Origin: a virus | Lineage: Duplodnaviria > Caudoviricetes | IMG/VR virus record: IMGVR_UViG_3300024346_000005 | Direction: 5' to 3' (one strand) | DNA: 64,000 bases | In this document: piece by piece, positions 1-64,000 of the stretch | Layout: each line of letters opens with the position of its first letter | How positions within the stretch are numbered: the first letter of the stretch is position 1 | Notes under the pieces: generated by a model | The model's database searches: none | Seen by the model: the letters and a program-made list of their open reading frames with translations, nothing else | What the model was told of the DNA's origin: nothing | Position numbers and translations under genes: made by a program

Positions 1-2
1 TT

Positions 3-188
3 ATGTTCTGTGGAGATGCTACTCAATCTGATTTAATAAAAACAAATGAAAAAAATGGTGTAATTGATTTTATGAAAATTTTGAGAACTATGCCGTCTAT
101 TGATATAATTGAGTTTGGTATTGATGATGTGATTCGTTCAGGATTGGTTAAGGAATTTTTAATCGCCCAACACGCACTCGGATTATAA
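3..188 (+). CDS. phoH: PhoH-family protein, C-terminal fragment (gene starts before window)
   Basis: CGDATQSDL...EFGIDDVIRSGLVKEFL is the PhoH C-terminal signature. Confidence 0.9.
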   Translation: MFCGDATQSDLIKTNEKNGVIDFMKILRTMPSIDIIEFGIDDVIRSGLVKEFLIAQHALGL

Positions 189-193
189 TAATA

Positions 194-253
194 TGTCTAA
201 CTCGTAGAGGTTTAGATTTATATAAATAATTATAACCTTTTATGAGTTAGACA
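194..253 (+). promoter_or_regulatory. Late promoter TATAAATA (221-228) inside a ~19-bp hairpin that covers the leader of the downstream endonuclease
   Basis: TGTCTAACTCGTAGAGGTT (194-212) pairs with AACCTTTTATGAGTTAGACA (234-253), ending at the GTG start. Confidence 0.85.
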
Positions 254-979
254 GTGTATAATATTTACTTAATTACCAACCTTGATAATAATAAAAAGTA
301 TGTTGGACTAACAAAGTTTTCTATCACGGAAAGATTTTATCAACACGTAAAAAGAGGATTTCTTCTAACTGAGGCAATCAAAAAGTACGGTGAAGATAAG
401 TTTTTTATTGAATTGATTGAAGAAGTTGATACTGCTGGAAGAGCATATGAATTGGAGCAGTATTATATTAAAGAGTATAATACCAAAGTTCCTTATGGTT
501 ATAATTTAACTGATGGTGGCGACGGCATTTTTGGTTGGGAAGTAACCGAAGAATATCGTCAAGAATGTTCCGAAAGAGTTAAACAACTTCATAAAGAAAA
601 AAAAGTTGGTATGTACGGTAAGAATCATAGTGATGAAACAAAAAGAAAAATGAGTGTCGCCTCAAAAGGTAAATCAAAACCTTGGTTAATTGGAAGAAAA
701 CTGAGTCCAGAATCTATTGAAAAATTGCGTCAAATAAATCTTGGTAGAGTTCTTAGTGATGAAACTAGAAAAAAAATTAGTGAAAATCATCACGATGTAA
801 ATGGGGAAAATAATCCTATGTATGGAAAAAAGCACTCTCCAGAAACTATTGAAAAGTTAAGAGAAAAGGCAAAAAATCGTCCAAAGAGAGTTTGGATTAA
901 TAATGGTATTGAAGAAAAACTTATGAATATTGACGAATCTATACCTATGGGTTATAATAAAGGAAGAGTGAGGTCTTAA
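254..979 (+). CDS. Free-standing GIY-YIG homing endonuclease with NUMOD3-type repeats
   Basis: NIYLITN...YVGLT, conserved R and E, GYNLTDGG, repeated HS.ET..K motifs. Confidence 0.9.
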   Translation: MYNIYLITNLDNNKKYVGLTKFSITERFYQHVKRGFLLTEAIKKYGEDKFFIELIEEVDTAGRAYELEQYYIKEYNTKVPYGYNLTDGGDGIFGWEVTEEYRQECSERVKQLHKEKKVGMYGKNHSDETKRKMSVASKGKSKPWLIGRKLSPESIEKLRQINLGRVLSDETRKKISENHHDVNGENNPMYGKKHSPETIEKLREKAKNRPKRVWINNGIEEKLMNIDESIPMGYNKGRVRS

Positions 980-1657
980 ATGTTTAATCATCTTGATAAT
1001 GTACTTCCTCAACTTGAGAGAGCAACAATTGATGGGGTCCGATATTACAGCATCCCAGATGGAGACCAACTACTCAAGATGGTCTCCATCACCTCAGTAA
1101 CCAGTCATTTTAATAAGGAAATCTTTGTCAAGTGGCGTAAGAGAGTTGGTGTAGAAGAGGCAGATAAAATCACCAAGGCAGCAACCAGTCGTGGAACTGA
1201 TATGCACACTCTGGTTGAGAACTATCTTTATAATAGAGAGCTTCCTCCGGTTCAACCCATATCAGATTTTCTTTTTAAGATTGCTAAAACTGAACTGAAT
1301 AAAATTGATAATATTTACTGCCTAGAAGGTGCTTTGTATAGTAAGCAACTTGGTGTGGCAGGAACAACTGACTGTATTGCCGAGTTTGATGGAGAACTTG
1401 CGGTTATAGACTTCAAGACTTCTAAAAAACCCAAACCCAGAGAATGGATTGAGAATTATTTCGTTCAGGCGATGTTCTATGGAATGGCACTTTATGAGAT
1501 GACAGATATTCCGATTAAGAAACTAGTAATCATTATGGCATGTGAGAATGGTGAATGTGTGGTGTACGAAGAAAGAGACCTAAACAAGTATATGAAACTT
1601 GTGGTCCAATACATCAAAAAGTTTGTGAACGATAAACTAGAACATATGTCTACTTGA
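980..1657 (+). CDS. PD-(D/E)XK exonuclease (cyanophage exonuclease, Cas4-like fold)
   Basis: RGTDMH, AGTTDCIAEF, VIDFKTS, YFVQAMFY motifs; usual position between phoH and gp33. Confidence 0.85.
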   Translation: MFNHLDNVLPQLERATIDGVRYYSIPDGDQLLKMVSITSVTSHFNKEIFVKWRKRVGVEEADKITKAATSRGTDMHTLVENYLYNRELPPVQPISDFLFKIAKTELNKIDNIYCLEGALYSKQLGVAGTTDCIAEFDGELAVIDFKTSKKPKPREWIENYFVQAMFYGMALYEMTDIPIKKLVIIMACENGECVVYEERDLNKYMKLVVQYIKKFVNDKLEHMST

Positions 1658-1682
1658 CTAATTGATTATTATATCTTATAAT
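1654..1682 (+). promoter_or_regulatory. sigma70-type promoter
   Basis: TTGACT-17 nt-TATAAT. Confidence 0.8.
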
Positions 1683-1703
1683 ACATATTATTACTGCTAA
1701 ACT

Positions 1704-2018
1704 ATGACAAACATACTAGCGACATTCCTAGAGATTAATATAGAAGATATGGAATCACCCGAATCAAACAAAGAATTAGAGCAGGCAATAGAAGATAAGT
1801 TTCTTACACCTTCCAAGTTTGCCCTAGAAATAGAAAAAATAGTTGCGGAAGAAAACTGTAATTATATTGATGCCATTTGCCATTATTGTGAAATTAATAG
1901 TATTGATATTGAATCAGTCACCAAACTAGTTTCCAAACCTCTTAAAGAAAGATTGAAGTATGATGCTATTAATTTGAATTTTATGAAAAGAGTCTCTAAA
2001 GCGAAATTGCCTATCTGA
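1704..2018 (+). CDS. gp33: Late promoter transcription co-activator gp33
   Basis: KFALEIEKIV...NYIDAICHYCE...LKERLKYDAINLNF motif and synteny. Confidence 0.9.
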   Translation: MTNILATFLEINIEDMESPESNKELEQAIEDKFLTPSKFALEIEKIVAEENCNYIDAICHYCEINSIDIESVTKLVSKPLKERLKYDAINLNFMKRVSKAKLPI

Positions 2019-2605
2019 TGTCACCCTTTGAAACTTATCAGGCTTATTTGGGCATTAAGAATCACTTTTCTAATCCCAAATATGATTACTTTAAATATAA
2101 AAAGACAAGAGCAACACTAACTTCGTTTAATAAAAGAAAGGACCGGTATTTTTTCGAGAAAACAAGTCGTAAGTACCAAGATAAAGAAATAGTAGATTTT
2201 CTAGTATCAAATTTTGTAGCAGCAGATAGTACAAGTAATTTATGGATTGGAGAAATTATAAATTCTGGAGAAAGAACCTACCAAGAATGGATGAAAAGAC
2301 AGCAGAGTCTGACTTACTTATTCAAGGAGCAATCGACCGAATTGTTCTCTCAGACAAAATTAGAGAATGTTTTCGACTGCTCGAAAGGTCATCCAATTCT
2401 TCTCAAAACATTTCTAAAAAGTGAATTGGCACCTGAAATAATGGTAATCTATGATACAATATTCTCGTATATTAGTGAGTTTGACAAGAAACTTCTGGAC
2501 CCAGTATGGGAAACCGTAAGTTTGAAAATTCGGAAATATAAACCCTTTATACATACTGATATATTCCAGTACAAAAAACTTTTACGGGACATTATAAATG
2601 AGTAG
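2018..2605 (+). CDS. gp59: Helicase loader gp59
   Basis: YLGIKNHF...YDYFKY...FNKRKDRYFFEK motif and synteny. Confidence 0.9.
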   Translation: MSPFETYQAYLGIKNHFSNPKYDYFKYKKTRATLTSFNKRKDRYFFEKTSRKYQDKEIVDFLVSNFVAADSTSNLWIGEIINSGERTYQEWMKRQQSLTYLFKEQSTELFSQTKLENVFDCSKGHPILLKTFLKSELAPEIMVIYDTIFSYISEFDKKLLDPVWETVSLKIRKYKPFIHTDIFQYKKLLRDIINE

Positions 2606-2927
2606 TTTTTTTGATTCTGATATTATTCAGGATGAACTAAAAGAAATCAATCAACTTCAAGAGTTTATATACAATAGTATTTTAACTTTTGGTATGATGC
2701 CTCGTGAAGATAAACTGGAACATATTGATAAAATGACAATACTGCTTGAAAAGCAGCGTATTATGTACACAAGACTTTCTCTTTCTGATGACCCTCAGGC
2801 AATTGAGATGAAAGAGAATCTGAGAAGGTCAGTTGCTCTGATGGGATTTCCACCAGAGACTGATATGAATATTCTTTTCAGCAGTATGACAAAAACAATT
2901 GAGTCACTCAAAAAGTACCTTGACTAA
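2598..2927 (+). CDS. DUF1825-like cyanobacterial/cyanophage protein
   Basis: FFDSDIIQDEL...LEKQRIMYTRLSLSDDP motif. Confidence 0.75.
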   Translation: MSSFFDSDIIQDELKEINQLQEFIYNSILTFGMMPREDKLEHIDKMTILLEKQRIMYTRLSLSDDPQAIEMKENLRRSVALMGFPPETDMNILFSSMTKTIESLKKYLD

Positions 2928-2948
2928 TGAGTGATTTTTTGCTATAAT
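2920..2948 (+). promoter_or_regulatory. sigma70-type promoter for gp32
   Basis: TTGACT-17 nt-TATAAT. Confidence 0.8.
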
Positions 2949-2989
2949 ATCTAAGTAATCCAACAATCTAAACTATCCTAAAAAATCTT

Positions 2990-3901
2990 ATGTCTTTTTC
3001 AGACCTAAAAAAGCAATCTAAACTTGGTTCTCTCACCGAAAAACTGGTGAAAGAAGTTGAAAAAATGAATAATTCTGGTAATTCTTCTGATGACCGTTTG
3101 TGGAAATTGGAATGTGACAAAGCAAATAATGGTTATGCCGTTATTCGTTTCCTTCCTGCTCCTGATGGTGAAGACTTGCCATTCGTCAAAGTCTATTCTC
3201 ACGCCTTTCAGGGACCCGGTGGTTGGTTGATTGACTCGTGCCTAACTACTCTCAACCAGAAGTGCCCCGTATGTGAGCACAACGGTCAATTGTGGAACTC
3301 TGGTATAGACTCCAATAAGGAAGTTGCCCGTAAGCAGAAGCGTAAACTGACTTATATGAGTAATATCTATGTTGTCAAGGACCCTGCTAATCCTGATAAT
3401 GAGGGTAAAGTCTTCCTCTTCAAGTATGGTAAGAAAATCTTTGACAAACTCACGGAAGCAATGCAACCTGAGTTTGAAGATGAAACTGCCATCGATCCGT
3501 TTGATTTCTGGACTGGTGCCAATTTCAAACTGAAGGCAAAGAGTGTTGCCGGTTATAGAAACTATGATTCCAGTGAATTTGCCTCTCAGGGCGCTTTGTT
3601 GAATGATGATGATGCTATGGAAGCAATTTGGAAGAAGCAGTTTTCTCTTTCTGAGTTTGTTTCTCCTGACCAATTCAAGTCTTATGAAGAAATGAAGAAG
3701 CGTCTTGAAGTTGCCTTAGGCGGAAAGTCTGCTCGTATTGATTCTGAAGTTGAGGATGAGGACAACTATCGTGGTCCTGCTCCTTCTCTGACTGAAGATT
3801 TGCGTACTGAACTTAGCAACCTGAAACCGACTCGTTCTGTTGCGGTTGATGATGATGAAGATGATGAATCCTTATCATATTTTGCTCGCCTAGCGGAATA
3901 A
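2990..3901 (+). CDS. gp32: Single-stranded DNA-binding protein gp32
   Basis: GYAVIRFLP, H...C...CPVC zinc ligands, DPFDFW, acidic tail ending YFARLAE. Confidence 0.95.
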   Translation: MSFSDLKKQSKLGSLTEKLVKEVEKMNNSGNSSDDRLWKLECDKANNGYAVIRFLPAPDGEDLPFVKVYSHAFQGPGGWLIDSCLTTLNQKCPVCEHNGQLWNSGIDSNKEVARKQKRKLTYMSNIYVVKDPANPDNEGKVFLFKYGKKIFDKLTEAMQPEFEDETAIDPFDFWTGANFKLKAKSVAGYRNYDSSEFASQGALLNDDDAMEAIWKKQFSLSEFVSPDQFKSYEEMKKRLEVALGGKSARIDSEVEDEDNYRGPAPSLTEDLRTELSNLKPTRSVAVDDDEDDESLSYFARLAE

Positions 3902-3907
3902 TAAGGT

Positions 3908-3934
3908 AAAGGGGAGAGAAATCTCCTCTTTTTT
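3908..3934. terminator. Intrinsic terminator between convergent gp32 and gp53
   Basis: AAA-GGGGAGA-GAAA-TCTCCTC-TTTTTT hairpin. Confidence 0.85.
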
Positions 3935-4580
3935 ATGGCATCGTGACTCTTGTGTTTTCGGTGCGAATTAATTTATCATTTACATATTGCGATGATTTAT
4001 CATAAGTCATCGCTTTTCTTGTATCATTAATAACCTGCTGAAGATATGCAGGTTTGAGAACATAAATGTCTCTTTTTTTATCATTTTTTCTGACTTCATA
4101 TTCATAGTTACTAATACCAACAACAGGATTTAGAGTTTGTACGGGAATATTAGGGTCTGGGATAGTAAAAGTAGAATCTACGATTTTACCTGCCGGAAGT
4201 ATGAGTCTTCCTCTAGAATCTTTGACTTCTATCGTTTCGTAATGATGAACTGCGTTTATGTCATTTCCGTATAATTGTTCTGAGTATCTATAGATGTCTC
4301 TATCAGAAAGAGGCCATTCATTTCTTACATTTATAATATTGGCACCAATCAATACGACCCAATCATACTGAGAACTTCCATAAAGTTCTTCGGCAACCGT
4401 ATCAGGTCTTGCTCCTTCTTGGATTTCATACTTATTGAATATGGTAAAAACATTTTGTAAGTCATCACGAAGTTTAACTCTACGAAATACATTTTTTACC
4501 AATAAGTATTCATCGGAACCTTTACTACTGGATAAGAATGACTGGTATTCTAAGTTTGGAAGTTCTCTGAAGTAAGACAT
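3933..4580 (-). CDS. gp53: Baseplate wedge subunit gp53
   Basis: YF...ARPDTVAEELYG...DWVVL...HHYET (LysM-like) motif. Confidence 0.9.
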   Translation of the reverse strand: MSYFRELPNLEYQSFLSSSKGSDEYLLVKNVFRRVKLRDDLQNVFTIFNKYEIQEGARPDTVAEELYGSSQYDWVVLIGANIINVRNEWPLSDRDIYRYSEQLYGNDINAVHHYETIEVKDSRGRLILPAGKIVDSTFTIPDPNIPVQTLNPVVGISNYEYEVRKNDKKRDIYVLKPAYLQQVINDTRKAMTYDKSSQYVNDKLIRTENTRVTMP

Positions 4581-5590
4581 TAGAATCCTGTTCCTTTTAT
4601 AGTGGACTTATAATCACCGGTTGGTGACCCTGCTTCAATATAATCCTCACGATAGATTGGCGTGAGTTCTTGGAATGTTAGAGTCATATTCATATGAACC
4701 GGTGTGGCATCAGAATATGTGGCATATGTTCCTGAAGCAGTATAATTGACTGACATAGCATTCAAGGCACATATCTTAAATTGATTCAAGAATGGATGCG
4801 GTTTTCCACCACTCATATACCGAAGTCTAAACACACTTGGAGATTTGAGGAATAATCCGGCAGCACCATCACTTGCTGCTCCTTTTTGTGCCGCAGATTC
4901 AGACTTAAAGAATCTGATAATATCTTTGATTTCATCCGATTCTTTTTTAGAACGAGGAACTAAATCAAATGAAAATGAAAATCCACTTCTTAGTGTTACT
5001 CCACTAAAAAGAAGTTCCGTATTTGAGTTAAAAACTGCTCCGGTTGCTCTGGAAAGATTTTGATTGAAGTCTGAACCTCCAAGTAGTGCCTTTGCTGCCT
5101 GACTAGCAAAAAATGCTTGTACTGTATCTTGCCCAATCGCCGTTTGTGATGCCCCACTAGCTTTACCAATTAGATTGCTAACTGCACCTACTGTACTCTT
5201 AAAAAAGTTTCCGCCCTCAATTATTTCTTTTCCTGCCCCCAGTATCGCAGTTTGTAGGGGTCCCATATCACCAGGACCCCAACCTGCACTATTACTATCC
5301 TGAATACCTTCTGGAATTGGTAATATTACGGTTCCTTTGATGTTTTTTGCTCCATACCCACCTTCCGCAACAACATCATCAGAACTTCTTTGTGCAAAAT
5401 TCGTCTCACCAAGACTCAATCCCGGTGGAAGATACTCATAAGATTCAATCTGCAGATAATCATCGGACTTATCAATATTCTTTAATGGATAGCGAAATAT
5501 TTTTGATGATGGTGCTCTATTTGCCGCTGCTTTATATCCACCAATAATGGCATTCTGAGTGGCTGATGATATTGGAGTTGAAAAAGCCAT
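4580..5590 (-). CDS. gp48: Baseplate tail-tube cap gp48
   Basis: LPIP..IQDSN, N.ELLFSGVTLRS.FSFSF, FLKSP..F, L.FQE motifs. Confidence 0.85.
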   Translation of the reverse strand: MAFSTPISSATQNAIIGGYKAAANRAPSSKIFRYPLKNIDKSDDYLQIESYEYLPPGLSLGETNFAQRSSDDVVAEGGYGAKNIKGTVILPIPEGIQDSNSAGWGPGDMGPLQTAILGAGKEIIEGGNFFKSTVGAVSNLIGKASGASQTAIGQDTVQAFFASQAAKALLGGSDFNQNLSRATGAVFNSNTELLFSGVTLRSGFSFSFDLVPRSKKESDEIKDIIRFFKSESAAQKGAASDGAAGLFLKSPSVFRLRYMSGGKPHPFLNQFKICALNAMSVNYTASGTYATYSDATPVHMNMTLTFQELTPIYREDYIEAGSPTGDYKSTIKGTGF

Positions 5591-5599
5591 TTATAGTTT

Positions 5600-5947
5600 T
5601 TAGTTATTTATCTTGATTTGTCCGAAAGGTATTCTTCTCAAATCACCGACTTCATTTTTATCCACAATATGTAGAGGTCCAATCACTTCTTCAAGGGTAT
5701 ATTGACGCCGTTTTTCCCAGTGGTAGTTAATGCCACTAAACCCCCAGGAATAAACATTTGTAACGGCAACCAAAGGATGAGCATCATACCTTACACGAGG
5801 AGTCTTTGGTCTATAAACAAAAGTGTAAAATTTACCTACCTCTGGAGAACTAGTAGTTTCTTTTAGTACATCAAGTATTTCCAACATCAAATCATCCGCA
5901 TCTTCTGTTCCGTATAATTTTTTAAGTAGGGGTTTGATGCGGTTCAT
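5600..5947 (-). CDS. gp2-like DNA end protector (short form)
   Basis: YTFVYRPKT...YDAHPLV...GINYHW resembles gp2 core; lies next to gp4. Confidence 0.55.
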   Translation of the reverse strand: MNRIKPLLKKLYGTEDADDLMLEILDVLKETTSSPEVGKFYTFVYRPKTPRVRYDAHPLVAVTNVYSWGFSGINYHWEKRRQYTLEEVIGPLHIVDKNEVGDLRRIPFGQIKINN

Positions 5948-6387
5948 TTTTTGGCAATACCTAATTCGTATTCTGTAATTACCTTAAAAATCCATCCTCT
6001 GTCCTTACAATATTCCCTTGCTGCCTCCCATTTTGATTGATTCTTAGCATACTCATATGCCTCATAGATATATCCTTTGGTCTGCCTTTTTGGTTTGGGT
6101 GGTGGCATCGTTTGTTTATGAGGTTTAATCTCAATCAAATATTTCTTAATACTTCCATCGGGTTCTTTGACTTTTATATAAGCATCAGGAAAATATCTAT
6201 GAATACGACCATCTACCGGAGAACGATAGGGGATGGCAAGTTCTTCGGAGGCATACTCCAAAATATTTACATTCGTATCACAATATTTCAGAAACTTCAA
6301 TTCCCATAGAGACCTGTATATAATATTAGTAGGGTCGCCAACATATTTTTCTGGAAATGATGGTTTAAATTTTCCCTTATAAGACAT
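5944..6387 (-). CDS. gp4: Head completion nuclease gp4
   Basis: YKGKFKP..PEKY.GD...YRSLWE...RYFPD...IEIKP...KWEAAR. Confidence 0.9.
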   Translation of the reverse strand: MSYKGKFKPSFPEKYVGDPTNIIYRSLWELKFLKYCDTNVNILEYASEELAIPYRSPVDGRIHRYFPDAYIKVKEPDGSIKKYLIEIKPHKQTMPPPKPKRQTKGYIYEAYEYAKNQSKWEAAREYCKDRGWIFKVITEYELGIAKK

Positions 6388-6427
6388 CTAAATACTTATA
6401 CTAATAAGACTCATAAAGGTATTTAGA
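6387..6427. promoter_or_regulatory. Face-to-face late promoters for the divergent gp4 and tail-tube-like genes
   Basis: TCTAAATAC (6387-6395) and its inverted copy GTATTTAGA (6419-6427), each touching the opposite gene's start codon. Confidence 0.7.
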
Positions 6428-7243
6428 GTGCCTAGTATCCGCAGAATATCCGACTTTAAACCACTCTTCACGAATCTTGCACAGACTTCTCATTATGAAG
6501 TAAGATTTGGTGGTGTAGGACCTCTTGGGGGACCACTAATGGCATATCTTTTTCGTAAAGGAATTAGTCAAAGATTTATTGCCGAAGATGCTGGATTACT
6601 TTGTTTTTCGGCATCTCTTCCAACTACTTCTTTGGCAACTGCTAATGTTAGTGGGAACTTTATGGGTATAACGGAGAAGTTTGCACACACCAGACAATAT
6701 ATTCCAATCAGTCTAGAATTTTATGTAGATAAAAATTATAATGCTCTTAAATTTATGGAAAGTTGGATGGAGTTTATTGCAAGTGGTTCCAATAATCCAA
6801 TTGGAAGTAGTCTTGCTCCAATAGGGCAGAATCGTAAGGATTATATCTCTAGAATGCAATATCCAGAATATTATAAATCTGATAGAACTACAATCACAAA
6901 GTTTGATAGAGATTATAATAGAGAAATAGAATATACTTTTATTGGACTATTTCCATCGGCAATGTCATCAATTCCAGTAAGTTATAGTTCATCAGATATT
7001 CTTAAGATGTCGGTGACTTTTGAGTATGATCGTTATATTGCAGGTAAATCATTAAGTTTGAATGAAATTATTGGCAATAATAATAATCAAATCAATAATC
7101 AAATCAATAATAATAATCAAAGCAATAATCAAAGCAATAATCAAAGAGTTGTTTATAGAACTGGACAATCTCTTGGTGAAAGTGGAGTAAGAGGTACAAT
7201 TCCAAATCAAGGAAGTGTGTTTCCTACGATTTTAAATAATTGA
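6428..7243 (+). CDS. Tail tube initiator / gp54-gp19-like baseplate protein
   Basis: CFSASLP, FYVD..Y....F.E.WM, Y.F..LFP, V.F.Y motifs; synteny. Confidence 0.7.
   Translation: MPSIRRISDFKPLFTNLAQTSHYEVRFGGVGPLGGPLMAYLFRKGISQRFIAEDAGLLCFSASLPTTSLATANVSGNFMGITEKFAHTRQYIPISLEFYVDKNYNALKFMESWMEFIASGSNNPIGSSLAPIGQNRKDYISRMQYPEYYKSDRTTITKFDRDYNREIEYTFIGLFPSAMSSIPVSYSSSDILKMSVTFEYDRYIAGKSLSLNEIIGNNNNQINNQINNNNQSNNQSNNQRVVYRTGQSLGESGVRGTIPNQGSVFPTILNN
7077..7146 (+). repeat. In-frame 12-nt tandem repeats (N/Q-rich tail)
   Basis: AATAATCAAATC and AATAATCAAAGC units. Confidence 0.85.
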
Positions 7244-7279
7244 CCTAAATATCCTTAATGAAGTTTTTATTCAAGTATT

Positions 7280-7999
7280 ATGCCATTACCAAAAATTGCG
7301 GTGCCAACATATGAGTTGGAAGTTCCATCATTAAAAAAGAATATTAAGTATAGACCTTTTCTGGTTAAAGAAGAAAAGATTTTAATTATTGCGATGGAAA
7401 GTGAGGATACAAAACAAATTGCAGAAGCGGTAAAAACCGTAATTTCAAATTGTATTATTACGAAAGGAATCAAGGTAGAGCAACTATCAACTTTTGATAT
7501 TGAATATTTGTTCTTGAATGTCCGTGGAAAGTCAGTTGGAGAGTCGGTGGATGTTTTAATTACCTGCCCCGATGATGGAACCACACAAGTTCCAGTTTCA
7601 ATCAATCTGGATGAAATTAAAGTAAATGTAGATGAAAATCATTCAAAGGATATTAAACTTGATGATGTTCTAACTCTTCGTATGAAATATCCATCTATGC
7701 AGGAGTTCATTAAGAACAACTTTAATAATAATGAATCTGTGAGTGTAGATGATACTTTTGAGATGATTTCTGCCTGTGTAGAGCAGATTTATAGTGAAGA
7801 AGAATCTTGGAATGCTTCTGATACGACTAAAAAAGAACTAAATGAGTTTTTGGAACAACTTACTACTAATCAGTTTAAGGAAATTGAGAAGTTTTTTGAG
7901 ACGATGCCTAAACTTTCTTATACTATTAAATTGAAAAATCCAAATACTGATGTGGAAAGTGAGGTCATACTGGAGGGATTAACATCTTTTTTCGCCTAG
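7280..7999 (+). CDS. gp26: Baseplate hub subunit/chaperone gp26
   Basis: MPLPKI..PTYEL...YRPFLVKEEK...LNVRGKSVGE...EGLTSFF. Confidence 0.9.
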   Translation: MPLPKIAVPTYELEVPSLKKNIKYRPFLVKEEKILIIAMESEDTKQIAEAVKTVISNCIITKGIKVEQLSTFDIEYLFLNVRGKSVGESVDVLITCPDDGTTQVPVSINLDEIKVNVDENHSKDIKLDDVLTLRMKYPSMQEFIKNNFNNNESVSVDDTFEMISACVEQIYSEEESWNASDTTKKELNEFLEQLTTNQFKEIEKFFETMPKLSYTIKLKNPNTDVESEVILEGLTSFFA

Positions 8000-8001
8000 G
8001 A

Positions 8002-8175
8002 ATGGCTCATACTTCGTTGGAGTCATACTATAAGACTACATTTCAGTTAATGCAGCATCATAAATATTCATTAACGGAGTTAGAAAATATGTTACCTTGG
8101 GAAAAAGAAGTTTATATTACTCTTCTTTCTCAATATATTGAAGAGCAAAATCTAAAGAACCAGCAGAATGGCTAG
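8002..8175 (+). CDS. gp51: Baseplate hub assembly catalyst gp51-like, 57 aa (not in ORF track)
   Basis: Translates MAHTSLESYYKTTFQLMQHHKYSLTELENMLPWEKEVYITLLSQYIEEQNLKNQQNG. Confidence 0.85.
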   Translation: MAHTSLESYYKTTFQLMQHHKYSLTELENMLPWEKEVYITLLSQYIEEQNLKNQQNG

Positions 8176-9901
8176 TCTATCATCTCCAATTGGACCCACT
8201 ATAGATGTTGTGGCAAGAACAGTTTCTCGTTCTGTCATAAGTGGTGGTGCCGGTGGAGGTGGTGGTATTCCTGGTGGAGGTGGAGGAAGAGGTGGTGCTC
8301 TTGCCGTGCAACCTCAGGCAAGTTTAGTTAATGTTGAAAGAAATTTGGAGGTTCAAACTGTCCAAAATGTTCAACAAACTCAAGAGATTTCTGCTCTTAG
8401 AGGTACAGTAGATGCCTTACGAGCAGAAACCACAACTCTAAATAATGGTCTTGGAAATGTTTCTAATCTAATACAGCAAGATAGTGCCGTAGAGAAGCAA
8501 CAGGCATCGGCAGAAGCAGAAAGTGAAAGAAAACTTGCCGAAACAAATATTAGACTGGGGAAAGAATCTCAACTAGAACAAAAAATTACAAATGCTCTGG
8601 CAAAACCTGTTCAGGCTCTGCAGCAGAAAGTTGGTAATATATTTGGAAGAATAGGAGAGGCTCTAACTGCATTATTTGCCGGATGGTTGACTAATCAAGG
8701 AATAGAAGCACTTAAGGCAGCATCAGAAGGAAATAAAAACAAATTAGAAGAAATTAAAGATAATGTTCTTAAACATATTGGATTTGGCGTAGCTGCTATT
8801 GGTGCAATCAAAATAGGATTTGATTTGGTAATCAAAACTATTACTGGTATTACTGGAAAAATAGGTTCAATTTTACTTAAACTTGCCAAAGCTCCTCTAA
8901 AACTTTTAAGAAGTGCTCTTCAAGCTGCTCCATTAGTGGGAGGTCTTTTTGGTGGTCCAAAACCTGGTGGTCCAAAACCTCCTGCTGGACCTGGTGTAAA
9001 ACCTCCAGCATCAGGAAATCCAATTGCAAGAGGTGTGGGTGCAGTTGCCAATTTTGCTGGAAAAGCACTTACTGCTGTTGGTGGTGTTATGGATGCTGCA
9101 TCCGGGCAATATACAGACTCTGCTCTTGCCGCTGGTGCTTTACTTGCTCCCGGAGCACTCAAAATTCCTTTTGGTCTTGCATATGGTCTAGATTCAATTA
9201 GAGAAATGTTTGGTGGTAATATTTTTGGTAAAAATCCAAATGAACCAGAAAAACCACCAACAACACCAGCGGCAAAAGTCTTACCAACAACTCCTAAGGC
9301 AGGAAATCCAAAACCAGCACCAAAACCAGAAACACCACCACCAACAATAGTAGGACCAATAGAAGAACCAGCGGCAGCACCGGCAGCAGTGCAACCACAA
9401 AACTCTATGTTGTCTCAACCAATATCAGAGGCAGCACCAATATCTCAACCACAAACACCGGCAATTCCTCCACCAAGTCCCGAAATGGTGAAAAACTTTG
9501 AGATGGCTTGGAAATATAAAGATAACTCTATGGCAAGAGGAAGAATTGAGTCTGCCTGGAATAATATGACTTATGAACAGCAACAGCAGGCAAAGGAATG
9601 GGCAAAATCAACAGACAAGGATTGGACTGAAATGAAGTTGGTCGAAAAACCACCTACAGTCCAAGCAGTACCACTACCATCAGCACAGGTTCAACCACTT
9701 CCTAAACCCACTCAAAATGTAGGAGAACTTACTGAACCGGCACCGAATGTGGTAATGATGTCATCGGGTCAAAGTAACAATCAACAATCTTCTATTTCAC
9801 AGGCACCAACGAATGGAACCGATACTCCTTTGATTAGTTCTTCTAATCCTGATAATTTTTATGTTCTTTACTCTCAACTGAATTATAATGTGGTGATATA
9901 A
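8168..9901 (+). CDS. Tail/baseplate structural protein, tape-measure(gp29)-like with Pro-rich linker
   Basis: Coiled-coil and Ala/Gly-rich helical composition; position after gp26/gp51. Confidence 0.55.
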   Translation: MASLSSPIGPTIDVVARTVSRSVISGGAGGGGGIPGGGGGRGGALAVQPQASLVNVERNLEVQTVQNVQQTQEISALRGTVDALRAETTTLNNGLGNVSNLIQQDSAVEKQQASAEAESERKLAETNIRLGKESQLEQKITNALAKPVQALQQKVGNIFGRIGEALTALFAGWLTNQGIEALKAASEGNKNKLEEIKDNVLKHIGFGVAAIGAIKIGFDLVIKTITGITGKIGSILLKLAKAPLKLLRSALQAAPLVGGLFGGPKPGGPKPPAGPGVKPPASGNPIARGVGAVANFAGKALTAVGGVMDAASGQYTDSALAAGALLAPGALKIPFGLAYGLDSIREMFGGNIFGKNPNEPEKPPTTPAAKVLPTTPKAGNPKPAPKPETPPPTIVGPIEEPAAAPAAVQPQNSMLSQPISEAAPISQPQTPAIPPPSPEMVKNFEMAWKYKDNSMARGRIESAWNNMTYEQQQQAKEWAKSTDKDWTEMKLVEKPPTVQAVPLPSAQVQPLPKPTQNVGELTEPAPNVVMMSSGQSNNQQSSISQAPTNGTDTPLISSSNPDNFYVLYSQLNYNVVI

Positions 9902-9902
9902 T

Positions 9903-11864
9903 ATGGCAATCTCATCACCACTTCAATCAAAAGTTCCAACAGGTTCAACAAAAACGATTAGAAAGTTACAGACTATTCTACTCAATAGAACAAAAGTTAA
10001 ACGAGAAATATTTCAAAGGCAAACAATCTTACAAAATCGTAGAATAGAAAATGAAAGAAGAAAACAGAGAGAGGATGAACTTGAGGCACCAAATCTTGTA
10101 ACAAAACCTCGTGGAGCAGCAGGATTAATTGCAGGTAGTGCCAAAGGATTTTTTGAAAGATTGGTGGGATTCCTTAGTTATTTGACCGCAGGATGGATAA
10201 TTAATAATCTACCCACTTGGATTTCGATGGGTAAAGAGTTTATTGCCAGAACTCAACAAATGGGTAAGATACTTGGAAACTTTGTTGGTAATGTTACGAC
10301 CGTATTTACTAAGTTTACAACACTTTTGGGTGCATCTTTACAAAATTTAATGACATTTGATTTTTCTGATACTTCTGGAAGAGTTAAAACTGCTTTTGAT
10401 GACCTAAATTTAAGTGTGGAAAATTGGGGTACTGACTTTGAGAATGCAATCAAATTAATAACAACTCCATTAAGTGAGGGTATTGCTTCTGGAGAGGATG
10501 CCAGACCACTCGGAACTGAAAATACTAATGAGGGTGCCTATGAACGAACTGCACCTTATAGTGGTAGTCAAGGTCCAGAAACATCTGGTGGAAGGGTTAG
10601 TTCGCAAGCAGTATATTCTTATCTTAAAAGTTTAGGAGTTTCTGAAATACACGCTTTAGGTATATTGGCAAATATTCAAGGAGAGAGTGGTTTTCAAATT
10701 GGAGCTCAAGAAAAAGGTGATAGTAAGCAAGGAGTTGGTTTATTTCAATATACATTTCCTAGCCGAAAACAAGCATTTTTAAAAGCAGTTCCTGATTATA
10801 AAACTAACTGGAAAGGGCAGATTGATTTTGCAATAAAGAGTGACCCGAATACTCCGTTATATTTAAGAAAACAGTTTAGTTCTCCGGAACAAGCAGCAGA
10901 TGATTTTATGATACAGTGGGAGAATCCGGATCCAAGAGTTTATGCTGATAGGAGAAAAACACATAATGCTTTTATTAAATCATTCAAACCTGGAAGTTCT
11001 CAATCACAAGCATCTCAACAATCATCTGCACCATCAAGACCAGTATCAACAGGAACTACATCATTAATACCACAAACTGGTGCTGGTGGTTTTCTTCAAG
11101 GTGCTTCTGGAGATGGTAAAGAAGATCAGGGACGTTATGGCGTTCATTTCCATTTAAGCCCACCAAATATGACTGAAGATGGTTATAAAAAAGCTAGGGA
11201 TGTTGCTTTTGCTGCTGTTAAAGCAATGTTGGCTAGAGGTTCTAGGATTCATTTTGGCAATATCAAAGAAGATCTTCTTGCTGGCGCTTCAGATTCTCAA
11301 ATAAAATCAATGATTCTACGTGAGCAAAAAGCTCACAGTAAAAAAGGAAGAACTCAGGGTGGAATAGATCTTCAAGAAATAAATCCAAATGTTGGACCAA
11401 CTATTGCTGGTTTGCCTGGATCTAAAATTGCTTTTCCTCTTGCAGTAGGAAAAGTATCGTCTCTATCTAGTGGAAGTGGATATGGTAGAGAAGCTGAAGT
11501 TCTTGGTAGTGGCGGCGTAACGCTAGCTCACGGAGCAGCGGGATCTACTGCAAGTAATGTTTCGGGAGCATCACCACGGGCACAACTAGCATCTCAATCA
11601 GCAACACCACAAGCAAAACCCCCAACACCAGCACAAATAACACCAACCGGTACTCCACAAAATCCACAAATAAGTCAATCACTAGCACAAGAGAGAACCG
11701 GACCAACCGTGATTGTTTCTCAAAATCCTTCATCACCGGCACAACAAATGATGTCTTCTGGTGGTGGAGGTTCTTCTGGTGGAGGGTCTTCACCAATAAG
11801 TGATTTTGCCTTGTTAAATAATTTTATAAAAAATAAACTTCTACTCGACCTCGCTTACCTATAA
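9903..11864 (+). CDS. Tail structural protein with tail-lysozyme-like and M23-like domains
   Basis: GILANIQGESGF...GVGLFQYT...W; later H...GGIDL...GYG...TLAHG. Confidence 0.7.
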   Translation: MAISSPLQSKVPTGSTKTIRKLQTILLNRTKVKREIFQRQTILQNRRIENERRKQREDELEAPNLVTKPRGAAGLIAGSAKGFFERLVGFLSYLTAGWIINNLPTWISMGKEFIARTQQMGKILGNFVGNVTTVFTKFTTLLGASLQNLMTFDFSDTSGRVKTAFDDLNLSVENWGTDFENAIKLITTPLSEGIASGEDARPLGTENTNEGAYERTAPYSGSQGPETSGGRVSSQAVYSYLKSLGVSEIHALGILANIQGESGFQIGAQEKGDSKQGVGLFQYTFPSRKQAFLKAVPDYKTNWKGQIDFAIKSDPNTPLYLRKQFSSPEQAADDFMIQWENPDPRVYADRRKTHNAFIKSFKPGSSQSQASQQSSAPSRPVSTGTTSLIPQTGAGGFLQGASGDGKEDQGRYGVHFHLSPPNMTEDGYKKARDVAFAAVKAMLARGSRIHFGNIKEDLLAGASDSQIKSMILREQKAHSKKGRTQGGIDLQEINPNVGPTIAGLPGSKIAFPLAVGKVSSLSSGSGYGREAEVLGSGGVTLAHGAAGSTASNVSGASPRAQLASQSATPQAKPPTPAQITPTGTPQNPQISQSLAQERTGPTVIVSQNPSSPAQQMMSSGGGGSSGGGSSPISDFALLNNFIKNKLLLDLAYL

Positions 11865-13207
11865 TGTCAATTAGTAAATCCATATATGAAGAATTAGTTC
11901 TTGAATCAAACGACCAGAAAAGGACGGTTGATATTAAAAATGGAACAATCGCACTCGAATATTTTGAGGATATTTTCTCCCCAACAATTACTGCCAGAGT
12001 CAAGGTGGTTAATACTGGAAATACCATTACATCTTTTAAGGACCAAGACGGAGAAAAGCAATCAATTTATAATGGTCTTCCTCTTCGTGGTGGTGAAAGG
12101 CTCTCAATGAAAATTGCCGGAAATGTTCCGGGAAGAGAATCTTTGGACTTCTCAAATAATCCAAAAAAATATCTTTATGTTTCTAGTATTACCGATGTAA
12201 TCTCAGAAGCACAGCAAGAAAGTTTCACTCTAAATCTAGTTTCAAGAGAGGCAATCACGAATGAAACTTCACGAGTATCAAGAAAATATTCAACATCATC
12301 AAAGATTAGTGAGTCGGTTCGTAAAATATTAACAGATGTTCTAAAAACTGATAGTATCGGAACAATTGATGAGACTTCCAATAAGTATGGATTTATTGGA
12401 AATATGAGAAAACCTTTCACAACATTAATTTGGTTGGCATCTAAAGGTGTTCCAGTAGTTTCTGGAAATGCAACTGCCGGATTTGTATTTTATCAAACTC
12501 AGGATGGATTTCAGTTTCGTGCAATTGATAATTTAATCTCTCAAAAATCAAAGGCAACATATGTTTATAGTCCAACGACAGTTTCTTATAATGATAATAA
12601 TGAAAAAGTTGATAATGAATTTAAGATTCTGAATTATAGTACACAGAAAAATCAAAATTTAATTGAGAAACTTCGTCTTGGTACTTATGCAAGTCAAAGA
12701 ACATTTTTCAATCCTTTAGATTTTACATTTACTGATCCTAAAGAAGGACTGTTTAAATTACAAAATTATTCCAATAAAACTAATAACCTTGGTGGGACAG
12801 ATTTACAACTTCCTAAAATATCTGAGGGATCTGATTTATCTCTCGGAGATGCCCCTTCAAGAATTATTACTGCCATTCTGGATATTGGAACCGTAGAAAA
12901 AGAAGTATCAAAATCTGAAAACGCAGATCCATCATTATATCAATCTCAATCTTTAATGAGATACAATATTCTTTTTACACAAGCTTTGAGTGTAATGATT
13001 CCCGTAAATACTGATTTAAGAGCGGGTGATGTCATCGAGTGCCTATTTCCAAATAATAGTAAATCGGATAAAAGCGAACACGATTCCGAAACAAGTGGTC
13101 TATATATGATTAAGGAACTTTGCCACCATTTTGATGTGAATAATTCCTATACTTCGATGAAATTGCTGAGAGATACTTTTGGAGTCAATAACAAAGAAAG
13201 AAAATGA
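11864..13207 (+). CDS. Baseplate hub protein (gp27-like)
   Basis: YFEDIFSPTIT...LPLRGGE, FYQTQDGFQF, L.AGDVI, SGLYMIKELCHHF; precedes gp5. Confidence 0.7.
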   Translation: MSISKSIYEELVLESNDQKRTVDIKNGTIALEYFEDIFSPTITARVKVVNTGNTITSFKDQDGEKQSIYNGLPLRGGERLSMKIAGNVPGRESLDFSNNPKKYLYVSSITDVISEAQQESFTLNLVSREAITNETSRVSRKYSTSSKISESVRKILTDVLKTDSIGTIDETSNKYGFIGNMRKPFTTLIWLASKGVPVVSGNATAGFVFYQTQDGFQFRAIDNLISQKSKATYVYSPTTVSYNDNNEKVDNEFKILNYSTQKNQNLIEKLRLGTYASQRTFFNPLDFTFTDPKEGLFKLQNYSNKTNNLGGTDLQLPKISEGSDLSLGDAPSRIITAILDIGTVEKEVSKSENADPSLYQSQSLMRYNILFTQALSVMIPVNTDLRAGDVIECLFPNNSKSDKSEHDSETSGLYMIKELCHHFDVNNSYTSMKLLRDTFGVNNKERK

Positions 13208-15291
13208 TAGACGAATCTTTACTCAAAAGTAATTTTATAGGAAGAGATGGATTCCGTTGGTGGATAGGTCAGATTCCACCGGAGAGTTCTCATGGTGGGC
13301 AAATAAATGGAGCAGGATGGGGAAATAGATTTAAAGTTCGTATTATGGGGTATCATCCTTATAATACGGTAGAACTTCCGAATGAAGATTTACCATGGGC
13401 ACAGTGCTTATTACCAACAACTTCAGGAACTGGAGCAGGAAATAATGCAACTACGGTAAAAGTATCTCCAGGAGATACTGTATTTGGATTCTTCCTAGAT
13501 GGAGATAATGCTCAGATTCCAGTTATTATGGGATGTTTTGGAAGAACTTCACAAGTTCCTTCCGGAGATTATGCCGGACCTTTTATACCTTTTACTGGAT
13601 ATACTGGTAAGGTTAAAAAACCAAATGGTACACTGAAACCTGACCAATCACTTGAACAAAATGCAAAATCTCAAAAGTCTCCAAGAAGTGTTTCACCACA
13701 ACAAGCAGAAGCAATTGCAGATGATGAGATTTCTTCCTTTAGTGCAATTGGTGATAAAATTCTACTTGGAAATACGGTAAATAATACTATTATTGGTAAA
13801 ATATCTACTGAGGTTGGTAATTTACTGAATAAGATTAAGGCACCGGCAATCTTTACAAATATTGCAAATGAAATTACTCGTGTAACCGATAAGATACAGG
13901 CAATTACAAATGGTCTTGTTGGTAATATGGTTAATGGTTTATACAAAGGTATGATACCAATATTGAATAGTGGTCTTCAATTACTTTATAATTCAGTTTA
14001 TAGTATAGTTCTGGCAGCAACTCAAAATCCTGCTGCTGCTCATCTTGCTGGTGTTGCCGCACAAACTGCGATGGTTAATCCAATTAAGGCAGTAGAACAG
14101 GCAATTCCTTGTGTTGCCGGTGCAATCATAAGTGGTCTTGGAAGTCTCATAGAAGAGATACTTAATTCTGTAGTTGATAATGTTCAAAATTTTGTGTCTT
14201 GTGCCGCAAATCAATTTACTGGAGTACTCGTTAATGATATTATTGGTAAAATATCAAGCGGATTGAGTGCCTCACTTGGAGGAATCCAGACAATTTTAGA
14301 ATTTACTCCATCATTTAGTGTTGATGGATTTTTGCGTAATAGTGTAGATTCAATCAAAGGTCTTGTTGGACTATTTGATTGTAATCAGAGTAAAGGAAAA
14401 TCTAATGGTATTGTTGATGAATGGATAATTGGTTGCGGACCGACAAATGCACCTACACCTAATTTTGATGAAATTTTAGAAAATGCAAATGTTACTAATG
14501 CAATAGCAACTGCTGGTGATGTATTAGGTGGAATACAAGGTGCTATTGGAGCAGTTACTGATATTGTTGGTGGAGTTGCGGGTGCATTTAGTGCAATAAA
14601 CAACATTCCAAATCAAATTGGTGGTTGTTATACCGGACCACCACTATTTTGTAGTGCTCCTGTGGTGACTATTTTTGGTGGAGGTGGAACAGGAGCAACT
14701 GCAATACCATTAATTGGGGCAATTTCTGGTTCAACCGGAAGTGTTATTGGTGCAAAAGTAACAAATGGAGGTTCTGGATATAGATTCCCACCATTCGTGG
14801 AGATTAGAGATAATTGTAATCAAGGATATGGTGTCGTTGCCAGAGCAACTATTAATGATGCCGGAGAAGTTGATTCGGTTTATATTGTATCCGAAGGAGA
14901 AAATTATCCAACGGGAGATTTATATGATAATTCAGTATCTACAACTGCAAACACAGTAATTAATAATTCAACCGAAAATCAGACACAATCATTAATTGCC
15001 AGAAATTATAGTGTGAATAAGATTCTTATTCAAAATCCAGGTCAAAATTATATTGGGGGAGTCGGTGGAGACACGGCAACAGATCAATTTGATAATGAAT
15101 ATTCTATTGAAATATTTGAGGGATCTATTACTAAGATACAACCAATAAATACTATAGTTATTGTGAACGATCTTCCAATAATTACCATTAAATCTGATAC
15201 TGGTTCTGGTGCTATATTACGACCCATACTAGATACACCGCCAGCAGAGTTCCAAGGTGAAGTAAAACAAGTAATAGATTGTGTAACATAA
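13204..15291 (+). CDS. gp5: Baseplate hub/needle gp5, N-terminal OB-fold part
   Basis: FRWWIG...RFKVRIMGYH...LPWA...GDTVFGFFLDG...PVIMG. Confidence 0.85.
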   Translation: MIDESLLKSNFIGRDGFRWWIGQIPPESSHGGQINGAGWGNRFKVRIMGYHPYNTVELPNEDLPWAQCLLPTTSGTGAGNNATTVKVSPGDTVFGFFLDGDNAQIPVIMGCFGRTSQVPSGDYAGPFIPFTGYTGKVKKPNGTLKPDQSLEQNAKSQKSPRSVSPQQAEAIADDEISSFSAIGDKILLGNTVNNTIIGKISTEVGNLLNKIKAPAIFTNIANEITRVTDKIQAITNGLVGNMVNGLYKGMIPILNSGLQLLYNSVYSIVLAATQNPAAAHLAGVAAQTAMVNPIKAVEQAIPCVAGAIISGLGSLIEEILNSVVDNVQNFVSCAANQFTGVLVNDIIGKISSGLSASLGGIQTILEFTPSFSVDGFLRNSVDSIKGLVGLFDCNQSKGKSNGIVDEWIIGCGPTNAPTPNFDEILENANVTNAIATAGDVLGGIQGAIGAVTDIVGGVAGAFSAINNIPNQIGGCYTGPPLFCSAPVVTIFGGGGTGATAIPLIGAISGSTGSVIGAKVTNGGSGYRFPPFVEIRDNCNQGYGVVARATINDAGEVDSVYIVSEGENYPTGDLYDNSVSTTANTVINNSTENQTQSLIARNYSVNKILIQNPGQNYIGGVGGDTATDQFDNEYSIEIFEGSITKIQPINTIVIVNDLPIITIKSDTGSGAILRPILDTPPAEFQGEVKQVIDCVT

Positions 15292-15292
15292 A

Positions 15293-15919
15293 ATGGCAGA
15301 AAGACCTTTTGATAAACAAAACTGGCAGGGAAGAAGTCTAACAAGCTTTGGACCGAAGTTCAGAATAGATATGAATAACCCTCAAATGGGTTGTAATGGT
15401 ACTGAAGTTTATAATCTTTATGCCGTAACTAATAATAATGATGTCTGTCTTACTGGATTGACTGAAGGTGGAAATTACAGACTATATAATGACCGATCAA
15501 TAGAAATTATTGCCGGGCAAAAAAGTGAGTCAAATGGTGTAGATATTATTATTAGTGGGAGAAATGGTGATGTTTGTATAACTGCAGAAAAAAATGGAAG
15601 AGTAAGAATTCGTGCTCAAAATATTATGATTGATGCAGATGAAGATGTAGATATTAAAGCAGGAAGAAATATTACATTAGATTCTGGTTCGGGAAGAATC
15701 TTACTCAAAGCAAATAAGGCAGACTGTGATGCACTAACCGGAAATCTGGCACCAAAAAATACCAATTGGGGTGCTCAAGTCTTTGCCGGAACATTTGTTG
15801 GTTCTGATGTTCTTGATGCAGCATTTAATATTGCTGATGTCTTCGTTGAAAGTGGTGAGATCGGAGGCATCGGTGGCAGTGGCATCATTGGTAATATAAC
15901 TTCAATTGTGGGTTTATGA
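15293..15919 (+). CDS. gp5 C-terminal beta-helix-like needle protein
   Basis: Periodic I.I.A/G strands (NIMIDADEDVDIKAGRNITL) directly after gp5. Confidence 0.6.
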   Translation: MAERPFDKQNWQGRSLTSFGPKFRIDMNNPQMGCNGTEVYNLYAVTNNNDVCLTGLTEGGNYRLYNDRSIEIIAGQKSESNGVDIIISGRNGDVCITAEKNGRVRIRAQNIMIDADEDVDIKAGRNITLDSGSGRILLKANKADCDALTGNLAPKNTNWGAQVFAGTFVGSDVLDAAFNIADVFVESGEIGGIGGSGIIGNITSIVGL

Positions 15920-16127
15920 AATGACAAATATTAATTTACGGGCAGGTCGGATGGTGGAACGGCAAGTATTATACAAGGGTATGATTTTATAACTGACCTC
16001 AATCAAATGTGGTTGGAAGATGGTGTTGATGGCGACTACAATGACCTTCGATGGATTCCAAGTCAGGGTGAAATATTTGATAATGGTGGTGGTAATTTTA
16101 CTTATATATTATACTATTGACAACCCC

Positions 16128-16156
16128 TTGACAACCCGCCCCAGATGCCCTATAAT
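16128..16156 (+). promoter_or_regulatory. Consensus sigma70 promoter
   Basis: TTGACA-17 nt-TATAAT. Confidence 0.9.
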
Positions 16157-16182
16157 ACATAGGTAATCAAACGAAACGCCTG

Positions 16183-16368
16183 ATGCCTGTCGAAGAGACC
16201 CTGACCCGCTGTGTTGTCGATACTCTTGCTCGTAAGTTCTATCTGTATTCAAGCGAAGGTGGTGAAAAAGTTGTGAATTGTGAGACCGTAGACCAGTTTA
16301 TGAATGTTCTTGAAGTGGTTCGTGCTCAGGTAAGTGATGATTGTCTTGCATACTCAAATCCTCTTTGA
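16183..16368 (+). CDS. Hypothetical protein
   Basis: ORF behind consensus promoter. Confidence 0.7.
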   Translation: MPVEETLTRCVVDTLARKFYLYSSEGGEKVVNCETVDQFMNVLEVVRAQVSDDCLAYSNPL

Positions 16369-16371
16369 TAA

Positions 16372-16554
16372 ATGGAAAAGTTTACGGTAGAAGAATTTCA
16401 ATCAGACTTTGATAATCTACTAGAAAGAGTGGAAAATGGAGAGTCTTTTATTGTTACTAGCGAACACGGAGATGCTATGATGATTCCTTATAGTCAATAC
16501 AAAGAAGCAGACGACCTCATACGAATACACACCGACCACGAAGAAGGTTGTTGA
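16372..16554 (+). CDS. Phd/YefM-like small protein
   Basis: FTVEEFQSDFDNLLERVENGESFIVT resembles Phd/YefM N-terminus. Confidence 0.6.
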   Translation: MEKFTVEEFQSDFDNLLERVENGESFIVTSEHGDAMMIPYSQYKEADDLIRIHTDHEEGC

Positions 16555-16602
16555 GTCAAGGCAACTTATAGGTCTTATATGTTGCTTCAAGGCAACTTTT
16601 AT

Positions 16603-16675
16603 GGGCGGATAATTTAATTGGTCAAAATGCTCTGCTTATAACGGAGTTATGAGGGATCATGGCCCTCTCTGCCTA
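16603..16675 (+). tRNA. tRNA-Ile(UAU)
   Basis: Acceptor GGGCGGA/TCTGCCT, anticodon stem CTCTG/CGGAG, loop CTTATAA, T-stem GAGGG/CCCTC; no encoded CCA. Confidence 0.8.
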
Positions 16676-16704
16676 TTGACCATAATGACTCTTTGAGTTA
16701 TAAT
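16676..16704 (+). promoter_or_regulatory. sigma70 promoter for tRNA-Leu
   Basis: TTGACC-17 nt-TATAAT. Confidence 0.8.
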
Positions 16705-16718
16705 GGTCTCATACACAA

Positions 16719-16800
16719 GCCCCCTTGGCGTAATTGGTAGCCGCTACGGATTTAAAATCCGTTGACTTTAGTCGTGCCGGATCGTACCCGGCAGGGGGTA
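16719..16800 (+). tRNA. tRNA-Leu(UAA)
   Basis: Acceptor GCCCCCT/AGGGGGT, anticodon stem ACGGA/TCCGT, loop TTTAAAA, long variable arm, T-stem GCCGG/CCGGC. Confidence 0.9.
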
Positions 16801-16832
16801 TTGAAATAAATATAAGATATTGAGATACTCAA

Positions 16833-17141
16833 ATGTCTTTCAAGTATAAAATAAGTCAGTCATACTGTTGGTATAATAACGGAAGTATGATTGTGAAAAT
16901 GTACTTCATCAACGAGATTCCATTTACCTTCGATGAATTACCTGACGGGCACTTATACGACCAAGACCTCTGTAGAACGGCAGATAAGTATCGTGCATAT
17001 GAACCAGATGATTTATTTAAGAACTCATTCTATCTTATAGACGAGGAAGCACACCCATTACTTTTTGATATGGACCTAGAAAACCCCCAAGACCTTCCAG
17101 ATGAAGGTTATGAGTTTTTGCGGCAGGACTTATCTTCATAA
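16833..17141 (+). CDS. Hypothetical protein
   Basis: ORF behind ATAAATA late promoter. Confidence 0.7.
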   Translation: MSFKYKISQSYCWYNNGSMIVKMYFINEIPFTFDELPDGHLYDQDLCRTADKYRAYEPDDLFKNSFYLIDEEAHPLLFDMDLENPQDLPDEGYEFLRQDLSS

Positions 17142-17235
17142 ATAATGGTGCTTATTCGTGGTTGTTTAGGCAAAGATTAAGGGGCAGAAATGCTCCTTTT
17201 CTTGTATAAATAAGTATAACCACGAATAAAGTAGA
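17138..17235 (+). ncRNA. Putative antisense small-RNA module controlling the downstream endonuclease (copy 1)
   Basis: ATAAATA, antisense arm 17149-17165, terminator 17181-17200, TATAAATA 17205-17212, target leader to 17233. Confidence 0.65.
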
Positions 17236-17781
17236 ATGAATAATTATTACACTTATGCATATTTGCGTGAAGATGGAACACCATATTATATCGGTAAAGG
17301 TAAAGCAGGTAGAATTAATAATACCTTACACACTATTCATCTTCCAGTAAAAGAAGAAAGAAGAATATTCTTAAAGAAAAATCTTACCGATGAAGAAGCA
17401 AGGAAGCACGAGATTTATATGATTGCTGTTTTAGGTAGAAAAGATTTAGGAACAGGAATTTTAAGAAATATGACCGATGGTGGGGAAGGTTGTGCCGGTC
17501 GTGTTTTAAGTGAAGAAACAAAAAAGAAGTTGAGTGATAGTCATAAAGGAAGAAAGAAAAGTGAGGCACACCGAAAAGCATTAAGTGAGGCGGCGAAGAA
17601 AAGAAAAGCAAGTGAAGAAACAAGAGAAAAAATGAGTAAAGTTTTTATGGGAGAAAATAATCCGTCTTTTGGGAAAAAGTGGTGGAATAATGGTGTAGAA
17701 AATAAACTCTGTAAAGAATGTCCCGGTGAAGAATATGTTTTAGGATTTCTGAACAAGTATTGGATGAATAAACATAAATAA
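17236..17781 (+). CDS. GIY-YIG homing endonuclease with NUMOD3 repeats
   Basis: [20 protein letters not shown]...R...E...LRNMTDGGEG. Confidence 0.9.
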   Translation: MNNYYTYAYLREDGTPYYIGKGKAGRINNTLHTIHLPVKEERRIFLKKNLTDEEARKHEIYMIAVLGRKDLGTGILRNMTDGGEGCAGRVLSEETKKKLSDSHKGRKKSEAHRKALSEAAKKRKASEETREKMSKVFMGENNPSFGKKWWNNGVENKLCKECPGEEYVLGFLNKYWMNKHK

Positions 17782-17808
17782 AACATATTAGGTATATTAG
17801 TAATAAAT

Positions 17809-20800
17809 ATGGGATTAAACAAACTTGATAATTTTATAAAGAACACAGAAGGTCGCATTCTTTATGTTTCTCCAAGTGACCTTGATTCTACTGATAGTAT
17901 TAGTAATCAGGGTAATTCACTTGCTCAACCCTTCAAGACGCTACAGAGAGCACTTCTAGAAGCAGCAAGATTTTCCTATCAGAGAGGAAATAGTAATGAT
18001 GATGTAGAGAAGACTACAATTCTCTTAATGCCAGGAGCACATACGGTTGATAACAGACCTGGTTTTTCTATAAAAACTGTTGGTACTACTGCAACAGTAA
18101 CATCTCCAAGTGGGGCAACATCTGCGGCATCAAATACCTTATCACTTACACTCAATTCAGTATTTGACCTCACACAAGACGATAATATTCTTTATAAGTT
18201 CAATAGTGTTAATGGTGGTGTTGTTGTACCCAGAGGAACCTCAATCGTTGGTCTAGATTTAAGAAAGACTAAGATTCGTCCAAAATATGTTCCGAACCCA
18301 ACAGATTCTTCTGTTCCAAACTCGGCAATTTTTAGAATTACCGGTGCCTGCTATTTCTGGCAGTTCTGTATCTTTGACGGCAGTACAGAAGGTACGGTAT
18401 ATACTGACCCAACAGATTTTTCCGTCAATAACAAATCAATCCCAACATTCTCCCACCACAAACTCACATGCTTTGAGTATGCAGATGGAGTAAATCTATA
18501 TGAAGATACAGGTCTTACTGACTTGGATATGTATTATGCGAAACTCTCTAATGCATTTAATCTTGCATCTGGTAGAGACATCGATCAAAAGTATCCTGCC
18601 GATCCTCTTGGTTTTGAGAAGCAGAGGCCAGAATGGGAGATTGTAGGTGCTTTTGCCGCAGATCCTATTAAGATTTCTACAATTGAGTCTGGGTCTGGTG
18701 GAACCGCAAGTAGTCAGGTTACGGTCAAAACTTTAGTACCTCACGAACTCTCGGCAGGAACTCCAATTAAGATTAGTGGAGTTTCTCCGGAAAACTATAA
18801 TATCTCAACAAAAGTTCAGAGTATTAGTGATACGGACCCAACTGTCTTTACATATCTTCTTCCAAATTTCCCACTCAATCTAACAACACCAGGAAGTGCA
18901 TCTAGTGCATTTGTAACAATTGAGACTGATACCGTATCCGGAGCATCTCCATATATCTTTAATATTTCATTGCGTTCCGTTTATGGTATGAATGGAATGC
19001 TTGCCGATGGTAGTAAGGCATCGGGTTTTCGTTCGATGGTTGTTGCACAATTTACTGGCGTATCTCTACAAAAAGATGACCGTGCATTTGTAAGATATAA
19101 TCCAACAAATAGAGATTATTCTGACAATATTGCCATCTCCAGAGTTGCCGGAGCAACTTTATCTGGTAATTCTTCTTCTACCAGCATAGCATATCATCTA
19201 GAACCACTATCAATTTATAGAAGTGGATGGGAATCAAGTCACATTAAAGCAACAAATGATGCCTTTATTCAGATTGTTTCCGTATTTGCAATTGGTTTTA
19301 ATAAGCACTTTGATTCTGAAAGTGGTGGAGACCTGAGTATCACTAACTCAAACTCCAACTTCGGGCAGATTTCACTTACTTCTTCTGGATTTAAGAAAGA
19401 AGCATTTGATAAGGACAATAAAGCATTCATCACCTCAATTATTGCTCCAAGAGCAATTGTAGGAGAAGAAGATAATATTGATTGGATTTCATTAGATGTT
19501 GCCAAGATTGATGCACCGAGTAGTAATAACGCCAGACTATATCTATTTGGATTTACTTCTGAAGATGATGTACCACCAGTACTCACTCAGGGATATAGAA
19601 TTGGTGCAAAAGTAGGTGATAAACTATATTTTACTGCAAACGGGACAGAATACTCGGCAAATATTTTAATGTCCGATGGAGTCACAAGTTCTGTTAAAGA
19701 ATATTCAGTAACTGGCATCCCATCATCAAATAAATTTACAATTGGATCTCATAATATTCAGACTGGTGAAAAAGTTATTATTCTGAGTGATGATGGTGAT
19801 TTGCCAGAAAATATTGTAGAAAATACAGTTTATTATGCAATTGCAAGTGATGTTGACGGTAGTTTAACTGCAAATGAAATTAAACTTGCTTCTTCACAAT
19901 CGGCAGCAGTCAGTGCAAATGCAATTAGCGTTTATAAAGGAACTGGTCTAAGAATTCTGAGTCGGGTATCAGATAAGGTTGCCGGAGATGTCGGGCACCC
20001 AGTACAATATGATGGTACTCAGTGGTATATTACCACAAATGCTAATAGTGGCATTTATACGGCAATCAATTCATTGGGTGTTGCGGGATTAACAGAAAGA
20101 ACCGAACCTTCTTATGTAAAGAGAACTGAAGATACCAGAAGTTTGGATGAAAAACTTTATAAGATTAGAGTTGTAATTCCAAAAGAACTTGTGGGTGCCA
20201 AAAACCCAGAGGATGGATTTGTAATTCAAGAATCAAGTTTTACTGGAATTAGATCGGATACTGACATTAATTTATCATCTCTTTCAACATCAGACTATGA
20301 GTATAACAGAAATCCAAGATTTATTAGTACTTGCTCTTTCAATGAATCTACCAAAATTGTAACTGTTACTTCTGAACTTCCACACAATCTTCAAGTTGGT
20401 GATAGTATTATTATCAAGAATGTAACGGACAGCACCAACCCTGCTGGAGTTGGAAATTCTGGATATAATGGAACCGTTGGGGTTTCATCAGTTTTTGATG
20501 ATATGACCTTTAGATATTCTGTAGGAATAACTACTTTAGGATCATTCACAAATGTAACCTCCAACAGAACAACCTCACTTCCAAGATTTGAGAGAAATGA
20601 CTTACAAGCAAATCTTTACAATTATAGAAGCGAAGTAATCACTCCATACATTAGTGGTATTCAGGATGGTGTTTATCACATCTATACTTTAAGTGCCGAT
20701 AAGGCAATTCCAACAGAGTTCACAAATATTAAGTATAGTCAGAATGTTGTTGATTTATATCCACAGTTAGACAGAGATAATATTAATGATAATCCACTTC

Positions 20801-23439
20801 CTTCCAAGTCATTTGCCAAAAGGTCTCCTCTTGGTGAAGTTGTAACAAATGACCTCAAAAAGAGTATTACAAAAGAATCTACCGACACTTTACTCACAAG
20901 TTTAGGAGTTGGTCTTGATGTTTCCTCTGTTTCTAATCCTACAACAACTTCACCAACAATTACCTTTGCAAGAAGGCACGGTCTTGCCGGTATTGTTACT
21001 GGAACCATAACTCCAAATGGTGGTACTCTTTATACTGATGGAACATATCAAAACCTCAAACTTCTCAATACTTCTCAAACTGGAACCTGGCAGGGAGCAA
21101 CGGCAAGAGTTGTTGTATCTGGTGGTGGAGTTGATTCTGTAGATGTTGTTTCTTCTGGTTCTGGTTATTCTGCTGGCAATCTATTCTTTGATGCCTCTGT
21201 GATTGGTAATGGTAGTAATAATACAAGATACACTATTGCAACATCAGGAATCACTACGGCAGTTGGTAATGTAGTTCAATTTACTGGTGCCGGAACAACT
21301 TCTGACACCTATCATCGTATTACGGCAGTTTCTGCCGATAATCAAATTTCAATTGCCAGGACTTCAGGAGACCCTGTAATTACATCAAATCAATATGCTT
21401 ATGTTGTTGGACCTTCAGTTCAGATTACAACCACCAGTTATTCTTCTGGTATAAGTACCTTTAATTGTTCTGGACCTCACGGATTAGTTGCCGGTAATAA
21501 GTTTAGAGTAATTGATTCTTCAAATAATAATAGAGGAGATTATATTGTAAAAGATAGAGTTGACATTGATACATTTACGGCACTTACACCTACCATAAGT
21601 GTGAATGGTGGATATGTCCTCAAGCACGGTCTTTCTACAAATGATTCAAGTTCTGATTCTACCGCAGAAAATCTAGGAATCAGAAGTATTCCATTATTTG
21701 ATAAAGAAACACTTGTTGCTGCTAGTGCAATTACTAACACTACTTCTACAATTACAGTATCAAGTTCTGTAGGTGCAGCAGCAATCACGAAGAGATTCCC
21801 ACTCGGTTCTTATATTCAGATTGATGAAGAGATTATGAGAGTTGCTGGATTCCCTGTGGGTGGTACTTTTACAGTGATTCGTGGTGCTCTTGCCACAAGA
21901 CAAGTATCTCACGATAGTGGTTCACTGATCAGAAAGATTAAACCAATCTCAATTGAATTTAGAAGACCTTCAATTGTCAGAGCATCTGGGCATACTTTTG
22001 AGTATCTTGGATATGGTCCAGGAAACTACTCAACTGGATTGCCTCAGGTTCAGAGCGTAACTTTGACAGAAAGAGAAGAGTTCTTAGTACAATCCCAAGA
22101 AAGGTCCGGTGGTATTGTTGTTTATACTGGTATGAACAATAATGGAGACTCTTTTATTGGTAATCGTAAGACATCTTCATCAACTGGTGAGGAAGTTACA
22201 TTTGATAATCCAATTCCAACAATTACTGGTGAAGACCCATCTAGATTGAGTGCCGTATTTGATGAGGTAACGGTTAAGGAAAGACTTGTTGTTGAAGGAG
22301 GTAATTCTGGTACTGTTCTTTCTCAGTTTGATGGACCTGTTACATTCAATAAAGAAGTTAAGTTTGCTGGTGCAGTAAATGCTAAGTCACAATTAAAAGT
22401 AAGTGCCGATACCCAGTCCACAACTACGGCAAACGGAGCACTAGTTATATCTGGTGGTGTTGGTATTGCCAAGAACCTGAATGTTGGTGGAAATTTAAAT
22501 GTTGCTGGTAGTATAATTGCTAATATAACGGGCAATACAACCGGTAATGTAACTGGTAATGTAACTGGTGATCTTACTGGTACTGCAACTAATGCAAATA
22601 ACATAAACATTTCAGCAACTACATCAACAGATACATCAACTTCGGTAGTATTAGTCGCAAATCAATCAACTGGTAATCAAAGTCCGTTTATTGATTCTGG
22701 ATTGAGTTATAATGCTGATACTAATGCTTTAACGGCATCTACATTTGTTGGTGCTTTAAGTGGTACTGCTAGTTCTGCAACTCAACTACAAACCTCAAGG
22801 ACCTTTAGTATTACTGGAGTTGTTGATGCTCCCGCAGTTTCTTTTAATGGAACTGGCAATGTTGAATTAGTTACTACTTTGGATGATAATTCGGTAACAT
22901 CTGGAAAGATTGTTGCTAATGCAGTAACTACTGCAAAAATAGATTTCCAAAATGCATTAGTTCCTATTGGTGGAATTATTATGTGGTCTGGAATTGCGGT
23001 TCCAACAGGATGGTCATTATGTAATGGAAGTAATGGAACTCCAAACCTAAGAAATAGATTTATTGTTGCTGCAGATAGTCTTACTAAGACTGGAACTACA
23101 TCTCAAGCTGGAACCTCTCCATATGATCCTGGAGATATTGGGGGTAGTGCTGATGCAACTTTAGTATCTCACAGTCATACTGCAACTTCAGATGTTAATG
23201 ATCCTGGACATACTCACACACTTGATACGAGAGATTCCACTGCAAATGAGGGAACCGGTCAAGGAGCAAATCAAGAATTTGCTGGGTGGGATGGTGGTCC
23301 CGATAGGGGAGCAGTAGTGACACAATCCAAGGTAACTCTCATCACAGTTGCGACAACAATTGATCCTTTCGGGGATCCTGCAACAAATGCAAACCTCCCA
23401 CCATATTATGCTCTTGCATTTATTATGAGAACTTCATAA
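17809..23439 (+). CDS. Very large virion structural/tail-fibre protein with C-terminal tail collar domain
   Basis: 1876 aa, S/T/G-rich beta repeats, VTGNVTG repeats, PIGGIIMWSG...GWSLCNG.NGTPNLRNRF collar motif. Confidence 0.8.
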   Translation: MGLNKLDNFIKNTEGRILYVSPSDLDSTDSISNQGNSLAQPFKTLQRALLEAARFSYQRGNSNDDVEKTTILLMPGAHTVDNRPGFSIKTVGTTATVTSPSGATSAASNTLSLTLNSVFDLTQDDNILYKFNSVNGGVVVPRGTSIVGLDLRKTKIRPKYVPNPTDSSVPNSAIFRITGACYFWQFCIFDGSTEGTVYTDPTDFSVNNKSIPTFSHHKLTCFEYADGVNLYEDTGLTDLDMYYAKLSNAFNLASGRDIDQKYPADPLGFEKQRPEWEIVGAFAADPIKISTIESGSGGTASSQVTVKTLVPHELSAGTPIKISGVSPENYNISTKVQSISDTDPTVFTYLLPNFPLNLTTPGSASSAFVTIETDTVSGASPYIFNISLRSVYGMNGMLADGSKASGFRSMVVAQFTGVSLQKDDRAFVRYNPTNRDYSDNIAISRVAGATLSGNSSSTSIAYHLEPLSIYRSGWESSHIKATNDAFIQIVSVFAIGFNKHFDSESGGDLSITNSNSNFGQISLTSSGFKKEAFDKDNKAFITSIIAPRAIVGEEDNIDWISLDVAKIDAPSSNNARLYLFGFTSEDDVPPVLTQGYRIGAKVGDKLYFTANGTEYSANILMSDGVTSSVKEYSVTGIPSSNKFTIGSHNIQTGEKVIILSDDGDLPENIVENTVYYAIASDVDGSLTANEIKLASSQSAAVSANAISVYKGTGLRILSRVSDKVAGDVGHPVQYDGTQWYITTNANSGIYTAINSLGVAGLTERTEPSYVKRTEDTRSLDEKLYKIRVVIPKELVGAKNPEDGFVIQESSFTGIRSDTDINLSSLSTSDYEYNRNPRFISTCSFNESTKIVTVTSELPHNLQVGDSIIIKNVTDSTNPAGVGNSGYNGTVGVSSVFDDMTFRYSVGITTLGSFTNVTSNRTTSLPRFERNDLQANLYNYRSEVITPYISGIQDGVYHIYTLSADKAIPTEFTNIKYSQNVVDLYPQLDRDNINDNPLPSKSFAKRSPLGEVVTNDLKKSITKESTDTLLTSLGVGLDVSSVSNPTTTSPTITFARRHGLAGIVTGTITPNGGTLYTDGTYQNLKLLNTSQTGTWQGATARVVVSGGGVDSVDVVSSGSGYSAGNLFFDASVIGNGSNNTRYTIATSGITTAVGNVVQFTGAGTTSDTYHRITAVSADNQISIARTSGDPVITSNQYAYVVGPSVQITTTSYSSGISTFNCSGPHGLVAGNKFRVIDSSNNNRGDYIVKDRVDIDTFTALTPTISVNGGYVLKHGLSTNDSSSDSTAENLGIRSIPLFDKETLVAASAITNTTSTITVSSSVGAAAITKRFPLGSYIQIDEEIMRVAGFPVGGTFTVIRGALATRQVSHDSGSLIRKIKPISIEFRRPSIVRASGHTFEYLGYGPGNYSTGLPQVQSVTLTEREEFLVQSQERSGGIVVYTGMNNNGDSFIGNRKTSSSTGEEVTFDNPIPTITGEDPSRLSAVFDEVTVKERLVVEGGNSGTVLSQFDGPVTFNKEVKFAGAVNAKSQLKVSADTQSTTTANGALVISGGVGIAKNLNVGGNLNVAGSIIANITGNTTGNVTGNVTGDLTGTATNANNINISATTSTDTSTSVVLVANQSTGNQSPFIDSGLSYNADTNALTASTFVGALSGTASSATQLQTSRTFSITGVVDAPAVSFNGTGNVELVTTLDDNSVTSGKIVANAVTTAKIDFQNALVPIGGIIMWSGIAVPTGWSLCNGSNGTPNLRNRFIVAADSLTKTGTTSQAGTSPYDPGDIGGSADATLVSHSHTATSDVNDPGHTHTLDTRDSTANEGTGQGANQEFAGWDGGPDRGAVVTQSKVTLITVATTIDPFGDPATNANLPPYYALAFIMRTS

Positions 23440-23459
23440 ATACTTAAAAAGTCTCCAAG

Positions 23460-25412
23460 ATGGCAAATTATAACAAATCATTTAATTTTAGAAATGGAGT
23501 TCAGGTCGATGATGACAACTTTATTGTAAATGCAAATGGTTTGGTTGGAATCGGAACATCAATTCCTACAGAGTTTCTGGATGTTTACGGAACCGCAAAG
23601 GTTACCGGATTAGTCACGGCAACGAATCTGACAATCACCGGAGTTTCCACTTTTTATAGTGATGTAAGAGTTGGTTCTGGAATTACGATGTATGCCTCTA
23701 CAGGAATCGTAAGTGCCACGGCATTTTATGGAAGTGCCGTTGGACTAACTAGCATTTATGCAATTGCAGTTGATGGATGGATTGTTAATGCCGGAAACCT
23801 CTCTACAACATCTAAAGTAGGTATAGGAACCACACTTCCATACCATTCATTACAGGTAGGTCAGAACCCTCTAACTGGGAATGGATTTTCGGTTGATGCC
23901 ATCACAGGAAATGTAAATACAACTGGAATTATAACGGCACCTAGTTTTGTTGGAAACTTAACAGGAAATGTACTAGGAAATATAAATTCTAGTGGTGTTT
24001 CAACTTTTTCCACACTTCAAGTAGGAACCGGAGTCACTATTAGTGGTGGTATTGTAAATTCTAATAGTTTTGTCGGAAACCTAACAGGAAATATAAATTC
24101 TAGTGGTATTTCAACTTTCTCCACACTTAAAGTAGGAACCGGTGTTACAATTAGTGGTGGTATTGTTACTGCAACCTCATTTAGTGGACCTTTGACCGGT
24201 ACTGTAACTGGCAATCTAACTGGAACAGCAACGACGGCATCAACACTTCCTTCTTCGGCAACTATATCAATTACTTCGGTAAATAGTGGATTTAGTTCAA
24301 CAGGAATTGCAACAATAACTGATACTCTTTATGTAACTGGTAAAATTAAAGTAGGAACTGCCACGGCACCAGAGGCAGACATAGAAGTTAATAAGTCTGG
24401 TATTTCATCGATAAGAGTAATTAGTAGTAATAATGATATTGCAAGTATTGGTATTGGAAGAAGTGCAGAAATAAGAACCGGAAATGTCAATAATTTATAT
24501 CCATATAGCACTAGAAACTCTCTTGATATTATAAACTATAATGCTGAAAATGTCAACTATTATCTTGATTATGGTTCGGCAGGGGTAGGAACTGGTAATT
24601 TTAATTGGATTTATGGGCAGAGTCCATCAAGTCCATTAATGTCACTCACCTATGGTGGAAATCTAGGATTAGGTATTACCAACCCACAATCAAAACTTCA
24701 TGTGGTGGGAACATCCTATATTACTGGCATTACAACAATTGATAGTAATTTAGATGTTAATCAAAATTTATATGTTTATGGAAATATAACATTTAATGGG
24801 TATATAACTGGCAATCTTGGAATCACAACTTTTTCTAGACTAGGTATTTCTACAAGCACAATTTCAACTAATTCTTATGAATTCTTTGTTGGTGGTGATC
24901 CGGTATTTGGTGAAGGAGTTTCAATAACTAAGACTAGTATTAGAGCATCAGGAAATATTAGATCAACAAGTATAACCAGTACGAACATTAATAATAGTGG
25001 TATTATAACTTCTACTTTAGGTTTTGTTGGTCCTCTAACTGGAAATGTAACTGGAAATGTAACTGGAAATGTAACTGGGACAGCAACAACTGCTTATGGA
25101 GCATACAACCTTAATGGATCTCCCGATATTATAGTATCTTCTGTTGGTATCGGCACTACAACCTCCACAGGAACAGCATCACAAACACTTCAAGTTACTG
25201 GTGGTGCTTATGTTTCTGGTTCTGTCGGCATAGGAATTACAAATCCAAAAGGTGTTTTAGATTTAGTTTCTACAACACAACCATTATATCTTCCAAGAAT
25301 GACAACAGCACAAAGAAATTTAATTGTTGGTATTTCTAGTGGTGCAGTTATCTTTAATACAAGTATCAATGAGTTTCAGGGATATACGGGAACTAATTGG
25401 GTGACATTATAA
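23460..25412 (+). CDS. Tail fibre-like structural protein
   Basis: Repeated VGIGT/GIT..S and GNVTG motifs typical of cyanomyovirus fibres. Confidence 0.75.
   Translation: MANYNKSFNFRNGVQVDDDNFIVNANGLVGIGTSIPTEFLDVYGTAKVTGLVTATNLTITGVSTFYSDVRVGSGITMYASTGIVSATAFYGSAVGLTSIYAIAVDGWIVNAGNLSTTSKVGIGTTLPYHSLQVGQNPLTGNGFSVDAITGNVNTTGIITAPSFVGNLTGNVLGNINSSGVSTFSTLQVGTGVTISGGIVNSNSFVGNLTGNINSSGISTFSTLKVGTGVTISGGIVTATSFSGPLTGTVTGNLTGTATTASTLPSSATISITSVNSGFSSTGIATITDTLYVTGKIKVGTATAPEADIEVNKSGISSIRVISSNNDIASIGIGRSAEIRTGNVNNLYPYSTRNSLDIINYNAENVNYYLDYGSAGVGTGNFNWIYGQSPSSPLMSLTYGGNLGLGITNPQSKLHVVGTSYITGITTIDSNLDVNQNLYVYGNITFNGYITGNLGITTFSRLGISTSTISTNSYEFFVGGDPVFGEGVSITKTSIRASGNIRSTSITSTNINNSGIITSTLGFVGPLTGNVTGNVTGNVTGTATTAYGAYNLNGSPDIIVSSVGIGTTTSTGTASQTLQVTGGAYVSGSVGIGITNPKGVLDLVSTTQPLYLPRMTTAQRNLIVGISSGAVIFNTSINEFQGYTGTNWVTL
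23976..24167 (+). repeat. Internal in-frame duplication (111-nt offset) in fibre gene
   Basis: GNINSSG(V/I)STFSTL(Q/K)VGTGVTISGGIV occurs twice, near-identical at DNA level. Confidence 0.85.
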
Positions 25413-25481
25413 GGAGGGGCTTGACAGAATACTCATAATACTGCTAGACTAGGTTTGTCCCCGTTGAAGATGAGACTTTAA

Positions 25482-25539
25482 TCCACTTAAAGAACCGTCC
25501 ACTGGGGGTCTTCACAGGACCCCTTTTTTGTTGTATAAT
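25482..25539 (+). promoter_or_regulatory. Palindrome/hairpin/TATAAT promoter cassette (divergent copy)
   Basis: TCCACTT-N4-AACCGTCCAC, GGGGTC/GGACCCC hairpin, TATAAT 25534. Confidence 0.6.
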
Positions 25540-25573
25540 TATATAAATAATAATATGGTAGGTTTCGCCACTT

Positions 25574-26116
25574 ATGTATTATACTTACGCATATCTAAGA
25601 GAAGATAAGACTCCATATTATATTGGTAGAGGAAAACATCATTCTGGATACAAATATCATAGAATGACTCAAAAACATACTTGCGGTATACCTCCACAAG
25701 AAAGAAGATTAATCTTAAAAGATAATCTATCAAAAGAGCAAGCAATCAAACACGAAGAATATATGATTGACTTGTTTGGTTTAGTTTGGGATGAAACTGG
25801 GGTATTAAGAAATCACGTTAGAGATAGTCGTGGTGGTAGTTGCAAAGGTAGAAAGCTTTCAGAGGAAACTAAACAAAAAATATCTGCTGCTATGAAAAAT
25901 AAATGGCAAAGTGGTCTTTATGATACTGATGAATATAGAAATAAAATATCAGAAAGTAATAGAAAAAATCCAAGAGTCAAACAACATAGTGAAGAAACAA
26001 AAGAAAAACAAAAAAAGGCAAGCACCGGAAGACCTCAAAGCGAAGAGACTAAGCAAAAAAGGTCTGAAAGTATAAAAAGGTGGTGGACAGAAAAAAAACT
26101 GGCACAAGACCCTTGA
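25574..26116 (+). CDS. GIY-YIG homing endonuclease
   Basis: [20 protein letters not shown]; NUMOD3-like tail; TATAAATA at 25542. Confidence 0.9.
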   Translation: MYYTYAYLREDKTPYYIGRGKHHSGYKYHRMTQKHTCGIPPQERRLILKDNLSKEQAIKHEEYMIDLFGLVWDETGVLRNHVRDSRGGSCKGRKLSEETKQKISAAMKNKWQSGLYDTDEYRNKISESNRKNPRVKQHSEETKEKQKKASTGRPQSEETKQKRSESIKRWWTEKKLAQDP

Positions 26117-26141
26117 GTTTTGCCAGAAAGTGCCTTATAAT
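26097..26141 (+). promoter_or_regulatory. Promoter cassette
   Basis: AACTGGCACA-29 nt-TATAAT. Confidence 0.8.
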
Positions 26142-26157
26142 ATGAGTATTGAATTGA

Positions 26158-27432
26158 TTGATGATGTTCCAACTCCGTCCTCACCAACAAACTGCTATGG
26201 ATGCTCTCTCGCAGCATTCTAAAGGTATTGTCGTGATGCCAACAGGCGGCGGTAAAACTAATGTAGGTATTTTCGATGCTGTTCGCCAATTCCAGTCTAA
26301 CATCTCAAAGACAATTGTAGTTGTTAGTCCTCGTATTTTGCTTGCTGAACAGTTGTCTTCTGAGTATCTTGAGTTTATCACTAATGCTAATGTTCTTCAT
26401 ATTCACTCCGGAGAAACTAGGCATTTTAGCACCACGAAACCTAATGTAATTCGTAATTGGTACGAGCAGGCACAAGGTCACAAACTTATCTTCACCACCT
26501 ATAACTCTCTACAGCAACTACAAAGGGCAGAAATCACCGTTGATACAATTTATATGGATGAGGCACATAATTCTATTCAACGTCACTTCTTCCCTGCGGT
26601 AGAGTATTTCAGTGCAGAGGCAGAGCGTTGTTTCTTCTTTACTGCCACCCCAAAATACAGCAATGTAATTGGTAAGGCAGGTATGAATGATACTGAGGTC
26701 TACGGTAGCATCATCGCTAAGGTTCCTGCTCCTCAATTGGTTCAGAACGGTTACATCATTCCTCCTAAGGTGATTTGCAAGCAGATGCGACTTTCGGTCA
26801 AGGGTGAGGACATCGCTCAACGGGACTGTGAGTATCTACTTGACCTTATCCTTAATCCCAAGCAGGTTACTGTAACTGAGGGTTTGGTTGATTACTCAAA
26901 CTCTGTTGATAAAGTCCTGATTTGTGCCAAGGCAACCAAGCACATTATTGGTCTGCTTTCCGAAACTGACTTTGCCGAACAACTGGCAGAGGAAGGTTAT
27001 TCTGTGATGCACATTACTTCCAAGCACGGTGCCTTTATTGATGGTGATAAAGTCAATCGTGAGGTATTCTTTGATACTCTCAACGAGTGGGGTAAGGATG
27101 CCGACAAGAAGTTTGTGGTTCTTCATCACAGCATTCTGGCAGAAGGCATTAACATCTCTGCTCTGGAAGCGGTTGTGTTTATGCGTTCTATGGACATCGT
27201 AGGTATCGGTCAAACGGTCGGTAGGACGCTGCGTCTTCACCCCCAGGATGCCGCTGGAATCCGCTCTGGTGCCCTTGTGGCAGGTGCTCTGGACTCCTAC
27301 ACCAAATCCTATGGTCTGGTGATTTGCCCGACCTTTGACAAGGCATCTACGGGCACGGCACAGAAGGTTCAGAACGTGATGGACATTATCTTCCAGAAGG
27401 GGGATGTGGCAATCAGCACGATCAATCGCTGA
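26158..27432 (+). CDS. SF2 (DExH, ResIII-like) helicase
   Basis: PTGGGKT, DEAH, TATP, LAEGI, Q.VGRTLR motifs. Confidence 0.9.
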   Translation: MMMFQLRPHQQTAMDALSQHSKGIVVMPTGGGKTNVGIFDAVRQFQSNISKTIVVVSPRILLAEQLSSEYLEFITNANVLHIHSGETRHFSTTKPNVIRNWYEQAQGHKLIFTTYNSLQQLQRAEITVDTIYMDEAHNSIQRHFFPAVEYFSAEAERCFFFTATPKYSNVIGKAGMNDTEVYGSIIAKVPAPQLVQNGYIIPPKVICKQMRLSVKGEDIAQRDCEYLLDLILNPKQVTVTEGLVDYSNSVDKVLICAKATKHIIGLLSETDFAEQLAEEGYSVMHITSKHGAFIDGDKVNREVFFDTLNEWGKDADKKFVVLHHSILAEGINISALEAVVFMRSMDIVGIGQTVGRTLRLHPQDAAGIRSGALVAGALDSYTKSYGLVICPTFDKASTGTAQKVQNVMDIIFQKGDVAISTINR

Positions 27433-27476
27433 ACTGGCACAGGGGGTTGATCAACGGACCCCTTTCCTGCTATAAT
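27432..27476 (+). promoter_or_regulatory. Promoter cassette
   Basis: AACTGGCACA-29 nt (GGGGT/ACCCC hairpin)-TATAAT. Confidence 0.8.
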
Positions 27477-27497
27477 ACTCTGAGATTTAAAATCATT

Positions 27498-28100
27498 ATG
27501 ACGAAACCAATTTTAACTCCAACTGAATATGATGCACTTTGTAACATTCTTGAATGGGCATGGACTTCTCTTCATCAAGAACCAGAACTTTGTTTAAAAG
27601 ATATTAACTATTCTTCTGCATCAAAGGTAGTTAAACAAGAGCGCACTGAAGCGGAACCAGATAATGGATTGAGTCCAAGTCTTTATACAGAATATGAACC
27701 AACTGGTGTAGATCCAATCAAAACTGGTGAGTGTGGTCTTGGACTTGCAGAAGCATTTGAATATACTTTAGAAGAACCAAATGCGGATAATATTCATACT
27801 ATGATTACCACCTTGATGTATAAGTTGAACTGTAATCCTTGTCTTGCAAATGGTCTTGGTAATACTTGGGAAAATCTTGCACCTCTTGTAGATAATAACG
27901 AACGAGATCGTTTAGAAAATATTGGTGATGATCCAGATGTTACAACACAAACACTTGAAGGGTATGTTGTTGAAGATATTAGTTTGAAGAATAAGGTTTC
28001 CCGACTTCAAGAATACTTTGATGATGTAGGTGAAAATGGTCTTATTCAATTAGATGATAATCTTTGGATTGATGGTAGAAATTCCGATATTTTTCCCTGA
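27498..28100 (+). CDS. Hypothetical protein (ATG 27498 preferred)
   Basis: Acidic ORF between two cassettes. Confidence 0.75.
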   Translation: MTKPILTPTEYDALCNILEWAWTSLHQEPELCLKDINYSSASKVVKQERTEAEPDNGLSPSLYTEYEPTGVDPIKTGECGLGLAEAFEYTLEEPNADNIHTMITTLMYKLNCNPCLANGLGNTWENLAPLVDNNERDRLENIGDDPDVTTQTLEGYVVEDISLKNKVSRLQEYFDDVGENGLIQLDDNLWIDGRNSDIFP

Positions 28101-28155
28101 GACAATCGCTGAACTGACACAGGGGGTTGACAAGGATTCCTTTTTGGTATATGAT
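28101..28155 (+). promoter_or_regulatory. Promoter cassette
   Basis: GACAATC-N4-AACTGACACA, TTGACA, TATGAT. Confidence 0.75.
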
Positions 28156-28204
28156 ACTCATATGCTCAATCAATTGATGGGCAATACACATCGCATTAAA
28201 CTAA

Positions 28205-29263
28205 ATGAAAAAAATTAAAGTTCACTCAGAGCAGGTTTTTCCTGTTCATCGTGTTGAGGTTACTTCTGAAGACGGACCTCAATACCCACTACTACAGTTA
28301 ATTGATGATAACTTCGTTCCACGATTAACTTCCAAAATCATTCCCACAACTGCCAATTATCCTCGAAAGACTGAACTTGCCAAGGGCAATCTGGATGTTC
28401 TGATCGCATCAACAAAGGAAGGATGGGCAGTAAGACAATGGCCATTTAGTGTATTTGTAGATGGCGATGGTAATGAGAGTTTGTTCGACCATCGACACCT
28501 TCTGAAGGCAGTAAAGGAAAACAACTATCACTCCGTTCCTGTTGCATTGTATGTGCGAAAGGATACTGGTAACGAACTTTACGACAATCTTTCTGACAAT
28601 TCTGCTTTAAGTTTGATGGGTTTGTATGCAAATGCAACGGATGGTACAGTAAATGCGGTTCAGAATGACTTTATCAACGTTGTGAAGTTGGTGATTGAAG
28701 ATGAGAGTCTTCCTCTGACTCGTGATGTTGTCGGGGAATTGCTAGATATCTGTGGCATTACTTCTCGGTATGCACATAAACCTGTCATCACGGCAATTGA
28801 AAATGCTATTCTGGATAGAAAGACTAAATCTACCAAGGTTTTTAACACTACCAAGGAAGAAATCAAGCAGTGGATTAAATCCAATCCGATGTTTGGTTCT
28901 AACAACTATTCCTCTGAAGATGGAGTTGCAACCCGACATAAGATTCTTGACTCCCAGTTCACTTATCGGTATGCTGGAGACATTCTCAAGTGGGCGATAT
29001 CTGCCTGGAGAAAGGGTGAAAAGGTTCGCGTAATCTGTAACAGCTACGCCGAGCACGAATCTGACATCGAAGCAGATCGCCAAGAGATTATCAAGGTTAT
29101 GGAAGAAGTGTTCCTCGGACCTATTAACTTCTACTGTGAGAAGATTCACGCACAGTTTGGTGGTATGATTACTCCTCCTACAGTGTCTCTTGATGAACTC
29201 CCGCTTGAATTGTGGGCAGCTCCTCAAATTGAAGGGGAAACTGAAGCAATTCAACTCCTCTGA
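28205..29263 (+). CDS. Hypothetical protein, possible ParB-like N-terminal region
   Basis: 352-aa ORF; FDHRHLLKA weakly resembles the ParB DG.HR motif. Confidence 0.6.
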   Translation: MKKIKVHSEQVFPVHRVEVTSEDGPQYPLLQLIDDNFVPRLTSKIIPTTANYPRKTELAKGNLDVLIASTKEGWAVRQWPFSVFVDGDGNESLFDHRHLLKAVKENNYHSVPVALYVRKDTGNELYDNLSDNSALSLMGLYANATDGTVNAVQNDFINVVKLVIEDESLPLTRDVVGELLDICGITSRYAHKPVITAIENAILDRKTKSTKVFNTTKEEIKQWIKSNPMFGSNNYSSEDGVATRHKILDSQFTYRYAGDILKWAISAWRKGEKVRVICNSYAEHESDIEADRQEIIKVMEEVFLGPINFYCEKIHAQFGGMITPPTVSLDELPLELWAAPQIEGETEAIQLL

Positions 29264-29318
29264 TCCACTTTCATAACTGGCACAGGGGGTTTTCAACGGA
29301 CCCCTTTCCTGCTATAAT
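29264..29318 (+). promoter_or_regulatory. Promoter cassette
   Basis: TCCACTT-N4-AACTGGCACA-28 nt-TATAAT; near-identical to 27432 copy. Confidence 0.8.
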
Positions 29319-29346
29319 ACACAAGTAACCAAAAGAGGAAACTCAA

Positions 29347-29481
29347 ATGAAGTATCGGGTGATTTTTATTGCCGGTAATCAACGCCAAACAGAAGAAGTA
29401 TATGCTAACAATCCTGCTGAGGCAAAAAAAGTTATTGAGGCACGAAATCTAAACGCCAGAGTTGTGAATGTCACATGCTGA
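29347..29481 (+). CDS. Small hypothetical protein (44 aa)
   Basis: MKYRVIFIAGNQRQTEEVYANNPAEAKK..., first ORF after cassette. Confidence 0.6.
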   Translation: MKYRVIFIAGNQRQTEEVYANNPAEAKKVIEARNLNARVVNVTC

Positions 29482-29729
29482 CCCCTAACATACCAAATAC
29501 TCCCAATTATGATATTCTGAATAATAAACCTTCAGACCCTGCTGGTTATGTGACTAAAGACGGGAAATGGGCAGCAGTTCCTTGGGGTAATAAGTTCGTT
29601 ATTATCTGTAATGGCGAACAGGTTCATACCTCAAATAACCTCACAACTGCCAAGGACTACATTCAGAAAAAAGTTAAACAGACTCCACGAAAGCGTACTA
29701 CATCATCCAGTCTTGAGGAATATCTATGA
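29475..29729 (+). CDS. Hypothetical protein
   Basis: ORF track; coupled to neighbours. Confidence 0.7.
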   Translation: MLTPNIPNTPNYDILNNKPSDPAGYVTKDGKWAAVPWGNKFVIICNGEQVHTSNNLTTAKDYIQKKVKQTPRKRTTSSSLEEYL

Positions 29730-29926
29730 AAAAACTTGTCTTTCTTCTTCCTCTTCTTTTCATTCAACCGGCATCGGCAAATGAAATGATGATTACTGTA
29801 AATGTGAATCGGGTTTGTGCCGCAATTGTGAACATTCCCTATGCCTCTGATAATTTTTCGGATGCTGAATTTCAAAAGTGGAAGAATTGTGTGGCATATC
29901 TTCGTCAGTTTGATGGAATTCAGTGA
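29726..29926 (+). CDS. Hypothetical protein with signal peptide
   Basis: MKKLVFLLPLLFIQPASA. Confidence 0.65.
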   Translation: MKKLVFLLPLLFIQPASANEMMITVNVNRVCAAIVNIPYASDNFSDAEFQKWKNCVAYLRQFDGIQ

Positions 29927-30129
29927 TGGAAGTATTTCAACAAACCTCTGATGCCCCATATAATCGTCATAACTACGAACTTGTCCTGAAAAGTGGCAAA
30001 ACCATATTTTTTGACGATTGGACGGGCGTTCAGGGGTATTGGTTCGTTCACAACCAAATCCCCGATTATTTGGATTATGTAAATGCCCTTGATAAAACTA
30101 AAAAGAAATCTAAGGCAGTCGGGTTCTAA
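29923..30129 (+). CDS. Hypothetical protein
   Basis: Coupled overlap. Confidence 0.65.
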   Translation: MMEVFQQTSDAPYNRHNYELVLKSGKTIFFDDWTGVQGYWFVHNQIPDYLDYVNALDKTKKKSKAVGF

Positions 30130-30156
30130 ATAGTGCCAATAAAGAGGTAATTTCAT

Positions 30157-30429
30157 ATGACACCTTTTCAATCTGCCTGTGTTGTAATATTCGGAATACT
30201 CGCATACCTGATATGGGTAGATGAAAATATTGCGATATATTTGACTCTTATCTTCAAAGTTATAAAAATCAATACCGAAAGAATGTTGTGGATGATAAGA
30301 CTTCATCCAAAAAATCCGATTACAAACCTGATGATGAAATGGAAGTATGAAAGACTCGCAAGAGAACTTCAGGCAGAAATGGAATGTAAAGCAACTGAAC
30401 TCAACAACAATAGCAAGATTATTGAGTGA
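30157..30429 (+). CDS. Hypothetical membrane protein
   Basis: N-terminal hydrophobic helix. Confidence 0.6.
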   Translation: MTPFQSACVVIFGILAYLIWVDENIAIYLTLIFKVIKINTERMLWMIRLHPKNPITNLMMKWKYERLARELQAEMECKATELNNNSKIIE

Positions 30430-30548
30430 GCTTGAGGGAGTTTCATACTTACTTGATTGTATTGATGAAGAAGACTTTGAAACCATAACTCAACTCAAGA
30501 AAAAATACTATAAGATGTATTTTTCTATGCTAAAATCGGAATGACTAA

Positions 30549-30604
30549 TCCAATTGAAGAACTGGCACAAGGCACTTGACCTTCCGAGTCAGGTGCCTTA
30601 TAGT
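30549..30604 (+). promoter_or_regulatory. Promoter cassette
   Basis: TCCAATT-N4-AACTGGCACA, AGGCAC/GTGCCT hairpin, TATAGT. Confidence 0.75.
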
Positions 30605-30633
30605 ATATACATACAAATCCAAAGCGATGACCT

Positions 30634-31440
30634 ATGGAAATGAAAATCAAAGTAGTCAGTGATTTACATTTAGAGTGTTGTGAGCACGGGCACGGAGTTC
30701 CTGACCTTGGAGAAGGTGAGGTTCTGATTCTTGGTGGAGACATTCTTTGTGCTCGTCACTTTAAGAAGGATGGACCTCTTAAGAAAGTTTATAATGACTT
30801 TCTACAAAAGTGTGTAAAGAACTTTGATGAGGTTCTGTATCTTGCGGGAAATCACGAAGCATATGGATACAACTATGAAGGAACTTGGGATGTTCTTGCA
30901 GAGCATCTACCAAAGGAAATTCATCTTGTAGAAAATGACTTTGTAAAAATCAAGGACTGGGTATTTCTTGGGACAACTCTATGGACTGATTTTCGTAATG
31001 AAAATGCTCTAGAGATGATGGAGGCAGCACAGTGTATGAATGATTATAAAGTCATTCGTATTGGTTCTAACTATCGCAAACTAACTACTGATGATACTCT
31101 CAAGTTTCATAAGAATTCCAAACTATTCCTTCAACAAAAGTTGGAAGAGTTTAAGGATACTAAAACCTGGGTTCTTACCCATCACGGACCATCTTATCAA
31201 TCGGTTCATCCAAAATACCGAAGTTCTGGTATTGCAAATGGTGCTTATGTAAGTGACCTTGATGATTTGATTTTGAATAATCCTCAAATCAAATGCTGGA
31301 GTCACGGTCATACACACGAAAGTATGGATTATATGATTGGTAATTGTAGAGTTGTATGTAATCCTCGTGGTTATTACAACGGATACAATAATGCAGACCT
31401 GAACATTAACTTTGACCCTAACTTTGAGGTAGAACTATGA
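30634..31440 (+). CDS. Calcineurin-like metallophosphoesterase
   Basis: SDLH, GGD, GNHE, THH, HGHTH motifs. Confidence 0.92.
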   Translation: MEMKIKVVSDLHLECCEHGHGVPDLGEGEVLILGGDILCARHFKKDGPLKKVYNDFLQKCVKNFDEVLYLAGNHEAYGYNYEGTWDVLAEHLPKEIHLVENDFVKIKDWVFLGTTLWTDFRNENALEMMEAAQCMNDYKVIRIGSNYRKLTTDDTLKFHKNSKLFLQQKLEEFKDTKTWVLTHHGPSYQSVHPKYRSSGIANGAYVSDLDDLILNNPQIKCWSHGHTHESMDYMIGNCRVVCNPRGYYNGYNNADLNINFDPNFEVEL

Positions 31441-31619
31441 AAGTAAAAACACTTGTGATACTAGAACAAGCGATTGAAGAAGGTGTGCGGCGTGGTTATC
31501 GTCGTGCTCATAAGCATATTGAGAACCCGACTGAAGAGTCTATCTGTGACCATATTGAAGAGTGTGTAATGGCACAAATTTACGAATACTTTACCTTTGA
31601 GGACGAAACTTATGTCTGA
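31437..31619 (+). CDS. Hypothetical protein
   Basis: ATGA overlap. Confidence 0.7.
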   Translation: MKVKTLVILEQAIEEGVRRGYRRAHKHIENPTEESICDHIEECVMAQIYEYFTFEDETYV

Positions 31620-31809
31620 ACGCTCACAAGCATTTATGAACGCAGTATGGGATTGTAGGAACAATCAAGGTGCTGATACTGAAGAGAAACTGGTTTCTGC
31701 AATCCTACAAGTTGCCGCAGAAACTGTAAGGTTTTATAATGCTCAAGACAATTTGATTGTTCTGGATAAAAATGATATGCTACAACTCGCACAGGAACTT
31801 GACGAATAA
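31612..31809 (+). CDS. Hypothetical protein (LA.ELE family)
   Basis: Shares pattern with 44332, 44535, 60114. Confidence 0.65.
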   Translation: MSERSQAFMNAVWDCRNNQGADTEEKLVSAILQVAAETVRFYNAQDNLIVLDKNDMLQLAQELDE

Positions 31810-31857
31810 TCAAAGTCTTGCTATGATAACTAAGTATCTGAACCACTTTGCCAATTT

Positions 31858-32049
31858 ATGATCAAACCCATTAAAGAAGAGTTTCCTCACGGAGATGGAT
31901 TTCCTATTAAAATAACTCATAAGGATGGTAAAGAACTAAAGGATTTCAAGACCTGCTATTTCCAGACCGAAGACCACGCTCAAAAGTACATTGCCCGTAA
32001 CAATTTCAAAAAGAAAGATTACACTATTATCTACAAGAACGAACAATGA
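31858..32049 (+). CDS. Hypothetical protein
   Basis: Behind TTGACG-17-TATGAT. Confidence 0.7.
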   Translation: MIKPIKEEFPHGDGFPIKITHKDGKELKDFKTCYFQTEDHAQKYIARNNFKKKDYTIIYKNEQ

Positions 32050-32154
32050 CCACACGCACTTATACTCAAAAAAACGAAAACCAATGGGAATGGGAAGAAA
32101 CTCCTGAAACCATTGAGGCACTTAAACAACTTCACGAAACAGTAAAAAAAGTAA

Positions 32155-32364
32155 ATGACGGAAAAAAAACTGATTGATGATTGCTTTTATATTGAAAAAG
32201 CAAGATGGGGTGTTTATCACTCTTATAATAAAGAAGAAAAACGACTCATTACATCACTGACCGAGGAAGGTTGTATTAATGCCACTAGGTACTATATGAA
32301 AGGTCTTCAAGAAGGATTTATGGAAGTAATTACTCATCAGGGAAGCGTGGATGGAAAACTCTGA
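32155..32364 (+). CDS. Hypothetical protein
   Basis: ORF track. Confidence 0.65.
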   Translation: MTEKKLIDDCFYIEKARWGVYHSYNKEEKRLITSLTEEGCINATRYYMKGLQEGFMEVITHQGSVDGKL

Positions 32365-32511
32365 TTATCCTTATCATACTCTGGACTCTACCACACCTTG
32401 GTATGAGTGGTTGTGCTACTCCGAAATTTGTCATCAACTGAATGTACCAAATCAACCAAGTGTCGGTAGATTTATGAGGTACAGACAATATCTTAAAGAA
32501 ATAGGAGTTTT

Positions 32512-32826
32512 GTGATGAGATTTAGATTATTTGATTGGTTTCTCAAAGATTATGAGATGCCTGACAAGTACAAACTTATCGTTTCTGATGAGCACGATAA
32601 TGAGTATTGTCTTGTAGGACTTTGTTCTTCTCTTGCCAAGCACGTTGCTATACTTGAAGAACGCATTACTACTCTGGAACAAAAGTATGAAGGTGCTCTT
32701 ATAGACATTAAGCGTCTTGAAGAAGAGAATGTAGAGACTACAAATTGTCTGTATGAAAATGCCAACTCTATAGATGCAGTTGATGCCCGTATAGATATTC
32801 TTGCCGAACATTATATGAATAAATAG
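32512..32826 (+). CDS. Hypothetical coiled-coil protein
   Basis: ORF track. Confidence 0.7.
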   Translation: MMRFRLFDWFLKDYEMPDKYKLIVSDEHDNEYCLVGLCSSLAKHVAILEERITTLEQKYEGALIDIKRLEEENVETTNCLYENANSIDAVDARIDILAEHYMNK

Positions 32827-32912
32827 TGATGCTTATTTGTGGTTATTTAAGCAGAATGGGGGCAGAAATGCTCCTTTCCTTGTATAAATAACTATAACCA
32901 CAAGTAAAGCAG
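32819..32912 (+). ncRNA. Putative antisense small-RNA module (copy 2)
   Basis: ATAAATA, antisense arm 32830-32846, GGGGC-AGAAAT-GCTCC terminator, TATAAATA 32883, target 32894-32911. Confidence 0.65.
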
Positions 32913-33513
32913 ATGGAATATTATACTTACGCTTATTTGCGTGAAGACGGCACACCTTATTATATTGGAAGGGGAAAGCATCAAAAAAAAATCAAAATAT
33001 AGAAGAATGAACACTAAATTTGGTCATAGTGTTTCTGTTCCAAATGAAAAAAGAAGAATTATACTAAAAGATAATCTTTCTCTTAACGATGCTAATAAAC
33101 ACGAAATTTATATGATTTTCATTTTCGGTAAAAAATATGACGGAACAGGTATATTGAGAAATCTTGTAGATGGTGGAACTGGTGGAGGTGTTGCTGGTAG
33201 AAAATTAAGTGAAGAAACAAAAAATAAAATAGGAAATGCAAATAGAGGTAAAACTCGTTCAGAAGAACATAGAAGAAAAAATGGTGAAGCAAAAAAAGGT
33301 AACACTAATTGGTTAGGTAAAACTCATTCAGAAGAAACTAAAGAAAAAATAAGAAATGTCCATAAAGGAAAACCATTTCCAGGAACTCATAATAATAATA
33401 AAGAAACAAAATGGTGGAATGATGGACAAATTAACAAAAGAAGTGTAGAATGTCCTGGTAAAGAATGGAAATCTGGAAGATTACCATTAAAACCCTATAA
33501 AAAGAGAAAATAA
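32913..33513 (+). pseudogene. GIY-YIG homing endonuclease split by a +1 frameshift in an A9 run
   Basis: ATG 32913 gives [26 protein letters not shown] then stop at 33000; rest continues in the +1 frame after A9 (32983-32991). Confidence 0.85.
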
Positions 33514-33514
33514 A

Positions 33515-33706
33515 ATGCCTTATGATAATTTAACAGAATATGAAAGAGCACTTGCCCGTTTTGGGGATAAAGTGGGTCTCATTGCGGGACTTGAAATATC
33601 TGATAAAATCTCACCTGAAGATGCGTATCAGCAAATCAAAATCTTATATAAAGAACTTAAGGCACTCCGTAAAGAAGAAAAGTCCGAGTGGAACACCCCA
33701 AACTAG
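33515..33706 (+). CDS. Hypothetical protein
   Basis: ORF track. Confidence 0.7.
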   Translation: MPYDNLTEYERALARFGDKVGLIAGLEISDKISPEDAYQQIKILYKELKALRKEEKSEWNTPN

Positions 33707-33798
33707 AGTCTGCTCCAAGTGTGGTGTAGAAAAACCACTTGACAAATCGAATTTTCAGGTGGTAAAATACTTTAAGCACAATTATTCTTATTACTGCA

Positions 33799-33987
33799 AT
33801 GAGTGTAACAAACCAAAACCAAGAGATTGATTCACTGAAAATTACTCAAAATGATGATGGGTCTTATGAAATGAGTTGGGACAAGGAAGACCCCAATTGG
33901 TCGTGGTTGAATAACTTGACAAGCAAAGAGATTCAGGTTATAGTACGAGAAGCAATCCAAGACAGACTGAACCAAAATGACGACTAA
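33799..33987 (+). CDS. Hypothetical protein
   Basis: ORF track. Confidence 0.65.
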   Translation: MSVTNQNQEIDSLKITQNDDGSYEMSWDKEDPNWSWLNNLTSKEIQVIVREAIQDRLNQNDD

Positions 33988-34549
33988 TTACCAAAAAATT
34001 TGGAATGTGATGAATGACCTAGAAATGGTCACCGCCAAAATTTCTTCTGCCCGTGAGATTTTGGATAGTGCTGTTGATAGACTTCAAGAGCATCAGTATG
34101 ATAAAGCAGAAACTCTTCTGTATGCTGCGGATGAATTTCTTCAGTATTACCTTGAAGACTTTGATAGGAAGTTTAAGGATGCCTGGAAAGAAACTGTAAC
34201 TAAAATCAATCAAGAAGAGACTGACGATTGTATGCCGCCTTGGGGGCACAGTGATTTGGAATATCTTTCTAATCTACCCCCAGAAGAACCTAAACAAGAT
34301 AAAGTAGTCAAGTGGCAACTTCCTGTTGAAGAAGGAACTGATTGTATAACCGGAGAGCAAGAATACTTTATCACATTCCCAGATGACTTGTTGGAAGCAG
34401 CAAATCTTTCTCCGGGTGATGAGGTGGAATGGGTGGATAATAATGATGGCAGTTTTCTTCTCCGCAAAATTACACAACCAAAAACTTATGATAAAATGGT
34501 TGCGGCAGGTTGGACTATGACTGCCGATGGTTTCTGGTTTAAAGAATGA
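33977..34549 (+). CDS. Protein with C-terminal AbrB/SpoVT-like DNA-binding domain
   Basis: YFITFPDDLLEAANLSPGDEVEWVDNNDGSFLLRK. Confidence 0.65.
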   Translation: MTTNYQKIWNVMNDLEMVTAKISSAREILDSAVDRLQEHQYDKAETLLYAADEFLQYYLEDFDRKFKDAWKETVTKINQEETDDCMPPWGHSDLEYLSNLPPEEPKQDKVVKWQLPVEEGTDCITGEQEYFITFPDDLLEAANLSPGDEVEWVDNNDGSFLLRKITQPKTYDKMVAAGWTMTADGFWFKE

Positions 34550-34702
34550 GAACCATTCAAACCTGTGGTGGATTTGATGGTGAAGTTTATAATATCACCA
34601 TTGCATTTGAGAAACAAGCAATTACCTTAGATGGACTTTCTAAGGATGATGTATTGGAACTAAAGTCCTGTATTGACTGTATGTTATTTGAGGAGGAAAA
34701 CG

Positions 34703-34933
34703 ATGGCACTATCACAATCAGTTGAAGAAAATTTAAAAGATGCAGAACAATCTTTGAGAGCAGCACTGGCATTTGCAGCACGACAAGAACGACCTATGAT
34801 ATGCTCAGTTATTGCTGATTTGATTAGTCGTATTGAATCAGTTCAAAATACTGATTCTATTCTGGATAAACTGGAGAATCGTAAATTTGGTGACACCGGA
34901 TTCTTTGGAACTATATTTGGAAAAGATGACTGA
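34703..34933 (+). CDS. Hypothetical protein
   Basis: GGAGG RBS before ATG 34703. Confidence 0.7.
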   Translation: MALSQSVEENLKDAEQSLRAALAFAARQERPMICSVIADLISRIESVQNTDSILDKLENRKFGDTGFFGTIFGKDD

Positions 34934-35297
34934 ACCTAACGAATTTGGTAAGATGCTAAAAGAATGGTGGGCGTCTGATGCCTGCAAAGAACTTCAGAAG
35001 TCAAATGAAGAGGCAAAGCAAAGAGCAATAGGTAAGTACTTTATGCTCTCTGAGTCTGATAAACTTGATATGGTCCAGGCAATCTGCTATATTATGTGTA
35101 AGGCAGAGAAAGAAGGAACCAGTCACAGAGGACTGCAAGATGCTCTGGGCATATATCCGGGCGGATTTTGGGTTTCGGAATTAATGACCGTACATAACTC
35201 ATTGTGGTCTTATTATCACGACCAAAAAGCAGAAAAGGAACTCAAAGATGATTTGGATGCTTTAGAGGAATTTGTTGAAAACAAAAGAGAATGTTAA
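34926..35297 (+). CDS. Hypothetical protein
   Basis: Coupled ATG 34926. Confidence 0.7.
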   Translation: MTEPNEFGKMLKEWWASDACKELQKSNEEAKQRAIGKYFMLSESDKLDMVQAICYIMCKAEKEGTSHRGLQDALGIYPGGFWVSELMTVHNSLWSYYHDQKAEKELKDDLDALEEFVENKREC

Positions 35298-35352
35298 GTT
35301 TCTACATAATATAAAGGATTTGTGTTAGAATCCTAACATTCTTATTAAACCC

Positions 35353-35538
35353 ATGACACTTCCCAAAACAAACTCAGAATATCTCACTCAAGAAGAGTGG
35401 AGAGAACTGAATGCTCTGAGAGAAGCAATTAATTACAATCCGAGTCAAGTTTGCCCACAAAAGATGGAAAAATTTACGGCATTATTTGTTAGGTCACTTT
35501 ATGGTAAAGGTGACTCTGTATCCTCACAAACAAAATAA
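35353..35538 (+). CDS. Hypothetical protein
   Basis: ORF track. Confidence 0.65.
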   Translation: MTLPKTNSEYLTQEEWRELNALREAINYNPSQVCPQKMEKFTALFVRSLYGKGDSVSSQTK

Positions 35539-35569
35539 AATAAATATTATATCTAATTTACCGAGTATT

Positions 35570-35782
35570 ATGAGTACAATCGATCAGCATATCGAAAAAG
35601 ACAAACAAGTTCTTGATGACCCAACAATTTCACCACAAAATCGTCGGCATACTTCAGAAGAATTAGAAGCACTGAAATCATATAAAGAAAATCATCCAGA
35701 AGATTCTCACGATCCGACACGACTTGAACTTTATTGTGATTCGCACCCTGATGCTCTAGAATGTAGAATGTATGATAATTGA
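35570..35782 (+). CDS. cp12: CP12 Calvin-cycle inhibitor (auxiliary metabolic gene)
   Basis: C-terminal DPTRLELYCDSHPDALECRMYD motif; 70 aa from ATG 35570; ATAAATA upstream. Confidence 0.9.
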   Translation: MSTIDQHIEKDKQVLDDPTISPQNRRHTSEELEALKSYKENHPEDSHDPTRLELYCDSHPDALECRMYDN

Positions 35783-35844
35783 TTGCAAGAGGTTTGACAA
35801 CCCTCTTTTTTTATGCTATGATTACATTCATATAGTGGGATATA

Positions 35845-36687
35845 ATGATTAAACCACCTCTCAAGTGGGCAGGAAACAAGTTTAGGGTCTTGCCCCATCT
35901 TTTACCTTTAATTGGAACACCCACCAGATATTGTGAACCTTTTGGTGGAAGTCTGTCTGTAGCACTAAACGTACAGGCATATGAATATATTCTAAATGAC
36001 ATTAATTCAGATCTGCATTCTCTTTATACAAATATTGATATTGAGTTTGTTTCTGATTGTGCCAAGATATTTGTGGACGATAATAATACAAGACAAAGGT
36101 ATATTGAAATTAGGAATAAGTTTAATTCCGAGACTGATGCCAGAGAGAGAGCTAAACTGTTCTTATACTTGAACAAACACGCCTTTAATGGTCTCTGTCG
36201 TTATAATTCTAAAGGTGAGTTTAATGTTCCCTATGGTAAGGAGAACAAGAACTCAAAGACTGGGGTAATAGAAAATACAAAGGCACACTTTCCCGAAAAA
36301 GAAATGTTGGACTTTATTGCCACATTTAATAATAGATGTGTTGAATTTACCAATACCACATTCTCCAACGAATTACTGTATGAATCTTTAGGAGAGGGTG
36401 ATGTTGTTTACTTTGACCCTCCCTATGTTCCCACATCTGAGACTTCTAACTTTACCAATTATGCAACAGATGGATTTACTCACGAACAACAGATTGAATT
36501 GAGAGATTTAGCAGAAACTCTGGCAAATCGTGGAATTAAGGTGATACTTTCTAATCACGATGTTCCCGTTACAAGAGAACTTTATAAAAATGCCAAAATC
36601 CATTCAATTCAGGTGTCAAGGTCCATTTCTGCAAAGAGTTCTAGCAGAAAAAAAGCAAGTGAACTGATTGCCGTGTGGCAGTCCTGA
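35845..36687 (+). CDS. dam: Dam-family DNA adenine methyltransferase
   Basis: LKWAGNK, EPFGG, DIN, YFDPPY, FNVPYG. Confidence 0.92.
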   Translation: MIKPPLKWAGNKFRVLPHLLPLIGTPTRYCEPFGGSLSVALNVQAYEYILNDINSDLHSLYTNIDIEFVSDCAKIFVDDNNTRQRYIEIRNKFNSETDARERAKLFLYLNKHAFNGLCRYNSKGEFNVPYGKENKNSKTGVIENTKAHFPEKEMLDFIATFNNRCVEFTNTTFSNELLYESLGEGDVVYFDPPYVPTSETSNFTNYATDGFTHEQQIELRDLAETLANRGIKVILSNHDVPVTRELYKNAKIHSIQVSRSISAKSSSRKKASELIAVWQS

Positions 36688-36732
36688 AACTGGCACAAGA
36701 CCCCCCGAATCCCCTGGTGGATGCCCTATAAT
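36688..36732 (+). promoter_or_regulatory. Promoter cassette (left direct repeat of R-M module)
   Basis: AACTGGCACA-29 nt-TATAAT. Confidence 0.85.
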
Positions 36733-36778
36733 TACAGAGTAAACAATCGAATTGACGGCAATCGTCAGAAAAACTGTT

Positions 36779-37402
36779 ATGGCAAATTTGAATCAATTTT
36801 TCAAAGAAATTCTTGAACTTAATTTTGTGTCTGGTGGATATCAAGTATCAGAACACGAAGTTTCTGTAGAAAATACTTTGATTTCTAATGGATTTTTAAA
36901 ATCAAAAATTAAAAAAATTACAAAATTACAACTCAAAAAAGCACTTAATGGTGGTGATATTCCTGAATTAAAAGAAGGAGAATATATTTCACAACCGACA
37001 GGAAAAAATTCCAGTCCGGATTTCATTGTAAGGTACAATGGTAAACTTTATTTTATTGAATGTAAATCATCCAACAAGACTTATCCCGTTTATAATGGTG
37101 GACTTCCAGGGGAAGAGTATATTTACATTTTTACAAGTAAAGAAACTAATGAGACTACAATTTTTTATGGTAAAGATGTGCTAAAATCAGAAAAGAGAGA
37201 ATTGTATTCAAAATTGCTTGTAGAACTAAATCAAATTCTGCATAAATATCAAAACATGCCAAAATGGGAAGATAAATCTCGTGGATTTGACTATTACATA
37301 AGAAATATGTACACTCAGAATGGTAGTGCTGAAAAAACTAATTATTTTAAACACGAAGGGAGATTAATCTGTGAACAAAACGTTCTCAATTCTATTAGGT
37401 GA
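36779..37402 (+). CDS. Putative type II restriction endonuclease (PD-(D/E)XK)
   Basis: SPDF...IECKS catalytic motif; overlaps a methyltransferase gene. Confidence 0.65.
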   Translation: MANLNQFFKEILELNFVSGGYQVSEHEVSVENTLISNGFLKSKIKKITKLQLKKALNGGDIPELKEGEYISQPTGKNSSPDFIVRYNGKLYFIECKSSNKTYPVYNGGLPGEEYIYIFTSKETNETTIFYGKDVLKSEKRELYSKLLVELNQILHKYQNMPKWEDKSRGFDYYIRNMYTQNGSAEKTNYFKHEGRLICEQNVLNSIR

Positions 37403-38258
37403 TTCTAAAGAAGTGTTATCTAATTACGAAGATAATACTTTTCATAGTTGTATCACCGATCCCCCTTATGGAATGAATATGGACCATTGGGATCATTCAG
37501 TTCCTTCCGTAGACATCTGGGTTGAAGTGTTTCGCACACTTCGCCCAGGTGCTTTTTGCTTAGCATTTTGTTCTCCAGAACTTTATCATCGTCTGGCATG
37601 TAATGTAGAGGATGCTGGATTTAAAATTAAAGATCAAATTATGTGGATGACCACTACTAAAATGCCCAAACATAATAGATTAAAACCAGCACATGAACCA
37701 ATAGTAGTAGCACAAAAACCATATCAAGGAACACTTCAAAATAATTTTGAGAAGTGGGGATGTGGTTTAATTGATACTGAAAATACTAGAGTGCCATGGG
37801 ATAAGAAACCACCAACAGGTTGGGTAAAAGATGGTGCTAAACGTCGTACATTTGGACGTGATGGAAAAACTACAGGAACACAAGAAGAGTTTGGAACTGT
37901 AGATGCTAACCCTGCTGGTAGATATCCTTCTAATATCATTGGTGACGTATTACCAGAACATCAAAAATATTTTTATGCTCCTCGTGCCACAAGAAAAGAA
38001 AAAGGATCCGACAATGACCATCCTACAGTCAAACCAGTAGATTTGATGGCGTATCTTATCAAGATCTATTCTCCTATCAATTCTACGGTACTTGACCCGT
38101 TCGTTGGTAGTGGCAGCACAGGAGTTGCCGCCATTCGGGAAAATAGAAACTTTGTGGGTATAGATCTTAGTGAACACTATACAGAAATCGCAACCAAGCG
38201 GTGTGCAGACTGGGAACTGGCACAAGACCCTCAGAATCCCCTGCTGGATGCCCTATAA
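37371..38258 (+). CDS. N6A/N4C DNA methyltransferase, beta class
   Basis: DPPY near N-terminus, HPTVKP, DPFVGSGST near C-terminus. Confidence 0.92.
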   Translation: MNKTFSILLGDSKEVLSNYEDNTFHSCITDPPYGMNMDHWDHSVPSVDIWVEVFRTLRPGAFCLAFCSPELYHRLACNVEDAGFKIKDQIMWMTTTKMPKHNRLKPAHEPIVVAQKPYQGTLQNNFEKWGCGLIDTENTRVPWDKKPPTGWVKDGAKRRTFGRDGKTTGTQEEFGTVDANPAGRYPSNIIGDVLPEHQKYFYAPRATRKEKGSDNDHPTVKPVDLMAYLIKIYSPINSTVLDPFVGSGSTGVAAIRENRNFVGIDLSEHYTEIATKRCADWELAQDPQNPLLDAL

Positions 38259-38259
38259 T
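38215..38259 (+). promoter_or_regulatory. Promoter cassette (right direct repeat of R-M module)
   Basis: 42/45 identical to 36688 copy. Confidence 0.85.
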
Positions 38260-38281
38260 AACCTCATAAGCAAGCAAACCG

Positions 38282-38725
38282 ATGACGACCACCTTCGCTG
38301 ACTACGCTGCCGCCACAGAGGCACGGAAGAACATTGAACTTGCCGTTCTGAAGCACACTTGGGAACTTTGTGAGGCACTGCGTCAAAACTTCATTGATTA
38401 CAACATCAAGTCTCATGAATATGCCATTAAGAATAAGGATGAGTCTTATGTTCCTTATCATCAGGAATGTGTTGAAAAACTAAAGAATGGTGAATGTGAT
38501 TATGAGTTCATTATTGAGAGTGGTCGCAAGTATCACAAAATCATTATGAATGCTGCTGGTTCTCGCTCTGTTCATGCTTTTGTAGATAAGAAAACTGGAC
38601 AAATTTATAAAAGTGCCAGTTGGAAATCTCCTGCCAAAGGTGTTCGTTATGATTTGCGATTGATTGAGCAGCGTGAATGGTTGCTTGAGAATGCGGATTG
38701 GAGCGGGTCATATTTGTATAAGTAA
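38282..38725 (+). CDS. Hypothetical protein
   Basis: First ORF after cassette. Confidence 0.75.
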   Translation: MTTTFADYAAATEARKNIELAVLKHTWELCEALRQNFIDYNIKSHEYAIKNKDESYVPYHQECVEKLKNGECDYEFIIESGRKYHKIIMNAAGSRSVHAFVDKKTGQIYKSASWKSPAKGVRYDLRLIEQREWLLENADWSGSYLYK

Positions 38726-38777
38726 TCAAGACCCAATCATTCTGGTATAAATATAAGTAGTTATAAACCAATCAACT

Positions 38778-39278
38778 ATGAAACTTATACCAGGATATGA
38801 GGCATATAGTGTCACCGAAGACGGTGTAATCTATTCTCATAAAAAAACGGGAGGAATGGGAAAAGGAAAAGTCCTTGATTATTCTTACAAAAGAGAACTA
38901 AAACCACAAATTAACCACAAAGGATATATGAATGTTATTTTGGAACAAAATACTTCTAATGCTAGAACTATGATTATTCATAGGGCAGTAGCATTAGCAT
39001 ATATTCCAAATCCAAATAATTATGATACTGTAAATCATATTGATGAAAACAAAACAAACAATCACGTATCAAATCTTGAATGGATGAGTAATGCTGACAA
39101 CGTAGCATATTCACAAGCAAAAATCCGTTTGATTGAAACTCCAATTGGTGAAGTTATTGTTGTCTCTAATCTTACAAAATGGTGCCGTGAAGTTTTGGAA
39201 CTTAAATCCTCTGGAAATATGTTAAGGTCTCTGCGAAATCCTGGAACAACTTGTAAAGGTTACAAATTACTAAAATGA
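38778..39278 (+). CDS. HNH homing endonuclease (NUMOD4 + HNH)
   Basis: HRAVALAYIPNP...VNHIDENKTNNHVSNLEW...N; TATAAATA at 38746. Confidence 0.92.
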   Translation: MKLIPGYEAYSVTEDGVIYSHKKTGGMGKGKVLDYSYKRELKPQINHKGYMNVILEQNTSNARTMIIHRAVALAYIPNPNNYDTVNHIDENKTNNHVSNLEWMSNADNVAYSQAKIRLIETPIGEVIVVSNLTKWCREVLELKSSGNMLRSLRNPGTTCKGYKLLK

Positions 39279-39423
39279 TTAATTTTGTTGCTGGAACTAT
39301 CTTTGGTATTATTGCTGCAACGGTTGGATTTGGTCCAATCGCACAGGCACTTGATGGTGCCATGCTCGGTTTACAGAAACAAACATTACAAATGTCCGCT
39401 CCAAAACTTCCTCCTCCTTCACA

Positions 39424-39849
39424 ATGAAAAAACTTCTTCTCCTTCTTCCGCTAGTATTTCTGCCCGCACCAGTAATGGCACAACAGGTGAATCAATTTGG
39501 TGTCTGTACTCAATATCAGGAAGTTTATGTTCCTGGTGGTTATGACCAGTACGGAAACTACTATCCGGGTGGAGTTCAGACTCAATCCTATAATGTTCCT
39601 TGTAATCAGGTGAGTGGTGGTAACTGGAATCCCACTTATCAACGTCAGAGAGTTTGTAATCCTGCTGCTGGTGCTGCCGTTGGTTATGGACTAGCGACTG
39701 CCCTCTCAGGTCAAACAGGATACAACTACAATTCTAACTATACTCGCAACCGCAACTCTGGTAGTTACAACTATTCTTATGGAAATAAGAGAAGTAATTC
39801 GTGGGGTATTTTTGGTGCGGGTATTGGAGCACTAATGTTTGGTTGCTGA
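39424..39849 (+). CDS. Secreted/membrane hypothetical protein with Gly-zipper-like segments
   Basis: Signal peptide; GAAVG and GAGIGA motifs. Confidence 0.7.
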   Translation: MKKLLLLLPLVFLPAPVMAQQVNQFGVCTQYQEVYVPGGYDQYGNYYPGGVQTQSYNVPCNQVSGGNWNPTYQRQRVCNPAAGAAVGYGLATALSGQTGYNYNSNYTRNRNSGSYNYSYGNKRSNSWGIFGAGIGALMFGC

Positions 39850-39910
39850 TTATGACTACTAAAGACAAACTGATTTTCATCTCATCATTCATTTGGTTCT
39901 TACATTGGTC

Positions 39911-40390
39911 ATGCACTCTCTCATTGAAATTAGTGGATACGGTTATCGCAAGCGGACCTGTGAGGATGTTGCCTCTTGGTTTCTGAATAAGTTCCTTCCA
40001 CGACATAAAATCTATGTTCAGATTGTACATCGTGGATTGAGGCGTGAAGGTGTTTATGGTTGGTGTGATGTACTGGAAGGAACCTATCGCCCCAGAGACT
40101 TCATTATTGAACTGAATACCCATATGTGTGAAGAGTTGTATATAAAAACTCTTTTACACGAAATGACCCATCTGCGGCAGTGGGTAGTGGGTTCTCTCCG
40201 TCAGAAACGCGGAAAAATGTATTATGGTAAAGATTGTATGGAAGATTACGAATATTGGCATCAAGGGCATGAAATTGAGGCACGGGAGCAAGAAGAAACT
40301 CTATATGTTGAGTACTTAATTGATAAACAGGGTGTGCCAGCCCCCAAAGTGGCACAGTACTTCCCGAACCGCCTGTGTTCTGCCCTATAA
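39911..40390 (+). CDS. Zincin-like (HEXXH) metallopeptidase
   Basis: TLLHEMTHLRQW...EIEA. Confidence 0.7.
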   Translation: MHSLIEISGYGYRKRTCEDVASWFLNKFLPRHKIYVQIVHRGLRREGVYGWCDVLEGTYRPRDFIIELNTHMCEELYIKTLLHEMTHLRQWVVGSLRQKRGKMYYGKDCMEDYEYWHQGHEIEAREQEETLYVEYLIDKQGVPAPKVAQYFPNRLCSAL

Positions 40391-40391
40391 T
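40333..40391 (+). promoter_or_regulatory. Promoter cassette with perfect outer palindrome
   Basis: TGTGCCA-N10-TGGCACA-29 nt-TATAAT. Confidence 0.85.
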
Positions 40392-40416
40392 AACAAGGTA
40401 ATCAAGGAAACCACCA

Positions 40417-40623
40417 GTGACCCTCCCGACCTACAGCGCAATTCAGTTTAATGCCGAAGCAGAACATAAAGCGGCACTCTATGATGCCTGCCTGCTGATT
40501 GTGAATACTTATAATCAATCTGATATGCTTGATGGTTATTGTATTGAGAATTACAATGGCAATGTGACTGCATATGACTTTATGAAGTATGCTCGCAACA
40601 TTCTCAACCAAATTGCTAACTGA
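40417..40623 (+). CDS. Hypothetical protein
   Basis: First ORF after cassette. Confidence 0.65.
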   Translation: MTLPTYSAIQFNAEAEHKAALYDACLLIVNTYNQSDMLDGYCIENYNGNVTAYDFMKYARNILNQIAN

Positions 40624-40624
40624 A

Positions 40625-40855
40625 ATGACTGCAACCACACTTTCAAAAGAACTCATCAACGATTTTGTTGATTATGTGATGTCGTTCTATGGTTCTGATG
40701 GTATCTATCCTATGGGTGCCAATCGTACTGTGATTCGTAAGGCAACTAATGACATCATCAAGATTGCCAGAATCAAAGGTGAAAAGTTCTGTGGTGATAG
40801 TATTGACCGCGAACTTGTAAGAGACCTTCTCATTTCCAAGTACAATCTCAAGTAA
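40625..40855 (+). CDS. Hypothetical protein
   Basis: ATG 40625 in track ORF. Confidence 0.7.
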   Translation: MTATTLSKELINDFVDYVMSFYGSDGIYPMGANRTVIRKATNDIIKIARIKGEKFCGDSIDRELVRDLLISKYNLK

Positions 40856-40857
40856 TT

Positions 40858-41067
40858 ATGGCACTCTCTAATCAAACAATTAGCAATCTGGCAGATGCTC
40901 TGGTTCCTGAAGTGATTGATTACATCTATCTGGATGAGCGTTGGTGTGAATTTATGCAGGAGGTTGTTCCTGATGCTCTGAAAGACAAACTTGGAGAAAT
41001 TGATGAGGACTTGCAATTTGACCTTGCTATGTGTATAATGGACCGTATCTGCCTCAAAAAAGGATGA
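40858..41067 (+). CDS. Hypothetical protein
   Basis: ORF track. Confidence 0.7.
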   Translation: MALSNQTISNLADALVPEVIDYIYLDERWCEFMQEVVPDALKDKLGEIDEDLQFDLAMCIMDRICLKKG

Positions 41068-41224
41068 GGAACTTTAAAAAACAGCGGATTCTGCCCGCAC
41101 AGACCAAGCATAGTACCTAAGGAGTGAAAATCGCAAAAAATCAGGTTTTGACCCTAGTGTTTGTAAGGGTTCTGGGTGCCTCTCCAAGCACCGACCGCTT
41201 CCTATGGTATCCCAGACAGTCAAA

Positions 41225-41280
41225 ACCAATTTCCAAACTGGCCCAGCGGCACTGCTGTGGTGCTGGTAATGCCCTATAAT
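41225..41280 (+). promoter_or_regulatory. Promoter cassette
   Basis: ACCAATT-N4-AACTGGCCCA-29 nt-TATAAT. Confidence 0.75.
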
Positions 41281-41305
41281 AACAAGGTAATCAACGGAGC
41301 ACCAG

Positions 41306-41539
41306 ATGCAACTCACTTCCACCACCGGCACAATGGTTGTTGACTATTTCCCCGTTGCCGGTGATACACAGTTTATCTACAAGGTTCTCAAGTTTCAGGG
41401 TACTGACGTAATGAGCACCAAATGTATCACCAAAAGTGACTTTGAGCACGAGTGTGATGAGCGTATTGGTCTTGGTTATAAAGTGACCGGATTCAATACT
41501 CAACCTGCCAATGTCAATCCTATGATGGGTGCCTGCTGA
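41306..41539 (+). CDS. Hypothetical protein
   Basis: First ORF after cassette. Confidence 0.7.
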   Translation: MQLTSTTGTMVVDYFPVAGDTQFIYKVLKFQGTDVMSTKCITKSDFEHECDERIGLGYKVTGFNTQPANVNPMMGAC

Positions 41540-42008
41540 TGAAAGTTACTTACATTTTTCTTGCGTTTATTGGCATTCTAATGTATAATGCCGCAATTGC
41601 CAAACGCGATATAGAACTCTTCAAGGCATATGATACTGTATGTGCCTCACTTCCACAACCCCATCCTGATTGTCGTTACTCCAAATGAGTGAAGTTCTTT
41701 CTCCTCTCTGGTATAGTTATTATGCCATTATTCAGCAAGATTCTCCCGAACTGATTGATGAATATATTGAGAGCACTGCCGCAAAACTGGAACTGACGGT
41801 TGATTACTTTGTTGCGGAGTTTCTATGACTAATGAAATGAAGATTCTGCTGGCACTACGTCAGTTGGATAATATTATCAATTTGGTGAAGGGTAATCAAT
41901 GGGAGATGTTTTTTTCCCACAATCTGATTCCGGTAAGAATTGAACTTAGCCGCCAGTTGACTTGTCTACAACATTCTGCTAAAATAAAGGAGTAATCAAA
42001 CAAAAGAA

Positions 42009-42239
42009 ATGAAGTATTTGTATCTGATTGATTTTTGGGTTCCTTTTCCAAGTTCGGAATATGGTGGACTAATCAATCTAATTGCCGAAAATGACACCGA
42101 AGCATTTAGTATTTTGTCACAAGAAGAATCCTATGACGAAAGGTATGTGAATCTGATTATGCCAAATGTAGTCAGTGCTCAGAAATTCAAACTCTCGGAC
42201 GAGTACGAGTCCGGTATTATTGATTCATTTACAACCTAA
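42009..42239 (+). CDS. Hypothetical protein
   Basis: ORF track. Confidence 0.7.
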   Translation: MKYLYLIDFWVPFPSSEYGGLINLIAENDTEAFSILSQEESYDERYVNLIMPNVVSAQKFKLSDEYESGIIDSFTT

Positions 42240-42523
42240 TGATTCCCGAGTTTCCTCATAAGGCACCCACAAAAGAATATTCTTATGAGTACGAACAATT
42301 CAATACAAAAATAGTTCGTATTTGGTTGTGCTGTACTCGTAAGTTTGATTATAATCTGGGTGCTCCTACTAAAACTGTATGGGGATTCTATTCTCCAAAG
42401 AAAAGAGTCTATTATGCTCCGGTAAATTCTAAGACTCCTGGCAAAGAGGTAAATATAGAGAATACTACTTCTTATACTGCTATGCCACTCAAGAAAACTT
42501 CTTTGGAGATGTGTTTTGTATGA
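42239..42523 (+). CDS. Hypothetical protein
   Basis: TAATG coupling. Confidence 0.7.
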   Translation: MIPEFPHKAPTKEYSYEYEQFNTKIVRIWLCCTRKFDYNLGAPTKTVWGFYSPKKRVYYAPVNSKTPGKEVNIENTTSYTAMPLKKTSLEMCFV

Positions 42524-43029
42524 TGACATTTACCACAGGAATTCAAGTTGAATACAAAAACTGTAATGGGTTTATTGAATTTGTATCCGATGAATATGTC
42601 ACGGTTTGTATAGAAACCTATGATGATAAGTTCAGAAGTGTTTGTATGTTAGTTTATCCAAATGAATGGAAAAATATAGAAATTATTGGAGATTATGAAA
42701 CAGAAGCAAAGTAATTTATGGAAAATTATTGCGAAGTCTCTTGGGGAAAAGAGTGGTGATACGGATAAAGAATCGGACCAAATTGCGGTGGTTCGTCTGA
42801 TTGCGTTTCTTTCCATTTTTATTACAAACTCATTTATTGTGTATAATGCTCTTCGTACTCACCATTTTCCTAATTATGAAATACAGCGTTGTCTACCTCA
42901 AACCCAAGAAAAAGGGTCAGTTCAGTAAACAATCTGCGGTCTTCCTTGATGTTGAGAGTGCCTTTTTCTGGAAGAATATGGTAGAATCTCAGGGATGTAA
43001 ACAAATAGAAGTATTACCGGTATTTTGAT

Positions 43030-43416
43030 ATGACATTCTCTAAACCAGTATTAGCAACAGATAAAAAGAAAACTACCTTGAATTGGTGGGAGTATTGGAT
43101 TGGTCACTGCTGGATGACTGGATGGCAGAGCATTCGTGGAGCATTTCGTATCTGGGCAGACCTGATGGGTAGTAACTATGCGGATTATGCTTTGCCCAGA
43201 ACCGTAGAAGACCCAGAACAAGAATGTATTGAATGGTTCTGGGCAACTCTTGGTGAAGATGAGGTTTATCCCAAAGAGTTCCTTGAGTATCTATTACAAA
43301 TGTGTGCTGATATTGATAGTGGTAAAGTGGAGACATTTCCACTCACCGAAGATTTCTTTGATAGACTAAAAGACCTTGTTGAAGATGTTTACCTAGAAGA
43401 TGAAGACCTTACCTAA
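43030..43416 (+). CDS. Hypothetical Trp-rich protein
   Basis: ORF track. Confidence 0.7.
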   Translation: MTFSKPVLATDKKKTTLNWWEYWIGHCWMTGWQSIRGAFRIWADLMGSNYADYALPRTVEDPEQECIEWFWATLGEDEVYPKEFLEYLLQMCADIDSGKVETFPLTEDFFDRLKDLVEDVYLEDEDLT

Positions 43417-43459
43417 TGCTGTATAATGACCTTATGAACATCAACCCCACTGACTAATT

Positions 43460-43732
43460 ATGAGTTTCACTAAGACTATTTCTGCTTTTGCCGCACTCGC
43501 AAGTATCTTTGGTGTGAGTGTTGCTGGTTATAAACTTGCCGAAAGTTCTGCGAATACTCCTTCACCAATACTTGAGGAGAAGATTATTCAACTTGAGAAA
43601 CAACTGGAAGAAGTAAAAACACAAAAACCAGTTGTAGAAGTGGCACAACCACTACAACTACCAGCACCAGAACCTGTTATACTACCTCCAGTAACACCAC
43701 TTCCACCAGTAACGGAGACGACTAATGAGTAA
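43460..43732 (+). CDS. Membrane-anchored hypothetical protein
   Basis: N-terminal TM helix, coiled coil, Pro-rich tail. Confidence 0.7.
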   Translation: MSFTKTISAFAALASIFGVSVAGYKLAESSANTPSPILEEKIIQLEKQLEEVKTQKPVVEVAQPLQLPAPEPVILPPVTPLPPVTETTNE

Positions 43733-44084
43733 CCATCCAATCACCCCACCGCCGGAGTTGGTGAAACAGTGGATCAAAGAGTGCGACAACCCTGAAGAAC
43801 CTCGTTGGCAGGAGTATGAGCAAGACATCGCCACCCGCGCCGCCCGCTGGGGCGCCGACCAACAACTGGAAGCGTGTTGCGAACAACTAAAGAGCATCCC
43901 CAGTCCGCTTGGCATTCCGTTTGGAGAGATGGCGTCTAATGCACTCCGCAACGCCTGTCGCCCAGAACCACCATCCTTGAAGGAGCAGGCGTTAAGCGAA
44001 TTGAATCTAACTGCCGACCCCAACGGGGCAGAACTTTCACGAACCCAAGTTGAACTTATCCGTAAAGCACTGGAGTCATTATGA
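43725..44084 (+). CDS. Hypothetical protein, GC-rich
   Basis: Coupled ORF; visibly higher GC than neighbours. Confidence 0.75.
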   Translation: MSNHPITPPPELVKQWIKECDNPEEPRWQEYEQDIATRAARWGADQQLEACCEQLKSIPSPLGIPFGEMASNALRNACRPEPPSLKEQALSELNLTADPNGAELSRTQVELIRKALESL

Positions 44085-44335
44085 GATTTCGTAACATAGA
44101 ATTTAGGTGGAGCACCTATAACAAAAAGCACGAACTCGTCAAGTGGTATAAGTTAGAGGAGAGGAATTATTCTTATGTGATTGCTTTATTTGATAAAACC
44201 AACGAGGGTTACAATATGAGAACTATTGGTGATAGGTTCTTTGAGGACAAGGATGCTTGGGTGGTAGGAAAACACGCAATTGAGTTTCTAAATGCTATTT
44301 TTGAGATTGAAAGAATTGAAGAGGAACTGAAATGA
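44081..44335 (+). CDS. Hypothetical protein
   Basis: ATGA overlap. Confidence 0.7.
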   Translation: MRFRNIEFRWSTYNKKHELVKWYKLEERNYSYVIALFDKTNEGYNMRTIGDRFFEDKDAWVVGKHAIEFLNAIFEIERIEEELK

Positions 44336-44538
44336 CTAACACCGCATACCAAATCTGGGAAACATTCAAAGCAGAACTTACACAACCAGCAACAGATGAT
44401 ATGAAAGAAGCATTAGCATCTTCTATCCGTGTGATTTCTTCTATCATTCATAGAGATGGAGTTCTTGAAAATGAACCTTGGCATCTTCATATTGCTGATG
44501 AACTGAATGAATATGCTGATAATGTGGAGGCACTATGA
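44332..44538 (+). CDS. Hypothetical protein (LA.ELE family)
   Basis: ATGA overlap. Confidence 0.7.
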   Translation: MTNTAYQIWETFKAELTQPATDDMKEALASSIRVISSIIHRDGVLENEPWHLHIADELNEYADNVEAL

Positions 44539-44750
44539 CTGAAAGGGCAAAAAGAATTTATCGTGCTTGGGAAGATAAGTGGGTGGACAGTACACATCAC
44601 GAAGAACTTTCTCTTGCTGCTGCTATTCGTGAGATTGTGAATGAGTTTCAGTATTACCAGTGTTGTGAAGAAGAAGGTGTAGAAGATATGGTAGTTGATG
44701 CTCGGGTGCTTTATGACCTTGCTAATGAATTGGAGGAACTGAATGACTGA
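44535..44750 (+). CDS. Hypothetical protein (LA.ELE family)
   Basis: ATGA overlap. Confidence 0.7.
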   Translation: MTERAKRIYRAWEDKWVDSTHHEELSLAAAIREIVNEFQYYQCCEEEGVEDMVVDARVLYDLANELEELND

Positions 44751-45006
44751 CCTTTCCAGAAAGACTGAACCAAAATTGGAAAGTATTAAAGAAATCGCAG
44801 ATTATTTGAATCTAAAATATAAAACAAATCTTCTTTGGGCAAACTTCACAAGAGAAAAAAGAAATGATGAATGGTATAAGAAAAATACTCCAACTTCATC
44901 ACCCTTTGTAAATCAAAATGACGGACTAATGATTGACCTTTCCAGAAAGACTGAACCAAAATTGGAAAGTATTAAAGAAATCGCAGATTATTTGGAGGCA
45001 TTATGA
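44743..45006 (+). CDS. Hypothetical protein bounded by a 66-nt direct repeat
   Basis: DLSRKTEPKLESIKEIADYL occurs twice. Confidence 0.65.
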   Translation: MTDLSRKTEPKLESIKEIADYLNLKYKTNLLWANFTREKRNDEWYKKNTPTSSPFVNQNDGLMIDLSRKTEPKLESIKEIADYLEAL

Positions 45007-45233
45007 AACCAGTAAAAATCACAGCAGAAATCACACTCACTCCTGAAATGTTTAGTAGGTGGAATGAAGGCGACTTACCAGAAACTGAACTACAGTATCA
45101 TCACTTTATTGAGAAGGTACTCTATTGTAAGTTTGGTGCTTGGAAAGATATTGGTGGTTATGAGGACTTTATCAACAAAACAATTGATGATAATGGAAAC
45201 GGACTGAAACTGACTATTGAGGAACTGAAATGA
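45003..45233 (+). CDS. Hypothetical protein
   Basis: ATGA overlap. Confidence 0.7.
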   Translation: MKPVKITAEITLTPEMFSRWNEGDLPETELQYHHFIEKVLYCKFGAWKDIGGYEDFINKTIDDNGNGLKLTIEELK

Positions 45234-45457
45234 AACTCGTAGAAACGATTGAAAGGTGTGAGACCATACTATCTAAAAGATACGAATATATTAAACAAGA
45301 GTTAAATCATCCAGAAGAAAAACTTAAATTAGTTTTTAGTGATAATCATCGTAATGAATTAATTGATGAGAAAACTGAACTTTTTGAGATGTTGTATAAC
45401 TTGAACTTTATAAAATTTGAGAGTAATATTCAAGAACTTGATGAGGTATTGGAATGA
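45230..45457 (+). CDS. Hypothetical protein
   Basis: ATGA overlap. Confidence 0.7.
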   Translation: MKLVETIERCETILSKRYEYIKQELNHPEEKLKLVFSDNHRNELIDEKTELFEMLYNLNFIKFESNIQELDEVLE

Positions 45458-45807
45458 CTGACGACAAAAAACTTATAAAATATTTTAACCGAAGACTTAC
45501 TGATGAAGAATTAGATAATGAGTTACATTTGGATTTTTCACAATCAAAAAAAATAGAAGACCTAAAGTTTTCAAGAGAAACTCCAGCACCTTATATTCCT
45601 CCCACTTATACTCCAACTGTTCCAAGTGATTGCTCGGCAGAAAGAGCACAAGAGTTTTTGAATAAATTTCAAGAAGTCTATCTTGCTAGTGATGATGATA
45701 AGTATGTAATTGCTACTGTTATTCGTATGATTGTTTCTAGTCCCGATTTGGTTGATTTAACCGAAACTGATTTACTTGACCTTGCCGATAATATTTCAAA
45801 ATTATGA
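45454..45807 (+). CDS. Hypothetical protein
   Basis: ATGA overlap. Confidence 0.7.
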   Translation: MTDDKKLIKYFNRRLTDEELDNELHLDFSQSKKIEDLKFSRETPAPYIPPTYTPTVPSDCSAERAQEFLNKFQEVYLASDDDKYVIATVIRMIVSSPDLVDLTETDLLDLADNISKL

Positions 45808-46052
45808 GTAAATCCTACATTTCGTGTTACAATAATGAGACCAAAGAGTTAGAGCACGACGAACAACTACTCAATTCACTACAAGGAACTATGGCAACGA
45901 TTGACCCGTATTCAGTTAAAAAAGAAGCACTTGATGAGTATCGTATAGATACAATTGAGGAACGACTTACTCGTATTGAAGATAAAGTTGATTTACTCAT
46001 TTCTCAACTTAAAATAGAGTTTTATAAGAAAAATGACGGGACATCCAGATGA
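45804..46052 (+). CDS. Hypothetical protein
   Basis: ATGA overlap. Confidence 0.7.
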   Translation: MSKSYISCYNNETKELEHDEQLLNSLQGTMATIDPYSVKKEALDEYRIDTIEERLTRIEDKVDLLISQLKIEFYKKNDGTSR

Positions 46053-46218
46053 CATTATACTCACAAATCCCTCAAAGATGTTTGAGTATGAAAAACTAGC
46101 AAGAAATATTGATAATTGTGAGAATGTAGAGGAACTACAGATTTCACTCAAAGGTATGTTAAAGTTGTATATGAAACAACAAGAAGTAACGGCAGAAGTA
46201 TTAAAAATGAGAATGTAA
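46033..46218 (+). CDS. Hypothetical protein
   Basis: ORF track. Confidence 0.7.
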   Translation: MTGHPDDIILTNPSKMFEYEKLARNIDNCENVEELQISLKGMLKLYMKQQEVTAEVLKMRM

Positions 46219-46377
46219 TGAAAATTGATATTACAATAGAAGATTATGGTATAATTATAAATGCTCTACACTATTATAAGAAAGTAGAGAAGAAAGGAAA
46301 CTTTCAGCAGTATGATGACGAAAGAATTAATTCCTTGAGAGACAAACTCTCGCACCAAATTATATGGAACAAAATGA

Positions 46378-46485
46378 ATAAATAATGATGCTCTAATGTG
46401 TTCGCATCCATAAGAGTGGGAAGGGTGTCTTCGGGCACCTTTTCTTGTATAAATAGTATTGCGAACACAATTTAGAAGCAGAACT
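46378..46485 (+). ncRNA. Putative antisense small-RNA module (copy 3)
   Basis: ATAAATA, antisense arm 46389-46406, GGTGTC-TTCG-GGCACC terminator, TATAAATA 46448, target 46460-46480. Confidence 0.65.
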
Positions 46486-47181
46486 ATGGTAAATCCTAAT
46501 AGGTTTTATACTTACGCATATTTGCGTGAAGATAAGACACCTTATTATATTGGTAAAGGTAAAGGTAATAGGGCATATAAAAAGCATCGAAAAGGAATAG
46601 GTGTCCCAAAAGATAAATCGAGAATTATATTCCTCAAACAAAACTTAACCGAAGAAGAAGCATTTAGACACGAAATCTATATGATTGCTGTTTTTGGTAG
46701 GAAAGATTTGAGAACTGGTATTCTTCACAACCTTACAGATGGTGGTGATGGTGCTTCTGGATGGGTTCCAAGTGAAGAAACTAAAAGAAAACAAAGTGAA
46801 GTGAAAAAAGGTAATACTTATATGTTAGGTAAAACTCTTTCAGAAGAAACCAAAAGAAAAATGAGTGATACGCGAAAAGGTAAAACTCATTCAGAAGAAA
46901 CGAAAAGAAAACAAAGTGAGGTAAAGAAGGGTAAAACTTATTCGGAAGAAGCAAAAAGAAAAATGAGTGAGGCACATAAAGGTAAAACTCTTTCAGAAGA
47001 AACCAGAAGAAAAATGAGTGAGATACGAAAAGGTAAAACTCATTCAGAAGAAACTAAAAGAAAACAAAGTGAGGTAAAGAAGGGTAAAACTAAAGGTAAA
47101 AAGTGGTGGAATGATGGTTGTGGAAATTGTAAAAGGATGGTAGAATGTCCCGGTGATGGTTGGAGACTTGGAAGAAAATGA
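46486..47181 (+). CDS. GIY-YIG homing endonuclease with tandem NUMOD3 repeats (ATG 46486 preferred)
   Basis: [20 protein letters not shown]; about six SEET.RK.SE..KGKT units. Confidence 0.92.
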
Positions 47182-47648
47182 TTGACTGGGACGCAAGATT
47201 TGCTGAATTACCGGACGCAGAAAAGGATAAGATTGCTCTGTTGAGGGTCATAGAATGCTCAAATGGGTGTATTCAACATAAGTTTCGTGATGAGGATGAG
47301 GATGCCTTATCAGTAGAAGAAAGCAGAGATGCGATGAAATTTTCAATGAGTGCGATAAAAACTATGGAAATCCCTTTGGGGGAAGAAGTGATTACATTTG
47401 CCCCTGAAACCGCAGAACTTTTTACTGAAATGAGACGATTGTATATCTCTGGTGTGAAACAGAATAATCAGGCAGATTATAATGAGTTTCTCAAAGGTTC
47501 TAAAGCAAATCTACTTGCGGTAGGTAAAGAACGCATCTTGGAAGCAAGACGACTTGCGTTTAATCATATTGACGAACTACCACCTCATACATTAGAATGG
47601 GGACTTGCTTATATCTTTAGTTTTGCCGAATGGATTCCTTATGACTGA
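47178..47648 (+). CDS. Hypothetical protein
   Basis: ATGA overlap with endonuclease stop. Confidence 0.75.
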
Positions 47649-47671
47649 CTACCAACCAACACCATAAACAA

Positions 47672-47857
47672 ATGACTAAAAACCATACCATCGTAATAGA
47701 TATAGAAAACGCAAGAATTGGTTGTCCTTATTGTGATAAATGGGAACCTTATTTTGGAACCAGATATACAGATACGCAGTTCTTATGTGATATACTCTTG
47801 AAAGACCATTTGAGACGATTGGAGAATGAAAAATTTCTTATTGGGGATAAAGAATGA
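47672..47857 (+). CDS. Small CxxC protein
   Basis: CPYC...CD..L..H. Confidence 0.6.
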   Translation: MTKNHTIVIDIENARIGCPYCDKWEPYFGTRYTDTQFLCDILLKDHLRRLENEKFLIGDKE

Positions 47858-47978
47858 CTGAAGAAGAAACTCAAAAACTTATAAAAAAATGGAAACCTCT
47901 TTTGACTGCAGAAACATCCCCCGATGCAACTGTTTTACTTATTGAACCTATGGAAACACCAGTTAGTGAGGAAGTGAA

Positions 47979-48083
47979 ATGACCCACCCATCTTATTGTT
48001 GCCTTAAATGCGGAGAACAGATAGGATGGACTGGAAGGTTCTTTCAGTTCCTTCGTATTCCATTACATCGGTGTAAAAAATGA
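47979..48083 (+). CDS. 34-aa Cys-rich peptide (copy A)
   Basis: MTHPSYCCLKCGEQIGWTGRFFQFLRIPLHRCKK. Confidence 0.65.
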   Translation: MTHPSYCCLKCGEQIGWTGRFFQFLRIPLHRCKK

Positions 48084-48286
48084 CTGATATAAGAACCCAA
48101 CCATTCACAACTGACGCACTCACCATTCGGCAACTCAAAGAAATCTTGAGTGTTCTTCCTGATACAAATGAGTATGGTGAGGATTTTGAGGTGTGGATGA
48201 GTGTTGGTAATAATCTATCAAATGTGGTAAAATCTGTATGGTCGTTGAACTTACGAAACGACGGTTGTGATATTATTTTAGAATGA
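48080..48286 (+). CDS. Hypothetical protein
   Basis: ATGA overlap. Confidence 0.7.
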   Translation: MTDIRTQPFTTDALTIRQLKEILSVLPDTNEYGEDFEVWMSVGNNLSNVVKSVWSLNLRNDGCDIILE

Positions 48287-48567
48287 TGAACCCTTTACTA
48301 CAAAAATATGAGGAACTTTACGGAAAGAAAGAGAAACCAAAACTTCCAAGAATAGAAGATTATGAGGGTGAAGAAACATTCGCAGATGAACTGAAGAAAT
48401 CAAAACCTCCAACACTCAAATCTTATGACCTTGATGACTTGAAAACTTCTTTTCAACAAGTCGCAGAACAACTCCAAAATGATGAGGCACAGGTGATAAG
48501 TATGAATATGGAATTTGGAGACCATATGAATAAAATAACCTTTGAGGTTTATGTCTATAAACCTTGA
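48283..48567 (+). CDS. Hypothetical protein, paralogue of 54015
   Basis: DDLK.SFQQVA...AQV.SM.ME. Confidence 0.75.
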   Translation: MMNPLLQKYEELYGKKEKPKLPRIEDYEGEETFADELKKSKPPTLKSYDLDDLKTSFQQVAEQLQNDEAQVISMNMEFGDHMNKITFEVYVYKP

Positions 48568-48700
48568 AGAACTCCAAAAATACTTGGATGATAATAACAC
48601 CACACTTGAAGAGTATATGAGAGCAAATATGATTACTGATGAAGACAGAAAATATTTTGATAAGATATGGGTGGATGCGATTTATAAGAACTTTGGTGAG

Positions 48701-48757
48701 GACACTTGAACAACTGGCACAAGGGGACGCTCTGGGTGCCTCTGTTGGTGCTATAAT
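48701..48757 (+). promoter_or_regulatory. Promoter cassette
   Basis: GACACTT-N4-AACTGGCACA-30 nt-TATAAT. Confidence 0.8.
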
Positions 48758-48780
48758 ACTCTCATACACACAGACACCTG

Positions 48781-49110
48781 ATGATTGACCTTTCACAACT
48801 GACCGAAGAACAACTCAACGAACTTGAACTTCAAATCCAAAAGCATAAGGAACAACAGAAGTTAAAGGGTGCTTTGGAAAACCTAAAAGGTTATAAAGTA
48901 ACTTTTTATATTAGGTTTGACCCTGAAAAGCATAAGGATGATGATATGCTTACATATGATGGAGAACTTGACCCGAACATTTTTGCTGATTATCTGTGCG
49001 ATAATCTTGTTACAGACCTGATTAGAAATTTTGAATTGTATGGTTATGAGGATGTGAATTATCCTACTGTTGAAGTAGCAACAAAACAAGAAATTGAAGA
49101 GAAATTTTGA
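48781..49110 (+). CDS. Hypothetical protein
   Basis: First ORF after cassette. Confidence 0.75.
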   Translation: MIDLSQLTEEQLNELELQIQKHKEQQKLKGALENLKGYKVTFYIRFDPEKHKDDDMLTYDGELDPNIFADYLCDNLVTDLIRNFELYGYEDVNYPTVEVATKQEIEEKF

Positions 49111-49550
49111 GCAACTGAAATGACTGAACGCATTTATGAACTTGAGTGTGGAATCAGAAAACTCAACGGAGAATATTGAAATGAACCAAGCAAACAAGAA
49201 CTCATTTTTCTTTTATGTCCTCAAAGAAGGTGGTGGAAAAATTGACCCAAGAAATATAGAGTTTATGATTGAAGCACTCAAAGAATGGTTGCCTAATACT
49301 ATTGGATATCCAGACACCGACTATTCTATGAATGCTTATAAGTTGGGGCAAAGAGAATACAAAGAATTCATTATGAGGAACCTCAAATGACTGAAAACAT
49401 TCAAAAGTATCCAAATGTAAATCGTGTTGAAGTCATCTCAAGTGAGGGTGAAGAGTTTTTTTGGGATGAATGGGATGAATGTTCCCAAGTTCAGGTAAGT
49501 TTTCATAATGACGGAAAGACACTCAAAGTATTTCTCACGGGGAACATAAA

Positions 49551-49700
49551 ATGACTAAACACGAGATTGGAGCAACAATTGGATTTTATATTGTTGTGGG
49601 ATTGATGGGTTGGGCACTTGTATCTTTCTTTCCTCTTACTTGGGGACAGGCACTCATAATCTCTTGGATGTATAACAAACTTACTGATGTATTAGAATGA
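49551..49700 (+). CDS. 49-aa membrane peptide (copy A)
   Basis: MTKHEIGATIGFYIVVGLMGWALVSFFPLTWGQALIISWMYNKLTDVLE. Confidence 0.7.
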   Translation: MTKHEIGATIGFYIVVGLMGWALVSFFPLTWGQALIISWMYNKLTDVLE

Positions 49701-49882
49701 CTTCTATTCTCCAACAATACACTCTTGAAGATTTCGTAAAATGTCGTAATCAAAAGGAGTGGGTTTGTGATGAATGTAGAAAATGTGGTGATAGGGATTG
49801 TTGTTCTGGTAATCACATAATGTTTAGAGTTCCTAAAACTGATGATTGTCTCTGTTCTATTTGCTTGGAGAAACTGAAATGA
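49697..49882 (+). CDS. Cys-rich putative zinc-binding protein
   Basis: CDEC..C...CC...CLCSIC. Confidence 0.65.
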   Translation: MTSILQQYTLEDFVKCRNQKEWVCDECRKCGDRDCCSGNHIMFRVPKTDDCLCSICLEKLK

Positions 49883-50072
49883 AACTTTCATATAATCTCA
49901 AACAGTTTTGGTTGCGAAGATTGATGTGGAGATGGTGTTTTGATTGGTGGTTTAGAGTAATGTATCCTCACATTTATTATAGTGAATATGGTAAAAGGTA
50001 TGAGGAATATGTGAGTGATGATGATATGTTGTGGTTTTGGAACTATCTAAACAACTTTGATAATGAGGTATT

Positions 50073-50273
50073 ATGACTTTACTTGAAACACTTGAATACT
50101 TTCTCACAGAAACAGCAGCAGATATGGATGGTTTGTCTTGGGAAATCCGTGAGGAAACTAACTTTGAGGACAACAACATAGACCATTTGACTGAATGTTA
50201 TGATTTCAATAAAGAACTTTATGATAATCTCAAACAAATCAAATCCATTATTGAAGAACTGGAGGTATTATAA
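50073..50273 (+). CDS. Hypothetical protein
   Basis: ATGA overlap. Confidence 0.7.
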   Translation: MTLLETLEYFLTETAADMDGLSWEIREETNFEDNNIDHLTECYDFNKELYDNLKQIKSIIEELEVL

Positions 50274-50776
50274 TGTTTGGTATTGAAAAGGACTTCCAAA
50301 ATCTAATGGAACAAGTTTATGGCCCTCTTGAAAAGAAAGAACAAATGACTGAAATTGAAGAAGTAAAAGCACAAATCAAAGTATTGGAAAAGAAACTCTC
50401 TTTCCTTGAAGAACTGGAAAAAACAAAATCACCAGTAGAAGAAGCATATAAAAGAGTTTATGGTAAGTATCCTGTGAAAGATGTTAGTGAAGACCTTACT
50501 CCACTAGATAATTGGAATGTAATTTCTTGGGATGCTTTCCAGAAGGGTTATGATGCTGCTTATGAAGAGAAGGTGAAAGAAACCGCACAAGAACGGGGAG
50601 AACTCAAAACTCTTCATCAATTATTTCATGAAACAGTATGGATTGTACCTGATTGTGATGAGTTTTGTGGAATTGTAAAAGAATGGCTGTCTCAATACAC
50701 TCATAATGTGATGACTGGAGAATATTTGAAAGGATATGAAGAATGTCTTACTGTTTTGGAGGAGAACCTAAAGTAG
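50273..50776 (+). CDS. Hypothetical protein (KSPVEE family)
   Basis: KSPVEEAYKRVYG.YP motif. Confidence 0.75.
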   Translation: MFGIEKDFQNLMEQVYGPLEKKEQMTEIEEVKAQIKVLEKKLSFLEELEKTKSPVEEAYKRVYGKYPVKDVSEDLTPLDNWNVISWDAFQKGYDAAYEEKVKETAQERGELKTLHQLFHETVWIVPDCDEFCGIVKEWLSQYTHNVMTGEYLKGYEECLTVLEENLK

Positions 50777-50833
50777 TCAGTATAAATAAAAATGCTTATG
50801 TGTGTCGTAACCAGAAGCAACGAGTAGCATAAG

Positions 50834-50890
50834 GACACTTTCCAAACAGGCACAAGGGCACTTTACAGGTGCCTTTTTTTGATGTATGAT
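50834..50890 (+). promoter_or_regulatory. Promoter cassette with embedded terminator
   Basis: GACACTT-N4-AACAGGCACA, GGCAC/GTGCC-T7, TATGAT. Confidence 0.75.
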
Positions 50891-51059
50891 ACTTTCATAC
50901 ACAAAGGAACCCGATGACTGACAAACAAAAGATTCAATCCAAACTTAATGTATTGCACGAAGAGTTTGATACTCTTCAATCTCTTGGTGCAACGCATAGT
51001 GAATTGAATGCGGTGCGGAGGGAGTTAAACATTTACTATGAAATGTTGAGGAAACTACG

Positions 51060-51260
51060 ATGAAAACTTATTTGCTGATTGCTGGAGACAATTATTACCC
51101 TTCTGCTGATACTGGTGATTGGGTTGGGTGTTTCTCTACCTATGAAGAAGCAAAGGCACAAGTAGAACCCAAAAAAACCAAAGGATATACCGTAAATGGA
51201 CGGGATTGGGGTTGTGATTGGTATGAAATTGTTGATTTGAGAGACTGGATGAACCGATGA
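51060..51260 (+). CDS. Hypothetical protein
   Basis: YLLIAGDNYYP motif. Confidence 0.7.
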   Translation: MKTYLLIAGDNYYPSADTGDWVGCFSTYEEAKAQVEPKKTKGYTVNGRDWGCDWYEIVDLRDWMNR

Positions 51261-51442
51261 CGAAACAAGAACTCAAAGAACTTCTCACACCAGAGTTTCT
51301 TTCCACACTTCATAGTGCTGTGGAGTGTTGTGGATGGGATGTTGATATGGTAGAGAGTATGAACTTTTGTGATTGGTGCTATAATGTAGCAGGACAACCA
51401 CTACCAAAATATGATATGAGTTTTGATATGGAGGATGTATGA
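51257..51442 (+). CDS. Hypothetical protein, paralogue of 55567
   Basis: KQELKELLTPEFLSTLH.AVECC. Confidence 0.75.
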   Translation: MTKQELKELLTPEFLSTLHSAVECCGWDVDMVESMNFCDWCYNVAGQPLPKYDMSFDMEDV

Positions 51443-51642
51443 CTACCAAATGCACCTGTTCCTACATTCAAATAGGAACCAAAACTTCAAACACTCAAAA
51501 CCTCAATCCAGATTGCCCTTTACACGGAACTGATAGTGTGTGGCATAATAGTCCAGAACAAGTCAAAAAACGAGAGGAGAGGTCGCAACGACTTCGGGAA
51601 CTTTATGATACTGCTCGCAAAGCAAGGGAGAACTTGAAATGA
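51439..51642 (+). CDS. Hypothetical protein
   Basis: ATGA overlap; CTC...CPLH. Confidence 0.7.
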   Translation: MTTKCTCSYIQIGTKTSNTQNLNPDCPLHGTDSVWHNSPEQVKKREERSQRLRELYDTARKARENLK

Positions 51643-52388
51643 CTGAAACTATTCAACAACTCAAAGAGGATATTGCTATTCTCCAAGAGAAACTACAAAA
51701 ACTTGAAGAACAGCAACGAACAAAATCACCAGTAGAAGAATGCTACAAAGATTGGTGGGGGCAATATCCTGAATTAGAAACTGACTCCCAGTATGATGAT
51801 ACAAGGTGGCAAGGTTTCCAAGCAGGATATGAGTTTGCTTACGCAATCTCTACCGCAAAGGAAGTAATGGAAAAAGTTCAAGAAGAACAAGAAGATAATG
51901 AATGGAAATCTGTTGCTCTTCGTTTTGGTGAAAAGTTGAGTGGATATTTGAGTGATGGTTATTATGAACTTTCTCCTGCTGCTTGGTTTAGGTGGGCGGT
52001 ATTTACTTATGGGAAAGGACAACAAATAAAAGATGCTGTTCGTGAGAGTAAGAAATGGTGTGAAGAAAATCCAGATAAAGACCCATTAGATTGTTTGAAA
52101 CCTCAAACACCAGAGCAAGTTGCTGATGGATTGAAAGAAGCATTCAGGGAAGCAGTCAAGCAAGGTGTAGTTTCATCTACCAAACCACAAACTCTTTATG
52201 ATGTGATTGCTGACTGGTGGGATGATACATTCACCAAGAAAGAAACATCACTTCAGGAACTTGTGGATGCCATTGAAGAATGGTTGCCGAAAGAACAATC
52301 TGCCGCTGGGTCTCAAAATGCTTATGTTGAGTGTACTGTAGAAGGTTTCAACGATTGTCTCAATAAAATCAAGAGGAAACTACGATGA
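51639..52388 (+). CDS. Hypothetical protein (KSPVEE family), paralogue of 57079
   Basis: Shared N-terminus and QSAAGSQN C-terminus. Confidence 0.8.
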   Translation: MTETIQQLKEDIAILQEKLQKLEEQQRTKSPVEECYKDWWGQYPELETDSQYDDTRWQGFQAGYEFAYAISTAKEVMEKVQEEQEDNEWKSVALRFGEKLSGYLSDGYYELSPAAWFRWAVFTYGKGQQIKDAVRESKKWCEENPDKDPLDCLKPQTPEQVADGLKEAFREAVKQGVVSSTKPQTLYDVIADWWDDTFTKKETSLQELVDAIEEWLPKEQSAAGSQNAYVECTVEGFNDCLNKIKRKLR

Positions 52389-52621
52389 GATACCCACAAT
52401 ACGCACTTGGATTACTTACTGGATTTTGTCTTGCTTGTCTGTATTTTATGGTGCCTGCTATTCTTGAGAGTTTCAAACAACCAGAAGCACAAGCAGTTGC
52501 AGAACCAGTTGAGAAACATGGAACTTTTACAGTTGTCAGTGAATACAAAGGTTGTGATTTAGTTCAATGGCAATATAATATGCTTTCTGAATACAAATAT
52601 TTTCTCCACTGCCCAAAATGA
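52385..52621 (+). CDS. Membrane-anchored hypothetical protein
   Basis: N-terminal TM helix. Confidence 0.7.
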   Translation: MRYPQYALGLLTGFCLACLYFMVPAILESFKQPEAQAVAEPVEKHGTFTVVSEYKGCDLVQWQYNMLSEYKYFLHCPK

Positions 52622-52769
52622 TTGAAATTCAAAAGAACTACAAAATCACACTGGACGAAGAACAGGCACGACTATTGTATCATATTCTTGATGTAACTGA
52701 TAATGATAGGAGACAGGGATTGAATGGACTTTATAATGAACTGAAAGGCACTCTCAAAATTGGAATACG

Positions 52770-52991
52770 ATGACTGAATATACTGAATATACTTTTCCTG
52801 CTGATTACAATAAATCAAACACATATACTATCACACAACCAAAACTATCTAACTGGACTTGTTATGCGTTTGGTGGTGATGCTAGTTTTTCTCCTATGAC
52901 TTGGGTGCCACAAGAAGGTAAAGTTCCTAATGCTTGGGTAAGGTTCTGGTCTAAAGTATTTTTTGATTGTAACTGGGTGAAGAACAAATGA
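52770..52991 (+). CDS. Hypothetical protein
   Basis: ORF track. Confidence 0.7.
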   Translation: MTEYTEYTFPADYNKSNTYTITQPKLSNWTCYAFGGDASFSPMTWVPQEGKVPNAWVRFWSKVFFDCNWVKNK

Positions 52992-53188
52992 AAATCACAG
53001 CACACGAACTTGCAGTTATTATTGATACTTTCAACCACTCTCTAATGGTATCAAACTGGAATGGAGTATATACTCACAAGTCAAGGGAGAGGGTAAGGGA
53101 TTTGATTGCCGACATTATGAATGATATGAGTGTAGAGATTATCACAGACAAAGCAGAATTCACTATTGATGCTGACGCAGGTATTTGA
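52988..53188 (+). CDS. Hypothetical protein
   Basis: ATGA overlap. Confidence 0.7.
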   Translation: MKITAHELAVIIDTFNHSLMVSNWNGVYTHKSRERVRDLIADIMNDMSVEIITDKAEFTIDADAGI

Positions 53189-53189
53189 A

Positions 53190-53735
53190 ATGACTGAACC
53201 AACACTAAAAATAGGACCATCAGGATATAAACTCAATCCAGAGAAACTGAAAGGAGCACCTCAAAGTGTTCTTCCTTATATTCTTGGTTGTTTTTATTTC
53301 ACCGAAGATTATGAGTATTTTGATGTAATCAAAGATTATCTTGATATACCTGAACCTTGTAAAACTCTGGAAGAAATATCGCAAGAATTGGATGAGAAGA
53401 TTGATGATTTGATTGAGAGAACAAAGAATAGTTTTTATAAGTCAAAGTATATTGCTGAAACTTTGTATGATACAAAGTTCAATAGAATTATTGATAACTT
53501 TGAGTATGCGAAGGAACACGGACAATTTCCACCTAAACTTACATATTCTAACCTTATTGCGACTGGTAGTAATATTACTTCCAGTTTTGTGATTAAACAA
53601 GGAAATAAACACGAAGGATACTATACATTCGGTAATTGTAGGTCTTTCAAGTATTATATGCCGACTAAACCGAATTTTATAGTCCGTTTCTTTATGAAAA
53701 ATCTTCTTGGATTTTTCTGGGTGGATGAAAAATGA
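53190..53735 (+). CDS. Hypothetical protein
   Basis: ATG 53190 within track ORF. Confidence 0.7.
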   Translation: MTEPTLKIGPSGYKLNPEKLKGAPQSVLPYILGCFYFTEDYEYFDVIKDYLDIPEPCKTLEEISQELDEKIDDLIERTKNSFYKSKYIAETLYDTKFNRIIDNFEYAKEHGQFPPKLTYSNLIATGSNITSSFVIKQGNKHEGYYTFGNCRSFKYYMPTKPNFIVRFFMKNLLGFFWVDEK

Positions 53736-53917
53736 GATACTACGAAACCAGAACTTACGAACACCAAAAGGACTTTGATGAAAAGAACCGAGCACAAAAG
53801 TATCTCACAGAATACCGAGATAAGTATCTTCATCTCCGTAAGGAAGTTCGTAATCTTGTAAGAGAACAAAACCTTACTATCACTCCTGATTTTGCTAAAC
53901 TGATTGGATTGAAATGA
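53732..53917 (+). CDS. Hypothetical protein
   Basis: ATGA overlap. Confidence 0.7.
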   Translation: MRYYETRTYEHQKDFDEKNRAQKYLTEYRDKYLHLRKEVRNLVREQNLTITPDFAKLIGLK

Positions 53918-54018
53918 CCTACCCATCGTATTGTTGTCCTAAATGCGGGGATATGATAGGATGGACTGGAAGGTTCTTTCAGTTTCTTCGTATTCCATTA
54001 CATCGGTGTGAGAAATGA
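53914..54018 (+). CDS. 34-aa Cys-rich peptide (copy B)
   Basis: MTYPSYCCPKCGDMIGWTGRFFQFLRIPLHRCEK. Confidence 0.65.
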   Translation: MTYPSYCCPKCGDMIGWTGRFFQFLRIPLHRCEK

Positions 54019-54272
54019 CTAATCCACTAATTGAAAAATATAATGAAATTCACAATCCAAAACCACCAGAGCCTCCAAAACCAGTAGAGAAACCAAAACC
54101 ACGAAAACTCGCAAAATGTTATGACCGTGATGACTTGAAAGTATCTTTTCAACAAGTAGCAGATAAAATCCAACAAGGAAAAGCACAGGTTGCGAGTATG
54201 AGTATGGAAAGGGATGTAATGAGTATTATGCCTAATAAAATTATCTTTGAGGTTTATGTGGATGACTTATAA
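54015..54272 (+). CDS. Hypothetical protein, paralogue of 48283
   Basis: DDLKVSFQQVA...AQVASM.ME. Confidence 0.75.
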   Translation: MTNPLIEKYNEIHNPKPPEPPKPVEKPKPRKLAKCYDRDDLKVSFQQVADKIQQGKAQVASMSMERDVMSIMPNKIIFEVYVDDL

Positions 54273-54362
54273 AGATAAAGACATTATAAGATTAGCAAGA
54301 CACTGGGGAGCAACAGAAACCTACACTAGCATGATTTTTGAAACAATCCTTGAGGAACAGAG

Positions 54363-54418
54363 GACACTTGAGAAACTGGCACAGACACCCTCCACAGGGG
54401 CACCAGATGCCCTATAAT
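54363..54418 (+). promoter_or_regulatory. Promoter cassette
   Basis: GACACTT-N4-AACTGGCACA-29 nt-TATAAT. Confidence 0.85.
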
Positions 54419-54444
54419 ACATTCATACACAAGACAAACTCCAA

Positions 54445-54666
54445 ATGACTATTGAAATCACAAACCAAGTTCGTATTCAAGAATACGGAGATTATTGGTA
54501 TACGGTAGAAGACACTCATATTGATGTGGGATGCGATGGATGCACCATTTCTTATTGGCAGTTTGATAAAGAAAAAGGAGATAAACGAATTCAACATATT
54601 TGTATGGGAAATGTAGAAGCACTTGCTGTTGCTGATGCCATCTACAAACTCTTCAAGGTGAACTGA
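54445..54666 (+). CDS. Hypothetical protein
   Basis: First ORF after cassette. Confidence 0.7.
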   Translation: MTIEITNQVRIQEYGDYWYTVEDTHIDVGCDGCTISYWQFDKEKGDKRIQHICMGNVEALAVADAIYKLFKVN

Positions 54667-54667
54667 A

Positions 54668-54817
54668 ATGACTAAACACGAGATTGGTGAAACAATTGGA
54701 TTTTATATTTTTGTGGGATTGATGGGTTGGGCACTTGTGTCTTTCTTTCCTCTTACTTGGGGACAGGCACTCATAATCTCTTGGATGTTTAACAAACTTA
54801 TTGATGTATTAGAATGA
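54668..54817 (+). CDS. 49-aa membrane peptide (copy B)
   Basis: 144/150 nt identical to 49551-49700. Confidence 0.7.
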   Translation: MTKHEIGETIGFYIFVGLMGWALVSFFPLTWGQALIISWMFNKLIDVLE

Positions 54818-55336
54818 CTACCAAACTCGTTGATGATTATGTGAATTTCATTATGGATAGTATGTCTCAACAAATCAAAGAAGAAATGCTTTATGAGTAT
54901 TTGGTGAATGACTATAAGGATTTGAGTGAGGAAGAACTCACTCAACAAATCCTTGAAATCTATGGTGATGAATGGTTTAAGGAGAACACCTGAAATGAAC
55001 TACCTCTGCCTTGTTGATGGTCTTGTAGAATATGGTAGCACCAGTTTGAGTGATTTTGCTCACTATCAACTGGTGTATGCCGAAGAACACCAAGATGCTG
55101 ATGTTCAGTATCTCACACTGACTGATGAAGAGTATGAATCTATGTTTCCTGTGGAGGATGAAGATAATGGATAAAGAAGAACTCACAATACTTTTTATTA
55201 TTCTTGGAATACTTCTACTTTTCGCAATCCTTAACGGATTTGTTGTGAATTATGAGAAAACAGAATGTTTGAAAGAAGGTGGAAAGTGGGTTTCTGGTAT
55301 GATTGCTGGTAATTATTCTTATTTCTGTGTGCCGAA

Positions 55337-55567
55337 ATGACTAAAGAACAAATCCTGGAAGTTGCTGATGAGTTCCTTGAAGAATGGGAAGCAGAAGAGG
55401 ATGGAAAAACTTGGGTAGAATATAGTGGAACTGCTCAAGAAATCATTTATTTTGCTCAACAAATTCGTAGAGATACACTTTATGAAATCATTCACCTACT
55501 CTCAAATGTTCCTAATCCTCAAGCAAACCAAACAGCAATCAATCGTATTGAAATGGAGTTGAACTGA
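55337..55567 (+). CDS. Hypothetical protein
   Basis: ATGA overlap. Confidence 0.7.
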   Translation: MTKEQILEVADEFLEEWEAEEDGKTWVEYSGTAQEIIYFAQQIRRDTLYEIIHLLSNVPNPQANQTAINRIEMELN

Positions 55568-55749
55568 TGAAAAAACAAGAACTCAAAGAACTTCTCACAC
55601 CAGAGTTTCTATCAACTCTTCATACTGCTGTGGAGTGTTGTAATTGGAATGCGGATATGATTGAAACTATGGAGTTTTGTGATTGGTGCTATAATATGGC
55701 AGGACAACCAAAACCACAGTATGATATGGGTGTTGAGGGATATGACTGA
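55567..55749 (+). CDS. Hypothetical protein, paralogue of 51257
   Basis: Near-identical N-terminus. Confidence 0.75.
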   Translation: MKKQELKELLTPEFLSTLHTAVECCNWNADMIETMEFCDWCYNMAGQPKPQYDMGVEGYD

Positions 55750-55923
55750 ACGACTAAAATTCACACAAGTATCCAGAGTAATCTGCCCCAAGACAGGTAT
55801 TCATTATTTGGATGCGATTGATGAGTATGGGAACCACTGGACGGCACAACAGGAAACTAGTGTAGAAAAATGGATTACATATAAACAACTTTGGACACAA
55901 GACCCTCAACAACCCGTAAAACT

Positions 55924-56205
55924 ATGCCTGAAACCGACATCTCAAAAATTCTCATAGAAGGAGACACCGTAACCATTATGGGGGTTAGGTATCAACGTAT
56001 CATAGAACCTCAAAGTTTTTATGATAAACTCTATGGATTGCTAGACGATAATCTTATTGAATGGGTTGATACAGACGGTATTACTATTAGAGTACTGGAT
56101 TTGATTAGGGAGAATATTCCTGAATATAAAAAAGGTGTTGGACTACCAGAGTATAATGCTGGTTGGAATGACGCAATCAAAACACTCAAGGATAAACTAC
56201 GATGA
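55924..56205 (+). CDS. Hypothetical protein
   Basis: ATG MPETD; YNAGWND.I C-terminal motif. Confidence 0.65.
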   Translation: MPETDISKILIEGDTVTIMGVRYQRIIEPQSFYDKLYGLLDDNLIEWVDTDGITIRVLDLIRENIPEYKKGVGLPEYNAGWNDAIKTLKDKLR

Positions 56206-56447
56206 CTAAAAACTACCCTATAAATGACTGGGAGTTTGTTGATGAGATTGAAACATTCTTCAACGAATGGTTTTATTCCAATCATACTGACTATTCTTTC
56301 AAAAACGAATACTTTTATGGAGATTGTGCCGTTGAAGACCCAAAGACCCGTGAAGACCTAATGAGAAAATGGATATATGCGAGTTTTTATTCCGGTTTTA
56401 TGATGGGACGATGTGCTAAAATGGAGAAGGAAGTAAATGAGAATTGA
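56202..56447 (+). CDS. Hypothetical protein
   Basis: ATGA overlap. Confidence 0.7.
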   Translation: MTKNYPINDWEFVDEIETFFNEWFYSNHTDYSFKNEYFYGDCAVEDPKTREDLMRKWIYASFYSGFMMGRCAKMEKEVNEN

Positions 56448-56622
56448 AATCACACAAGACATCAGTGGAACTGGTGATTATCGGTGGGAACTCTATACTG
56501 GCCCTGAACATATTGATGAATATGTTGGATACTGTTATAGTTTGGGAGAATGTTTTGAGAAGATTGTAATGTGGAATACTTACAACGCACAAAAGTATTA
56601 TGGAGGAACGGAAAATGATTAA
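56437..56622 (+). CDS. Hypothetical protein
   Basis: ORF track. Confidence 0.7.
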   Translation: MRIEITQDISGTGDYRWELYTGPEHIDEYVGYCYSLGECFEKIVMWNTYNAQKYYGGTEND

Positions 56623-56848
56623 CGAAGAAAAACTCACTCTTCTTCTTGGAGTTCTCAAAACATACGCAGAACAAAAACACTGCTATGATGGTAAAGGTGG
56701 TGGAGATTACTATTATCTCCCCGAAAATAGTGATGATGCCTTTGAGGATGGTGCTGATTATGGTGAAATCCTCTTTGCCCGCACTCTATTAGAACAAATC
56801 GGTGAAAAGTTTGAATACCCTTGTATGAAAGAAAATGAACGAAATTGA
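56615..56848 (+). CDS. Hypothetical protein
   Basis: ORF track, GGAGG RBS. Confidence 0.65.
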   Translation: MINEEKLTLLLGVLKTYAEQKHCYDGKGGGDYYYLPENSDDAFEDGADYGEILFARTLLEQIGEKFEYPCMKENERN

Positions 56849-57086
56849 AAAAACAGAGGGAGAAATAAAAGTCCTTCAAGCAAAATTAGAACTTCTCAAA
56901 GAAATGGAGAAGCACAAATCACCAGCAGAAGAGGCATTCAAAAGAGTTTATTGTAGGTATCCTGATAAACTTGATGATAAATATGGTTCTGCTTGGGATA
57001 TCTTTGAAAAAGGATATGCGAGAGCACAAAAAGATTATAAGGTAGGAGAGTATGAACCAACTTCACAAGAACCTGAAAATGACTGA
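56835..57086 (+). CDS. Hypothetical protein (KSPVEE family)
   Basis: KSPAEEAFKRVY..YP. Confidence 0.75.
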   Translation: MNEIEKTEGEIKVLQAKLELLKEMEKHKSPAEEAFKRVYCRYPDKLDDKYGSAWDIFEKGYARAQKDYKVGEYEPTSQEPEND

Positions 57087-57759
57087 AACCATTCAACAAC
57101 TCAAAGAAGATATTGCTCTCCTTCAAATGAAACTACAAAAACTTGAAGAAACTCAAATGACCCTTGAAAAATCAGGTGAGTTTTCTATCGTCTCATATAA
57201 TGGAGAAACTTATTATCGCAATCTTTATGATGGTATTTGTGGTGGTTGGTATAAAACTGATACAGATGGTGAAGTTTTTTATCTTGTAGAAGACGAAACT
57301 GAAAGAAAGTTGGAGAAACTTTATCAGGAACAAGTTGTAGTAAAAGAACCCAAAAAAGAACAAAAATGGGGGGATATTGTTCGTGAGAGTGTGAAATGGT
57401 GTAAGGAGCATCCAGATGAGAGTGTGGAAGATTACCTAACTCCACAAACACCAGAGCAAGTTGATGCTGGACTTCGTAATGCTATGAGGAAAGCAAAGAA
57501 AGATGGAGTGTTTGATGAACCCAAGTTCTTGAAGTTTGAGTTAGGTAAAACTCTTGAAGAACTTATTTGTAAATGTATGGTAGATTATAATAGTATTATA
57601 GCAGGTGGATTACTTGAAGATATTTTGAATAATATTGAAAAATGGTTGCCCGATTTTCAATCAGCTGCTGGTTCTCAAAATGTAGATACTGAATTACTTG
57701 TAGATGGATATAATGACGCACTCACAAAAATCAAATCAAAGTTGAGGAATAAGAAATGA
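57079..57759 (+). CDS. Hypothetical protein, paralogue of 51639
   Basis: MTETIQQLKEDIA...QSAAGSQN. Confidence 0.8.
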   Translation: MTETIQQLKEDIALLQMKLQKLEETQMTLEKSGEFSIVSYNGETYYRNLYDGICGGWYKTDTDGEVFYLVEDETERKLEKLYQEQVVVKEPKKEQKWGDIVRESVKWCKEHPDESVEDYLTPQTPEQVDAGLRNAMRKAKKDGVFDEPKFLKFELGKTLEELICKCMVDYNSIIAGGLLEDILNNIEKWLPDFQSAAGSQNVDTELLVDGYNDALTKIKSKLRNKK

Positions 57760-57953
57760 AACTCCACGAACGACTTACAGAATGGTATTATACTCACGAT
57801 GCCGTTCAATCTGGTGATGTGATTGCGAATGAGATTGTGGATGTCGTAAAGGACTGGTTGAAAACTCATCATAGAGAAGAAACCAAGTATGATGCCGATT
57901 ATAATGCTGGATGGATGGACTGTATTGAGACACTTGAAAAGGATGCGAGGTAG
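57756..57953 (+). CDS. Hypothetical protein
   Basis: ATGA overlap; YNAGW motif. Confidence 0.7.
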   Translation: MKLHERLTEWYYTHDAVQSGDVIANEIVDVVKDWLKTHHREETKYDADYNAGWMDCIETLEKDAR

Positions 57954-58009
57954 GACACTTCCCAAACCGGCACAAGACCCCTCCACAGGGGCACCAGATG
58001 CCTTATAAT
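57954..58009 (+). promoter_or_regulatory. Promoter cassette
   Basis: GACACTT-N4-AACCGGCACA-29 nt-TATAAT. Confidence 0.85.
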
Positions 58010-58030
58010 AGTCTCATACGAAACAAACCG

Positions 58031-58264
58031 ATGAAAAACCATCAGTTCAAACCACAAATCTGTTTATGGAAACGAAAAGAACTAACCCTCAAATGTTGGA
58101 TTTTTCGTTTTCTCACTCCTGTTGCCGGACTACTTGATGCTCTCGTCACAATTTGTTCTTTCACTATTCTAGTAAGCAACTTTGAGATGGAGGTGGTTAC
58201 ACTTCACACATACGAATACTTCAAAGCACTTAAAAAACAACGAACACAAAGGAACTCCAAATGA
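58031..58264 (+). CDS. Hypothetical protein
   Basis: First ATG after cassette. Confidence 0.65.
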   Translation: MKNHQFKPQICLWKRKELTLKCWIFRFLTPVAGLLDALVTICSFTILVSNFEMEVVTLHTYEYFKALKKQRTQRNSK

Positions 58265-58491
58265 CCGAACAAGAACTTATTGAACTCTGGGGAGATGGAA
58301 GTGAGTTTGGTCTTTCTCCTAATGATGAACTGTTTATGAACAACGCATTTCGTGAGGTTGCTGTGAAGTTTGCTCTTGTAGTTGCCGATAAAGCATATGG
58401 TGATGGAGTAAAGGTAGTTGCTGGTAAAGCATATAGTGTTGGTTATCGTGAAGGTTATGATAGTGTATATTTTTCATACGCGAGTAATTGA
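58261..58491 (+). CDS. Hypothetical protein
   Basis: ATGA overlap. Confidence 0.65.
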   Translation: MTEQELIELWGDGSEFGLSPNDELFMNNAFREVAVKFALVVADKAYGDGVKVVAGKAYSVGYREGYDSVYFSYASN

Positions 58492-58662
58492 CTTATGAGT
58501 ATTCTATCTTGGAACCACACCAGAAAAGGAACTCCAATGAAACAATCTGGGAGTTATGGTTCTCTTATGATTAGGGTGATGATGGTTAGGAGTTCTTATC
58601 CAAATCACCCTATGTTTATTGACGGAAACCCTGTATAATACTCTTACAAACACAAACACATT

Positions 58663-59070
58663 ATGACTGCTCTTTATTTTGAATCCGAAGACGGAACTCA
58701 ATTTGATACTGCCATTTTTGATGGTTATCTTGTTGGAGACCGAATTCTTGAAGGTGTTAGGTTTATCGTGAAGATTGAAGATGGGAAACTTCATCCCACT
58801 ATTCATCCTGATGATGCCGGATACTTTTCTACTCTGAATCAAAAGTATTGGATGGACAAAGTGACTGAATATGCTCAAGATTATGATGTATTTTCTCATC
58901 CTCAAAATAGAGAAGATGTTTATCTTGTGACTGATGAAACTCCCGAACCAGTTGTAGGAGTTGTTGGTAAAGCATACACTTGGGAAGAAGTCCTTCAAAA
59001 AGCAAAAGAACCAAAATGCGGGGTGATTGAGTATCTCAAAGCATTCAATTCATTATTTGAGGACAACTGA
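58663..59070 (+). CDS. Hypothetical protein
   Basis: ORF track. Confidence 0.75.
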   Translation: MTALYFESEDGTQFDTAIFDGYLVGDRILEGVRFIVKIEDGKLHPTIHPDDAGYFSTLNQKYWMDKVTEYAQDYDVFSHPQNREDVYLVTDETPEPVVGVVGKAYTWEEVLQKAKEPKCGVIEYLKAFNSLFEDN

Positions 59071-59263
59071 AATGAACCCAATCAAAATCGGTAAACTGAA
59101 AATCGGCATTTTTGAAAGTTTGCTCTTTCTTTTTATTTGTGCTAAACTAACTCACACTATTGATTGGAGTTGGATTTGGGTATTGTCTCCCGGTTGGATT
59201 GCCTTTTCTATTGGAGCATTTGAAGGACTTACTGAATACTTTGAGAAACAAAAAAACAAATGA
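59071..59263 (+). CDS. Small two-helix membrane protein
   Basis: LFICAKLTHTIDWSWIWVLSPGW motif. Confidence 0.7.
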
Positions 59264-59442
59264 CTGAACGCAACCTTACGAAACAACTTCAATATTATGT
59301 CTATAATGACCCAGAATACGGGGAGGACATAGAAAATATTTCTTATCCTGCTTTGATTGAAATTATTGACGATTTGTATGATAAAATTGAGACACTTGAA
59401 AGAGACAACGAACTCCTGAAATCTTATGCGTGGGAACGATGA
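59260..59442 (+). CDS. Hypothetical protein
   Basis: ATGA overlap. Confidence 0.7.
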   Translation: MTERNLTKQLQYYVYNDPEYGEDIENISYPALIEIIDDLYDKIETLERDNELLKSYAWER

Positions 59443-59767
59443 CTGATGCCCAAATATGCGAAATGGTTAATATGCACCGATACCTTATGATGTGTGAGAT
59501 TAAACACGCATTTCATAAATTTTGTGCTGAAAATGGGAACCAAGATTACAGTGCTGCCAATCGTTCAGAAGCATTCAACGATACAAAATGGATTGAATTT
59601 GCTAAATGGTTCAAGGATATAAGAGATGAGTGAAGAATATGGGAATATTCCAGACGGGTTTCTACTATCTCAAAGTGAAATTGATGAATTGAGAAAATCA
59701 AAAAGAGAACTCACGGATTATGCTAAACAAAAATTGAAAGAACTTATAGAAAAACAGGAGGCACAAA

Positions 59768-60121
59768 ATGATTGACTTATTCAACAAACTACTTACCCGA
59801 TTTGGGTTTCGGTTAGTTTCCAAAGAAGAACCTCATAAAGAAGAACGATGTTTCTTGGATGATATTACATCTCCAGAGTTTATTCAAAAACATCCAGAGT
59901 TTTTAGATAGGTATGTAGAAGGACAAAAGAATAAATCTCTTTATGCTGGAGTCATCAACTATCTTGAAGATAAGGATGGAAGAACTTATTATCAAGATAG
60001 TCGTAGTAAAAACTACTTCTGTGATTATGATGTTAAAAATCCATCTAAAGAAGTATTGGGTCTTATGATTACAGAAACCAAATTTACACCAGAAGAACTT
60101 GCGGAGAAACTGAATGACTGA
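59768..60121 (+). CDS. Hypothetical protein
   Basis: ORF track. Confidence 0.7.
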   Translation: MIDLFNKLLTRFGFRLVSKEEPHKEERCFLDDITSPEFIQKHPEFLDRYVEGQKNKSLYAGVINYLEDKDGRTYYQDSRSKNYFCDYDVKNPSKEVLGLMITETKFTPEELAEKLND

Positions 60122-60365
60122 AACAGCACAAAAAATTATAGCAGCAGCACGAAATGTTGCCGAAGGTTCTCCTACTTTGGGGAAACTTATTCGTGAGGGT
60201 AGAGACCCTATGATTACTAAAACTTATTATGAGTATGCTGCCGTATTGAGAACATTAGCAGAAGAACTTGGATATAATAACTTCAATATTGATGGAGACC
60301 ACGGAATTAATGTCGTAAATGTAAAAGACATTCTTAAACTTGTTGATGAATTGGAGAACTTATGA
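60114..60365 (+). CDS. Hypothetical protein (LA.ELE family)
   Basis: MTETAQKII...VDELENL. Confidence 0.7.
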   Translation: MTETAQKIIAAARNVAEGSPTLGKLIREGRDPMITKTYYEYAAVLRTLAEELGYNNFNIDGDHGINVVNVKDILKLVDELENL

Positions 60366-60682
60366 CTGACCCTACACTTGATGAAATGATTGAAGAAGCA
60401 GCACGGAGAGAAAGAAGTAATCGTATTCTTCAACGGTATAATGATTTCCATAATCTTGAAACTTCTGGACTTTCTTGGGGAACACCCGTAACGATGGAAC
60501 AGCAACAAATTATCGCATTTCAGTCTATGATTGATGCTCTCCGTTGTGAAAACCTCAATCAAGAATACACTCATATCGCAATTAGTGATATTGAGGACTT
60601 GATTGAGGCACTTTATCAACAATCAATTTCATTCCTTGAAAAAGTAAAAGAATTCAAAGATAGTGCGGAGGGTGTAGCATAA
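60362..60682 (+). CDS. Hypothetical protein
   Basis: ATGA overlap. Confidence 0.7.
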   Translation: MTDPTLDEMIEEAARRERSNRILQRYNDFHNLETSGLSWGTPVTMEQQQIIAFQSMIDALRCENLNQEYTHIAISDIEDLIEALYQQSISFLEKVKEFKDSAEGVA

Positions 60683-60933
60683 TGTTATCACCAGCAGACC
60701 GAATTATAGAAGCAACGATGCCTCATACTCTGCGACCTAAAAGAGGAAACAGAGAGAAAGTAATTGCTGCTGCTCTGGAGTTTGTTATACTGGAATATTC
60801 ATATACTGATGGTGAGGGTGAAGATCTCATAGATGTAAGAGATTTACAGGAACTCATTAAAGAACTTCGGGAGACTGTGACACTTGAGACACTGGCACAA
60901 GACCCCACCAATCCCCCTGTGGATGCCCTATAA
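60682..60933 (+). CDS. Hypothetical protein; C-terminus overprints promoter cassette
   Basis: Ends LAQDPTNPPVDAL. Confidence 0.7.
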   Translation: MLSPADRIIEATMPHTLRPKRGNREKVIAAALEFVILEYSYTDGEGEDLIDVRDLQELIKELRETVTLETLAQDPTNPPVDAL

Positions 60934-60934
60934 T
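60879..60934 (+). promoter_or_regulatory. Promoter cassette
   Basis: GACACTT-N4-CACTGGCACA-29 nt-TATAAT. Confidence 0.85.
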
Positions 60935-60957
60935 AGTCTCATAAGCACAAACACATT

Positions 60958-61308
60958 ATGTCTCTTGATATTTCGTTGGAAATTGAAGTTGATACGGGAG
61001 CACCTGAACCTCATAAGGTTGAGTTGTATTCTGGAAACATCACTCACAACCTGAATACGATGGCAGAAGAAGCAGGCATCTATAAGTGTCTGTGGCATCC
61101 TGATGACCTTTATGAAAATCCAACTGCTGATAAACTTATTCCACATCTTGAGGCAGGACTTCTAAAACTCAAATCTCATCCAGAGCATTATAAGCAGTTT
61201 GATGCTTCTAATGGTTGGGGAACTTATAAAGACTTTGTTCCCTTTGTGGAAAAGGTGTTGGGTGCTTGTAAAGAACACCCAAAGGCAAATGTAATAACTT
61301 GGGTTTGA
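60958..61308 (+). CDS. Hypothetical protein
   Basis: NITHNL..MA.EAG...N.WG motif. Confidence 0.75.
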   Translation: MSLDISLEIEVDTGAPEPHKVELYSGNITHNLNTMAEEAGIYKCLWHPDDLYENPTADKLIPHLEAGLLKLKSHPEHYKQFDASNGWGTYKDFVPFVEKVLGACKEHPKANVITWV

Positions 61309-61353
61309 GGACAGCACAGACCCCCTCCACAGGGGCACCAGATGCCCTATAAT
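61309..61353 (+). promoter_or_regulatory. Promoter cassette with deleted palindrome core
   Basis: GGACAGCACA-29 nt-TATAAT. Confidence 0.75.
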
Positions 61354-61376
61354 AGTCTCATACACACAGAAACCTG

Positions 61377-61877
61377 ATGAACATCAACGGATACGAAATC
61401 AAACCCTTTGCTAACCTTAAAGGTGCTGACCTTTGGGGTGCTAACCTTCGGGATGCTAACCTTAAGGGTGCTAACCTTGAGGGTGCCGACCTTGAGGGTG
61501 CTAACCTTGTGGGTGCTGACCTTGAGGATGCTAACCTTCGGGGTGCTAACCTTGAGGGTGCTGACCTTAAGGGTGCTAACCTTGTGGGTGCCGACCTTCG
61601 GGATGCTAACCTTCAGGGTGCTTACCTTGAGGGTGCTGACCTTGAGGATGCTAACCTTAGGTATGCTAACCTTAAGGGTGCTGACCTTAAGGGTGCTAAC
61701 CTTGAGGGTGCTAACCTTGAGGGTGCTAACCTTGTGGGTGCTAACGTAACTGGAACCATTCTTGAGAAGAAAGAAGTTCTTCAAGATGATAAAGACCTCA
61801 AGATTAAAGAACTTGAGGAAGAAAATGAGAAACTTAAATCTACACTTAAGTCTCTTAAGGCACTGTTGGACACCTGA
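61377..61877 (+). CDS. Pentapeptide-repeat protein with C-terminal coiled coil
   Basis: About 23 A(N/D)LxG units. Confidence 0.92.
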
Positions 61878-61925
61878 CGAACTGGCACAGACACCCCTCC
61901 ACAGGGGCACCAGATGCCTTATAAT
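61869..61925 (+). promoter_or_regulatory. Promoter cassette
   Basis: GACACCT-N4-AACTGGCACA-30 nt-TATAAT. Confidence 0.85.
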
Positions 61926-61948
61926 ACATAAGAACACACAGAACTCCA

Positions 61949-62209
61949 ATGACTTTTCAACCTTACAATATCGTTCCCGGAACTCAAATTGTTCATAATT
62001 TGACCGATGTTTATGAACTCACCGATGAAGCAGAGGAAATGGTTTATCGTGTAGAACTAAATGCTGATAATGGTGGAATTTACATTCGTTCAAGTGAAAA
62101 AGGACTTGAAGAAGGTTCTAAAAACATCACCGAAGATATGTCTATCGGCAACAAAGAACTTTCCATTTGTGTTGCCCGTCGTATTCTTGAACTTTATTCT
62201 GTAAACTAA
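61949..62209 (+). CDS. Hypothetical protein
   Basis: First ORF after cassette. Confidence 0.7.
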   Translation: MTFQPYNIVPGTQIVHNLTDVYELTDEAEEMVYRVELNADNGGIYIRSSEKGLEEGSKNITEDMSIGNKELSICVARRILELYSVN

Positions 62210-62210
62210 A

Positions 62211-62477
62211 ATGAAAATCACATTCAACGGGCACCAACAAACTGAACGACAAGTAGAACTCACTCAACAAGAACTTTTTCAACTCTTTGAGCTGATGAAG
62301 GAATCACTTCTTGATAATGTTGAGTACGGGCAATTTGACGGATACTCTTTTTACAACGAAAAGACTATGAAGATTATGAAACTCTGTGAGACACATAATG
62401 TAGATGTTGCTTATACCAAAGACCGTCTTGCTTTCTTTACTGAAATCATCAAAAATCTACCCAATCCTTATCAATGA
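62211..62477 (+). CDS. Hypothetical protein
   Basis: ORF track. Confidence 0.7.
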   Translation: MKITFNGHQQTERQVELTQQELFQLFELMKESLLDNVEYGQFDGYSFYNEKTMKIMKLCETHNVDVAYTKDRLAFFTEIIKNLPNPYQ

Positions 62478-62695
62478 ATACTACAACTCCAATACCCACA
62501 AAGTCGGGGCACATATTTTATGTGGTGATGCAGAAACGAAAAGATGGTGAAATCTATGTGGATTTACATAAAACCACAGAGAAAATCTATCTTCTTGAAG
62601 AGGACGCAGAATACGCACTAAATGAACTTGGATTTATCAAAGACCATTGCCATATTGTAAAACTGGTTGCTTATTTGTATGACTCAAGAGAATGA
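62474..62695 (+). CDS. Hypothetical protein
   Basis: ATGA overlap. Confidence 0.65.
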   Translation: MNTTTPIPTKSGHIFYVVMQKRKDGEIYVDLHKTTEKIYLLEEDAEYALNELGFIKDHCHIVKLVAYLYDSRE

Positions 62696-62916
62696 AAGAA
62701 TTACCAATGACTGAAATAAAATTATGTAAGGATTGTAAGCACTATAAAAAAGATTGGTCTGCTCATATTACTGGTTCTGGGGACACATTTGATTTGTGCT
62801 TACATCCACTTATAACTGGAAATGTTGTGACTGGAAAAACTGATGGTCGTTATTGTGATGCTACAAGAAGGTTTCGCGAATGTGGTATGGAAGGAAAACT
62901 CTGGGAAGCAAAATGA
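62692..62916 (+). CDS. Cys-rich hypothetical protein
   Basis: CKDCKH...C.HP...C...R...C. Confidence 0.7.
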   Translation: MKELPMTEIKLCKDCKHYKKDWSAHITGSGDTFDLCLHPLITGNVVTGKTDGRYCDATRRFRECGMEGKLWEAK

Positions 62917-63128
62917 CTGAAAGACTTACCAATCCTGATGAGTTTGTGTTGGAAGATGTGAAGATGGTTCACTGGGAAAATATGGATACTGATGTATATT
63001 GGTGTGGAATATACTTGAATGATGGAAGGATATTTCACCTTCATATTGGGGGTGATAATCTCAGGGTTTCTTTGAGTGATGAGACACCTGACGAACTGGC
63101 ACAAGAGCATCCCACTGATGCCCCTTGA
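62913..63128 (+). CDS. Hypothetical protein
   Basis: ATGA overlap; ends in cassette. Confidence 0.65.
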   Translation: MTERLTNPDEFVLEDVKMVHWENMDTDVYWCGIYLNDGRIFHLHIGGDNLRVSLSDETPDELAQEHPTDAP

Positions 63129-63139
63129 TGCCCTATAAT
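63083..63139 (+). promoter_or_regulatory. Promoter cassette
   Basis: GACACCT-N4-AACTGGCACA-30 nt-TATAAT. Confidence 0.85.
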
Positions 63140-63167
63140 AGTCTCATACGCAATTCGCAAACAGCAA

Positions 63168-63392
63168 ATGAACATTACTATGAAACAATTCTTTGATATG
63201 GTTGCGAAAACTATTGCGGAACCTCATACCATAATCACCGAGCACGATAAACGCAGAGCAATTCGTGTGTTTCTTTATCTTGATGAATTTATGATGGAGA
63301 ATGTGCCCGAGTATTGTGGTGATACAGAGTTAGGTGAGATTGACTTTGGTTCTTATGCTGCTGGTGTTTTAGATGAAATTGAAGGAAAATGA
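63168..63392 (+). CDS. Hypothetical protein
   Basis: First ORF after cassette. Confidence 0.7.
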   Translation: MNITMKQFFDMVAKTIAEPHTIITEHDKRRAIRVFLYLDEFMMENVPEYCGDTELGEIDFGSYAAGVLDEIEGK

Positions 63393-63574
63393 CTGAAACA
63401 GAAAAACTCTACAAAATCTGTATTCTTGATTTGCTTATAGCAATTGATGATGATGTTGTGGATTGGAGAGACTATCCTAAACTCTGGACCGCAATTCAAA
63501 AAGCAGATATTGCCCTTGATATTTGGGCAGGAATGAACCTCAAACAAATCAAACAGGAACTGGAAGGAAAATGA
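63389..63574 (+). CDS. Hypothetical protein
   Basis: ATGA overlap. Confidence 0.7.
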   Translation: MTETEKLYKICILDLLIAIDDDVVDWRDYPKLWTAIQKADIALDIWAGMNLKQIKQELEGK

Positions 63575-63768
63575 CTTACAAACAACTCTCTCCTGCCGCA
63601 CAGGCAGTGTCAAATGCCGCTAAATCAAGCCTGGATTGGTCGGCCGGATACCTACCAAATGCTGCTGCCGCCGCTGCCCTCCGTGCTGCTGTTGCTCACA
63701 CACAACGATACCGGGAGTGTGACGCAGATGAACTCCTTGCCATCGCAAACGAACTGGAAGGAAAATGA
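63571..63768 (+). CDS. Hypothetical protein (LA.ELE family), GC-rich
   Basis: MTYKQLSPAAQAV...LAIANELEGK. Confidence 0.7.
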   Translation: MTYKQLSPAAQAVSNAAKSSLDWSAGYLPNAAAAAALRAAVAHTQRYRECDADELLAIANELEGK

Positions 63769-64000
63769 AGACTTGGATTGAAGATGCTTATTGGCACTGG
63801 CGTAATGTATTCTATTTCAGATTTTACGAGTATAATGACAACATAGACAGACTGGCATTTTTTGAGGAACTAAACTATGGTTGGTATCAAATGTATTATG
63901 ATAGTGAGGAATGGGAATGACTTGGAAAGAATACTGGAAAATGACTAAATGTGAGTGGTTTATTGAGGGTTTCCGCAACATCTCATACATCATATCTTGT

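What the first reader, a model, noticed from the sequence alone, without database searches (positions are those of the whole stretch)
7987..8175. Putative -1 programmed frameshift fusing gp26 to gp51, upstream of tape-measure-like genes
Seen: gp26 ends ...ACA TCT TTT TTC GCC TAG, containing the heptamer T TTT TTC (7987-7993), an X XXY YYZ slippery site. The -1 frame is open (TTT TTT CGC CTA GGA ATG) straight into the gp51-like ORF at 8002, whose ATG has no obvious SD. The next two genes are long tape-measure-like proteins. Established: lambda G/GT and P2 E/E' tail chaperones are made by a conserved -1 frameshift just before the tape-measure gene. Inference: T4-like cyanophages may make gp26 plus a ~300-aa gp26-gp51 fusion in the same way. 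I do not know this to be described for this phage group.
Basis: partly seen in the sequence, partly recalled or inferred. Interest (0 to 1): 0.72.

Follow-up and report, generated by a model that had tools for sequence, protein, structure and literature searches.

The report
Frameshift makes two baseplate-hub chaperones
One tail-assembly gene of this T4-like cyanophage very probably makes both a short and a long protein, because some ribosomes slip back one base on a strictly conserved TTTTTTC; phage T4 makes the same pair from two separate genes (26 and 51).

Summary
gp26 (7280-7999) ends TCT TTT TTC GCC TAG. T TTT TTC (7987-7993) is an in-frame X XXY YYZ heptamer, and the 57-codon gp51-like ORF (8002-8175) lies in the -1 frame with no stop between.

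On its own this is weak, but comparison makes it strong:
- All 125 distinct junctions from 173 related loci keep NNT TTT TTY. The preceding codon varies over five amino acids but always ends in T.
- A second Phe-Phe inside gp26 uses other codons.
- In 26 lineages, including syn9, P-SSM7, S-T4 and Mosig, the conserved gp51 peptide starts upstream of any ATG and still evolves as coding sequence in the -1 frame.
- T4 gp51 is a complete gp26-like domain plus this C-terminal tail. A profile of the predicted fusions aligns to it in one piece across the junction.
- Complete cyanophage genomes have one PF12322 copy; T4 has two.
- Eight phages with the two-gene layout all lack the heptamer.
- A covarying hairpin follows the site, and an SD-like GGAGG sits 10 nt upstream.
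- The N-terminal part of gp26 resembles phage tail assembly chaperones.

No searchable paper or opened record describes the frameshift. This scan has already flagged the same signal in at least 61 other genomes. There is no protein-level proof.

The parts
6428..7243 (+). Upstream neighbour: a tail-tube-fold protein (gp54/gp19-like tube initiator), 271 aa
   Evidence: phrog_45 'tail tube' at E 1.7e-42 and PF23849 Phage_TTP_2 at E 1.4e-16. The equivalent gene is annotated as baseplate tail tube initiator in Mosig, AsFcp_2 and S13.
7280..7999 (+). gp26 ORF (239 aa), the zero-frame product and short chaperone form
   Evidence: PF12322 T4_baseplate at E 2.4e-73 and phrog_150 at E 5.7e-81. In the AF2 model of a relative, the N-terminal ~90 aa match HK97, 3fgx and YqbN tail assembly chaperones at Z 8.0/7.7/7.2.
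7972..7977 (+). SD-like GGAGGG, 10 nt upstream of the heptamer; a candidate dnaX-type upstream stimulator
   Evidence: Read directly from the sequence. The Glu codon of the conserved L-E-G-L is GAG in about 78% of contexts, against 30% GAG in the rest of gp26. The function is inferred, not shown.
7987..7993 (+). Slippery heptamer T TTT TTC (X XXY YYZ in the gp26 frame)
   Evidence: It is invariant as NNT TTT TTY in 125/125 distinct contexts. The internal Phe-Phe control shows T TTT TTC in only 1 of 140 cases. It is absent from 8/8 phages with a separate full-length gene 51.
7997..7999 (+). TAG stop of gp26, one codon after the heptamer
   Evidence: The stop lies one codon after the heptamer in 123/125 contexts.
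7999..8029 (+). Stem-loop after the slip site (arms 7999-8008 and 8020-8029; core 8002-8008 with 8020-8026; 11-nt loop). The 5' arm contains the gp51 ATG.
   Evidence: strand folding gives an MFE of -10.7 kcal/mol. On alignment A1, 88.8% of cells are paired. Pair 21-35 is UA17/GC6/AU2 and pair 19-37 is GU17/AU5/UG2, and 0/500 shuffles reach the observed score. Across 53 representatives this region is more stable than synonymous shuffles (mean z -1.82, against -0.46 further downstream).
7993..8175 (+). -1 frame extension read after the slip (R-L-G, then the 57-aa gp51-like C-domain), giving a 298-aa gp26-gp51 fusion
   Evidence: The ORF is; phrog_634 matches at E 1.8e-25; the fusion is built. 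The fusion profile aligns to T4 gp51 residues 17-245 in one domain across the junction.
8168..9901 (+). Downstream 577-aa protein with a Gly-rich N-terminus. Its ATG overlaps the end of gp51. Candidate tape-measure or internal tail protein.
   Evidence: ORF. The only family hit is phrog_35029, of unknown function. No similarity to T4 gp29. The assignment is inferred from gene position.
9903..11864 (+). Downstream 653-aa protein with a tail-lysozyme domain; weakly tape-measure-like
   Evidence: PF18013 Phage_lysozyme2 at E 6e-19 and phrog_9570 'tail length tape measure protein' at E 3.5e-6. No similarity to T4 gp29.

Best explanation
A programmed -1 ribosomal frameshift operates at T TTT TTC (7987-7993), one codon before the gp26 stop.

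Most ribosomes terminate and make gp26 (239 aa). A fraction slip back one base with both tRNA-Phe re-paired on UUU UUU. These read CGC CTA GGA and continue through the gp51-like ORF, making a 298-aa protein: the whole gp26 domain plus a ~60-aa helical C-terminal tail.

The slip is probably stimulated by a stem-loop starting 5-8 nt downstream, which also buries the gp51 AUG, and by an SD-like GGAGG 10 nt upstream, as in dnaX.

The two products correspond to T4 gp26 and T4 gp51, the hub assembly chaperones. By fold, gene position and logic they resemble the lambda G/GT tail assembly chaperone pair that acts on the tape-measure protein.

Shown here: the sequence anatomy, its conservation, translation of the start-less region in the -1 frame, and the match in architecture to T4 gp51. 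Inferred: that ribosomal slippage is the mechanism, its efficiency, the roles of the hairpin and the SD-like element, and the chaperone's targets.
For: 1. Heptamer conservation at synonymous sites. All 125 distinct contexts are NNT TTT TTY (121 TTC, 4 TTT). The preceding codon is TCT, AGT, AAT, GAT, GCT or GGT: five amino acids, always ending in T. Background usage in the same genes is TTT 0.735 of Phe codons and 0.63 of Ser codons ending in T. A second in-frame Phe-Phe within gp26 is T TTT TTC in only 1 of 140 cases.

2. Translation without a start codon. In 26 contexts the first ATG lies at least 20 codons into the conserved domain. Codons 4-19 after the heptamer show entropy of 0.74/0.59/1.27 bits at codon positions 1/2/3. 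Synonymous versus non-synonymous differences are 1687:1882 in the -1 frame, against 277:3373 and 364:3119 in the other two frames. No near-cognate start codon is shared. Annotators called stubs of 31-47 aa, or no gp51 at all: S-T4, syn9, P-SSM7, Mosig, AsFcp_2 and S13. Sullivan et al. 2010 (PMC3037559) noted that gp51 is about 20% of normal length in cyanophages and 'missing' in Aeh1. Aeh1 (L175) carries the heptamer and the start-less -1 ORF.

3. T4 gp51 architecture. Residues 1-201 match PF12322 over the full profile (E 3.9e-52). A profile of the virtual fusions aligns to T4 gp51 17-245 in one domain across the junction, while T4 gp26 ends at the junction.

4. Copy number. S-SRM01, syn9, P-SSM7 and Aeh1 each have one PF12322 copy; T4 has two.

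5. Negative control. Eight phages with a divergent gene 26 and a full-length gene 51 all lack the heptamer. Their Phe-Phe is TTC TTT after G or A, or is lost.

6. RNA signals. The downstream region is more stable than synonymous shuffles, the hairpin has compensatory changes, and GAG is enriched so as to form GGAGG 10 nt upstream.

7. Chaperone fold. The three top structural matches are all tail assembly chaperones. One RefSeq record names gp26 and gp51 'tape measure protein assembly chaperone'.
Against: - There is no protein, reporter or ribosome-profiling evidence for any member.
- In this window the gp51 ORF has its own ATG, as do 76 of 125 contexts at the same codon, so separate initiation of a 57-aa protein cannot be excluded here.
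- Vibrio phage K448 has a gp51-like -1 ORF but no slippery heptamer. Its ATG overlaps the stop as TAATG, so the C-domain can apparently be made separately in at least one lineage.
- The hairpin differs between clades. The subgroup used for pair counts was picked by eye on its 3' arm. The window's own hairpin is only z -1.1 against dinucleotide shuffles.
- The SD-like motif overlaps the conserved residues E-G.
- Structural matches at Z 7-8 cover only about 90 residues and are near the level the tool warns can be a common arrangement.
- The loci are phylogenetically related, so raw counts overstate independence. There are 21 representatives at under 70% peptide identity, and all 21 keep the heptamer.
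Confidence: 0.87

Rival explanations
1. There is no recoding. gp51 is a separate 57-aa protein started at ATG 8002 by termination-reinitiation coupling (the stop and ATG are 2 nt apart). The T-run is conserved only because gp26 needs a C-terminal Phe-Phe.
For: An ATG lies 2 nt after the stop in this window and at the same codon in 76/125 contexts. Vibrio phage K448 has an ATG overlapping the stop and no heptamer. T4 gp26 also keeps Phe-Phe at this point.
Against: In 26 contexts no ATG/GTG/TTG precedes the conserved, coding-like region, and no common near-cognate codon exists. The third base of the preceding codon and the TTT of the first Phe are invariant against the codon-usage background. 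The internal Phe-Phe control varies freely. Phages that keep Phe-Phe but have a separate gene 51 use non-slippery codons. The ATG has no spaced SD and lies inside a stem. A free 57-aa protein may still be made in addition to the fusion.
Confidence: 0.07
2. The fusion is made by transcriptional slippage. RNA polymerase adds one extra U on the T6 run, so a minority of mRNAs carry gp26 and gp51 in one frame.
For: A homopolymer run is the conserved element. The product would be identical to the frameshift product. Rare database proteins with in-frame fusions exist (P0014, P0016), though these are singletons and may be sequencing indels.
Against: The run is only 6 T. In 121/125 contexts it is terminated by C against the codon bias (TTC is 0.265 of Phe codons), so a longer run is avoided rather than favoured. 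Productive transcriptional slippage is known mainly for runs of about 9 or more (my own knowledge). A hairpin 5-8 nt downstream and an SD-like element 10 nt upstream are ribosomal frameshift stimulators. Metatranscriptome contigs of relatives that bridge the site show no indel in the T-run, but contigs cannot show minority forms.
Confidence: 0.04
3. A chance juxtaposition with no function: the heptamer and the frame offset are inherited by descent only.
For: Within the window only five codons need to be open. All compared phages are relatives.
Against: The signal persists down to about 25-35% gp26 identity across several phage families while neighbouring synonymous sites vary. It is lost exactly in the lineages that have a full-length gene 51.
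Confidence: 0.02

Closest known systems
Phage T4 gp26 (208 aa) and gp51 (249 aa), hub assembly chaperones (Leiman et al. 2010, PMC3004832, Table 2)
   Same: The family is the same. The window's gp26 and both T4 proteins match PF12322. The C-terminal ~48 aa of T4 gp51 are homologous to the window's gp51-like ORF, and T4 gp51 aligns collinearly with the predicted fusion. So the product pair is the same: a short form, and a long form carrying the extra tail.
   Different: T4 encodes the two forms as separate, divergently transcribed paralogous genes with no frameshift and no slippery site. Here there is one PF12322 gene plus a -1 extension (for relatives' complete genomes).
Lambda gpG/gpGT and the conserved -1 frameshift of tail assembly chaperone genes (Xu, Hendrix and Duda 2004, Mol Cell; P2 E/E+E'). 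Cited from my own knowledge; the paper is not held in the library.
   Same: An X XXY YYZ site lies near the end of the upstream ORF. The short product is abundant and the C-terminally extended product is minor. The genes sit between a tube-fold gene and tape-measure-like genes. The N-terminal part of gp26 resembles solved chaperones of this class (HK97 2ob9 at Z 8.0, YqbN 3klu at Z 7.2).
   Different: gp26 (about 240 aa) is roughly twice the size of gpG-type chaperones and carries extra domains. No sequence-level homology was shown. The extension is short, about 60 aa. The T4-type proteins are described as baseplate-hub assembly factors, not tube or tape-measure chaperones, except in one RefSeq annotation.
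E. coli dnaX -1 frameshift (A AAA AAG with an upstream SD-like element and a downstream stem-loop). Cited from my own knowledge.
   Same: The signal is tripartite: an SD-like GGAGG about 10 nt upstream, a heptamer, and a stem-loop a few nt downstream.
   Different: The heptamer is different (U UUU UUC). In dnaX the shifted frame terminates at once to give a shorter product, whereas here the shift extends the protein. The stimulators are not tested here.

Membership tests
PF12322 T4_baseplate (gp26/gp51 family) | Full-length match to the Pfam profile above its gathering score | tested here: met
   Window gp26 scores 246.9 bits (cut-off 24.5), E 2.4e-73, covering profile positions 2-219 of 219.
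T4 gp51 (baseplate hub assembly catalyst) | A gp26-like domain followed by the conserved C-terminal tail (..NF.L....Y/W.....P.E..) | tested here: met
   This is met only by the predicted frameshift product. The short ORF alone matches phrog_634 positions 60-115 of 121. T4 gp51 1-201 matches PF12322. The fusion profile aligns to T4 gp51 17-245 in one domain.
Conserved -1 frameshift of tail assembly chaperone genes (G/GT type) | X XXY YYZ heptamer in the zero frame near the 3' end of the upstream ORF, with the -1 frame open into the downstream ORF | tested here: met
   T TTT TTC lies at 7987-7993 and the -1 frame is open from 7963 to 8175. The heptamer is conserved in 125/125 contexts.
Conserved -1 frameshift of tail assembly chaperone genes (G/GT type) | The downstream ORF lacks its own translation start | tested here: inconclusive
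   The window has an ATG at 8002 without a spaced SD and inside a stem. Twenty-six related contexts have no start before the conserved region.
Conserved -1 frameshift of tail assembly chaperone genes (G/GT type) | Position between the tail tube gene and the tape-measure gene | tested here: inconclusive
   The upstream gene has a tube fold (phrog_45, PF23849). The downstream genes are only weakly tape-measure-like (phrog_9570 at E 3.5e-6) and show no similarity to T4 gp29.
Conserved -1 frameshift of tail assembly chaperone genes (G/GT type) | gpG-like chaperone fold | tested here: inconclusive
   Model m17b83b03880c has pLDDT 90.2. Residues 1-~90 match 2ob9_B at Z 8.0 (rmsd 3.7, 84 of 104 aligned), 3fgx_B at Z 7.7 and 3klu_A at Z 7.2; the next rows are Z 5.3 or lower. 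Foldseek found nothing at E < 1e-3, but 2ob9_B ranks third with probability 0.66.
Conserved -1 frameshift of tail assembly chaperone genes (G/GT type) | Both products are made at a fixed ratio, both are needed for tail assembly, and both are absent from virions | not testable with these tools
   This needs reporters, mass spectrometry and genetics. For T4, gp51 is reported as required but absent from the particle (PMC3004832).
dnaX-type stimulated -1 frameshift | SD-like element about 10 nt upstream and a stem-loop 5-9 nt downstream of the heptamer | tested here: met
   GGAGG lies at 7972-7976, with GAG enrichment of 78% against 30%. The stem 7999-8008/8020-8029 has compensatory pairs, and stability exceeds synonymous shuffles. 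The elements are present; a stimulatory effect is not shown.

The most novel reading that the evidence does not exclude
The -1 frameshift is the ancestral and general way in which the T4 superfamily makes its tape-measure and hub chaperone pair. It is found in Kyanoviridae, pelagiphages, rhizobial, Caulobacter and Stenotrophomonas T4-likes, and in non-Tevenvirinae Straboviridae. gp26 is a true, enlarged homologue of gpG-type tail assembly chaperones. T4 and its close relatives are the derived exception: they duplicated the gene and hard-wired the frameshift product as gene 51. [quoted passage not shown]
Probability: 0.5. Interest if true: 0.75.

Novelty: new member of a known kind. Interest (0 to 1): 0.66.

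Why it matters
- It explains a standing oddity of T4-like genomics: gp51 is 'only about 20% of normal length' in cyanophages and marine vibriophages and 'missing' in Aeh1 (Sullivan et al. 2010).
- It shows that hundreds of deposited genomes mis-annotate this gene as a stub, or not at all.
- It links the poorly understood T4 hub factors gp26 and gp51 to the well-studied G/GT tail assembly chaperone logic. That gives a testable model for how T4-like phages handle their tape-measure protein.
- It adds U UUU UUC with an SD-like element and a hairpin as a natural recoding cassette that works in cyanobacteria, SAR11, alpha- and gamma-proteobacteria.

Tried and rejected
- **Complex prediction.** The gp51 C-domain (alignment A4) was folded against the upstream tube-fold protein (alignment A3), by analogy with the lambda T domain binding the tube protein. 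The result was 'no answer' with score 0.00. This is evidence neither for nor against binding.
- **Sequence search of solved structures.** Window gp26 and T4 gp51 gave no match at E <= 1.
- **NCBIfam.** No family matched gp26, gp51 or the three downstream proteins.
- **Pfam on the 57-aa ORF.** No family in the local copy. Precomputed tables list PF28602 for relatives, but that accession is not in the local library, so I could not learn its name.
- **Own genome.** No whole genome is held for this window. Copy number was therefore tested on relatives' complete records.
- **T4 gp29 against the two downstream proteins.** No significant similarity.
- **Longer proteins containing the gp51 domain.** The search found only singleton clusters. 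Some junctions are garbled (P0004, P0010) and some equal the -1 product (P0014, P0016). I regard these as probable homopolymer indels and not as evidence. P0014 was used only as a foldable proxy for the fusion.
- **Sequencing runs.** Only Logan contigs were available, with no raw reads. RNA-library contigs of relatives bridge the junction without an indel. This cannot show minority transcripts, strand or translation.
- **Literature.** Nine full-text searches found no description of the frameshift. Xu et al. 2004 is not held, so I could not check what it says about T4-like phages.
- **T4 gp26 in IMG/VR.** This returned only 7 loci, so the negative control was built from isolate records instead.
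Full report
**Observation**

The window holds a T4-like tail and baseplate module:
- a tube-fold protein at 6428-7243 (phrog_45, PF23849);
- gp26 at 7280-7999 (PF12322, E 2.4e-73);
- a 57-aa ORF at 8002-8175 (phrog_634 'baseplate hub assembly catalyst', matching only profile positions 60-115 of 121);
- two long proteins at 8168-9901 and 9903-11864, the second with a tail-lysozyme domain and a weak tape-measure hit;
- a phrog_350 tail protein and a gp5-like spike.

gp26 ends TCT TTT TTC GCC TAG, so T TTT TTC (7987-7993) is an X XXY YYZ heptamer in the gp26 frame. The -1 frame is open from 7963 and runs through CGC CTA GGA ATG into the 57-aa ORF. The ATG has no spaced Shine-Dalgarno sequence. 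The predicted product is 298 aa with the junction ..LTSFF-RLG-MAHTS... Within one sequence it proves little, because only five codons have to be open.

**Conservation of the site**

I collected 173 related loci. They come from IMG/VR, using the window's gp26, syn9 gp26 and an Aeromonas phage gp26 as queries, and from 18 isolate records. They give 125 distinct junction contexts.

- All 125 carry NNT TTT TTY in the gp26 frame (121 TTC, 4 TTT).
- In 123 of them the stop is one codon later.
- The codon before the run is TCT, AGT, AAT, GAT, GCT or GGT: five different amino acids, always ending in T.
- In the body of the same genes TTT is 73.5% of Phe codons and 63% of Ser codons end in T.
- A second in-frame Phe-Phe within gp26 (the K-F-F-E motif) uses TTC TTT or TTT TTT after G or A. 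It is T TTT TTC in only 1 of 140 cases.
- After thinning to 21 representatives with under 70% identical -1 peptides, all 21 keep the heptamer.

The conserved site reaches well beyond cyanophages. It is present in:
- pelagiphage Mosig;
- Caulobacter Cr30;
- Sinorhizobium phiM12;
- Agrobacterium OLIVR6;
- Stenotrophomonas Ps15;
- Ralstonia RSP15;
- Cronobacter S13;
- Aeromonas Aeh1 and AsFcp_2;
- a KVP40-like vibriophage.

**The gp51 part is translated without a start codon in many lineages**

The first ATG lies at codon 4-8 after the heptamer in 96 contexts. In 26 cyanophage or pelagiphage contexts, plus the Aeromonas phages, it lies 20-35 codons in, inside the conserved domain.

For those 26, codons 4-19 lie downstream of the gp26 stop and so are free of any overlap constraint. 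They show a clear coding signature in the -1 frame only:

| Measure | -1 frame | Other two frames |
|---|---|---|
| Entropy at codon positions 1/2/3 (bits) | 0.74 / 0.59 / 1.27 | not computed |
| Synonymous : non-synonymous differences | 1687 : 1882 | 277 : 3373 and 364 : 3119 |

No shared near-cognate start exists; the codon overlapping the stop is ATA, GTA, CTA, TTA or ATT.

Annotators handled this region inconsistently. S-T4, syn9, P-SSM7, Mosig and OLIVR6 have gp51 stubs of 31-47 aa, and AsFcp_2 and Cronobacter S13 have no gp51 at all. None of the 18 frameshift-type records I opened has a joined CDS. Sullivan et al. 2010 remarked that cyanophage gp51 is about 20% of the usual length, lacks the first ~200 residues, and is missing in Aeh1 (PMC3037559). 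A frameshift explains all three remarks.

**T4 provides the key to the architecture**

In T4, gene 26 and gene 51 are divergent, so no frameshift can join them.

- T4 gp51 residues 1-201 match the whole PF12322 profile (E 3.9e-52). T4 gp51 is therefore a gp26 paralogue plus a ~48-aa tail, and that tail is the part homologous to the cyanophage 'gp51'.
- A profile built from the virtual frameshift products aligns to T4 gp51 residues 17-245 in one uninterrupted domain across the junction. T4 gp26 aligns up to the junction and stops there.
- Complete genomes of S-SRM01, syn9, P-SSM7 and Aeh1 contain one PF12322 copy each; T4 contains two.

As a negative control I examined eight phages from eight genera with the two-gene layout: T4, SEA1, ABTNLsp5, Konradin, ECD7, phiAS4, Riv-10 and an IMG/VR relative. 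None has the heptamer. Phe-Phe is written TTC TTT after G or A, or G TTT TTT, or has been lost. The slippery nucleotides are thus kept exactly where a fusion product would otherwise be unavailable.

**Stimulatory signals**

- The 53 nt after the heptamer fold more stably than versions with shuffled synonymous codons. Over 53 representatives the mean z is -1.82 and half are below -2. A control segment further downstream gives -0.46.
- In the clade containing the window, a stem pairs 7999-8008 with 8020-8029 (core 8002-8008 with 8020-8026, 11-nt loop). It is 88.8% paired over 26 sequences and has compensatory changes: UA/GC/AU at one pair and GU/AU/UG at another. Some of these couple an amino-acid change on one arm to a synonymous change on the other. 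None of 500 shuffles reached the observed score.
- Caveats: I chose that subgroup by the look of its 3' arm, other clades use other hairpins, and the window's own hairpin is unremarkable against dinucleotide shuffles (-10.7 kcal/mol, z -1.1).
- The stem contains the gp51 AUG, which argues against efficient separate initiation.
- Upstream, GGAGG (7972-7976) sits 10 nt before the heptamer. The Glu codon that creates it is GAG in about 78% of contexts against 30% elsewhere in gp26. This is the dnaX arrangement (my own knowledge). The function is inferred.

**What the proteins are**

An AlphaFold2 model of a database protein that equals an in-frame fusion (P0014, used only as a proxy; alignment A2) has mean pLDDT 90.2. 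It shows an alpha/beta gp26 domain, a dip in confidence at the junction, and a three-helix C-terminal tail.

An exhaustive structural comparison puts three tail assembly chaperones on top for residues 1-~90: HK97 2ob9 (Z 8.0, 84 of 104 residues aligned), 3fgx (Z 7.7) and B. subtilis YqbN 3klu (Z 7.2). The next matches, at Z 5.3 or lower, are generic helical hits to the tail. Foldseek alone was not significant. This is moderate support that gp26 contains a gpG-like module.

Leiman et al. [quoted passage not shown] One RefSeq record (Acinetobacter phage Konradin) already names both 'tape measure protein assembly chaperone'.

**Rival explanations**

- *Separate initiation as the only route.* This fails on the start-less lineages and on the synonymous-site conservation. 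A free 57-aa protein may still be made in addition here. Vibrio phage K448 has no heptamer and an ATG overlapping the stop, which shows the tail can be a separate protein in at least one lineage.
- *Transcriptional slippage.* It would give the same protein. However, the run is only six T and is closed by C against codon bias, and the flanking signals are of the ribosomal type. Metatranscriptome contigs of relatives bridge the site without an indel, which says nothing about minority forms.
- *Chance.* It is excluded by the phylogenetic breadth and by loss of the site in two-gene phages.

**Novelty and standing**

Nine full-text searches found no paper describing this frameshift. The key 2004 survey of tail-chaperone frameshifts is not held, and subscription journals are largely unsearched.

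This scan has already flagged the same signal in at least 61 other genomes. On the eight findings shown, follow-up agents reached the same reading. I reached mine before consulting them, and they are not independent evidence.

I classify it as a new member of a known kind: the conserved -1 frameshift of tail assembly chaperone genes, here in the T4 superfamily. It has real consequences for annotation and for understanding T4 gp51. Protein-level proof is still missing.

Noticed in passing
L180:2150-2440 (Vibrio phage K448, OZ196323.1): This is an exception to the rule. gp26 ends TCA CTT TTC AAG TAA with no X XXY YYZ heptamer. The gp51-like -1 ORF starts at an ATG overlapping the stop (TAATG). 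About 76 Vibrio records matched gp26, and many may share this layout.
   Followed up: partly
window 8168-8175: The ATG of the 577-aa downstream gene (8168) overlaps the last codons and stop of the gp51 frame (8173-8175). Ribosomes finishing the extension could therefore couple directly into the tape-measure-like gene.
   Followed up: no
window 8168-8330: The 577-aa protein begins with a Gly-rich low-complexity stretch (runs of GGN codons). It has no family assignment beyond phrog_35029. Relatives annotate the equivalent gene as a transmembrane, coil-containing or tail-lysozyme protein.
   Followed up: no
L194:378-1845 (Acinetobacter phage Konradin, NC_049479.1): The RefSeq notes name both gp26 and gp51 'tape measure protein assembly chaperone'. 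The chaperone-of-tape-measure idea therefore already exists in annotation, although I found no paper for it.
   Followed up: no
L093:3803-4090 (T4 gene 26'): T4 annotates an internal in-frame product 26' (the C-terminal 95 aa of gp26). T4 gene 26 thus also yields two proteins, by a different route. Its relation to the two-form logic here was not examined.
   Followed up: no
Relatives: L179, L181, L182, L185 (about 60 nt before the gp26 stop); T4 gp51 residues 77-102: Non-cyanophage gp26 and gp51 proteins carry CPKCG-type motifs, and T4 gp51 gives weak zinc-ribbon hits. The window's gp26 has only TCPDD at the corresponding first site. A zinc-binding element may have been lost in cyanophages.
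   Followed up: no
P0014, P0016, P0004, P0010: Singleton metagenomic proteins carry gp26 and the gp51 tail in one frame. Some junctions equal the -1 product and others are garbled. They look like homopolymer-length errors or rare variants at the T-run.
   Followed up: partly
window 7300-8900: Contigs from marine, lake and river metatranscriptome libraries, 85-99% alike, cover gp26 and gp51 of relatives and bridge the junction. Habitat labels are mixed: DNA holders are labelled marine, while the closest isolate, S-SRM01, is from a freshwater reservoir.
   Followed up: no

What the first reader, a model, noticed from the sequence alone, without database searches (positions are those of the whole stretch)
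17138..17238. Candidate new system: late-promoter small RNA antisense to the leader of a phage GIY-YIG nuclease (type I toxin-antitoxin-like module)
Seen: in front of three GIY-YIG genes (17236, 32913, 46486) the same order recurs. It is ATAAATA, then a segment starting TG(G/A)TGCT, then a GC hairpin with T-run (here GGGGC-AGAAAT-GCTCC-TTTT, 17181-17200), then CTTG-TATAAATA (17205-17212), a short leader and ATG. The segment after the first promoter (TGCTTATTCGTGGTTGT, 17149-17165) is complementary to the leader after the second promoter (ATAACCACGAATAAAGTA, up to 17233). The duplex is ~17 bp with G-U pairs and one bulged A, ending 2 nt before the ATG. Established: T4 I-TevI and gene e use cis hairpins that mask the RBS on long early transcripts and are bypassed by an internal late promoter. 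Inference: here the masking strand has its own late promoter and terminator. It would be made as a separate ~50-55-nt RNA at the same time as the nuclease mRNA and could cap nuclease translation in trans, or in cis on read-through transcripts. That is a self-contained RNA-antidote/nuclease module travelling with a selfish gene.
Basis: partly seen in the sequence, partly recalled or inferred. Interest (0 to 1): 0.85.

Follow-up and report, generated by a model that had tools for sequence, protein, structure and literature searches.

The report
Control leader of cyanophage homing-nuclease cassettes
A conserved ~100-base RNA control module sits in front of selfish nuclease genes in this cyanobacterial virus; its main part works like a switch already known from phage T4, and it may also make a small regulatory RNA, which is not shown.

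Summary
Each of three homing-endonuclease genes (ATG 17236, 32913, 46486) is preceded by: NATAAATA, 4 nt, a 5' arm, a short local hairpin (H1), a GC hairpin with a U-run, an invariant TATAAATA, then a 3' arm ending 1-5 nt before the AUG.

The same module occurs in 47 distinct leaders from viral metagenomes and in two isolates (6 copies in Synechococcus phage S-SRM01, 2 in B3). The long-range helix and the terminator stem covary strongly: 92% of cells paired against 73% in shuffles.

The core is the known T4-type arrangement (I-TevI, segB, Aeh1 mobE). Read-through RNA is terminated or has its translation start masked, and an internal late promoter bypasses the mask. Dassa et al. 2009 reported such hairpins, with TATAAATA inside, for metagenomic (ocean-survey) endonuclease genes. 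It is therefore not a new system.

Two features go beyond that:
- The upstream [A/C]TAAATA is invariant at fixed spacing and matches this phage group's late-promoter signature.
- H1 covaries three ways and would display the arm in its loop.

Both fit a separate ~50-nt RNA. No transcript end data exist, so I put trans regulation at about 0.3. The type I toxin-antitoxin label is not supported.

The parts
17137..17144 (+). P1 of copy 1: CATAAATA, a late-promoter-like motif overlapping the upstream ORF's TAA stop (17139-17141). The predicted start is G17150.
   Evidence: TAAATA is invariant at N4 spacing in 47 of 47 family members. [A/C]TAAATA is 7-10-fold depleted on the antisense strand.
17149..17166 (+). 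5' arm of copy 1. It pairs with the leader at 17215-17234.
   Evidence: Duplex energy is -20.1 kcal/mol, and the pairs covary.
17149..17172 (+). Local hairpin H1 of copy 1 (UGCUUA..UAGGCA). It is mutually exclusive with the long-range helix and puts the arm core in its loop.
   Evidence: The base of the stem switches from GCUU/AAGC to CCUG/CAGG in S-SRM01 and B3 copies.
17173..17203 (+). Intrinsic-terminator-like hairpin (core 17179-17198) with a U-run, copy 1.
   Evidence: All six stem pairs covary.
17205..17212 (+). P2 of copy 1: TATAAATA, the internal late promoter. The predicted start is A17218.
   Evidence: TATAAATA is invariant in the family, except that the B3 copy uses AATAAATA.
17215..17234 (+). 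3' arm, which is the leader and translation-initiation region of the nuclease mRNA, copy 1.
   Evidence: The leader alone is unstructured (0 kcal/mol).
17236..17781 (+). Homing endonuclease gene 1 (181 aa), with NUMOD3 repeats and a GIY-YIG-like N-terminus.
32818..32912 (+). Module copy 2: P1 32818-32825, 5' arm 32830-32847, terminator about 32854-32878, P2 32883-32890, 3' arm 32893-32912.
   Evidence: (102 bits).
32913..33513 (+). Endonuclease gene 2. It is frameshifted at the A9 run 32983-32991: frame 1 stops at 33000-33002, and the rest reads in the frame of ORF 32941-33513.
46377..46481 (+). Module copy 3: P1 46377-46384, 5' arm 46389-46407, terminator about 46418-46445, P2 46448-46455, 3' arm 46459-46481.
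   Evidence: (69 bits).
46486..47181 (+). Endonuclease gene 3 (231 aa from ATG 46486), with four NUMOD3 repeats.
50781..50882 (+). Decayed module. It keeps TATAAATA-AAAA-UGCUUAUGUGUGUCG.. (P1 plus the arm), joined to the last ~15 nt of a nuclease ORF and the next gene's promoter/terminator hairpin. P2, the leader and the nuclease are gone.
   Evidence: Its arm is identical to that of the intact cassette in L097.

Best explanation
This is the portable 5' expression-control module of free-standing homing-endonuclease cassettes in T4-like cyanophages (Kyanoviridae).

What it contains:
- An intrinsic terminator lies directly behind the upstream gene.
- A 15-19-bp long-range helix pairs a segment just after that gene's stop with the ~20 nt directly before the nuclease AUG.
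- An invariant TATAAATA late promoter sits between the two arms. Its predicted start falls 3-4 nt inside the 3' arm.

How it most likely works:
- RNA arriving from upstream is mostly terminated.
- RNA that reads through the terminator has its translation start masked by the helix.
- Only RNA started at the internal late promoter lacks the 5' arm and has an open leader. The nuclease is therefore made only late in infection and at a limited level.

What is shown and what is inferred:
- Shown here: the elements, their order, their conservation, and covariation of the helices.
- Inferred from the T4 I-TevI / segB / Aeh1 mobE precedent: termination, masking and late-only translation.

A further layer: the upstream [A/C]TAAATA and the local hairpin H1 are conserved additions. 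The upstream motif probably fires as a late promoter. Whether the resulting ~50-nt RNA does anything in trans remains open.
For: - Sequence and folds of the three copies.
- 47 distinct homologous leaders share the same order.
- Covariation: 92.2% of cells paired against 73.2% in shuffles; 159 double-change cells against 49; 0 of 500 shuffles as high; slid controls 37-57% (RNAalifold).
- A clean compensatory flip separates two paralogues of this genome: GUG/CAC in copy 3 against GAG/CUC in the cassette just past the window end.
- The leader alone is unstructured.
- The same module precedes several nuclease types, including an EndoVII/HNH-type gene in S-SRM01, so it is a regulatory cassette and not a by-product of one gene.
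- Terminator-like by an independent scan.
- Literature: the mechanism is established for T4 I-TevI/II/III, segB and Aeh1 mobE (PMC2988022, PMC3014915). Equivalent hairpins with TATAAATA were reported for GOS endonuclease genes (PMC2677866).
Against: - There is no transcript-end or translation data for this phage or its relatives.
- There is no clear Shine-Dalgarno sequence in the masked stretch, so 'masking' refers to the initiation region in general.
- The cis model alone does not need the invariant upstream TAAATA at fixed spacing, nor hairpin H1.
- In the divergent relatives L020 and L030 the minimum-energy fold does not form the long-range helix.
Confidence: 0.8

Rival explanations
1. This is the first reader's model, as an added layer on the cis module. 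The upstream [A/C]TAAATA is an active late promoter. Transcripts start at the G of UGCUU and stop at the terminator, giving a ~50-57-nt two-hairpin RNA. The loop of H1 pairs with the 5' end of the nuclease mRNA made from the internal promoter. This caps nuclease translation in trans, for example by buffering against rising genome copy number. It would be a same-strand antisense RNA, comparable in layout to c4 RNA of phages P1 and P7.
For: - TAAATA sits at N4 spacing in 47 of 47 leaders collected without requiring it, also where the upstream stop lies before the motif. The base before it is A (34) or C (13), never G or T.
- ATAAATA and CTAAATA are the two variants strongly depleted on the antisense strand: 7 against 75 expected and 7 against 47 expected in S-SRM01. 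65 of 90 sense-strand ATAAATA lie 8-60 nt before an ORF start.
- The B3 cassette uses AATAAATA as its internal promoter.
- In a cassette-free allele the same CATAAATAA lies just upstream of the tail-fibre gene.
- The predicted start coincides with the first stem base of H1, which covaries three ways.
- Net trans binding is -9.5, -11.8 and -14.6 kcal/mol for cognate pairs, and copy 3 is orthogonal to copies 1 and 2.
- Weak hint: two different metatranscriptome contigs begin exactly at 17150.
Against: - No RNA ends could be measured, and contigs cannot prove a start.
- 28% of members have CTAAATA, which departs from the reported NATAAATA consensus.
- The divergent relatives L020 and L030 have no upstream motif.
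- No trans-acting small RNA has been characterised in T4-type phages (PMC3014915).
- The short RNA could be an inert by-product.
Confidence: 0.3
2. The upstream TAAATA is kept for a DNA-level or gene-boundary reason and not to make a functional RNA. Possibilities are the joint at which cassettes settle (late promoters or stop codons at gene ends), a supplier of the upstream gene's stop, or a displaced backbone promoter. Any RNA from it would be a terminated by-product.
For: - The upstream ORF ends within -6 to +7 nt of the motif in 47 of 47 cases, and in 36 of 47 the stop lies inside TAAATA(A/G).
- Copies 2 and 3 share ATGAATAAATA, which supplies the last three codons (MNK) and the stop of two unrelated upstream ORFs.
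- Cassette 1 is flanked by a 9-bp direct repeat, CATAAATAA, at 17137-17145 and 17773-17781. A cassette-free allele carries a single copy.
Against: - TAAATA is equally invariant in the 10 of 47 cases where the stop lies upstream of it.
- Most cassettes have no matching TAAATA at their 3' end.
- This view does not explain the fixed 4-nt spacing to the RNA helix or hairpin H1.
Confidence: 0.3
3. The module is a type I toxin-antitoxin (addiction) module. A labile antisense RNA would hold back a stable toxin mRNA, so that loss of the element kills the cell or phage.
For: Only the formal similarity: an RNA complementary to the translation start of a potentially harmful nuclease.
Against: - The product is a 181-231-aa NUMOD3 homing endonuclease, not a small membrane peptide.
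- Both RNAs would be late transcripts of a lytic phage, which leaves no room for post-segregational killing.
- The masking strand lies on the same strand, upstream, as in known cis masks.
Confidence: 0.03

Closest known systems
T4-type translational masks of homing endonuclease genes (I-TevI, I-TevII, I-TevIII, segB; mobE of Aeromonas phage Aeh1)
   Same: An RNA helix covers the translation start on long transcripts, and a TATAAATA late promoter placed inside the structure gives late RNA that lacks the 5' arm. The genes are homing endonucleases of T4-like phages (PMC2988022, PMC3014915).
   Different: - Here the two arms are ~50 nt apart and enclose a complete intrinsic terminator.
- The 5' arm can instead form its own covarying hairpin.
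- An invariant late-promoter-like motif sits 4 nt before the 5' arm.
- There is no obvious Shine-Dalgarno sequence.
- One module serves several nuclease families.
Hairpins upstream of GIY-YIG and Vsr-like free-standing endonuclease genes in Global Ocean Sampling 'fractured gene' loci (Dassa et al. 2009, PMC2677866)
   Same: These are metagenomic (GOS) endonuclease genes from marine, estuarine and freshwater samples. [quoted passage not shown] A hairpin left behind after loss of the nuclease was also noted there. This is probably the same or a sister family.
   Different: Their sequences (figure and supplement) are not held here, so identity could not be checked. The text mentions neither a terminator, nor an upstream second promoter-like motif, nor an alternative hairpin, nor a possible separate RNA.
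c4 antisense RNA of phages P1 and P7 (from my own knowledge: Citron and Schuster 1990)
   Same: A small RNA encoded upstream on the same strand as its target pairs with the translation-initiation region of a downstream gene. This matches the layout the trans model proposes.
   Different: c4 is cut out of the operon transcript by processing and controls immunity (icd/ant). Here the RNA would have its own late promoter and terminator and would belong to a mobile nuclease cassette. Nothing has been shown experimentally.
IS200 left-end control (from my own knowledge: terminator against read-through, stem-loop hiding the ribosome site, antisense RNA art200)
   Same: A selfish element shields its own nuclease or transposase gene with a terminator against outside transcription, plus a start-masking helix and an antisense RNA.
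   Different: The element, host and promoter logic are unrelated. The IS200 antisense RNA is made from the opposite strand.
Type I toxin-antitoxin systems
   Same: An RNA complementary to the translation start of a harmful gene product.
   Different: There is no small toxic peptide, no opposite-strand or separate antitoxin gene has been shown, and a lytic phage offers no addiction logic.

Membership tests
T4-type late-promoter-bypassed translational mask of homing endonuclease genes | An RNA helix that includes the translation-initiation region of the nuclease gene | tested here: met
   The 3' arm ends 1-5 nt before the AUG. Duplexes have 15-19 bp at -18 to -24 kcal/mol in 47 of 47 leaders, and covariation is strong.
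T4-type late-promoter-bypassed translational mask of homing endonuclease genes | A late promoter (TATAAATA) placed so that late RNA lacks the 5' arm | tested here: met
   An invariant TATAAATA lies between the arms. By the usual T4 spacing the predicted start falls 3-4 nt inside the 3' arm. The start itself was not measured.
T4-type late-promoter-bypassed translational mask of homing endonuclease genes | The gene is a homing endonuclease of a T4-like phage | tested here: met
   NUMOD3 (Pfam, E 3e-15 to 8e-21), PHROG 'homing endonuclease' families, and nearest phages in Kyanoviridae.
T4-type late-promoter-bypassed translational mask of homing endonuclease genes | Long transcripts are poorly translated and late transcripts are well translated | not testable with these tools
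   This needs reporter or in vitro translation assays.
Any Rfam family | A match at the family's gathering score | tested here: not met
   Only two tRNAs were found in the whole window. The best sub-threshold hit on 17100-17280 was 22.9 bits against a cut-off of 55.
Trans-acting same-strand antisense RNA (P1/P7 c4 type) | Released as a separate small RNA | not testable with these tools
   A promoter-like motif and a terminator are present. Only contigs of RNA libraries were available, and they cannot show ends.
Trans-acting same-strand antisense RNA (P1/P7 c4 type) | Complementarity to the target's translation-initiation region that is sufficient for pairing in trans | tested here: met
   Net cofold gain is -9.5, -11.8 and -14.6 kcal/mol after paying for opening H1.
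Type I toxin-antitoxin system | The toxin is a small (usually under 60 aa) hydrophobic or otherwise cell-killing peptide | tested here: not met
   The products are 181-231-aa NUMOD3 DNA endonucleases.
Type I toxin-antitoxin system | An unstable antitoxin RNA and a stable toxin mRNA give killing on loss of the element | not testable with these tools
   No RNA stability data exist. The logic is implausible in a lytic phage, but that is an inference.
GIY-YIG nuclease superfamily (the protein) | A GIY-YIG catalytic domain recognised by profile or structure | tested here: inconclusive
   The motif Y-x-Y..YYIGKG is present. The Pfam LEM-3-like GIY-YIG match is below its cut-off (13-18 bits against 27). 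There was no PDB sequence hit. No structure was predicted.

The most novel reading that the evidence does not exclude
Homing-endonuclease cassettes of cyanomyoviruses carry their own small-RNA gene. A late promoter fixed 4 nt before the masking arm, a seed-displaying hairpin and a terminator would produce a ~50-nt same-strand antisense RNA. This RNA would pair with the 5' end of the cognate nuclease mRNA and cap its translation in trans. It would be the first functional trans-acting regulatory RNA in T4-type phages, and it would travel with a selfish gene and evolve cognate specificity between paralogous cassettes.
Probability: 0.3. Interest if true: 0.8.

Novelty: new variant of a known kind. 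Interest (0 to 1): 0.5.

Why it matters
How selfish nuclease genes keep themselves harmless inside tightly packed phage genomes is known in detail only for a few T4 and Aeh1 genes.

This work shows that the same logic is packaged as a portable, structurally conserved ~100-nt module. The module is shared by several nuclease families across many uncultured cyanophages and two isolates.

It also defines two extra conserved features, an upstream late-promoter motif and an alternative hairpin, which the classic model does not need.

If the short RNA is real and active, it would give T4-type phages their first regulatory small RNA. It would also be a compact example of dosage-buffered control of a mobile gene. 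S-SRM01 is a cultured phage with six copies, so the question can be tested directly.

Tried and rejected
- **Own genome:** no genome is held for this window. The window extension was not in IMG/VR but was found in metagenome contigs.
- **Rfam:** no family matched at gathering or relaxed thresholds.
- **Orphan RNA gene at 50781:** I tested whether this solo module could regulate another cassette. Its arm has no complement in the window and binds the three leaders only weakly. Its 3' part is the tail of a nuclease ORF plus the next gene's promoter hairpin. It is a deletion remnant.
- **Late-promoter direct repeats around every cassette:** this holds for cassette 1 only. Most 3' ends have no TAAATA.
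- **TAAATA conserved merely as the upstream stop codon:** rejected, because it is invariant also where the stop lies before it.
- **Small upstream ORF starting at the NTG before CUU:** rejected, because its length and sequence are not conserved (3 to more than 20 codons).
- **RNA evidence:** only contigs of four metatranscriptome runs could be laid. They show presence in RNA libraries, a cassette-free allele and suggestive contig starts, but no valid RNA ends.
- **PDB sequence search with the nuclease:** nothing found.
- **Gibb and Edgell 2007:** the paper is not held.
Full report
**1. The observation**

The sequence is as described. In copy 1:
- CATAAATA (17137-17144) overlaps the TAA stop of a 102-aa ORF.
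- Four bases later UGCUU opens an 18-nt arm (17149-17166).
- A GC hairpin (core 17179-17198) is followed by a U-run.
- CUUG-TATAAATA occupies 17201-17212.
- The 20 nt before the ATG at 17236 (17215-17234) are complementary to the arm: 17 pairs, one bulged A, -20.1 kcal/mol.

Copies 2 and 3 repeat the order: P1 at 32818 and 46377, P2 at 32883 and 46448, ATG at 32913 and 46486. The whole leaders fold with z-scores of -5.8, -4.1 and -5.3 against dinucleotide shuffles. The leader downstream of the second promoter is unstructured on its own. Copy 3 has an entirely different arm core that still pairs.

Additions to the observation:
- Gene 2 is frameshifted in an A9 run.
- A decayed module lies at 50781-50882.
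- One more intact cassette starts about 143 nt past the window end.

**2. The genes and the phage**

The three proteins carry 2-4 NUMOD3 repeats (Pfam, E 3e-15 to 8e-21) and match PHROG 'homing endonuclease' families. The N-terminus has the Y-x-Y...YYIGKG pattern of GIY-YIG enzymes. The Pfam match to a GIY-YIG model stays below its cut-off, and no solved structure is found by sequence. 'GIY-YIG' is therefore likely but not proven.

The nearest isolates are Synechococcus phages B3, B23 and S-SRM01 (Kyanoviridae). The gene after cassette 1 is a 1876-aa tail-fibre protein. The DNA occurs in many 'marine metagenome' runs. No whole genome is held.

**3. A large family**

- A protein-guided scan of IMG/VR gave 80 loci. 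A covariance model built from the family finds the module directly in front of the nuclease ATG in 27 of them.
- A DNA pattern that required neither the nuclease nor the first promoter motif (TGCTT...CTTGTATAAATA) gave further members.
- In all, 47 distinct leaders were collected and aligned (A2).
- The isolates S-SRM01 and B3 have 6 and 2 copies.
- The downstream genes belong to several nuclease groups, including an EndoVII/HNH-type gene in S-SRM01. The module is therefore a regulatory cassette in its own right.
- In the window the model finds only the three copies and, weakly, the remnant.

**4. The structures are under selection**

- RNAalifold predicts the long-range helix enclosing the terminator.
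- On the MAFFT alignment, which was not fitted to any structure, 92.2% of cells pair against 73.2% in shuffles. 159 cells changed on both sides against 49. Sixteen of 18 pairs have compensatory changes. No shuffle in 500 reaches any observed measure. Sliding the partner by 1-3 columns drops pairing to 37-57%.
- Copy 3 and the cassette just past the window end differ by a clean flip: GUG/CAC against GAG/CUC.

The segment from UGCUU to the U-run folds in every member into two hairpins, a short local stem H1 (UGCUU...AAGCA, 5-8 bp) and the terminator.
- H1's fifth pair covaries (A-U 18, G-C 12, U-A 5).
- In four more distant copies from S-SRM01 and B3 the otherwise invariant base changes from GCUU/AAGC to CCUG/CAGG. 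The leader changes with it from AAAGC to AGAGU, keeping the same bulged A.
- The 5' arm thus has two mutually exclusive, selected partners.

**5. The core mechanism and what is already known**

The arrangement is the one established for T4 I-TevI, I-TevII, I-TevIII and segB and for Aeh1 mobE. A helix hides the translation start on transcripts coming from upstream. A late promoter inside the structure yields RNA without the 5' arm, which restricts translation to late infection (PMC2988022; PMC3014915).

Dassa et al. 2009 (PMC2677866) reported related findings for Global Ocean Sampling (GOS) survey loci:
- 15 of 16 5' UTRs of free-standing GIY-YIG or Vsr-like endonuclease genes carry a hairpin.
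- Ten of these hairpins contain TATAAATA.
- A hairpin can remain after loss of the nuclease.

That is very probably this family or a sister of it. Their sequences are not held here, so I could not check. There is no Rfam family.

My best explanation (0.8) is therefore a double lock against outside transcription, namely a terminator plus a start mask for read-through, with late expression from the internal promoter. The elements and their selection are shown. Termination, masking and timing are inferred from the precedent.

**6. What the classic model does not explain**

*The first motif.* TAAATA lies exactly 4 nt before the arm in 47 of 47 leaders, although it was not used to collect them.
- It is equally invariant when the upstream stop lies before it (10 cases), inside it (36) or after it (1).
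- The preceding base is A (34) or C (13), never G or T.

*Genome-wide signature.*
- In S-SRM01, ATAAATA occurs 90 times on the coding strand, 65 of them 8-60 nt before an ORF start. It occurs 7 times on the other strand, where about 75 are expected.
- CTAAATA occurs 21 and 7 times, with about 47 expected on each strand.
- GTAAATA and TTAAATA are far less skewed.
- The window shows the same pattern.
- [A/C]TAAATA thus behaves as the late-promoter core of these phages, and the first motif conforms to it.
- The B3 cassette even uses AATAAATA as its internal promoter.

*Position of the predicted start.* With the usual T4 spacing (my own knowledge: last A at -6), the first promoter would start at the G of UGCUU. 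That is the first nucleotide of the arm and of H1's stem. It mirrors the second promoter, whose predicted start falls 3-4 nt inside the 3' arm.

*Shape and energetics of the predicted RNA.* The predicted 51-57-nt RNA has a 5' stem-loop that exposes the arm core, followed by a terminator. This is the usual shape of an antisense RNA. Cofolding with the late mRNA gives a net -9.5, -11.8 and -14.6 kcal/mol for cognate pairs. Copy 3 is orthogonal to copies 1 and 2.

**7. RNA data**

Only Logan contigs of four metatranscriptome runs could be laid, and contigs cannot establish RNA ends.
- Relatives of the region are present in RNA libraries.
- One contig spans from before the first promoter motif into the nuclease ORF.
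- In one run two different contigs both begin at 17150, the predicted first start. I treat that as a hint only.
- One contig joins 17145 to 17795. This is a cassette-free allele in which a single CATAAATAA precedes the tail-fibre gene.
- Cassette 1 is thus flanked by a 9-bp direct repeat (17137-17145 and 17773-17781).
- At this locus the first motif may be the backbone's own tail-fibre late promoter. That makes it likely to be active, and it equally fits a purely DNA-level origin.

**8. Weighing the additions**

I estimate that the first motif fires in late infection at roughly 0.6-0.7, because such promoters need little beyond the motif and the phage avoids the motif elsewhere. I estimate that the short RNA has a selected trans effect on nuclease translation at about 0.3.

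Points against a trans role:
- There is no measurement.
- 28% of members have CTAAATA.
- Distant relatives (L020, L030) keep the terminator and TATAAATA and an 11-13-nt complement of the leader without any upstream motif.
- T4-type phages have no characterised trans RNA (PMC3014915).

A rival of similar weight (0.3) is that the motif marks where cassettes settle or supplies the neighbour's stop. Copies 2 and 3 share ATGAATAAATA, which provides the last three codons of two unrelated ORFs. The fixed spacing and H1 are not explained by that view.

The type I toxin-antitoxin analogy is rejected (0.03). The product is a sizeable DNA endonuclease, both RNAs would be late transcripts of a lytic phage, and no addiction logic applies. 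The closer analogues for a same-strand antisense RNA are c4 of P1/P7, and IS200 for the layered shielding of a selfish gene. Both comparisons come from my own knowledge.

**9. Verdict**

- The core is a new, well-documented variant of a known kind of control element, widespread in cyanomyoviruses.
- A conserved extra layer is worth an experiment in S-SRM01.
- Interest: 0.5.

Noticed in passing
window 32913-33513: The second endonuclease gene is broken by a frameshift in a run of nine A (32983-32991). The first frame stops at 33000-33002, and the rest reads in the frame of ORF 32941-33513. Its control leader is intact (102 bits). This could be a pseudogene, an assembly error or slippage.
   Followed up: partly
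window 50781-50882: Deletion remnant of a cassette. A perfect TATAAATA, the 4-nt spacer and an arm identical to that of the intact cassette in L097 are fused to the last ~15 nt of a nuclease ORF and the next gene's promoter/terminator hairpin. Its arm has no target in the window.
   Followed up: yes
window 17137-17145 and 17773-17781: A 9-bp direct repeat, CATAAATAA, flanks cassette 1. A metatranscriptome contig (run X22) shows a cassette-free allele with a single copy in front of the tail-fibre gene, so filled and empty alleles coexist in nature.
   Followed up: partly
L218-L221, corresponding to about 64143-64250 just past the window end: A further intact cassette ([12 protein letters not shown]...). 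Its leader is a near copy of copy 3, with one compensatory flip in the long-range helix (GUG/CAC to GAG/CUC).
   Followed up: yes
whole window; S-SRM01 genome (L206-L217): ATAAATA and CTAAATA show strong strand asymmetry: 19 against 1 and 4 against 1 in the window, 90 against 7 and 21 against 7 in S-SRM01. Most sense-strand copies lie just upstream of ORF starts. GTAAATA and TTAAATA are much less skewed. This suggests that [A/C]TAAATA is the working late-promoter core.
   Followed up: yes
window 17150 (run X22): Two different contigs from an RNA library begin exactly at G17150, the start predicted for the first promoter motif. Another contig ends at 17152. Contigs cannot prove RNA ends.
   Followed up: no
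L045, L049, L050, L054, L057, L058, L060, L064, L070, L074, L076-L079 (about 100 nt before the nuclease ATG): More distant nuclease homologues carry a different conserved leader. A promoter-like motif (TATAAATA in about half of them) is followed directly by a hairpin (GUGUAG.UCGCG...CUAC) and then CUCUAA...AGGAG...CAGCAUG. This appears to be a second type of structured leader.
   Followed up: no
window 16603-16675 and 16719-16800: Two tRNA genes (Rfam 51 and 45 bits) lie just upstream of the ORF that precedes cassette 1. This is reminiscent of nuclease genes placed next to tRNA regions in T4.
   Followed up: no
L015 1399-1504 and 2619-2725: Two modules lie about 1.2 kb apart on one IMG/VR contig, which indicates tandem nuclease cassettes.
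   Followed up: no

Follow-up and report, generated by a model that had tools for sequence, protein, structure and literature searches.

The window analysed here is the whole 64,000-nucleotide stretch of the Caudoviricetes record IMGVR_UViG_3300024346_000005. Positions 32819–32915 form the gap that separates a 104-codon gene (32512–32826) from a GIY-YIG/NUMOD3 homing endonuclease gene with its ATG at 32913, and a compact series of elements on the + strand fills this gap (Table 1). Box 1, a TAAATA sequence lying five bases ahead of arm 1, overlaps the stop codon of the upstream gene (TAG, 32824–32826), and transcription from it is predicted to begin at G32831, the sixth nucleotide past the box. 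The original prediction had paired arm 1 with arm 2 in the nuclease leader through a duplex carrying a single bulged A, and its coordinates and sequences are correct: between the arms there are 17 pairs and a single bulged A, near 32906, and a repeat search recovers an arm core of 14 nt that is 93% complementary. The two arms share the + strand and can therefore pair within a single RNA molecule. The motif of box 2, TATAAATA, occurs seven times in the window, always on the + strand, and five of the seven occurrences, including box 2, start 30–33 nt ahead of a listed start codon. An Rfam search of the module found nothing beyond a chance-level match (E = 0.21), on the opposite strand, to an unrelated model.

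Table 1. Features of the leader module (copy 2), of the gene behind it and of the related modules in the window.
Feature	Position	Strand	Basis or remark
Simple mask: two arms of 18–19 nt around TATAAATA (221–228), with neither terminator nor box 1	194–252	+	
Copy 1 of the module, ahead of the intact GIY-YIG/NUMOD3 gene 17236–17781	17140–17241	+	104 bits
Box 1, TAAATA (AATAAATA from 32818), late-promoter-like	32820–32825	+	Sequence
Arm 1, putative 5′ masking arm, TGCTTATTTGTGGTTAT	32830–32846	+	Pairing, covariation
Hairpin 1: GCTTA (32831–32835) with TAAGC (32848–32852), arm 1 core in the loop	32831–32852	+	Fold of 32831–32881
Intrinsic terminator: 7-bp stem and GAAA loop (32858–32875), then T-rich tail	32858–32881	+	Terminator scan
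Box 2, TATAAATA, perfect T4-type late-promoter sequence nested between the arms	32883–32890	+	Predicted start A32896
Arm 2, nuclease mRNA leader, ATAACCACAAGTAAAGCA, including Shine-Dalgarno-like AAAG (32906–32909)	32894–32911	+	3′ end 2 nt before ATG
Homing endonuclease gene, first piece: 29 codons with GIY-YIG N-terminal motif, then stop	32913–33002	+	Translation
A9 run, point of reading-frame loss	32983–32991	+	Sequence, translation
Homing endonuclease gene, second piece, +1 frame, two NUMOD3 motifs	32941–33513	+	ORF list; Pfam NUMOD3, E = 6.4e-15
Third module: different arms, different terminator hairpin (UUCG loop), ahead of a GIY-YIG-like gene with ATG 46486	46380–46488	+	

The nuclease gene behind this module, which is the second copy in the window, is frame-broken, whereas its homologues in L040 and L094 are intact; the break at the A9 run may be a true frameshift, an assembly error or slippage. 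Its translation begins with the N-terminal pattern YxYAYLRE...YYIGxGK; the Pfam GIY-YIG model itself is matched only by the gene of another module. A GIY-YIG motif, NUMOD3 repeats and presence/absence polymorphism among relatives together mark the gene as a free-standing homing endonuclease gene.

The polymorphism is evident at both insertion sites. The copy 1 site is empty in about 55 relatives, where the upstream gene ends 23–46 nt before a fibre gene with no nuclease between them, and among the 80 relatives compared it is filled, as in the window, in L332 only. Both the copy 1 and the copy 2 sites are empty in the close relative IMGVR_UViG_3300042515_001753 (233,886 bp). Copies 1 and 2 are thus insertions that arrived with their nuclease gene. 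In the empty allele of site 1, the fibre gene has a single late-promoter box ahead of it, CATAAATA, at a distance of about 35 nt, and the sequence context upstream of this box matches that upstream of box 1 in copy 1; at this site at least, box 1 thus has the sequence and the upstream context of that box. In the filled allele, the 9-nt sequence CATAAATAA is found at both ends of the insertion. At site 2, a stop and a start codon overlap in the empty allele, which contains no TAAATA. The filled allele diverges from position 32810, box 1 comes with the insertion and provides a new stop codon, the nuclease stop codon lies at 33511–33513, a new ATG follows at 33515, and homology is regained near 33545. 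A general rule that the displaced downstream gene always had box 1 as its resident promoter is true at site 1 and fails at site 2, owing to the lack of TAAATA in the empty allele there.

Comparison of the two copies bears out most of the details first proposed for them. The 19-nt terminator core is identical in both, and the window contains just two occurrences of it, at 17181 and 32859, where 0.01 would be expected; the spacer between arm 1 and the terminator has diverged through several substitutions and an indel. Both points agree with the first description. In the alignment A2, a MAFFT alignment that was not fitted to any structure, the arms of the two copies differ at five positions in four pairs. 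From copy 1 to copy 2, a C-G pair becomes U-A by changes on both sides, a U-A pair becomes U-G, one G-U pair becomes A-U and another becomes G-C, and none of the pairs is broken. The compensated C-G to U-A exchange and the U-G wobble described earlier are thus both present; the two were said to be neighbours, and they are in fact two positions apart. Two copies are a small sample, and so larger alignments provide the real test.

Modules for such alignments were collected from IMG/VR by a scan for the terminator loop and TATAAATA, which gave at least 117 contigs, with 93 distinct full modules among the matches listed. RNAalifold applied to a plain MAFFT alignment of 66 modules recovered the terminator only, and a column-wise search for pairs in the same alignment had no success. 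The former outcome is explained by the misalignment of arms of unequal length, and therefore a length-homogeneous seed of 21 sequences, aligned by MAFFT with no structural information (A2), was used together with the covariance models R1 and R2 for larger samples. A third sample consists of 27 modules that were located through the nuclease protein alone and so carries no bias towards any RNA sequence.

In A2, the long stem has 17 pairs with 96% of the cells paired, against 39–60% in slid controls, and 8 of the 17 pairs are changed on both sides; shuffled alignments never match the observed paired share or score. In the covariance-model alignment of 94 modules, 95.3% of the cells are paired (slid controls, 30–57%; shuffles reaching the observed value, 0/500) and 23 of 24 pairs are changed on both sides, in 539 cells. 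The protein-anchored sample agrees: 94.4% of the cells are paired, 19 of 24 pairs covary, including 6 of the 7 terminator pairs, none of 500 shuffles does as well, and the end of the module falls exactly at the start codon. More than 12 unrelated arm sequence types exist, each with its own matching partner, and the median energy of the arm duplex is −22.2 kcal/mol for cognate arms against −12.3 kcal/mol for non-cognate arms. G-U cells (84) outnumber A-C cells (35), an excess that fits pairing in RNA from the + strand, and one or two bulges are retained at family-specific places. The 3′ end of the second arm lies 2–8 nt before the ATG across the 94 modules; true late genes in these phages have AAGGA-type sites 7–9 nt before the ATG.

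These comparisons strongly support the conclusions that pairing of the arms is under selection and that the RNA duplex is functional. The proposal that pairing rather than sequence is selected is upheld at paired shares well above both the shuffled and the slid controls, and substitutions that break pairs are clearly not as frequent in the larger alignments as substitutions that keep them. The complementarity might otherwise be a mere inheritance from a recent duplication, with five compatible changes arising by chance, an explanation for which the earlier comparison left room, as it had only two copies and a small sample of one double change and three wobble changes. The many unrelated arm types, each with its own partner, and the failure of all 500 shuffles to reach the observed values refute it on the scale of the large alignments, and it is given practically no weight here.

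Predicted folds suggest how such a duplex may act. RNA spanning 32831–32940 folds into a long stem that encloses the terminator hairpin (z = −3.8; z = −5.4 for copy 1), and RNA beginning at the predicted late start, 32896, leaves the leader open (z = −0.2). The terminator is conserved in form: its sequence varies among modules, and the GC-rich hairpin and the T run behind it are retained, with 6 of 7 pairs covarying. A TAAATA is present at the place of box 1 in 84 of the 93 full modules, which were collected with no reference to this box, against 1 of 13 terminator-plus-promoter sites that have no arms, and in all 27 protein-anchored modules. Box 1 is followed by wTrrT, G and C, and box 2 by nTwwT and then a purine, which stands at the sixth nucleotide in 85 of the 93 modules; the pattern common to both boxes places a purine at the sixth base, where a T4-type late transcript is expected to start. 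Downstream of box 1, the five pairs of hairpin 1 are 93.7% paired and all five covary in 89 modules, and a 5′-terminal stem appears in 88 of 93 minimum free energy folds, against 52–63% of controls. Hairpin 1 uses the same bases as the base of the long stem, and so the two are mutually exclusive helices, both of which are conserved.

The same findings bear on the view that the element acts in DNA, as an inverted repeat around a late promoter that would serve as a protein operator, a recombination site or a cruciform with no RNA structure. Such a role is known for I-TevI, which represses its own late promoter through an overlapping operator (PMC2988022), and the conserved boxes at the border of the cassette, together with the CATAAATAA repeat at both ends of the site 1 insertion, suggest recombination at promoter boxes. 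A protein operator would be expected to track its protein, but the arms do not: they differ wholly between modules, one nuclease family is found with different arms, and different families are found with common arms. This independence from the family, the excess of G-U over A-C cells, the bulges kept at family-specific places and the covariation of a second, competing helix are RNA-like and make an operator in DNA very improbable.

The elements of the region can be combined into a plausible model, which we favour with moderate confidence, in which a free-standing homing endonuclease gene of a T4-like cyanophage has this region as its portable leader, with masking in cis as the core function of the leader. 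Arm 1 would pair with arm 2 in the RNA, and since arm 2 carries the Shine-Dalgarno-like bases and stops 2 nt before the ATG, the duplex would block the initiation of translation. Transcripts arriving from upstream would either stop at the terminator (32858–32881) or read through it, and the read-through RNA would fold into the long stem and stay silent. Transcripts from box 2 would start within arm 2 and so would have no arm 1, leaving their leader open. A further probable product, bounded by box 1 and the terminator, is an RNA of about 50 nt that carries arm 1; composed of a 5′ hairpin and the terminator hairpin, it could mask the late mRNA in trans. We infer that boxes 1 and 2 are active promoters with starts at the predicted sites and that the duplex blocks ribosomes. 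Arms flanking TATAAATA on the mRNA strand, a 3′ arm beside the start codon and selection on the pairing are all found here, as in a T4-type mask. Because the terminator lies between the arms, most transcripts from upstream should never hold both of them, and masking in cis would be limited to read-through RNA. Both boxes are of the late type, and hence the classical logic of a gene that is silent early and open late is not obviously required.

Two properties of the 5′ part of the module are left unexplained by masking in cis, namely the second TAAATA box, which about 90% of modules have at a constant spacing ahead of arm 1, and the participation of the first bases of arm 1 in a covarying local hairpin.

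It is possible, though we regard it with some doubt, that repression occurs in trans: box 1 would be an active late promoter from which transcription starts at G32831, passes through hairpin 1 and ends at the terminator, and the resulting RNA of about 50 nt would repress translation of the nuclease. The loop and the 5′ end of this RNA would be complementary to the first 18 or so nucleotides of the nuclease mRNA made from box 2, and an RNA antidote resembling that of a type I toxin-antitoxin pair would travel with each nuclease cassette. A separate RNA of this size is plausible because the TAAATA box upstream is conserved and is followed by a 5′ hairpin and a terminator. The occurrence of box 1 in nearly all modules with arms and in hardly any arm-less site is in agreement with this, as are the nTnnT and sixth-nucleotide purine that follow both boxes, the purine of box 1 being the first base of hairpin 1. 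A covarying 5′ stem-loop followed by a terminator is the typical shape of a small RNA, and, to judge from the alignments, the putative transcript would possess both a terminator of its own and a conserved fold that presents the arm core in a loop. An 8-bp box is all that a T4-type late promoter requires, and its first two positions may vary: T4 also uses A at −13, and Aeh1 uses a/gC at −13/−12 (PMC2988020); the late-promoter consensus of cyanophages is NATAAATA (PMC2984593). In addition, relatives with no nuclease at site 1 have CATAAATA as the sole late box ahead of the fibre gene, and its upstream context is that of box 1.

Other properties of box 1 weaken this reading. Box 1 is a perfect TATAAATA in only 14 of the 84 modules that have it, whereas box 2 always is, and box 1 doubles as the stop codon of the upstream gene, which may add to its conservation. 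The RNA of about 50 nt is a predicted species. The stretch is present in 16 DNA metagenome runs and, with small shares only, in six RNA runs; four of the RNA runs were compared as contigs, which carry no information on transcript starts or ends, and the listed pieces of these stop before the module. Syn9, P-SSM2 and S-PM2, the model cyanophages with mapped transcripts, have no convincing module, and so the published maps of start sites do not apply to it. No clear case emerged from a crude search for modules opposed to their upstream neighbours, in which arm 1 RNA could come from box 1 alone.

The energies of predicted duplexes point in two directions. For the most part, modules resident in the same genome are orthogonal (−4 to −13 kcal/mol for cross duplexes, −18 to −25 kcal/mol for cognate ones), which speaks for repression in trans, but this orthogonality may only mirror how rarely one nuclease family occurs twice in a genome. 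Specificity between the two paralogous copies in the window, which the original prediction had proposed to probe by cross-tests, is weak: their predicted cross-pairing energies, −15.7 and −17.6 kcal/mol, come close to the cognate values of −19.7 and −19.9 kcal/mol, and the two small RNAs would cross-react. Arm 1 of copy 1 is predicted to pair less strongly, at −7 to −11 kcal/mol, with the orthogonal module at 46380. We keep as a tentative proposal, and one that we would not bet on, that each cassette carries a cognate RNA of about 50 nt that is driven by a late promoter and pairs in trans, that dozens of mutually orthogonal arm pairs exist, and that the covarying 5′ hairpin is the free form of the RNA. 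Of the interpretation first offered for the module, selected pairing and a functional RNA duplex are retained, and the framing of arm 1 as a separate antisense element is kept as a possibility; the arms lie on one strand and are predicted to form a single long hairpin in read-through RNA, by a mechanism known from T4.

The leader and the gene behind it appear to be separable. The genes behind the 93 modules encode mostly nucleases (GIY-YIG, NUMOD3 and HNH-like) and small proteins of unknown function. The same arm type is found ahead of different genes, and the same gene family is found behind different arms; this mixture suggests that leader and gene recombine. Within the window, the simple mask at 194–252 precedes a fourth GIY-YIG-like gene, which starts with GTG at 254. 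This nuclease gene with a plain T4-style hairpin and a nested TATAAATA favours masking in cis, as does the nuclease or nuclease-like character of the downstream genes.

A megablast search of 31500–34500 against phage records gave no matches, and a more distant blastn search found the module in the Synechococcus phages B3, B23 and S-SRM01. At least six modules are present in S-SRM01, the paper on which mentions neither promoters, terminators nor small RNAs.

Among known systems, the element belongs with the hairpins that mask a ribosome-binding site and contain a nested late promoter, as in T4 I-TevI and segB, Aeh1 mobE and the leaders of Dassa et al. 2009. On the T-even genes for I-TevI, I-TevII, I-TevIII and segB, and on mobE of Aeromonas phage Aeh1, the ribosome site is hidden in an RNA hairpin, and the transcripts that start from a late promoter inside this hairpin have no 5′ arm and are translated; hairpins that sequester the ribosome-binding site are also found on the T4 genes e, soc, 39, 25 and 26 (PMC2988022). 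The present module shares with these masks the complementary arms around TATAAATA, the 3′ arm over the ribosome site, the regulation of a free-standing GIY-YIG or HNH nuclease and late transcripts, predicted here, that start inside the structure with an open leader. Three features exceed a simple T4 mask, namely the conserved second TAAATA box, the terminator between the arms and a 5′ hairpin that covaries and excludes the basal part of the long stem. Unlike the T-even masks, moreover, the module is a portable unit with many arm sequences and several gene families.

In the parts of their report considered here, Dassa et al. 2009 describe hairpins in 15 of 16 nuclease 5′ UTRs at "fractured gene" loci of ocean metagenomes, ten of them with TATAAATA, and two mutually complementary motifs in the hairpins ahead of free-standing nuclease genes (PMC2677866). 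Those loci resemble the present one in being environmental, probably from cyanophages, and in having a hairpin with TATAAATA. They differ in that the text considered here presents a translational hairpin only and mentions no box ahead of it, no terminator, and neither an alternative hairpin nor a small RNA (PMC2677866). CfrI of cyanophage S-PM2 is likewise an RNA tied to a homing endonuclease gene; as reported by Millard et al. 2010 (cited in PMC2984593), it is a true antisense transcript of about 225 nt from the opposite strand that runs across the nuclease gene and psbA. The arms of the present module, in contrast, are on the nuclease strand. A literature search found no paper on an upstream box, an alternative hairpin or a small RNA of such leaders.

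Antisense RNAs of type I toxin-antitoxin pairs and of plasmids, such as tisB/istR-1, hok/sok and CopA/CopT, offer a second comparison. Like the partners in type I pairs, the predicted RNA would be a short 5′ stem-loop RNA, ended by a terminator and complementary to the translation start of the adjacent mRNA for a harmful protein. Unlike them, it would be encoded upstream on the same strand and could act in cis, and the protein is a homing nuclease rather than a membrane toxin. PeSL (promoter-early stem-loop) cassettes of T4-type phages, reportedly described by Arbiol et al. in 2010, are said to carry early promoters and to be thought of as recombination sites. They resemble the present modules as short conserved units of promoter and hairpin beside mobile or optional genes, with many per genome, but the modules described here have late-type promoters, and the arms of their hairpins are complementary to the leader of the gene itself.

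Homing endonucleases are tolerated only if they are nearly silent, and to our knowledge T4 is almost the sole model for their silencing in phages. The present data point to one portable leader of about 100 nt that is used by a large group of marine and freshwater cyanophages ahead of several nuclease families, in a sample of at least 117 viral contigs that includes the isolates S-SRM01 and B3. If the small RNA exists, it would be, as far as the literature found shows, the first RNA regulator built into homing endonuclease cassettes. The arms form a natural library of dozens of matched pairs, mostly with no cross-pairing, which lends unusually clean covariation support to an RNA mask and provides a candidate set of orthogonal translational silencers. 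S-SRM01 is a culturable system that carries the module.

Comparison of the window at 17141-17808 and 32810-33545 with loci L312 and L393 of a 234-kb relative (contig IMGVR_UViG_3300042515_001753) has shown that the nuclease is absent from the relative at both insertion sites, namely site 1, occupied in the window by copy 1 of the module, and site 2, occupied by copy 2. Relative to the empty contig, the insertion at site 1 is flanked at either end by the 9-nt sequence CATAAATAA, and the insertion at site 2 replaces an overlapping stop/start junction, so that the gene upstream gains a new stop codon and the gene downstream a new ATG.

Among the IMG/VR matches listed, the terminator GGGGAGCAGAAATGCTCCCC with its T run, fused to the T4-type late promoter box TATAAATA, is also found upstream of ordinary late genes (for example in the loci L204, L198, L142, L120, L135 and L007), which carry strong AAGGA ribosome sites. 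The unit is nearly letter-identical in many contigs among these matches. The terminator sequence itself is kept, beyond its shape alone. Partial and mixed modules are found as well. L162:3016-3115 retains the module from box 1 through arm 1 and the terminator to TATAAATA; because both arm 2, the nuclease leader, and the nuclease gene are missing, it is an orphan 5' half of the module. L093:800-901 combines arm 1 of one type with arm 2 of another to give a duplex of only -14 kcal/mol, a hybrid as expected for recombination within the conserved core.

The window contains further nuclease leaders (table below). The plain T4-style mask, formed by two arms around a nested late promoter, has neither a terminator nor an upstream TAAATA box. 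The third full module differs from copies 1 and 2 in its terminator hairpin (GGGTGTC UUCG GGCACC), and its arms are unrelated to theirs; its cross duplexes with copies 1 and 2 reach -7 to -11 kcal/mol, making it orthogonal to them. All seven TATAAATA boxes in the window lie on the same strand; five start 30-33 nt upstream of a listed start codon, and the box of the third module lies 38 nt upstream of its ATG. The window total shows no excess over chance (7 against 5.3 expected), and strand and spacing are consistent with late promoters.

Late-promoter-type boxes and additional nuclease leaders in the window
Feature	Position	Strand	Details
TATAAATA boxes (window-wide count, n=7)	221, 17205, 25542, 32883, 38746, 46448, 50781	+	
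Plain T4-style mask	194-252		two arms of 18-19 nt flanking TATAAATA at 221-228
Fourth GIY-YIG-like gene	254-979		GTG start; behind the plain mask
Third full module	46380-46488		gene 46486-47181 downstream, ATG 46486

The nuclease gene behind copy 2 (32913-33513) is frame-broken: translation runs for 29 codons to a TAG at 33000-33002, and the remainder, with NUMOD3 motifs intact, lies in the +1 frame. The frame is lost in an A9 run (32983-32991), and the homologues in L040 and L094 are unbroken. The frameshift could mean that the gene has recently become a pseudogene, or it could stem from slippage or from an assembly error in the homopolymer. More distant homologues of this nuclease (L279, L280, L284, L287, L290, L294, L304 and L307) carry a different conserved leader, consisting from 5' to 3' of TAAATA, a GTGTAGNTCGCG...ACTAC-type hairpin, CTCTAAC, AGGAG and CAGC, ahead of the ATG, which appears to represent a second nuclease-leader family.
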